This document shows, one piece after another, positions 1 to 64,000 of a DNA stretch of 64,000 nucleotides; within the stretch, counting starts at the first letter, position 1; each line of letters starts with the position of its first letter. Source of the stretch: Eledone cirrhosa (lineage: Eukaryota); contig OZ024765.1 in assembly GCA_964016885.1 (NCBI GenBank), positions 20,646,001 through 20,710,000 of the forward strand, read 5' to 3'. The notes beneath the pieces were generated by a model that worked only from the letters and a program-made list of their open reading frames with translations, searched no databases and was not told the DNA's origin. Made by a program: the position numbers and the translations under genes.

Positions 1-43
<43 letters not shown>

Positions 44-106
44 GTTATATATATATATATATATATATATACATCGTTATATATATATATATATATATAT
101 ACATCG

Positions 107-139
<33 letters not shown>

Positions 140-290
140 GCTATATATATATATATACATCGCTATATATATATATATATATATACATCGCTATATATAT
201 ATATATATATATATACATCGCTATATATATATATATATATATACATCGCTATATATATATATATATATAGCGATGTATATATATATATCG

Positions 291-323
<33 letters not shown>

Positions 324-541
324 GCTATATATATATATATACATCGCTATATATATATATATATACATCGCTATATATATATATATATACATCGCTATAT
401 ATATATATATATATATATATATAGCGATGTATATATATATATATATAGCGATGTATATACACACAGTTTGTGTGTTTATACATCGATAGAAATAAACACA
501 CTGTATATATATAAACACAAAACACATGCAATGATATATAA

Positions 542-584
<43 letters not shown>

Positions 585-991
585 TATTTAAAGTGAGATG
601 TTGTGGTGTTCATACCTTAGCTGAGGTGTAGCAACGTCCAGGAGACGGCGTTTCTTGATTACAGAAAGTCCAACAAGAGTTATCGGACCTGACAACCAAT
701 TGAATTGTGGGTAATGTTTTTTTTGTTTTTGCTTTTCTTATCCATTCAATCTGGGACTTATTTTATCAATCTCTGTTTGTCGAACTGCTACGATACCGGA
801 CATAATCATTCGCTTGCATTCTATCATACACACAGACATACATATATATGTGTGTGTGCTTTACTAATGATTTCTCCTGGATGAAACAGTTCTAGTCCCG
901 TAGAAGCCATTTCTATATTAAATATATATACTCTGCTATGTATTGAGTACCTTACTGTGGTTACCCACCCCCCGATTGAACACGGGATAAA

Positions 992-1054
<63 letters not shown>

Positions 1055-2102
1055 GCTGAGGTTGTCAGCAGATACTACAGACATGTGGTTAGAATGTCTC
1101 AGGAAAGAATCTCTGAATTGAGAGATCACAGCTCTGATACTACAGACATGTGGTTAGAATGTCTGAGGAAAGAATCTCTGAATTGAGAGACCACAGCTCT
1201 GATACTACAGACATGTGGTTAGAATGTCTCAAGTAAGAATCTCTGAATTGAGAGACCACAGCTCTGATATTACAGACATGTGGTTAGAATGTCTGAGGAA
1301 AGAATCTCTGAATTGAGAGATCACAGCTCTGATACTACAGACATGTGGTTAGAATGTCTGAGGAAAGAATCTCTGGACAGATTTTATGGGCAGAACCAAC
1401 CAGCAGGAGATCCAAGGGTAGACCCTGAGCAAGATGGATAACATCCATGAGCTTGGTCTCACTTAGGGATCCAGCTGGGTCAATTAGAGAGGGTTACTTC
1501 TGACAGGACGTGCTGGAAGGAGTGTTTGTGCAGAAAACAAAATTCCAATTTGTTTTTTTAAATATAAAAGAATTTTAATTAATGAAAAAAACAAGTATAA
1601 CACAGGGACACAGAAATATTTAATTAAATTTTATATTTTTATTAAATCTAAACAAAACAACAACAGCAGCAACAACAACAACAACAACAGTTGCTGTGAG
1701 ATGTTAAACTAAAGAATTGTTTCTACTTCAGACAAGGCCAGCAATTTTGAAGAGAAGTAGGAGGAGGAGAGAGTCAATTAAATCGACCTCAGTACATTAC
1801 TGGTACTTTATTTTATCAACTCCTGTAAAGATGAAAGGTAAAGCTACCCTCAGCGGGATTTGAACTCAGAACGTAAAGGGATGTAACTATGCTGTAAAGC
1901 ATGGTGTCAGACGCTCTACCGATTACTGCAGAACTACGGCCTTGTTAAATCTAACAACACAACAACAATAGTCAGTTGTTGTTGTTGTTGTCAATCTAAA
2001 CACATCAGGACTCCATGGTGTTACTGTTGTTGTTGTCAACCTAAACACATCAGGACTCCATGGTGTTACTGTTGTTGTTGTTGTCAACCTAAACACGTTC
2101 CA

Positions 2103-2168
2103 TTACAATTTAAACAGAACATTTTTCTCCTCTGGATTAAAACCTTTTTCATAGAAAGCTGCCGGACT
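2103..2168 (-). CDS. NDUFA10: NDUFA10 terminal coding exon 9 (SPAAFYEKGFNPEEKNVLFKL*)
   Basis: ctccag acceptor, TAA at 2103-2105; 'Y..G.N....LFK' C-terminus; exon lengths sum to 1194 nt = 397 aa + stop. Confidence 0.88.
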   Translation of the reverse strand, partial: SPAAFYEKGFNPEEKNVLFKL

Positions 2169-2193
2169 CTGGAGAGGAAGAAGAAGAAATTAG

Positions 2194-3530
2194 AGGTGGT
2201 GGCAGTGGTGTTGGTGGTGTGGTGGTGTAAGTGGTGGTGGCGGTGGTGTGGTGGAAATGGTGTTGGTGTGGTGGTGGCAGTGGTGTTGGTGGTGTGGTGG
2301 TGTAAGTGGTGGTGGCGGTGGTGTGGTGGAAATGGTGTTGGTGTGGTGGTGGCAGTGGTGTTGGTGGTGTGGTGGTGTAAGTGGTGGTGGCGGTGGTGTG
2401 GTGGAAATGGTGTTGGTGTGGTGGTGGAAGTGGTGTTGGTGGAAGTGGTGGTGGTGTGGTGGTGTTGGTGGAAGTGGTGGTGGTGGTGTGGTTGTGGTGG
2501 TGTTGGTGGTGTGGTGGCGTTGGTGGTGTTGGTGGAAGTGGTGGTGTTGGTGGAAGTGGTGGTGGTGTGGTTGTGGTGGTGATGATGGTGGAAGTGGTGT
2601 TGGTGTGGTGGTGTTGGTGGTGTGGTGGTGTTGGTGGAAGTGGTGGTGGTGGTGTGGTTGTGGTGGTGTTGGTGGTGTGGTGGTGTTGGTGGAAGTGGTG
2701 GTGTTGGTGTGGTGGTGGTGGTCTGGTTGTGGTGGTGATGATGGTAGAAGTGGTGTTGGTGTGGTGGTGGTGGTAGTGATGGTAGTGGTGGTGGTGGTGG
2801 TAGTGGTGATGGTAGTAGTAGTGGTGGTGGTGGTGTGGTGCTGGTGATGGTGTTGGTGTTGGTGATGGTATGGTGGTGGTGGTGGTGGTGTGGTGGTGGT
2901 AGTGGTGATGGTGGAAGTGGTGTGAGTGGTGATGGTAGTAGTAGTGGTGGTGATGGTGGTGGTGGTAGTGGTGGTGATGATGATGGTGGAAGTGGTGTTG
3001 GTGTGGTGGTGGTGTTAGAGGTGGTGGTGATTGTGGCAGTAGTAGTGGTGGGTAGTAGTAGTGGAGATGGTGGTGGTAGTGTTGGTGATGGTAGTGGTGG
3101 TGGTGTATAGTAGTAGTGGTGGTAGTGTTGGTGATGGTAGTGGTGTGTAGTAGTAGTAGTGGAGATAGTGTTGGTGATGGTGTGTAGTAGTAGTAGTAGT
3201 GGTGGAGGTAGTGGTGTGTAGTAGTAGTAGTGGAGATAGTGTTGGTGATGGTGTGTAGTAGTAGTAGTAGTGGTGGAGGTAGTGGTGGTGGTGTGTAGTA
3301 GTGGAGATAGTGGTGGTGTTGGTGATGGTGTGTAGTAGTAGTAGTAGTAGTAGTGGTGGAGGTAGTGGTGGTGGTGTGTAGTAGTGGAGATAGTGGTGGT
3401 GTTGGTGATGGTGTGTAGTAGTAGTAGTAGTGGTGGTGGAGGTAGTGGTGGTGGTGTGTAGTAGTGGAGATAGTGGTGGTGTTGGTGATGGTGTGTAGTA
3501 GTAGTGGTGGTGGTGGTGGTGGTGTTGTTG
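2194..3530. repeat. (GGT/AGT)n compound trinucleotide repeat filling NDUFA10 intron 8; similar tracts at 21973-22523 and 63323-63815
   Basis: Direct inspection. Confidence 0.95.
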
Positions 3531-3570
3531 GAAGCGAGGAGTAGTAGGAGGAGAGACAGGAGCAACTCAC

Positions 3571-3685
3571 CGAATTAATGACTCTCTCGTAATCAAGCAA
3601 ACTTTCTCCGAAAATCATCAGTTCTGGAGTTTTGAGGGGGGGTTCCAGGATAAAGAGGGGCCACAATGTATCCTTCATTGACACC
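3571..3685 (-). CDS. NDUFA10: NDUFA10 coding exon 8 (VSMKDTLWPLFILEPPLKTPELMIFGESLLDYERVINS)
   Basis: ttccag acceptor, gtgagt donor, phase 2-0 matches the flanking exons; 'PEL' motif. Confidence 0.85.
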
Positions 3686-3719
3686 CTGGAATATATAGAC
3701 AGGTAGGTAGATAGGTAAC

Positions 3720-5075
3720 TTTCTTTTTATTTGCCACCAGGGCATCAAAAAGTGGGACAAGTACAATGGGGGGAGTTTACATAACAAGGCGTCCTCAATA
3801 AGAAGGAGGCAATAACAATATATAAAAATAAAATAAAATATAACAAAATAAATTTAATAACAAAATCCTCAATAGGGAGGAGGCGCCTTGGGGGGGTCGC
3901 ACACACCCCCGAAAAAAAGTGTGCAACCCTTCTTCTCAGGAGCACAGAGAGGGGGCGCTCCCTTGATCTTTCATCTTCCTCACCTATAGTCTGATGTAGA
4001 GTGAAGGCCCATTCACACGGGCCATTCTCGCCACTTTCACCCATCTTTCATAAAAACGACTGGGGTGCAGCACCTCTCTCTCCATCCTGATCCTTCTTCC
4101 GAAATGATATCGGAAGAAATGGACCAGTTGTTGGCCAGAGAGAAAGGTGTCTGACCTCAGTCCTTTCAGACGCGTCCACCATACAACCTCTTTCGCCATG
4201 GCTATTACGCACAGAAACATCGCCTCTCCTTCGTTTTTGAAGAGGGGAGGCGGCTTGATCGTTACAATAGACTCGGTGGTCAACCAGATCGGTCCCACCC
4301 TTGACAGCAGTTGTTCGACATCGCCCCACAGATCGGCAATGCCCGAGCAGTGTACCAATCTTTTTCGAGGGGTCCCTACCCGGGCGCCCGTGTCTGTAGA
4401 GCCTTTCTCAAACGGGCAGAGCCCCTCGGTAGCACTGCCAGGCCGAGGACCTCTGGAAGTTATCCATGGGTCCCGGGCTGAATGTCCTACCGAACTGGTT
4501 GGCCAGTTCGTAATCCTCCATGCCTAGGGCTTCTCCGAGAGCGTCGTCGCACCTGCTAACCACCAGCTCTCTATAGAATGACAAGGTGGATTCTCCACTG
4601 ACAGCCGGGTCCGCCTGCCAGAGAGCCGTGAGCGCCTGGGCACACTCGGTGTGCCAGGCGCAGGTAGGTAGATATATGGAGAGGTAGGTAGGTAGAGAAA
4701 TAGATATGTTTCTATTTATTGCCCCGAGGGCACAAAAGAAGGGGACAAATACAAAGGGAGGAGTTTACACAAAAGAACGAGTTAAAAAAACCAATAACAA
4801 ATATAAAATTAACAATAAAGTCCTCAATAGGGAGGAGGCGTTTTGGGGGGTCGCACACACCCCCGAAAAAGTGTGCAACCCTTCTCCTCAGGAGCACAGA
4901 GAGAGGGTGCTCCCTTGTTCTTCCATCTTTTTCACCTACAGGCTGATATAGAGAGAAGGCCCATTCACGCGGGCCATTCTCGCCACTCCCACCCACCTTT
5001 CCTAAAACTGGCTGGGGTGGAGCCCCTCTCTCTCTCTCTCTCTCCATCCTGACCCTTCTTCCGAAACGATATCGG
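3720..5075 (-). mobile_element. Two degenerate 3' fragments of an L1/Tx1-like LINE (about 3720-4660 and 4710-5075)
   Basis: HCSGIADLW...AMAKEVVWWTR...F.ERW C-terminal motif pattern; the two pieces are homologous. Confidence 0.65.
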
Positions 5076-5368
5076 CAGAGAAATAGACAGACAGACAGAC
5101 ACGAAAAAGGAACCGCTGATCGTGACCATTGGTGACTACTTGCTGCTGCTTGATGCACCAAAAGGCGCGGAAGCACCTAAGACTAAGACATGTATCGTCC
5201 TGTAGCTCCTGAGGGAGTTTTAGGGGTCACCATATTGACATACATCCCTTTCCAGGTCTGAATACAGCAGATTTCTTCCAGAGAAGGATAGAGAGAGAGA
5301 GAGTGAGAGAGTGTATGTATAACGTATGTATAGTGTATATATAGCATATATATATATATATATATATA

Positions 5369-5890
5369 TCATCATCATCATCATCTTCGTTTAACGTCTA
5401 TTTTCCAGACTAGTATGGGTTCATCATCATCATCATCATCATCACCGTTTTACGTCCGTTCTTCCACGCTAGCATGGGTTAGACGGGTTGTCCTGTTGTG
5501 GGCAGTGTCTGGTCGGCTGACCATGCCTTGCTCATACAGGAACTGATTCTGGCTTGATTTCTACAGCTGGATGCCCTTCCTAACACCAACCTCATTTACA
5601 GTGAGTGCTGGGTGCTTTGTCGTGGCGCCTACACGTCCACTTTACAGTGTGGGCTGGGTGCTTTTTTGCCGTGGCACCTCCACGACCACCTTGCAGTGGG
5701 GGGAGTGGGGGCATATTGTTTATATGCTTCAGCTTGTACCCATGGGAGGTCGGGTACTCTGTATTACTGCGTGACGCCAGAAGTCACGGTCGTGTGTCAT
5801 TGACTTTGAGAGGTGTAGTTGGGTAAGGTCGGCTTTTATCACCTCATCCCAGGTCATCTTGGGTCTCCCACTCCGCGGTTTCCATCAACT
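5369..5890 (-). mobile_element. RTE-related 3'UTR fragment
   Basis: gatgcccttcctaacaccaacc motif, (CAT)n tail. Confidence 0.75.
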
Positions 5891-6037
5891 TCTAGTGCTC
5901 TGCACCTGTTATATATACAAATGAAAGTACAGCATATTCGAAGTTCAAGCAGCAGCTAAGCCAACGAATGCCTTCAGCCAATGCGTGCAGCCAAGCACTC
6001 GACAAGGAATAGACCTCAGAGTAATAACATATATATA

Positions 6038-7236
6038 TCATCATCATCATCATCATTTTACGTCCGCTTTTCCCTGCTTGCAAGGGTTGGACAGGTCCTA
6101 TTCAGCACAGCATCTCTCCACTTGTCACGGTCCTTCGTCATCTCCTCGGTGAGTTTCAGTGATCTGAGGTCTGTTCTCATCACCTCCGCCCATGTCTTTC
6201 GTGGTCTTCCTCTACTGCATCTTCCCTCCACTGGCACTTCTTTACCCAGCGGTCATCCTCCATGCGCATCACATGTCCATACCATCTCTGCCTTCTCTCC
6301 CGTACACCACAACTTATCCCTCTTATACCCAGTTTCTTTCTTAACTCGGCCATGCTGGGTCGTTCACACACATTGACATTGCACATCCAATGGAGCATAC
6401 TTGCTTCATTTCTCTCCAGCCGTCGCATATCCTCTGCAGTTGCTGCCCATGTCTCACTACCATGCAGCATCGCGCATCTCACACAGGCATCATATAACCG
6501 GCCTTTCGTACGCAGGGAGAAACCCTTCTTCGTCAACAGAGGAAGCAGCTCCCTAAACTTCTTCCAACCTGTCCTTATTCTAGATACTATGGCCTCGGAA
6601 CACCCCCCTCCCATGCTAATCTGATCACCTAGGTACCGGAAGCTATCAACCTCTTCTATAGAACCCACCTGCATTGGAAAAATGTGTCTATCACTATGAT
6701 TAGTACTGCCAACTTTCCCTGTACATCTACTGCATACATATTTCTCCCTACCTGTTAGTTTGCCTGCTATCCCGCTACATCTCTTGTGTACCCAGGATCT
6801 GCATTGCGTACATTTTATGGAATTTATGCCAGTTCCTTTCCTGCATATCGAACATGGCCATTTCCCTGACGGAATCAGAGTTTTGTCCTCTTTTCTACTC
6901 ATCAACACTTTTGTCTTAGCTAGGTTCACTCTCAGACCTCTTGGTTCCAACTGCTGTTTCCATAGCCAGAATTTATTCTCTAGCTCCTCTACTGATTCTG
7001 CTATAAGAACCAGATTGTCAGCATAGAGAAGTTCCCATGGACAGCCAGTCTTAAACTCCTCTGTTATGGCTTGGAGGACTATAATGAACAAGAGTGGGCT
7101 GAGGACCGAACCATGATGTACACCTACTTGTATCTGGAATTCCTCACTAAACTCCATTCCTATTCTCACTTTACTGAGAGTACCTCTGTACAAAGCTTTC
7201 ACTGTCCTCACAAGCCATTCCTCAACACCTAGTTTA
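6038..7236 (-). mobile_element. RTE LINE 3' fragment (RT C-terminal half, degenerate YADN)
   Basis: GVHHGSVLSPLLF, YADN, FRYLG; (CAT)n tail on plus. Confidence 0.9.
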
Positions 7237-7294
7237 TCACACCACTCGTGTCAAGCTGTATGAGGCTTTCTCTTTCCCCTTGGACAATATATAT

Positions 7295-8247
7295 AGCGTA
7301 TTAATAAAGTATTAATAGTGTATATATATAAAGTATTAATAGTGTATATACAGTGTATATATATAAAGTATTAATAGTGTATATATAAAGTATTAATAGT
7401 GTATATACAGTGTATATATAAAGTATTAATAGTGTATATACAGTGTATATATAAAGTATTAATAGTGTATATAGTGTATATATAAAGTATTAATAGTGTA
7501 TATGCAGTGTATATATAAAGTATTAATACTGTATATACAGTGTATATATAAAGTATTAATAGTGTATATATATAAAGTATTAATAGTGTATATACAGTGT
7601 ATATATATAAAGTATTAATAGTGTATATACAGTGTATATCTTCAGACGATCGACTTTCGTCAAATCGGACCGAGGGAGCAATGTTTCCGTTGGTCTTTCC
7701 AATTGCTAATACTATCTATCGGTCGCAACTCCAGGTAGAAGGAGCAACGTGAAATAAAGTGTCTTGCTCAAGGACATAACGCATCGCCTGGTCCAGGAAT
7801 CGAACTCACAACCTTACGATTGCGAATCCAATTCTCTAACCACTCCGCCACACGCCTTCACCACAGTGTATATATAAAGTATTAATAGTGTATATACAGT
7901 GTATATATATAAAGTATTAATAGTGTATATACAGTGTATATATATAAAGTATTAATAGTGTATATAGTGCATATATAAAGGATTAATAGTGTATATACAG
8001 TGTATATATATAAAGTATTAATAGTGTATATACAGTGTATATATATAAAGTATTAATAGTGTATATAGTGTATATATAAAGTATTAATAGTGTATATACA
8101 GTGTATATATAAAGTATTAATAGTGTATATACAGTGTATATATATATAAAGTATTAATAGTGTATATACAGTGTATATATAAAGTATTAATAGTGTATAT
8201 ACAGTGTATATATAAAGTATTAATAGTGTATATACAGTGTATATATA
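7295..8247. repeat. About 33-bp AT-rich minisatellite interrupted by a SINE
   Basis: tataaagtattaatagtgtatatacagtgta repeats. Confidence 0.9.
7640..7862 (-). mobile_element. tRNA-derived SINE family 2 (CORE-like); other copies at 25458-25652 (+) and 20140-20268 (-)
   Basis: TGGCGGAGTGGTTAGA A box, GAGTTCGATTCC B box, cttgagcaagacact core-like motif. Confidence 0.82.
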
Positions 8248-8466
8248 GGCCTGAGTACAGCAGATTTCTTCCAGAGAGAGATAGAAAGTGAGAGATATAG
8301 AGGAAGAATCAACCCCAGTACTTGACTGGTACTTTTTTATCGACCTCGAATAAATGAAACGCAAAGTTTCCCCCCCGAGAGGAGAGTGCAACAAATACCA
8401 CAAATCATTCTATCTGGCGCTCTACCGACTCTGCCAGTTTGCTGCCATAGGTTTATATATATATAT

Positions 8467-9236
8467 AATAAAAATAGACGGTAGCCACGGAGTAGGCAGA
8501 CCCCAAAAAACCTGGGACGACTTGATAAATTCCAACCTCACACACTTACACCTCTCCAAGACAATGTCACTGGACCGAGATCTTTGGCGCTACACAGTAA
8601 TAGAGAAGACCCGCCTTACCTAAATACAAAGTAAAACCTACTACAGTCAGTAGGCACCTCTAACAAAATACACCCCCCGTCCCACCACCCCCCACCCCAT
8701 CCACACCGCCCCTTTCAATGTAAAGTTATGTTGGTACCACAACATCCAGTCCAAAACAAATGAGGTTGTGTAGGTGTCATGACAAAAAAAACACACAGTC
8801 CACGCTGTAATGTGGCCGTGTAGGCAACACGGTAAAAACCTCCCAGTCCACACTGTAAATGTGGTTGGTGTTAGGAAGGGCATCCAGCCGTAGAAAACCT
8901 GCCAGACAGTCCACGCTGTAATGTGGCCGTGTAGGTAACACGGTAAAAACCTCCCAGCCCCACACTGTAAATGTGGTTGGTGTTAGGAAGGGCATCCAGC
9001 TGTAGAAAACCTGCCAGACAGTCCACGCTGTAATGTGGCCGTGTAGGCAACACGGTAAAAACCTCCCAGCCCCACACTGTAAATGTGGTTGGTGTTAGGA
9101 AGGGCATCCAGCTGTAGAAAACCCGCCAGACAGTCCTATGCGAGCAGGACAACCACTCTTGCCTCAAGTGGGAAAACTCCCGTCCAAACCCATGCAAGCG
9201 TGGAACACGGACGTTAAACAATGATGATGATGATGA
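8467..9236 (+). mobile_element. RTE LINE 3' end with tandemly repeated 3'UTR segment
   Basis: [12 protein letters not shown]...EKTRLT*; repeated ggttggtgttaggaagggcatccagc; (GAT)n tail. Confidence 0.85.
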
Positions 9237-9335
9237 TATCCCAGAGTCAATATCATACGTAGAGCCAACCAAGTTCACCAGTGCCCTCCATCGCTGGCGG
9301 TGCCCGAGCAGTAACAACAGTAAAGTATTACTTAC

Positions 9336-9445
9336 ACCATTCTATAGTTATTATAATCGTCTTCGTGTTTCTGCCGCCAAGCCTTGAACTTATCGTGGTT
9401 TTCTTCGTCTTTCACCAGCTCCAGGTCTTCAATATCTTCAACAAT
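9336..9445 (-). CDS. NDUFA10: NDUFA10 coding exon 7 (IVEDIEDLELVKDEENHDKFKAWRQKHEDDYNNYRM)
   Basis: ttccag acceptor, gtaagt donor, phase 0-2; 'VEDIE.L' motif. Confidence 0.9.
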
Positions 9446-9451
9446 CTGGAA

Positions 9452-9538
9452 ATATAGAGAGAGAGGGATTATATTGAGTCCATTCTGGCCCCAGGAGGGG
9501 AGACATATCAACGAGACAGACATCATCATCATCATCAT

Positions 9539-9601
<63 letters not shown>

Positions 9602-9674
9602 TTATATTGAGTCCATTCTGGCCCCAGGAGGGGAGACATATCAACGAGACAGACATCATCATCATTGTTTAATA

Positions 9675-9750
<76 letters not shown>

Positions 9751-9820
9751 ATTGAGTCCATTCTGGCCCCAGGAGGGGAGACATATCAACGAGACAGACA
9801 TCATCATCATTGTTTAATAT
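9452..9820. repeat. Triplicated ~70-bp segment separated by (AT)n(AG)n
   Basis: attatattgagtccattctggccccaggagggg occurs 3 times. Confidence 0.85.
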
Positions 9821-9961
9821 ATACGTAAGGATGAAAGGCAAAGTTGACCTTGGTGGGATTTGAACTCAGAATGGAAAGGGCTGCAACTCTATGCGTCAAA
9901 GCATGACATCCGACCCTCTACCGATACTGCCAATCCACCGCTCTTATATTGATAATAATAA

Positions 9962-11140
9962 TATTGAAAATTGTGTACAGTGCTCAGGTGCACTACAACT
10001 CATCAAAGGTGCATGTATAGTACATAGAATAATGTACAAATGTCAAGAAAGTGAACAGTGTATGAGTCATGATATACATGTGTGTATGTGTATGGAGGGG
10101 GAATATCTGGTGTAGTGTTGGTGAATCTCAGGAAGCATGGAGGTTTTAAAGGATGCAGTGTCTCGACAGCTAACAACTGATGCAGGTAGTTTGTTCCATG
10201 GAGGTTTTAAAGGATGTAGTGTCTCGACAGCTAACAACTGATGCAGGTAGTTTGTTCTATGGAGGTTTTAAAGGATGCATTGTCTCGACAGCTAACAACT
10301 GATGCAGGTAGTTTGTTCCATGGAGGTTTTAAAGGATGTAGTGTCTCGACAGCTAACAACTGATGCAGGTAGTTTGTTCTATGGAGGTTTTAAAGGATGC
10401 ATTGTCTCGACAGCTAACAACTGATGCAGGTAGTTTGTTCCATGGAGGTTTTAAAGGATGCAGTGTCTCGACAGCTAACAACTGATGCAGGTAGTTTGTT
10501 CCATGGAGGTTTGAAAGGATGCAGTGTCTCGACAGCTAACAACTGATGCAGGGAGTTTGTTCCATGGAGGTTTTAAAGGATGTAGTGTCTCAACAGCTAA
10601 CAACTGATGCAGGGAGTTTGTTCCATGGAGGTTTTAAAGGATGCAGTGTCTCGACAGCTAACAACTGATGCAGGGAGTTTGTTCCATGGAGGTTTTAAAG
10701 GATACAGTGTCTCGACAGCTAACAACTGATGCAGGTAGTTTGTTCCATGGAGGTTTTAAAGGATGCAGTGTCTCGACAGCTAACAACTGATGCAGGTAGT
10801 TTGTTCCATGGAGGTTTTAAAGGATGCAGTGTCTCGACAGCTAACAACTGATGCAGGGAGTTTGTTCCATGGAGGTTTTAAAGGATGCAGTGTCTCGACA
10901 GCTAACAACTGATGCAGGTAGTTTGTTCCATGCTTCAGCAACTCAGAGTGTGAAAAAATGTTTCCGAAAGTCATGGGAGCTGTGCTGTTTTCTGACTTTG
11001 TTGACATGTCCACAGGTGTTAGACACATGGAAATCAAAAAGGTGCTCAGGGTTGTTGTTGGCAAGATGGTTAATAATCTTGTGGGTGTCTACCAAGTCAG
11101 TTGCCAGACGTCGGAGCTTTAATGTATCCATACCCAGGAG
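9962..11140 (-). mobile_element. CR1/L2-like LINE 3' fragment containing a 61-bp tandem expansion (about 13 copies, 10136-10932)
   Basis: LRRL..DL..THKI, FFTLRVAEAWNKLP motifs; unexpanded homolog at 17425-18000. Confidence 0.82.
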
Positions 11141-11204
11141 GGGAGAAACACAATATATACAATGTGAAAGATTTAAAAGATATCAGTTAAGACAGAATAC
11201 TTAC

Positions 11205-11259
11205 AATTTCCCAGTCAGGTAAATTTGTGATGTCGTAGGTGAGAATTTCTGAATGGTTT
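11205..11259 (-). CDS. NDUFA10: NDUFA10 coding exon 6 ([19 protein letters not shown])
   Basis: tttcag acceptor, gtaagt donor, phase 2-0; 'SE.L.YD' motif. Confidence 0.88.
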
Positions 11260-11309
11260 CTGAAATGACGGAAGCAAACCAGAGAAAATTAGTTGGGTAT
11301 TATCAGCAA

Positions 11310-13049
<1,740 letters not shown>

Positions 13050-14149
13050 GTAATAATAATAAATTTGAAGACTAAAATCGAAAGAGGGCTTGATAAGGAT
13101 AAATATATATCAAATATATAAGAACCGTAGAGCAAATATTTATTAAAATAACATTAAAGTTTAAGCAAAGAATCGCTGCTTTCACCCTTAACGGGATCTT
13201 CTAAAACTAACAAAGTCAATCTGTAAACGCAGAAGTGGATATTTCAAAAAACGTTGCAACCGGAGGAAGACAGGAAGACGATACTTTGGTTCGTGGAAAC
13301 GTTCGCTGGCAAAGAACGGGAAAAAAATGAATATAATACGTCATTAATAGGAGCGGTGAAAAACAATTACGCGCAAAGACAGAACCACGTTTATGGTATA
13401 AAAGAAGTCGTAGACTAATGTTCTCTTAGGTGGTGCATAGAGACGTTCTCTGACAATGAATGAAAAAAACGAAGATAATACGTCATATGTGGAGCGTGGA
13501 GAACAATAGCACGCAAAGACAAAACCACGTAAATGGTATAGCAGAAGTCGTAGACTAAAATTCTAACTAGGAGACCGAATGAATCTCCGCTACAGAGTTA
13601 AGAACAAAGTAAATAAATACAATACAGAAGTAATAGAAATAAATAAATACATACCCGCAAACAAATACGTACATACACAAGCATACGCAAAACACTTACC
13701 ATAGGTATACAAAACCACGCACATATAAATGTGTGTGTGTGTATGCGTGTATACAAATAAAAGAATAATTATATAAACGTATGTAAATAAATAAATACGT
13801 ATATAACAAGTGCACACACATACCTGCATGTAAATACACGAATGTTCGGAGACGTAAGTCAACCAAAACATGAAGTACACATCTACACACACCCTACATA
13901 CGTACGAACCTGCATACTCACACACGCAAAACTCCCGTATACACATAGCCAAACCATATGTACCAGAATAAATAAAATTATACGCCATAAACAATCAGAT
14001 ATACGTACGAGAAGGTATACGTAGCTTCACAAAACATACAGATAATATATACTTACCTATGCAAATAAGTAATGGTATAAACAAAACATATACTTAGATC
14101 CCACATCAAGACGTAAAATATATACATGCATGCACACATATATATATAC

Positions 14150-14430
14150 ATGTTTACCAAACATTTATTATAATGCTCAGTTTGTTTGTTTGTAAACAAA
14201 CAAACAGCCCGAATAACGAAAGTATATACTTTCAAACGTTCAACCATCTAGCAGGAAGGTATACGATGCTGACGATAGCTAATAAGCTTGAAACTAGTAC
14301 ATCGTTCCTGTGTCAGTGTTGAACAAAAAGGTGACGTGGTTGCCTAAACACTGTACGGCGTAATTCGGGCTGTTTGTTTGTTTACAAACAAGCAAACGGA
14401 GCATTATAATAAATGTTCGGTAAACCGATA
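14150..14430 (+). mobile_element. HHR repeat family B with inverted left arm; HHR at 14263-14305 (+)
   Basis: ACGATG-CTGACGA-TAGCTaataAGCTT-GAAA-CTAG-TA-CATCGT; about 14152-14213 is an inverted copy of about 14363-14425. Confidence 0.85.
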
Positions 14431-14744
14431 CACACATATATATATATGTGTGCATGTATGTATGTATATATACATACTACTGTATGTCTGTATTCATATA
14501 TATATGTACGTATGTGACTTTGGACATCCTGCAGGACTAAAAACAAGACCTGTCAAAGGGCAAAGGAGCTCTTAAGAATCAATGGCCATCCAAAATCACC
14601 GGCAGAGATGACCCCTTAGCCTTTGTCAAGACAGAATTCTAGGAGAAGGAAAACTCTGATATAACACCTGCAACCCTGATGGTATCCAATGATGTTGACT
14701 TGTTCTTCTTTTTGGTAAATATCATCTTGGTTAAGAGAGTGGGA

Positions 14745-15010
14745 CTGGCTTTGTGCAGTGCCTTTGCTCACTATAAAAGCTTCACGGCACAGGCATTGCT
14801 TTATATCTGGAGATCTCTCTGCACTTGTCGTCACATGGTACCATGGGCCCAGCACTATGTGTCAATAATTGTCACAAGTGTAGTGTTTGTACCAGAGTTT
14901 TCAAGTCGCTGGCTGGACTAAAAAGTCACACTCGTTCAGCGCATCGATAGGGGTTCTCCTACATGGATATAAAGTAGTGGCCGTACTCGAAAACGAGTTG
15001 GCAGCCACTA
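14745..15010 (+). mobile_element. LINE 3' fragment ending in a C2H2 finger; second copy at 42087-42350
   Basis: [23 protein letters not shown] in the 42 kb copy; near-identical copies flanked by microsatellite. Confidence 0.7.
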
Positions 15011-15262
15011 TGTACGTATACATACATACATACTTACATTTATGATATATATATATATATATATAAAGGAAATATCAATTTAAATAAGTTGAAAAGCCCT
15101 CCAATGTGTACAAGATTAAAGGTAAAATTCAATCGTCTCCATTCTTTTCTCTATGACTCCAATTGCATTGGTATCTTTAATCTTCTGCGCATTGTAGGGC
15201 TTTCAAACTTATTTTAATTTGTATTTCCTATTCCACAATGCTTCAAGCAAACTACAACACTC

Positions 15263-15298
<36 letters not shown>

Positions 15299-15493
15299 CG
15301 AAGGAAATGTGGTAAGGAACCAGGTGGACCATAACGCACCAAAGTACTCAATACTTGAGGTAGTAGAGTGGGTAATAGGAACCAGTAAGACCCCGACAGC
15401 TGAGCTCAAGCCGTTACGACGGCTAATTCTGGACGTGTCCAGAATTAGCCGTCGTAACGGCTTGAGCTCAGCTGTCGGGGTCTTACTGGTTCC

Positions 15494-42761: not shown

Positions 42762-43508
42762 ATATATATATGTATACATATATATACATATATATACAGA
42801 TATATACATATATATATATATATATGCAAATATACGTATATATATATATATATACATATATATGTATATATATATACATGTATATATATACATATATACG
42901 TATATATATACATATATATATACATATATACGTATATATATACATATATATGTATATATATACATATATATGTATATATATACATATATATGTATATATA
43001 TACATATATACATATATATGTATATATACACATATATGTATATATACACATATATGTATATATACACATATATGTATATATACATATATACATATATATG
43101 TATATATACACATATATGTATATATACACATGTATATACACACATATATATGTATATATATATACATGTATATATATACATATATACGTATATATATACA
43201 TATATACATATATATATACATATATACGTATATATATACATATATATGTATATATATACATATATATGTATATATATACATATATATGTATATATATACA
43301 TATATATGTATATATATACATATATATGTATACATATATACATATATATGTATATATACACATATATGTATATATACACATATATGTATATATACACATA
43401 TATGTATATATACACATATATGTATATATACACACACATATATATGTATATATATACATATATATATATATACATATATATACATATATATGTATATATA
43501 TATACATA

Positions 43509-43548
<40 letters not shown>

Positions 43549-43556
43549 TATGTATA

Positions 43557-44607
43557 TCATCATCATCATCGTTTAACGTCCATTTTCCACGCTAGCATGG
43601 GTCTGGACGGGAGTTTTCCCACTTGAGGCAAGAGTGGTTGTCTTGCTCGCATAGGACTGTCTGGCGGGTTTTCTACGGCTGGATGCCCTTCCTAACATCA
43701 ACCACGTTTACAGTGTGGGACTGGGAGGTTTTTACCGTGTTGCCTACACGGCCACATTACAGCGTGGACTGTGTGTATTTTTTGTCGTGACACCTACACG
43801 ACCTCATTTTTTTCGGGCTGGATGTTGTGGTACCAACATAACTTTACATTGAAAGGGGTGGTGTGGATGGGGTGTGGGTAGTGGGACGGGGGTGCATTTT
43901 GTTAGAGGTGCCTACTGACTGTAGTAGGTTTCACTTTGCACCACTTTGCACTTAGGTAAGGCGAGTCTTCTCTATTACTGAGTACCGCCAAAGCTCTCGG
44001 TCCAGTGATATTGTCTTGGAGAGGTGTAAGTGTGTGAGGTCGGAATTTATCAAGTTGTCCCAGGTTTTTCTGTGTCTGCCTACTCCGTGGCTACCGTCTA
44101 TTTTTATTGCTCTGCACTTTTTTATACAGCTGTCGTCTTTCATGCGCAACACGTGACCATACCAACGTAGCCTTCTCTCGAGTAAACAACATCTGATCCC
44201 TCTTATTTCTAACTTTTCCCTTAGTTTGTTAATGCTTTGCCGTTCACGTATATTACTATTACACATCCAGCGGAGTATGCAAGCTTCGTTCCTCTCTAGT
44301 CTGCGTATATCCTCTCCACACAATGCCCAGGTCTCACTGCCATGCAACATTGCTGTTCGTATGCAGGCATCGTACAACCTGCCTTTCATTTTTAGAGAGA
44401 ACCCTTTAGCGGCCAATGGTGGTATAAGCTCTCTGAACTTTTTCCATCCAGTTCTGACTCTAGCTACTGTACTTTCAGAGCACCCTCCCCCACTGCTGAT
44501 TTTGTCACCCTGGTAACGGAAGCTGTCCACTATTTCTATAGAACCATCTGTGCAATGGAATGAGCTAGTATTCTCTGGCAACTTGCTGCTACTTATTGCA
44601 CCAGAGC

Positions 44608-44608
<1 letters not shown>
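43557..44608 (-). mobile_element. RTE LINE 3' fragment, same family as 28090-30833
   Basis: Translation matches the C-terminus of the 794-aa ORF; same 3'UTR. Confidence 0.9.
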
Positions 44609-44683
<75 letters not shown>

Positions 44684-44760
44684 GTGTATATATTTATACA
44701 TATATGTATGTGTACCTGTATGTATATGTGTATGTATATGTATGTATGTGTATATATATA

Positions 44761-44831
<71 letters not shown>

Positions 44832-45550
44832 GCATGCTACTGTACGTCTGTATACATATATGTATGTACGTATACATACATACTTACATATATATTTATA
44901 CATATATATATATTTACACATATATATATGTATATATTTACACATATATATATGTATATATTTATACATATATATATGTATATATTTATACATATATATA
45001 TGTATATATTTATACATATATATATGTATATATTTATACATATATATATGTATATATTTATACATATATATATGTATATATTTATACATATATATATGTA
45101 TATATTTATACATATATATATGTATATATTTATACATATATATATGTATATATTTATACATATATATATATGTATATATTTATACATATATATGTATATA
45201 TTTATACATATATATGTATATATTTATACATATATATATGTATATATTTATACATATATATATGTATATATTTATACATATACATATATATATATTTATA
45301 CATATACATATGTATATATTTATACATATATATATATTTATACATATATATATATTTATACATATATATATGTATATATTTACACATATATATATGTATA
45401 TATTTACACATATATATATGTATATATTTACACATATATATATGTATATATTTACACATATATATATGTATATATTTATACATATATATATGTATATATT
45501 TAGACATATATATATGTATATATTTATACATATATATATGTATATATTTA

Positions 45551-45638
<88 letters not shown>

Positions 45639-45639
45639 C

Positions 45640-45671
<32 letters not shown>

Positions 45672-45681
45672 ATATATATAT

Positions 45682-45713
<32 letters not shown>

Positions 45714-45720
<7 letters not shown>

Positions 45721-45921
45721 TGTGAGGTTTTTTTACAAAATGAAAAATAACCGAGGTGTCCTACACGAGTGAAAGTATAAAGAAAAAAAGATGAAATCGG
45801 AAATGCAGTCTTATTTTTTTTAAAATATATATATTTATTTATTTGGTTCCTTTACCAGTTTCGCAGTTCTTCTGCTGTTCAAAAGTAGAGTTGAGATGGA
45901 GGGTCTGTGGTTTATCTCACA
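45714..45921 (-). mobile_element. Decayed family D copy embedded in (AT)n
   Basis: Homologous to 19343-19552; core mutated to TTGAACA. Confidence 0.7.
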
Positions 45922-46014
45922 TATATATATGTATATATATATATACATATATATACGTATATATATATATACATATATATACGTATATATATATATACAT
46001 ATATATACGTATAA

Positions 46015-46062
<48 letters not shown>

Positions 46063-46413
46063 ATATACATATATATATGTATGTATATATACATATATAT
46101 ATGTATGTATATATACATATATATATGTATGTATATATACATATACATATATATACATATATATATATACAAATATATATGTATAAATATATACATATAT
46201 ATATGTATAAATATATACATATATATATGTATGTATATATACATATATATATGTATATATATATACATATATATATGTATAAATATATACATATATATAT
46301 GTATAAATATATACATATATATATGTATAAATATATACATATATATATGTATAAATATATACATACATATATGTATAAATATATATATGTATAAATATAT
46401 ACATATATATATG

Positions 46414-46449
<36 letters not shown>

Positions 46450-47087
46450 CATATATATATGTATATATATATATACATATATATATGTATATATATATAT
46501 ACATATATATATATGTATATATATACATATATATATATGTATATATATACATATATTAATAAGAGGAATTCCAACTTTGTCTGATTTACTCGTTTTATTT
46601 ACAATCCTTTAAAATATATATAATGGTATTATAATGAAATAGTATGATAGAATATTAAATTCTAAGTGTTAATTGAACAAGTACTTTCATGCTTTCGCAA
46701 TCTTCAGGTTCATGATATGTGGTGACAGTCGAGTTTGCAATTTTCAACTGTAATGAGATGGGTAAATTTCCTACCTTTTATACATTTTATACAGAGAAAA
46801 GTGGCTCCAGAATGCAAAGCCCTGTAAACTATATTTCGACCAATCAGTGTGTAGTTTCACTGAATTACTACAGCTGATTGGTTTAAGCGTCACGGCTGGT
46901 TGAACATGCTAACGACCAATAGTCATATCCAACGTATCAATTGTTTTGCTTTTTTGAAATGATGAAAATAGCATTTTCTATTAATCATCACCATCAACAT
47001 CACTTTTATTATTATTATTATTGTTGTTGTTGTTGTTGTTAGTGGTCGTGGTCATAGTGGTAGTAGAAGTAATACCCCTAGGCGTTA

Positions 47088-49274
47088 TTATTGTTCATTT
47101 AGCTTGGGTTTGAATTTATCAATAAAATTCTTTTCTTTGATTTTTCTCTTGATTTCATTTGGGCTGTGTAATTTGTAGAATGGGAATATTATAAATATTC
47201 CCTGACCACATGTTGCCAGGTGGCCGCTTAGGGGTATCTGACGGACATTTGGGTCTCTGATTTGTTGACGGTGTACCCGTGCACGTTCCGATAGTGCATT
47301 TCCAGTTTGACCGACATATAGTTCTTCACAATTCGGGCATTTAATGCAGTAAATTAGATTTCTGCTTTTGCAGTTCATATTTGCATTTGTGAATATTTTT
47401 CCAGTTTTTGTTTTCATATATTGACCGGCGTGTATGGATTGACATGTGCCGCATCGATTATCATTGCATTTAGATACAGTGAATGATTGGTCTTTGTTGT
47501 TAAGGTCAAACTTTGCTTTTGTTAGCAATTGCTTCAAATTTTTTGGCTGTCTTTTACTAAGAGTCAAAGATCGATCTGTGATTAAGCCTTTTAATTCATT
47601 ACTTTGAGCAATGATCGGTAGGTTTGCTTTGGCAGTGTTGAAGATATTCTGGTGACATGGGTTGTGTGTCATTATAAATGGTATGACCAGTTCTTGGTTT
47701 CTTCTTCTTTGGGTTGTTCTAAGTTGTTGTATAGGTATTTTTATAGCCCGCTGTATGCCATTTTCTATAAGTAGAGATGGGTATTTTTGTTTGAGCAAAA
47801 ATTCTCTTAGTTCTGTTAGGCGTTTGTACCTGGTATTTGTATCTTCTACAATGGTACAAATTCTTCTGGCTAGGCAGTATGGGATGTTGCGTTTTGTATG
47901 AGGTGGATGGCACGACTTAAAATTCAGATATTGATGGGTGTCTGTGTGTTTATAATATATATCCGTGGTAATGGTGGTGTCGTTTTTGATTATCATTATA
48001 TCTAGGAATGGTAATTTGGTCCTACTCATCTCTTTTGTGAATTGGAGAGATGGGTGTAGGTTATTCAGGAGGATATTGAACTCATCCAGAGTATCTAGAG
48101 ATTCTGTCCAGATGATGAAACAGTCGTCAAGGTATCTCTTCCAAGATTTTTCAATGTACTTTCTAAAGTCAGTACTATATTTTTCCTCTATTTCTTGGTA
48201 GAGTTGTTGTTCTAAGTATCCCATTACAGAGTTCGCGTAAACGGGAGCAAACTTCGTTCCCATCGCTGTGCCTCTAATTTGGATGTAATTCTTTCCATTG
48301 AAGAAGAAAGTGTTGTTTTCCAGAATAAGTTTAACTGCGTCTAATATAAATGGCGCTGTGAATCTAATGGGAATCACTTCTCTATGTTTTTCCACCCAGT
48401 ATTTAACCGCCTTTATTCCTAAATCATGTGTAATGTTGGTGTAAAGGCTTACCACATCAAAACTGAGTAGAAGTGAATTCGTTTCCGTGGTTTTGGGAAG
48501 ATGGGACAGGAAGTCGATATCATCCCGGATGAAACTGGGTATGTGAATACATAGTGGTTTCAAAATAATGTCAACAAAATTGCTTAGACGGTGAGTGGGG
48601 CATGTTGGACCAGCTATAATAGGTCTAAGTTTTAAGTCTTTTGGGTGTAATAATTTAATGTACTCACTGTTTTGTTCTCTTACTGCCAGTTGTATTTCTT
48701 TTGACTTGTGAACTTTCGGTAGGCCATACAGGTTGCTGGGTTTCGGCTCAAAATTGGTGATGTAGTCTCTTTCCTTATCAGTAAATGAGTTGTGGTATTT
48801 TGAAGCCAGGTTGTTGATCTTCTTCATGATGTTGTGGTCTATATTTGACGGTATTTCATGATAGAATGTTGTGTCTTTCAGTTGTTCCTCAACCAAATCC
48901 TTGTAGTATTCAGTATCCATTATAACAACTGCACCCCCTTTATCTGCTTGTTTAATTATTATTGTTTTATCCTTTTGTATACGTTTAAGTGCAGACATTT
49001 CTGATTTGTTAATGTTTGGCCTAACATTAGTATTATGTCTAAGAGGAAATTTAGACAGGATGTCAATGTATTGGTCGAGATAGATATTTCTTCCTTTTGG
49101 CGGAGTGAAATTTGATTTATTCTTTACTAGTGATTCATCACTCTCATTATTTTTATCAGCGAAGAATTCTACAAGACGTAATTTTCGACAGAATTCTTGG
49201 GTATCCTCCTTCAGTTCTTGGTGGTTGACTGTTGGAGTCGGTGTGAATTTCAGTCCTTTTGACAGAATTTGCAT
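47088..49274 (-). CDS. PLE RT-GIY-YIG ORF2, copy in the full unit of the left arm
   Basis: Translation identical to 58691..60877. Confidence 0.95.
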   Translation of the reverse strand: MQILSKGLKFTPTPTVNHQELKEDTQEFCRKLRLVEFFADKNNESDESLVKNKSNFTPPKGRNIYLDQYIDILSKFPLRHNTNVRPNINKSEMSALKRIQKDKTIIIKQADKGGAVVIMDTEYYKDLVEEQLKDTTFYHEIPSNIDHNIMKKINNLASKYHNSFTDKERDYITNFEPKPSNLYGLPKVHKSKEIQLAVREQNSEYIKLLHPKDLKLRPIIAGPTCPTHRLSNFVDIILKPLCIHIPSFIRDDIDFLSHLPKTTETNSLLLSFDVVSLYTNITHDLGIKAVKYWVEKHREVIPIRFTAPFILDAVKLILENNTFFFNGKNYIQIRGTAMGTKFAPVYANSVMGYLEQQLYQEIEEKYSTDFRKYIEKSWKRYLDDCFIIWTESLDTLDEFNILLNNLHPSLQFTKEMSRTKLPFLDIMIIKNDTTITTDIYYKHTDTHQYLNFKSCHPPHTKRNIPYCLARRICTIVEDTNTRYKRLTELREFLLKQKYPSLLIENGIQRAIKIPIQQLRTTQRRRNQELVIPFIMTHNPCHQNIFNTAKANLPIIAQSNELKGLITDRSLTLSKRQPKNLKQLLTKAKFDLNNKDQSFTVSKCNDNRCGTCQSIHAGQYMKTKTGKIFTNANMNCKSRNLIYCIKCPNCEELYVGQTGNALSERARVHRQQIRDPNVRQIPLSGHLATCGQGIFIIFPFYKLHSPNEIKRKIKEKNFIDKFKPKLNEQ

Positions 49275-49321
49275 TTCATCATTGTCAAGATCTCTTTTAG
49301 ATAAATTAATTATTTTAGGAT

Positions 49322-50671
49322 CTACGTGTACAGCTGTTTTGGGTATGTTTCCTCCTGGAGTTTTTCTTTTTCCGGTTTTTGTTGTCCTGACGTTAAAAAA
49401 TGAATTTTTCTCTGTTCAGGATTTATATTCCTGTTGGTGTTCGCTTGATGAACTTTTGGTCGTGATATTATATTTGGTTTCGTTATGTATTTTGTCCTAT
49501 TTTTGGTATTCTGTATATTATTTTTCTTCCTGTTAGCATTATTTTTAACAATCTGGGAAAATGACCTAGGTTTGCTTTCAGGTTTAGATCGTTTTTTCGT
49601 CCAGTTTCTTGTGGGCAATCTCTGTTGAGATCTTGAGAGTGATCTGGTTATTCTACGTTTTGTTTCCACATTCCTTGTTGGTAGTCTCTGTTGAGATCTT
49701 GAGAATGATCTCCTGGTTTTACTACTTCTCATGGTCTGGTCAAAGGAATACCTATCGTGTTTGTGCTTTTTGTTCATGTTGTGTGCGATAGGGTGTTTTT
49801 GTAGAAAAAGCGAAGAGTTATTACCGTAGTTCTTCTTTGATTCAAGGTAAGGTGAGTGTTTGTGTTGGCACGTGTTCTGGCGTATGTTGTGTTGATGAGA
49901 TTGTCCACTTTTAATGCTTTTTCTCAGGGTTCCAGAGTCTTTACCGTAATTTGCAGCATATTCATCGAGAAATAATTGTTTCTGCTGCCATACCTTTCTT
50001 GATTTGTTTTCTTCTTTTGAGATATCTCCGATCCATAGTTCTCGTAGTTTTTCAGCTATAATACCAGTCGTTAGCTTTGAAATTTCAACTTCAATTTGGT
50101 CATCAATAGCTTCATATTTGGCTTTGTAGCGGGAATGTTTACATTCAGAAATGGAGATGTCGGTCCTGAATTTTGTCAATGTAAGTTCCCATCGGAGTTT
50201 TGTTTCTTCTTCTGGTTCTCCTGCAATTTCTGTAATTAGGTATTTACGAGGGAGTATGGGTGCCGTTAGAGAGAGCCATTTCGAATGTGTTTCGACATAT
50301 TTTTCGCATCTGTATGCTTTCCAGAAATTTTGTTTTCTTATGTTAAGGAATTTTTTCCATGTCTTCCACATTTCTTTTCTTATTCGATGTGTTTTGTTTT
50401 CCAAATTTCTTTCGTTTATTTCTGACATCCAAGGGGGTTGTGGTAGGCTTTCTCTTGTATCTTTGATAACTGTTGGTATAATTTCAGCTAAATTCTTAAT
50501 TTCAGAGTTTATATGTTCAGTTATAAGTTTTCCGTCTGTAGATTGTTTTTCTATTTCCTTTAAAATAGAGGATTGTGTGTCCATCATCGTGATAAGTGTT
50601 GATAATTTCGATGATATCTCCTTTAGAATTCTTTCTGATTCTGTTGGTTTCATTTGTTGCTTTCCAGACAT
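49322..50671 (-). CDS. PLE ORF1, copy in the left arm
   Basis: Mirror copy of 57294..58643. Confidence 0.85.
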   Translation of the reverse strand: MSGKQQMKPTESERILKEISSKLSTLITMMDTQSSILKEIEKQSTDGKLITEHINSEIKNLAEIIPTVIKDTRESLPQPPWMSEINERNLENKTHRIRKEMWKTWKKFLNIRKQNFWKAYRCEKYVETHSKWLSLTAPILPRKYLITEIAGEPEEETKLRWELTLTKFRTDISISECKHSRYKAKYEAIDDQIEVEISKLTTGIIAEKLRELWIGDISKEENKSRKVWQQKQLFLDEYAANYGKDSGTLRKSIKSGQSHQHNIRQNTCQHKHSPYLESKKNYGNNSSLFLQKHPIAHNMNKKHKHDRYSFDQTMRSSKTRRSFSRSQQRLPTRNVETKRRITRSLSRSQQRLPTRNWTKKRSKPESKPRSFSQIVKNNANRKKNNIQNTKNRTKYITKPNIISRPKVHQANTNRNINPEQRKIHFLTSGQQKPEKEKLQEETYPKQLYT

Positions 50672-51291
50672 GTTGGCATATACACAATAGGAATATATAT
50701 ATATAGATATAGATAGGTAAATATACACGGGTGTGTATGATTGTGTATAGAAGATTATATTAATAAGAGGAATTCCAACTTTGTCTGATTTACTCGTTTT
50801 ATTTACAATCCTTTAAAATATATATAATGGTATTATAATGAAATAGTATGATAGAATATTAAATTCTAAGTGTTAATTGAACAAGTACTTTCATGCTTTC
50901 GCAATCTTCAGGTTCATGATATGTGGTGACAGTCGAGTTTGCAATTTTCAACTGTAATGAGATGGGTAAATTTCCTACCTTTTATACATTTTATACAGAG
51001 AAAAGTGGCTCCAGAATGCAAAGCCCTGTAAACTATATTTCGACCAATCAGTGTGTAGTTTCACTGAATTACTACAGCTGATTGGTTTAAGCGTCACGGC
51101 TGGTTGAACATGCTAACGACCAATAGTCATATCCAACGTATCAATTGTTTTGCTTTTTTGAAATGATGAAAATAGCATTTTCTATTAATCATCACCATCA
51201 ACATCACTTTTATTATTATTATTATTGTTGTTGTTGTTGTTGTTAGTGGTCGTGGTCATAGTGGTAGTAGAAGTAATACCCCTAGGCGTTA

Positions 51292-53478
51292 TTATTGTTC
51301 ATTTAGCTTGGGTTTGAATTTATCAATAAAATTCTTTTCTTTGATTTTTCTCTTGATTTCATTTGGGCTGTGTAATTTGTAGAATGGGAATATTATAAAT
51401 ATTCCCTGACCACATGTTGCCAGGTGGCCGCTTAGGGGTATCTGACGGACATTTGGGTCTCTGATTTGTTGACGGTGTACCCGTGCACGTTCCGATAGTG
51501 CATTTCCAGTTTGACCGACATATAGTTCTTCACAATTCGGGCATTTAATGCAGTAAATTAGATTTCTGCTTTTGCAGTTCATATTTGCATTTGTGAATAT
51601 TTTTCCAGTTTTTGTTTTCATATATTGACCGGCGTGTATGGATTGACATGTGCCGCATCGATTATCATTGCATTTAGATACAGTGAATGATTGGTCTTTG
51701 TTGTTAAGGTCAAACTTTGCTTTTGTTAGCAATTGCTTCAAATTTTTTGGCTGTCTTTTACTAAGAGTCAAAGATCGATCTGTGATTAAGCCTTTTAATT
51801 CATTACTTTGAGCAATGATCGGTAGGTTTGCTTTGGCAGTGTTGAAGATATTCTGGTGACATGGGTTGTGTGTCATTATAAATGGTATGACCAGTTCTTG
51901 GTTTCTTCTTCTTTGGGTTGTTCTAAGTTGTTGTATAGGTATTTTTATAGCCCGCTGTATGCCATTTTCTATAAGTAGAGATGGGTATTTTTGTTTGAGC
52001 AAAAATTCTCTTAGTTCTGTTAGGCGTTTGTACCTGGTATTTGTATCTTCTACAATGGTACAAATTCTTCTGGCTAGGCAGTATGGGATGTTGCGTTTTG
52101 TATGAGGTGGATGGCACGACTTAAAATTCAGATATTGATGGGTGTCTGTGTGTTTATAATATATATCCGTGGTAATGGTGGTGTCGTTTTTGATTATCAT
52201 TATATCTAGGAATGGTAATTTGGTCCTACTCATCTCTTTTGTGAATTGGAGAGATGGGTGTAGGTTATTCAGGAGGATATTGAACTCATCCAGAGTATCT
52301 AGAGATTCTGTCCAGATGATGAAACAGTCGTCAAGGTATCTCTTCCAAGATTTTTCAATGTACTTTCTAAAGTCAGTACTATATTTTTCCTCTATTTCTT
52401 GGTAGAGTTGTTGTTCTAAGTATCCCATTACAGAGTTCGCGTAAACGGGAGCAAACTTCGTTCCCATCGCTGTGCCTCTAATTTGGATGTAATTCTTTCC
52501 ATTGAAGAAGAAAGTGTTGTTTTCCAGAATAAGTTTAACTGCGTCTAATATAAATGGCGCTGTGAATCTAATGGGAATCACTTCTCTATGTTTTTCCACC
52601 CAGTATTTAACCGCCTTTATTCCTAAATCATGTGTAGTGTTGGTGTAAAGGCTTACCACATCAAAACTGAGTAGAAGTGAATTCGTTTCCGTGGTTTTGG
52701 GAAGATGGGACAGGAAGTCGATATCATCCCGGATGAAACTGGGTATGTGAATACATAGTGGTTTCAAAATAATGTCAACAAAATTGCTTAGACGGTGAGT
52801 GGGGCATGTTGGACCAGCTATAATAGGTCTAAGTTTTAAGTCTTTTGGGTGTAATAATTTAATGTACTCACTGTTTTGTTCTCTTACTGCCAGTTGTATT
52901 TCTTTTGACTTGTGAACTTTCGGTAGGCCATACAGGTTGCTGGGTTTCGGCTCAAAATTGGTGATGTAGTCTCTTTCCTTATCAGTAAATGAGTTGTGGT
53001 ATTTTGAAGCCAGGTTGTTGATCTTCTTCATGATGTTGTGGTCTATATTTGACGGTATTTCATGATAGAATGTTGTGTCTTTCAGTTGTTCCTCAACCAA
53101 ATCCTTGTAGTATTCAGTATCCATTATAACAACTGCACCCCCTTTATCTGCTTGTTTAATTATTATTGTTTTATCCTTTTGTATACGTTTAAGTGCAGAC
53201 ATTTCTGATTTGTTAATGTTTGGCCTAACATTAGTATTATGTCTAAGAGGAAATTTAGACAGGATGTCAATGTATTGGTCGAGATAGATATTTCTTCCTT
53301 TTGGCGGAGTGAAATTTGATTTATTCTTTACTAGTGATTCATCACTCTCATTATTTTTATCAGCGAAGAATTCTACAAGACGTAATTTTCGACAGAATTC
53401 TTGGGTATCCTCCTTCAGTTCTTGGTGGTTGACTGTTGGAGTCGGTGTGAATTTCAGTCCTTTTGACAGAATTTGCAT
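51292..53478 (-). CDS. PLE RT-GIY-YIG ORF2, copy in the 5'-truncated unit of the left arm
   Basis: Identical except YTNITH->YTNTTH (substitution at 52637). Confidence 0.95.
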   Translation of the reverse strand: MQILSKGLKFTPTPTVNHQELKEDTQEFCRKLRLVEFFADKNNESDESLVKNKSNFTPPKGRNIYLDQYIDILSKFPLRHNTNVRPNINKSEMSALKRIQKDKTIIIKQADKGGAVVIMDTEYYKDLVEEQLKDTTFYHEIPSNIDHNIMKKINNLASKYHNSFTDKERDYITNFEPKPSNLYGLPKVHKSKEIQLAVREQNSEYIKLLHPKDLKLRPIIAGPTCPTHRLSNFVDIILKPLCIHIPSFIRDDIDFLSHLPKTTETNSLLLSFDVVSLYTNTTHDLGIKAVKYWVEKHREVIPIRFTAPFILDAVKLILENNTFFFNGKNYIQIRGTAMGTKFAPVYANSVMGYLEQQLYQEIEEKYSTDFRKYIEKSWKRYLDDCFIIWTESLDTLDEFNILLNNLHPSLQFTKEMSRTKLPFLDIMIIKNDTTITTDIYYKHTDTHQYLNFKSCHPPHTKRNIPYCLARRICTIVEDTNTRYKRLTELREFLLKQKYPSLLIENGIQRAIKIPIQQLRTTQRRRNQELVIPFIMTHNPCHQNIFNTAKANLPIIAQSNELKGLITDRSLTLSKRQPKNLKQLLTKAKFDLNNKDQSFTVSKCNDNRCGTCQSIHAGQYMKTKTGKIFTNANMNCKSRNLIYCIKCPNCEELYVGQTGNALSERARVHRQQIRDPNVRQIPLSGHLATCGQGIFIIFPFYKLHSPNEIKRKIKEKNFIDKFKPKLNEQ

Positions 53479-54486
53479 TTCATCATTGTCAAGATCTCTT
53501 TTAGATAAATTAATTATTTTAGGATCTACGTGTACAGCTGTTTTGGGTATGTTTCCTCCTGGAGTTTTTCTTTTTCCGGTTTTTGTTGTCCTGACGTTAA
53601 AAAATGAATTTTTCTCTGTTCAGGATTTATATTCCTGTTGGTGTTCGCTTGATGAACTTTTGGTCGTGATATTATATTTGGTTTCGTTATGTATTTTGTC
53701 CTATTTTTGGTATTCTGTATATTATTTTTCTTCCTGTTAGCATTATTTTTAACAATCTGGGAAAATGACCTAGGTTTGCTTTCATTTATTTCTCGATGAA
53801 TATGCTGCAAATTACGGTAAAGACTCTGGAACCCTGAGAAAAAGCATTAAAAGTGGACAATCTCATCAACACAACATACGCCAGAACACGTGCCAACACA
53901 AACACTCACCTTACCTTGAATCAAAGAAGAACTACGGTAATAACTCTTCGCTTTTTCTACAAAAACACCCTATCGCACACAACATGAACAAAAAGCACAA
54001 ACACGATAGGTATTCCTTTGACCAGACCATGAGAAGTAGTAAAACCAGGAGATCATTCTCAAGATCTCAACAGAGACTACCAACAAGGAATGTGGAAACA
54101 AAACGTAGAATAACCAGATCACTCTCAAGATCTCAACAGAGATTGCCCACAAGAAACTGGACGAAAAAACGATCTAAACCTGAAAGCAAACCTAGGTCAT
54201 TTTCCCAGATTGTTAAAAATAATGCTAACAGGAAGAAAAATAATATACAGAATACCAAAAATAGGACAAAATACATAACGAAACCAAATATAATATCACG
54301 ACCAAAAGTTCATCAAGCGAACACCAACAGGAATATAAATCCTGAACAGAGAAAAATTCATTTTTTAACGTCAGGACAACAAAAACCGGAAAAAGAAAAA
54401 CTCCAGGAGGAAACATACCCAAAACAGCTGTACACGTAGATCCTAAAATAATTAATTTATCTAAAAGAGATCTTGACAATGATGAA

Positions 54487-56673
54487 ATGCAAATTCTGTC
54501 AAAAGGACTGAAATTCACACCGACTCCAACAGTCAACCACCAAGAACTGAAGGAGGATACCCAAGAATTCTGTCGAAAATTACGTCTTGTAGAATTCTTC
54601 GCTGATAAAAATAATGAGAGTGATGAATCACTAGTAAAGAATAAATCAAATTTCACTCCGCCAAAAGGAAGAAATATCTATCTCGACCAATACATTGACA
54701 TCCTGTCTAAATTTCCTCTTAGACATAATACTAATGTTAGGCCAAACATTAACAAATCAGAAATGTCTGCACTTAAACGTATACAAAAGGATAAAACAAT
54801 AATAATTAAACAAGCAGATAAAGGGGGTGCAGTTGTTATAATGGATACTGAATACTACAAGGATTTGGTTGAGGAACAACTGAAAGACACAACATTCTAT
54901 CATGAAATACCGTCAAATATAGACCACAACATCATGAAGAAGATCAACAACCTGGCTTCAAAATACCACAACTCATTTACTGATAAGGAAAGAGACTACA
55001 TCACCAATTTTGAGCCGAAACCCAGCAACCTGTATGGCCTACCGAAAGTTCACAAGTCAAAAGAAATACAACTGGCAGTAAGAGAACAAAACAGTGAGTA
55101 CATTAAATTATTACACCCAAAAGACTTAAAACTTAGACCTATTATAGCTGGTCCAACATGCCCCACTCACCGTCTAAGCAATTTTGTTGACATTATTTTG
55201 AAACCACTATGTATTCACATACCCAGTTTCATCCGGGATGATATCGACTTCCTGTCCCATCTTCCCAAAACCACGGAAACGAATTCACTTCTACTCAGTT
55301 TTGATGTGGTAAGCCTTTACACCAACATTACACATGATTTAGGAATAAAGGCGGTTAAATACTGGGTGGAAAAACATAGAGAAGTGATTCCCATTAGATT
55401 CACAGCGCCATTTATATTAGACGCAGTTAAACTTATTCTGGAAAACAACACTTTCTTCTTCAATGGAAAGAATTACATCCAAATTAGAGGCACAGCGATG
55501 GGAACGAAGTTTGCTCCCGTTTACGCGAACTCTGTAATGGGATACTTAGAACAACAACTCTACCAAGAAATAGAGGAAAAATATAGTACTGACTTTAGAA
55601 AGTACATTGAAAAATCTTGGAAGAGATACCTTGACGACTGTTTCATCATCTGGACAGAATCTCTAGATACTCTGGATGAGTTCAATATCCTCCTGAATAA
55701 CCTACACCCATCTCTCCAATTCACAAAAGAGATGAGTAGGACCAAATTACCATTCCTAGATATAATGATAATCAAAAACGACACCACCATTACCACGGAT
55801 ATATATTATAAACACACAGACACCCATCAATATCTGAATTTTAAGTCGTGCCATCCACCTCATACAAAACGCAACATCCCATACTGCCTAGCCAGAAGAA
55901 TTTGTACCATTGTAGAAGATACAAATACCAGGTACAAACGCCTAACAGAACTAAGAGAATTTTTGCTCAAACAAAAATACCCATCTCTACTTATAGAAAA
56001 TGGCATACAGCGGGCTATAAAAATACCTATACAACAACTTAGAACAACCCAAAGAAGAAGAAACCAAGAACTGGTCATACCATTTATAATGACACACAAC
56101 CCATGTCACCAGAATATCTTCAACACTGCCAAAGCAAACCTACCGATCATTGCTCAAAGTAATGAATTAAAAGGCTTAATCACAGATCGATCTTTGACTC
56201 TTAGTAAAAGACAGCCAAAAAATTTGAAGCAATTGCTAACAAAAGCAAAGTTTGACCTTAACAACAAAGACCAATCATTCACTGTATCTAAATGCAATGA
56301 TAATCGATGCGGCACATGTCAATCCATACACGCCGGTCAATATATGAAAACAAAAACTGGAAAAATATTCACAAATGCAAATATGAACTGCAAAAGCAGA
56401 AATCTAATTTACTGCATTAAATGCCCGAATTGTGAAGAACTATATGTCGGTCAAACTGGAAATGCACTATCGGAACGTGCACGGGTACACCGTCAACAAA
56501 TCAGAGACCCAAATGTCCGTCAGATACCCCTAAGCGGCCACCTGGCAACATGTGGTCAGGGAATATTTATAATATTCCCATTCTACAAATTACACAGCCC
56601 AAATGAAATCAAGAGAAAAATCAAAGAAAAGAATTTTATTGATAAATTCAAACCCAAGCTAAATGAACAATAA
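54487..56673 (+). CDS. PLE RT-GIY-YIG ORF2, copy in the 5'-truncated unit of the right arm
   Basis: Translation identical to 58691..60877. Confidence 0.95.
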   Translation: MQILSKGLKFTPTPTVNHQELKEDTQEFCRKLRLVEFFADKNNESDESLVKNKSNFTPPKGRNIYLDQYIDILSKFPLRHNTNVRPNINKSEMSALKRIQKDKTIIIKQADKGGAVVIMDTEYYKDLVEEQLKDTTFYHEIPSNIDHNIMKKINNLASKYHNSFTDKERDYITNFEPKPSNLYGLPKVHKSKEIQLAVREQNSEYIKLLHPKDLKLRPIIAGPTCPTHRLSNFVDIILKPLCIHIPSFIRDDIDFLSHLPKTTETNSLLLSFDVVSLYTNITHDLGIKAVKYWVEKHREVIPIRFTAPFILDAVKLILENNTFFFNGKNYIQIRGTAMGTKFAPVYANSVMGYLEQQLYQEIEEKYSTDFRKYIEKSWKRYLDDCFIIWTESLDTLDEFNILLNNLHPSLQFTKEMSRTKLPFLDIMIIKNDTTITTDIYYKHTDTHQYLNFKSCHPPHTKRNIPYCLARRICTIVEDTNTRYKRLTELREFLLKQKYPSLLIENGIQRAIKIPIQQLRTTQRRRNQELVIPFIMTHNPCHQNIFNTAKANLPIIAQSNELKGLITDRSLTLSKRQPKNLKQLLTKAKFDLNNKDQSFTVSKCNDNRCGTCQSIHAGQYMKTKTGKIFTNANMNCKSRNLIYCIKCPNCEELYVGQTGNALSERARVHRQQIRDPNVRQIPLSGHLATCGQGIFIIFPFYKLHSPNEIKRKIKEKNFIDKFKPKLNEQ

Positions 56674-56840
56674 TAACGCCTAGGGGTATTACTTCTACTA
56701 CCACTATGACCACGACCACTAACAACAACAACAACAACAATAATAATAATAATAAAAGTGATGTTGATGGTGATGATTAATAGAAAATGCTATTTTCATC
56801 ATTTCAAAAAAGCAAAACAATTGATACGTTGGATATGACT

Positions 56841-56985
56841 ATTGGTCGTTAGCATGTTCAACCAGCCGTGACGCTTAAACCAATCAGCTGTAGTAATTCA
56901 GTGAAACTACACACTGATTGGTCGAAATATAGTTTACAGGGCTTTGCATTCTGGAGCCACTTTTCTCTGTATAAAATGTATAAAA
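56841..56985 (+). promoter_or_regulatory. Putative Pol II promoter in the PLE 3'UTR/pLTR (3 CCAAT/ATTGG boxes, two TATAAAA)
   Basis: ATTGG 56841, CCAAT 56880, ATTGG 56917, TATAAAA 56970 and 56979, upstream of the HHR and ORF1 of the next unit. Confidence 0.5.
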
Positions 56986-57048
56986 GGTAGGAAATTTACC
57001 CATCTCATTACAGTTGAAAATTGCAAACTCGACTGTCACCACATATCA

Positions 57049-57087
57049 TGAACCTGAAGATTGCGAAAGCATGAAAGTACTTGTTCA
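57049..57087 (+). ncRNA. Minimal type I hammerhead ribozyme in the PLE pLTR (also 61253-61291 +, 46674-46712 -, 50878-50916 -)
   Basis: TGAAC-CTGAAGA-TTGCgaaaGCAT-GAAA-GTAC-TT-GTTCA: stem I, core boxes, GAAA-capped stem II, palindromic mini stem III. Confidence 0.85.
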
Positions 57088-57293
57088 ATTAACACTTAGA
57101 ATTTAATATTCTATCATACTATTTCATTATAATACCATTATATATATTTTAAAGGATTGTAAATAAAACGAGTAAATCAGACAAAGTTGGAATTCCTCTT
57201 ATTAATATAATCTTCTATACACAATCATACACACCCGTGTATATTTACCTATCTATATCTATATATATATATTCCTATTGTGTATATGCCAAC

Positions 57294-58643
57294 ATGTCTG
57301 GAAAGCAACAAATGAAACCAACAGAATCAGAAAGAATTCTAAAGGAGATATCATCGAAATTATCAACACTTATCACGATGATGGACACACAATCCTCTAT
57401 TTTAAAGGAAATAGAAAAACAATCTACAGACGGAAAACTTATAACTGAACATATAAACTCTGAAATTAAGAATTTAGCTGAAATTATACCAACAGTTATC
57501 AAAGATACAAGAGAAAGCCTACCACAACCCCCTTGGATGTCAGAAATAAACGAAAGAAATTTGGAAAACAAAACACATCGAATAAGAAAAGAAATGTGGA
57601 AGACATGGAAAAAATTCCTTAACATAAGAAAACAAAATTTCTGGAAAGCATACAGATGCGAAAAATATGTCGAAACACATTCGAAATGGCTCTCTCTAAC
57701 GGCACCCATACTCCCTCGTAAATACCTAATTACAGAAATTGCAGGAGAACCAGAAGAAGAAACAAAACTCCGATGGGAACTTACATTGACAAAATTCAGG
57801 ACCGACATCTCCATTTCTGAATGTAAACATTCCCGCTACAAAGCCAAATATGAAGCTATTGATGACCAAATTGAAGTTGAAATTTCAAAGCTAACGACTG
57901 GTATTATAGCTGAAAAACTACGAGAACTATGGATCGGAGATATCTCAAAAGAAGAAAACAAATCAAGAAAGGTATGGCAGCAGAAACAATTATTTCTCGA
58001 TGAATATGCTGCAAATTACGGTAAAGACTCTGGAACCCTGAGAAAAAGCATTAAAAGTGGACAATCTCATCAACACAACATACGCCAGAACACGTGCCAA
58101 CACAAACACTCACCTTACCTTGAATCAAAGAAGAACTACGGTAATAACTCTTCGCTTTTTCTACAAAAACACCCTATCGCACACAACATGAACAAAAAGC
58201 ACAAACACGATAGGTATTCCTTTGACCAGACCATGAGAAGTAGTAAAACCAGGAGATCATTCTCAAGATCTCAACAGAGACTACCAACAAGGAATGTGGA
58301 AACAAAACGTAGAATAACCAGATCACTCTCAAGATCTCAACAGAGATTGCCCACAAGAAACTGGACGAAAAAACGATCTAAACCTGAAAGCAAACCTAGG
58401 TCATTTTCCCAGATTGTTAAAAATAATGCTAACAGGAAGAAAAATAATATACAGAATACCAAAAATAGGACAAAATACATAACGAAACCAAATATAATAT
58501 CACGACCAAAAGTTCATCAAGCGAACACCAACAGGAATATAAATCCTGAACAGAGAAAAATTCATTTTTTAACGTCAGGACAACAAAAACCGGAAAAAGA
58601 AAAACTCCAGGAGGAAACATACCCAAAACAGCTGTACACGTAG
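57294..58643 (+). CDS. PLE ORF1, 449 aa from MSGKQQ: helical/coiled-coil-like N-terminus and basic R/S/K/N-rich C-terminus
   Basis: ATG in gccaacATG context; long open frame in AT-rich DNA; overlaps the ORF2 frame; function inferred only. Confidence 0.85.
   Translation: MSGKQQMKPTESERILKEISSKLSTLITMMDTQSSILKEIEKQSTDGKLITEHINSEIKNLAEIIPTVIKDTRESLPQPPWMSEINERNLENKTHRIRKEMWKTWKKFLNIRKQNFWKAYRCEKYVETHSKWLSLTAPILPRKYLITEIAGEPEEETKLRWELTLTKFRTDISISECKHSRYKAKYEAIDDQIEVEISKLTTGIIAEKLRELWIGDISKEENKSRKVWQQKQLFLDEYAANYGKDSGTLRKSIKSGQSHQHNIRQNTCQHKHSPYLESKKNYGNNSSLFLQKHPIAHNMNKKHKHDRYSFDQTMRSSKTRRSFSRSQQRLPTRNVETKRRITRSLSRSQQRLPTRNWTKKRSKPESKPRSFSQIVKNNANRKKNNIQNTKNRTKYITKPNIISRPKVHQANTNRNINPEQRKIHFLTSGQQKPEKEKLQEETYPKQLYT
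58565..58571 (+). promoter_or_regulatory. Candidate -1 ribosomal frameshift slippery heptamer U_UUU_UUA (also 54361-54367 +, 49394-49400 -, 53598-53604 -)
   Basis: ORF1 codons CAT TTT TTA; the -1 frame is ORF2, which opens after a TGA five codons upstream. Confidence 0.75.
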
Positions 58644-58690
58644 ATCCTAAAATAATTAATTTATCTAAAAGAGATCTTGACAATGATGAA

Positions 58691-60877
58691 ATGCAAATTC
58701 TGTCAAAAGGACTGAAATTCACACCGACTCCAACAGTCAACCACCAAGAACTGAAGGAGGATACCCAAGAATTCTGTCGAAAATTACGTCTTGTAGAATT
58801 CTTCGCTGATAAAAATAATGAGAGTGATGAATCACTAGTAAAGAATAAATCAAATTTCACTCCGCCAAAAGGAAGAAATATCTATCTCGACCAATACATT
58901 GACATCCTGTCTAAATTTCCTCTTAGACATAATACTAATGTTAGGCCAAACATTAACAAATCAGAAATGTCTGCACTTAAACGTATACAAAAGGATAAAA
59001 CAATAATAATTAAACAAGCAGATAAAGGGGGTGCAGTTGTTATAATGGATACTGAATACTACAAGGATTTGGTTGAGGAACAACTGAAAGACACAACATT
59101 CTATCATGAAATACCGTCAAATATAGACCACAACATCATGAAGAAGATCAACAACCTGGCTTCAAAATACCACAACTCATTTACTGATAAGGAAAGAGAC
59201 TACATCACCAATTTTGAGCCGAAACCCAGCAACCTGTATGGCCTACCGAAAGTTCACAAGTCAAAAGAAATACAACTGGCAGTAAGAGAACAAAACAGTG
59301 AGTACATTAAATTATTACACCCAAAAGACTTAAAACTTAGACCTATTATAGCTGGTCCAACATGCCCCACTCACCGTCTAAGCAATTTTGTTGACATTAT
59401 TTTGAAACCACTATGTATTCACATACCCAGTTTCATCCGGGATGATATCGACTTCCTGTCCCATCTTCCCAAAACCACGGAAACGAATTCACTTCTACTC
59501 AGTTTTGATGTGGTAAGCCTTTACACCAACATTACACATGATTTAGGAATAAAGGCGGTTAAATACTGGGTGGAAAAACATAGAGAAGTGATTCCCATTA
59601 GATTCACAGCGCCATTTATATTAGACGCAGTTAAACTTATTCTGGAAAACAACACTTTCTTCTTCAATGGAAAGAATTACATCCAAATTAGAGGCACAGC
59701 GATGGGAACGAAGTTTGCTCCCGTTTACGCGAACTCTGTAATGGGATACTTAGAACAACAACTCTACCAAGAAATAGAGGAAAAATATAGTACTGACTTT
59801 AGAAAGTACATTGAAAAATCTTGGAAGAGATACCTTGACGACTGTTTCATCATCTGGACAGAATCTCTAGATACTCTGGATGAGTTCAATATCCTCCTGA
59901 ATAACCTACACCCATCTCTCCAATTCACAAAAGAGATGAGTAGGACCAAATTACCATTCCTAGATATAATGATAATCAAAAACGACACCACCATTACCAC
60001 GGATATATATTATAAACACACAGACACCCATCAATATCTGAATTTTAAGTCGTGCCATCCACCTCATACAAAACGCAACATCCCATACTGCCTAGCCAGA
60101 AGAATTTGTACCATTGTAGAAGATACAAATACCAGGTACAAACGCCTAACAGAACTAAGAGAATTTTTGCTCAAACAAAAATACCCATCTCTACTTATAG
60201 AAAATGGCATACAGCGGGCTATAAAAATACCTATACAACAACTTAGAACAACCCAAAGAAGAAGAAACCAAGAACTGGTCATACCATTTATAATGACACA
60301 CAACCCATGTCACCAGAATATCTTCAACACTGCCAAAGCAAACCTACCGATCATTGCTCAAAGTAATGAATTAAAAGGCTTAATCACAGATCGATCTTTG
60401 ACTCTTAGTAAAAGACAGCCAAAAAATTTGAAGCAATTGCTAACAAAAGCAAAGTTTGACCTTAACAACAAAGACCAATCATTCACTGTATCTAAATGCA
60501 ATGATAATCGATGCGGCACATGTCAATCCATACACGCCGGTCAATATATGAAAACAAAAACTGGAAAAATATTCACAAATGCAAATATGAACTGCAAAAG
60601 CAGAAATCTAATTTACTGCATTAAATGCCCGAATTGTGAAGAACTATATGTCGGTCAAACTGGAAATGCACTATCGGAACGTGCACGGGTACACCGTCAA
60701 CAAATCAGAGACCCAAATGTCCGTCAGATACCCCTAAGCGGCCACCTGGCAACATGTGGTCAGGGAATATTTATAATATTCCCATTCTACAAATTACACA
60801 GCCCAAATGAAATCAAGAGAAAAATCAAAGAAAAGAATTTTATTGATAAATTCAAACCCAAGCTAAATGAACAATAA
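58691..60877 (+). CDS. PLE reverse transcriptase + C-terminal GIY-YIG endonuclease (ORF2; frame open upstream from about 58550)
   Basis: LYGLPKVHK, LRPIIA, SFDVVSLYTN, GTAMG, RYLDDCF, LPFLD, YYKHT RT motifs; CNDNRCGTC linker; NLIYCIKCPNCEELYVGQT..R...H GIY-YIG. Confidence 0.96.
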   Translation: MQILSKGLKFTPTPTVNHQELKEDTQEFCRKLRLVEFFADKNNESDESLVKNKSNFTPPKGRNIYLDQYIDILSKFPLRHNTNVRPNINKSEMSALKRIQKDKTIIIKQADKGGAVVIMDTEYYKDLVEEQLKDTTFYHEIPSNIDHNIMKKINNLASKYHNSFTDKERDYITNFEPKPSNLYGLPKVHKSKEIQLAVREQNSEYIKLLHPKDLKLRPIIAGPTCPTHRLSNFVDIILKPLCIHIPSFIRDDIDFLSHLPKTTETNSLLLSFDVVSLYTNITHDLGIKAVKYWVEKHREVIPIRFTAPFILDAVKLILENNTFFFNGKNYIQIRGTAMGTKFAPVYANSVMGYLEQQLYQEIEEKYSTDFRKYIEKSWKRYLDDCFIIWTESLDTLDEFNILLNNLHPSLQFTKEMSRTKLPFLDIMIIKNDTTITTDIYYKHTDTHQYLNFKSCHPPHTKRNIPYCLARRICTIVEDTNTRYKRLTELREFLLKQKYPSLLIENGIQRAIKIPIQQLRTTQRRRNQELVIPFIMTHNPCHQNIFNTAKANLPIIAQSNELKGLITDRSLTLSKRQPKNLKQLLTKAKFDLNNKDQSFTVSKCNDNRCGTCQSIHAGQYMKTKTGKIFTNANMNCKSRNLIYCIKCPNCEELYVGQTGNALSERARVHRQQIRDPNVRQIPLSGHLATCGQGIFIIFPFYKLHSPNEIKRKIKEKNFIDKFKPKLNEQ

Positions 60878-61685
60878 TAACGCCTAGGGGTATTACTTCT
60901 ACTACCACTATGACCACGACCACTAACAACAACAACAACAACAATAATAATAATAATAAAAGTGATGTTGATGGTGATGATTAATAGAAAATGCTATTTT
61001 CATCATTTCAAAAAAGCAAAACAATTGATACGTTGGATATGACTATTGGTCGTTAGCATGTTCAACCAGCCGTGACGCTTAAACCAATCAGCTGTAGTAA
61101 TTCAGTGAAACTACACACTGATTGGTCGAAATATAGTTTACAGGGCTTTGCATTCTGGAGCCACTTTTCTCTGTATAAAATGTATAAAAGGTAGGAAATT
61201 TACCCATCTCATTACAGTTGAAAATTGCAAACTCGACTGTCACCACATATCATGAACCTGAAGATTGCGAAAGCATGAAAGTACTTGTTCAATTAACACT
61301 TAGAATTTAATATTCTATCATACTATTTCATTATAATACCATTATATATATTTTAAAGGATTGTAAATAAAACGAGTAAATCAGACAAAGTTGGAATTCC
61401 TCTTATTAATATAATCTTCTATACACAATCATACACACCCGTGTATATTTACCTATCTATATCTATATATATATATACATATATATATGTATATATATAC
61501 ATATATATGTATATATATACATATATATATATATGTAGATATGTATATATATATTCATATATTTATGTATACATATATATATATATGTATATATATATAT
61601 GTATATATATATAAATATATATATGTATACATATATATATATGTATATATATATATATATGTATATATATATACATATATATATG

Positions 61686-61717
<32 letters not shown>

Positions 61718-62353
61718 CGTATATATACATATATATACATATATATATGTAAATATATATACATATATATACATATATATATATGTATATATATATACAT
61801 ATATATACATATATATATGTATATATATATATACATATATATATGTATATATATATATATATAAATGTATATATATATATGTATATATATGTATATATAT
61901 ACATATATATATAAGTATATATATATATATCTACATATATATATGTATATATATATACATATATATATATGTATATATACATATATATACATATACATAT
62001 ATGTATATATACATATATATATACATATATGTATATATACATATATATATACATATATGTATATATACATATATATATACATATATATATGTATATATAT
62101 ATATATACATATATATATATGTATATATATATATACATATATATATATGTATATATACATATATATACATATACATATATGTATATATACATATATATAT
62201 ATACATATATATATATGTATATATATATATACATATACATTTATATATATACATATATATATATATACATATACATTTATATATATAAAATATATACATG
62301 TATATATATATATACATATATATATACATATATATATACATATATATATATAT

Positions 62354-62938
62354 AGGGGTTGGACAAAATAATGGAAACACCTAGCATCATAGCATCATAA
62401 TTTTGGAATATCTATAAAACCGTCAAAAGCTTGTTTATTTTTATGTTTTTTGAATTATTATTAGTGTTGCTTAATATGTTTTGTTAAAATTGCTGTTTCT
62501 TTTCAGCTATCATCAGAAAAAGGTAATTAAAATTCATTAAATGTCAGATCTATTGGACTTTCAAAGAGGTCAAATTGTTGGTGCTCGTATGGCAGGCGCT
62601 GGCGTAACGAAAACAGCCGAAATGTTTGGTGTATGAAGAGGTACTGTCTCGAAATAATTGTTTCTACTTTAGGCACAAGGCCAGCAATTATCCAGTGTAT
62701 TACTGGTACTTTATTTTATCGACCCACGTAAGGATGAAAGGCAAAGTTAACCTCGGCGGGATTTGAACTCAGACTGTAAAGGGACGTAACTATGCTAGAA
62801 AGCATGGCGTCCGACCCTCTACCGATACTGCCAATTCCCCGCCCTTTGTCTCGAAGTAATGCCAGCCTTTGAGAAAGAGGGAAAACCCTCCTCGTCGAAA
62901 CAAAACTCCGGAAGAAAACAAAAATTTTCAGATAGGGA
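62354..62938 (+). mobile_element. Tc1/mariner 5' fragment (TIR + transposase HTH pseudogene from ATG 62541), interrupted by a SINE
   Basis: TA|GGGGTTGGACAAAATAATGGAAACAC terminus; MSDLLDFQRGQIVGARMAGAGVTKTAEMFGV*RGTVSK...GKPSSSKQNSGRK. Confidence 0.82.
62655..62845 (-). mobile_element. tRNA-derived SINE family 1, inserted in the Tc1 fragment with duplicated tgtctcgaa
   Basis: A box TGGCAGTATCGG and B box GAGTTCAAATCC on minus; other copies at about 1715-1930, 8300-8445, 9825-9935, 16755-17095, 17105-17268(+), 23703-23870(+), 24563-24663, 35945-36115. Confidence 0.85.
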
Positions 62939-64000
62939 AATAAAATATACTTGATCACAAGAATATCTATTATACATATTTCAGAGGTATTGAGTTCAGT
63001 TAAGCAGTACGTCCTCATCAGATAAAATAAGATGATGCATGACATACCCTGACATAGCAGATGGTTAAGATTCAGTCATGGTAGTCTTTACCATCTGCTA
63101 TGTCAGGGTATGTCATGCATCATCTTATTTTATCTGATGAGGATGTACGTACTGTTGAACTTAACTCAGTACCTCTGGAATATGTATAATAAAATATACT
63201 TGATCACAAGAATATCTATTTTGTTAATATTTGAATTTTAATATATATATATATATATATAGATATATATATATAAAACTGTGGCCATGCTGGAGCACAA
63301 CCTTATATATGTAATATATATAACCACCACCACCACACCACAACGCCACCACCACCACCACCACACCGCAACACCACCACCACCACAACACCACCACCAC
63401 CACTACACCACCACACCACCACCACACCACCACCACACCACAACCACCACTACACCACCACCACTACACCATTACCACCACCGCCGCCACTACACCACCA
63501 CCACCACCACCGCCGCCACCACCACCGCCGCCACTACACCACCACCACTACACCACCACCACCGCCACTACACCACCACCGCCGCCACTACACCACCACC
63601 ACCACCACCGCCGCCACCACCACCACCGCCACTACACCACCACCACCGCCACTACACCACCACCGCCGCCACTACACCACCACCACCACTACACCACCAC
63701 ACCACCACCGCCACTACACCACCGCCACCACCACACCACAACCACCACCACCACCGCCACTACACCACCACCACCGCCGCCACTACACCACCACCGCCGC
63801 CACTACACCACCACCAAACATAAAGCAAAGTAAGAATGTTTATATATATTGATCACTCAACTTACTACAACAGTTGATTGATGTCTATTGATCAGTATCG
63901 ATCTTTATTGATCTGAATCGATGTCTATTGATCTGTATTGATCTGTATTGATTGGATGTTGCAATTGACTGCTGTTTTAGGGTTGTACCTGACTGAAGAA

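Follow-up and report, generated by a model that had tools for sequence, protein, structure and literature searches.

A Neptune-like Penelope-like element of Eledone cirrhosa with an upstream ORF1 and a conserved slippery heptamer where it overlaps the reverse transcriptase frame

Reviews divide Penelope-like elements (PLEs) into single-ORF elements with an endonuclease (EN+) and two-ORF elements without one (EN-) (PMC6431247). The EN+ Neptune and Nematis elements, described as single-ORF, have a reverse transcriptase (RT) with a C-terminal GIY-YIG domain and CCHH residues, a CX2-5CxxC linker (a trait defined in PMC8557442), (TA)n targets, tandem and inverted insertions with pseudo-LTRs, and a minimal hammerhead motif (PMC8557442; PMC6431247). 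The EN- Athena/Terminon and Coprina elements are endonuclease-deficient and telomeric and carry an ORF1 upstream of the RT (PMC8557442 and preprint; PMC13159263). In Athena/Terminon elements, this ORF1 is a coiled-coil protein, and a frameshift with a pseudoknot frequently sets it apart, according to the Fig. 1 legends of PMC8557442 and the preprint; that of Coprina is described as holding coil and disordered regions (PMC13159263). The first-pass annotation of the locus studied here took canonical EN+ PLEs to be single-ORF, which agrees with general descriptions but not with two published cases. Chlamys-2_cBra and also Chlamys-5_cBra have an upstream ORF1, which encodes a zinc knuckle, but their endonuclease is N-terminal, and their supplementary descriptions mention no frameshift (PMC8557442 supplement). 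The killifish Neptune element repeat.CL27 also has an upstream ORF1, of 140 aa and non-overlapping, again with no frameshift mentioned in its description (PMC12602865). Our literature search, whose scope stopped short of Repbase, Dfam, figures and Arkhipova 2006, all of which may show such a layout, found no report of frameshifting in EN+ PLEs.

We analyzed a stretch of 64,000 nucleotides of the E. cirrhosa genome (contig OZ024765.1, positions 20,646,001 to 20,710,000), hereafter the window. It harbors an active, Neptune-like EN+ PLE with two overlapping frames (Table 1), the type being assigned by motifs and layout, with an RT tree composed of unnamed loci rather than reference Neptune sequences. 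GxKF and DKG motifs are seen in the RT-GIY-YIG frame, the Pfam GIY-YIG match (E 3.2e-6) is over the cut-off, and the linker motif is likewise found in relatives. Further Neptune/Nematis traits are present, namely the pseudo-LTR, the tandem and inverted insertion and the (TA)n target, together with a predicted hammerhead motif. The latter consists of stem I, CUGAAGA, stem II, GAAA and a palindromic stem III, and it recurs at 57049-57087 in the upstream copy; an Rfam search did not detect it. In contrast with the single-ORF descriptions of Neptune and Nematis, there is an ORF1 of about 400 aa whose overlap with the RT, at -1, spans a conserved heptamer, and the RT frame lacks an independent start. 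An upstream ORF1 is also a feature of the Athena/Terminon and Coprina elements; the one here has long predicted helices. Unlike those elements, this one has a GIY-YIG domain and is flanked by (TA)n and not by telomeric repeats, and a conserved pseudoknot was not found.

Table 1. Coordinates of the element and of features at its ORF1/RT junction, numbered from the first nucleotide of the window
Feature	Positions	Strand	Basis or remarks
Inverted partner: one full and one 5'-truncated copy	46466..53784	-	ORF1 49322-50671; RT frames 47088-49415, 51292-53619
5'-truncated tandem copy, source of the upstream pseudo-LTR	53783..57272	+	99.97% identical to 57987-61476
Candidate phase-2 ATG and donor-like splice site of the pseudo-LTR	56976..56992	+	sequence
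Full-length element unit, 4204 bp, (TA)n at end	57273..61476	+	sequence comparison
ORF1, 449 aa	57294..58643	+	open reading frame
Conserved ORF1 helical domain, residues 80-241, three long predicted helices	57531..58016	+	AlphaFold2
TGA closing the RT frame, 5 codons ahead of the heptamer	58547..58549	+	sequence
Frame of RT and GIY-YIG (775 aa between stops), at -1 relative to ORF1	58550..60877	+	open reading frame, Pfam
Putative -1 shift site: slippery heptamer T_TTT_TTA, in the register of ORF1	58565..58571	+	sequence, conservation
Acceptor-like candidate for a 3' splice site: T run with AG 58577-58578 in RT-frame phase 2	58565..58578	+	sequence
Conserved RT N-terminal motif (IINLS ... KGLKFTPTP)	58652..58732	+	sequence, relatives
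Reverse transcriptase core, YLDD	59444..59866	+	Pfam RVT_1, E 2.9e-6
Linker from RT to endonuclease, with a CX4CX2C motif of Neptune/Nematis type	60497..60523	+	sequence
GIY-YIG endonuclease; core containing CxxC, with two His downstream (CCHH)	60608..60868	+	Pfam GIY-YIG, sequence
Candidate hammerhead-like motif (minimal, type I) within the 3' end	61253..61291	+	core motif and stems I/II by eye, regex, folding

The junction is organized as the first-pass annotation had described it. ORF1 and the RT frame, at -1, overlap by 94 nt; the ORF1 codons CAT TTT TTA (58563-58571) place U_UUU_UUA in register shortly after the TGA that closes the RT frame; and the conserved RT N-terminal motif starts 13 codons ahead of the first Met of that frame (ATG 58691), which lies inside it. 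Joining the frames at the heptamer gives a predicted ORF1-RT-endonuclease fusion of 1194 aa. The claim of four near-identical copies in the window was right as regards the junction, which is common to all of them, but a whole ORF1 is present in only two (57273-61476 on the plus strand and about 46489-50692 on the minus strand), the remaining two being 5'-truncated at an inversion. In the genome, the 58300-58900 segment was identical in 40/40 scored genomic candidates (of 1653 candidates). Exact matches to the six-T junction number 327 genome-wide, compared with three for a seven-T version, and these three copies are interrupted by stops and match the window at 92 to 95% identity.

This junction is best explained by programmed -1 ribosomal frameshifting, a reading to which we assign a probability of roughly 0.8 on the basis of sequence comparisons. 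The majority of ribosomes would translate ORF1 and then stop, and a minority, presumably a small one, would slip back by one base on U_UUU_UUA to yield the 1194-residue fusion. HIV-1 gag-pol shares the heptamer and the order of a structural protein followed by a polymerase at -1 (PMC5009743). The element differs from HIV-1 in that no stable 3' stem-loop, protease, capsid, zinc knuckle or LTRs were found, and it is not a virus.

We then read the junctions of diverged relatives at the DNA level. T_TTT_TTR is in register, with the RT at -1, in 12/12 junctions of the RT group of the window (the window, L061, L063, L064, L065, L069, L070, L079, L142, L257, L262 and L263), a set that includes three further families of the same genome, and the RT frame is closed 0 to 15 codons upstream of the heptamer in all 12. 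A second RT clade (SH-aLRT 100) shows the -1 overlap with an in-register heptamer in 5/5 junctions, as T_TTT_TTA in L093, L094 and L106 and as T_TTA_AAC directly ahead of the ORF1 stop in L088 and L126. The X_XXY_YYZ pattern, whose conservation in diverged relatives the first-pass annotation had proposed to examine, is thus kept at the -1 overlap of 17/17 two-ORF junctions, in two RT clades and down to about 30% RT identity. This count leaves out L147 (G_GGT_TTT, endonuclease motif not found), L161 (117 open codons at -1) and L090, which has no upstream DNA, and the DNA-level reading excludes P0003, P0004, P0006 and 148 profile hits. The element thus shows two frames, their -1 overlap and no usable AUG, and an in-register heptamer is conserved across many diverged families. 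U_UUA_AAC is described as one of the shiftiest heptamers of eukaryotes, and U_UUU_UUA as the HIV site (PMC5009743). Slippery-type heptamers arise by chance upstream in single-ORF elements too.

The site can also be followed in protein sequences. FL or FF occurs in the last 60 residues of 83/99 ORF1 homologs of at least 300 aa and in the preceding 60 residues of 14/99, although search profile A1 held a window-type tail and can favor FL hits; it is missing in the other 16. The residue before FL/FF is never K, E, Q, M or W, which have no codon ending in T (0/83; background, 19%), and the residue most often following F-L is Gly (30/84 homologs), another likeness to the HIV-1 site. Synonymous codon choices all favor the T run, with a joint chance of about 10^-5.4 in seven relatives, excluding the window, a value that overstates independence, as the families are related.

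The first-pass annotation had cautioned that no strong hairpin lies downstream, and folding of the sequence 3' of the heptamer in the window bears this out (z +0.26 to +0.87). By simple methods limited to local pairing, 18 junctions did not fold more stably than shuffled sequences (best z -1.9), with no shared hairpin or pseudoknot. A crude pseudoknot scan of these 18 junctions against 12 shuffles gave a clear result only in L063, with an implausibly long loop. In the window, a hairpin enclosing the slip site has a z of -2.14 (6/200 shuffles). Among 83 ORF1 homologs, the ORF1 stop is at least 9 codons past the slip site, and exactly 10 codons past it in 24, a spacing that may point to ribosome queuing. 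As no conserved 3' structure was found, we propose, more speculatively, that the pause may be caused by a ribosome engaged in termination at the stop of ORF1, at a distance downstream of one ribosome length (10 codons).

Alternative splicing would make a separate RT mRNA if a short pseudo-LTR exon containing an ATG were joined to a 3' acceptor where ORF1 ends, with the T run as polypyrimidine tract. Spliceosomal introns do occur in PLEs, the acceptor-like TTTTTTAG is found in 9/18 junctions with its AG in RT-frame phase 2, and the first AG is in phase 2 in the window and L142 too. Moreover, ATG TAT AAA AG/GT at 56976-56988 of the window, in phase 2, would join in frame with the acceptor AG, and the codon after FL starts with G in 60/84 ORF1 homologs. 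However, such a G is impossible in the other 24, 7/18 junctions have their first AG in phase 0 or phase 1, and phase-2 ATG/donor candidates exist in only 4/12 families, at positions that are not shared. The TTG variants have no AG and the T_TTA_AAC variants no tract, yet both are still slippery, and a spliced RT mRNA creates no need for ORF1 to extend across the site in register at -1, which it does in 17/17 junctions. No spliced genomic copy was found, a weak argument since PLEs retain introns on retrotransposition, and contigs of three runs, which are not recorded as RNA and so also weigh little, show no joint at the site. We consider splicing improbable.

The codon register also bears on transcriptional slippage, in which RNA polymerase II would add a U on the six-T run to give some fused-frame mRNAs. 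The T6 run is invariant in 15 junctions, 3' RNA structure was not found and three seven-T genomic copies exist, but these are old and broken, six Ts are short for polymerase slippage, and the T_TTA_AAC sites of L088 and L126 have no long run. Slippage of the polymerase needs no register, whereas the run always begins at a third codon position, and we consider this mechanism very unlikely. We rate just as low the production of RT without fusion, whether ribosomes reinitiate or enter internally near the ORF1 stop or start there at a non-AUG codon. LINE-1 ORF2 is a known case of reinitiation, near-cognate codons at 58577, 58619 and 58652 lie in the RT frame of the window before the N-terminal motif ends, the last of them at its start, and in 4/17 junctions the stretch from the upstream stop to that motif contains an in-frame Met. 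In the other 13 there is none, the window has 24 ATGs ahead of the first RT Met, and an independent start leaves the in-register heptamer, 10 to 40 codons before the ORF1 stop, unexplained. A single-ORF element split by mutation or assembly error is extremely improbable, even though Naiads are described with frameshift-prone linkers and family B of the same genome has copies fused in frame through poly-C length changes. Several different poly-C lengths occur among these fusions, all of which except one still have the heptamer, and no fused relative was found among 7999 longer candidates (a weak test) or the best 120 RT homologs (517 to 817 aa). The family consensus is not one continuous ORF, and the 327 six-T versus three seven-T copies, together with the same split in 17 diverged families, rule out a copy-specific indel or mutation as its cause.

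In the proposed frameshifting, ORF1 would be the abundant product. Its N-terminal half is predicted to be all-helical, and its C-terminal half is basic and of low complexity (24% K+R, 5% D+E). AlphaFold2 with 54 sequences modeled residues 81-240 as a block with a pLDDT of 86 to 98, in a family of 565 clusters without a family name in which W105, R112, P141 and W213 are conserved. Pfam gave no family above its cut-off for ORF1, Foldseek matched neither its first model to the PDB nor the model to viral models at E<=0.001, and no relative was found in the viral contigs searched. The top VIA match (Z 9.1, rmsd 6.4 over 124 residues) is a generic three-helix bundle, and Atlas matches were all under 0.9. 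ORF1 resembles the N-terminal domain found in single-ORF PLEs at the level of a motif, a P-x-x-L loop between long helices; homology is unsupported by hhalign (probability <=1%, E 0.05 to 0.14; reversed controls, 0.22 to 0.47) or hmmsearch (best E 0.005). ORF1 might play a Gag-like or LINE-ORF1p-like role, its helical half oligomerizing and its basic half binding RNA, so that it would coat the RNA of the element and bring the rare fused RT to it.

A broader proposal, which we make tentatively and with the odds against it, is that -1 frameshifting of the gag-pol kind is widespread but overlooked in EN+ PLEs, occurring in two or more RT clades whose ORF1s are unrelated (the unnamed helical family of hundreds of clusters, and one ending in a GDSL-like esterase), and is driven by queuing at the 10-codon stop and not by RNA structure.

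A large, currently active EN+ group with an ORF1 and a conserved -1 site breaks the division of PLEs into single-ORF and two-ORF types and connects Neptune-like elements to the Athena/Coprina layout. Annotation that keeps the RT ORF alone loses a third of the element. The group also offers hundreds of natural U_UUU_UUA sites with no evident RNA stimulator and a striking stop-codon spacing, which make structure-free or collision-driven -1 frameshifting directly testable in animals.

The element belongs to a 3.0-Gb, (TA)n-rich genome, in which it is inserted as a four-copy inverted tandem within (TA)n; two of the copies are complete units and the other two are truncated at the 5' end. The layout claimed by the first-pass annotation was upheld: ORF1 overlaps the reverse transcriptase (RT)-endonuclease frame, ORF2, at -1, the T_TTT_TTA heptamer lies shortly past the opening of the RT frame, the first RT methionine falls inside the N-terminal motif, and the predicted ORF1-RT fusion at the heptamer computes to 1194 residues. 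Pfam recognized RVT_1 and GIY-YIG in ORF2 but no family above the cut-off in ORF1. ORF2 also carries a CX4CX2C linker and a CCHH motif, and passages of PMC8557442 give such a linker and CCHH as Neptune and Nematis traits. A putative minimal hammerhead-like motif, of the type in PMC4209133, lies within the repeated 3' end and had no match in Rfam. Simple repeats, of the (TA)n type and others, make up much of the window.

Coordinates of the features in the window and at related loci
Feature	Position or locus	Size	Remark
ORF1	57294-58643	449 aa
RT-endonuclease frame	58550-60877 (open)	775 aa	-1 relative to ORF1
T_TTT_TTA heptamer	58565-58571		RT frame opens 5 codons upstream
First RT-frame ATG	58691		13 codons inside conserved IINLS...KGLKFTPTP motif
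Overlap tail	58572-58643		G-x-Q-x-P-E ... P-K
Phase-2 ATG/donor	56976-56988
Phase-2 AG	58577-58578
Assembly gap	18874-19073	200 bases
Non-LTR-type RT frame (-)	28485-30920	811 codons	PHD-finger-like cysteine cluster directly past RT core; presumably RTE-like
Second-clade two-ORF PLEs	L106:440-2974, L094:1941-3872, L093	ORF1 up to 844 codons	T_TTT_TTA at -1 overlap
Second-clade junctions	L088:2252-2261, L126		T_TTA_AAC, ORF1 stop directly after; RT frame opens one codon earlier
Family B fused copies	L249-L253, L255, L260, L261, L264, L265, L234		own genome

Of 1653 genomic candidates, 40 were scored and every one of these had an identical junction, and six Ts followed by A were present in all 63 alignments spanning the site, drawn from 60 partly overlapping loci. 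Exact matches genome-wide numbered 327 for the six-T form versus 3 for the seven-T form, the latter being stop-broken and 92 to 95% identical to the window. These counts and the identical junctions rule out an artefactual split, including the copy-specific indel in the T run that the first-pass annotation had named as fatal to its claim. In family B, a Penelope-like element (PLE) family of the same genome, some copies are fused in frame through poly-C length changes of several sizes about 35 nt downstream of the heptamer; these fusions, found where loci L249-L265 had been chosen for long frames, resemble mutations of individual copies or homopolymer errors. At L254 and L215, from two different families, the boundary between (TA)n and a 5'-truncated copy falls precisely on the heptamer's TA, which probably reflects microhomology.

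Conservation of the heptamer at the ORF1/RT overlap of diverged relatives, which the annotation had proposed as a check, was found: an in-register slippery heptamer occurred in all 17 junctions, a count that excludes L147, L161 and L090. T_TTT_TTR stood in register, with RT at -1, in 7/7 public-contig loci with the window's ORF1 family and RT (L061, L063, L064, L065, L069, L070 and L142), whose RT N-termini are 23 to 68% identical. Given the codon usage of each element, the joint probability of the synonymous choices at these seven slip sites, window excluded, is ~10^-5.4. Three more families of the window's own genome (L262, L263 and L257), with ORF1s 28 to 30% identical to that of the window, all carry T_TTT_TTA, and L079, from the window's RT clade, has T_TTT_TTG. 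A second RT clade, with an SH-aLRT support of 100 in a quickly built tree, is likewise two-ORF at -1; a C-terminal GIY-YIG is present in L093 and L106, and the L088 and L126 contigs stop short of any endonuclease region. The RT frame was closed 0 to 15 codons upstream of the heptamer in 17/17 junctions, 13 of which had no in-frame Met ahead of the N-terminal motif. Other clades of the same tree hold ordinary single-ORF elements with 150 to 360 open codons upstream. A lead at the C-terminal end of the L106 ORF1 is a GDSL/SGNH esterase-like domain (Atlas features, 0.93), with no sequence match in PDB; passages of PMC5408684 describe GDSL ORFs in Terminons. At L147:2808-5800, an ORF1 in which hmmsearch detects the canonical N-terminal domain of PLEs (E 1.4e-4) is overlapped by RT at -1 with an in-register G_GGT_TTT; no endonuclease motif was found there, and the split, at a single locus, may be a mutation.

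Conservation of the slip site extends to the protein level. Among the 153 proteins examined, 99 were at least 300 aa long, and 83 of these had FL (80) or FF (3) within their last 60 residues (14/99 in the preceding 60), in a search whose profile included a window-type tail and may be biased toward FL matches. K, E, Q, M and W, the residues without a T-ending codon, preceded FL in 0/83 versus a background of 19%. A word search returned four ORF1 homologs, the named one from Mytilus edulis, and a four-sequence profile matched 565 clusters (50% identity) at E<=0.001 and 280 at 1e-10; judged by these matches, ORF1 is a real, large family. The matches listed (150 of the 565 clusters) were all <=706 aa, and a search of 7999 longer candidates, which is weak evidence, found no fused ORF1-RT form. 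The best 120 RT homologs measured 517 to 817 aa, the named ones being from bivalves or bivalve-symbiont bins. Retroelement proteins in records labelled bacterial symbionts or bins (P0012, P0016, P0075, P0097; L142, L141-L198) are probably host DNA carried into bins. AlphaFold2 (54 sequences) predicted long helices over ORF1 residues 11-241 and disorder beyond; the C-terminal half is 24% K+R. Structure and family searches, including Foldseek against PDB and viral models, matched ORF1 to no known fold or family.

The register, the frame and the exchange of T_TTT_TTA with T_TTA_AAC, both named as frameshift heptamers in PMC5009743, would be explained only by tandem -1 slippage. We infer from sequence that ribosomes slip back one base on the heptamer, as well as the rate of slipping and the role of ORF1. 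The serious alternative is that the RT frame is reached by splicing, with the T run as part of the acceptor. The acceptor-like string TTTTTTAG is found in 9/18 junctions, and the window offers an ATG/donor and an AG that are both phase 2, but a G after FL is impossible in 24/84 homologs, the first AG is out of phase in 7/18 junctions, and donor candidates occur in 4/12 families at no common position. No spliced genomic copy was found, but this says little, since PLEs retain their introns according to passages of PMC3846280; contigs from sequencing runs of unrecorded kind showed no joint at the site. As for slippage, no 3' stimulatory structure was detected in the window (z +0.26 to +0.87 versus shuffles), as the first-pass annotation had remarked, or in 18 junctions (best z -1.9; no shared pseudoknot), and low-level frameshifting without stimulators exists (PMC5009743). 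Although the RT linker lacks conservation between families, the overlap tail is conserved in the closest ORF1s and might conceal a signal in the RNA.

The spacing of the ORF1 stop was unexpected. Past F-L, it was never below 9 codons in the 83 proteins and exactly 10 in 24, and among 15 six-T DNA junctions of both clades none had a stop below 10 codons and six had it at 10 (L064, L065, L069, L079, L094 and L257). Shuffles placed 35 to 48% of stops below 9 codons and ~3% at 10. On the ORF1 tree the 10-codon label was clustered, yet it needed 13 changes, at least 7 of them forced. A ribosome spans about ten codons, so one that is terminating at the ORF1 stop could keep the following ribosome on the heptamer. 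The window's own tail after the heptamer is 23 codons, and therefore we do not extend queuing to this element. Passages of PMC6815119 report that collisions alter frameshifting in bacteria. Alternatively, the spacing may reflect a weak, undetected RNA structure that includes the stop.

Passages of PMC6431247 describe PLEs as single-ORF with endonuclease or two-ORF without, and parts of PMC8557442 describe canonical endonuclease-positive PLEs as single-ORF. The Fig. 1 legend of the latter has ORF1 separated by frameshift and pseudoknot, its preprint legend ties the Coprina layout to that of Athena, and its supplement includes upstream ORFs in two Chlamys families. Elsewhere, excerpts report a killifish Neptune upstream ORF of 140 aa, non-overlapping (PMC12602865), and Coprina with two ORFs (PMC13159263); those of PMC5718144, PMC6515669 and PMC3846280 mention no programmed frameshift. 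Programmed frameshifting in endonuclease-positive PLEs was unreported in the literature searched; prior notice is possible in the 2007 and 2017 Athena papers, Arkhipova 2006, Repbase, Dfam or supplements to preprints, which lie outside that scope. With two ORFs, the element departs from the single-ORF Neptune/Nematis type, and its expression layout would by analogy be like that of gag-pol or Athena. Its enzymes and ends are Neptune-like, as judged by their motifs.
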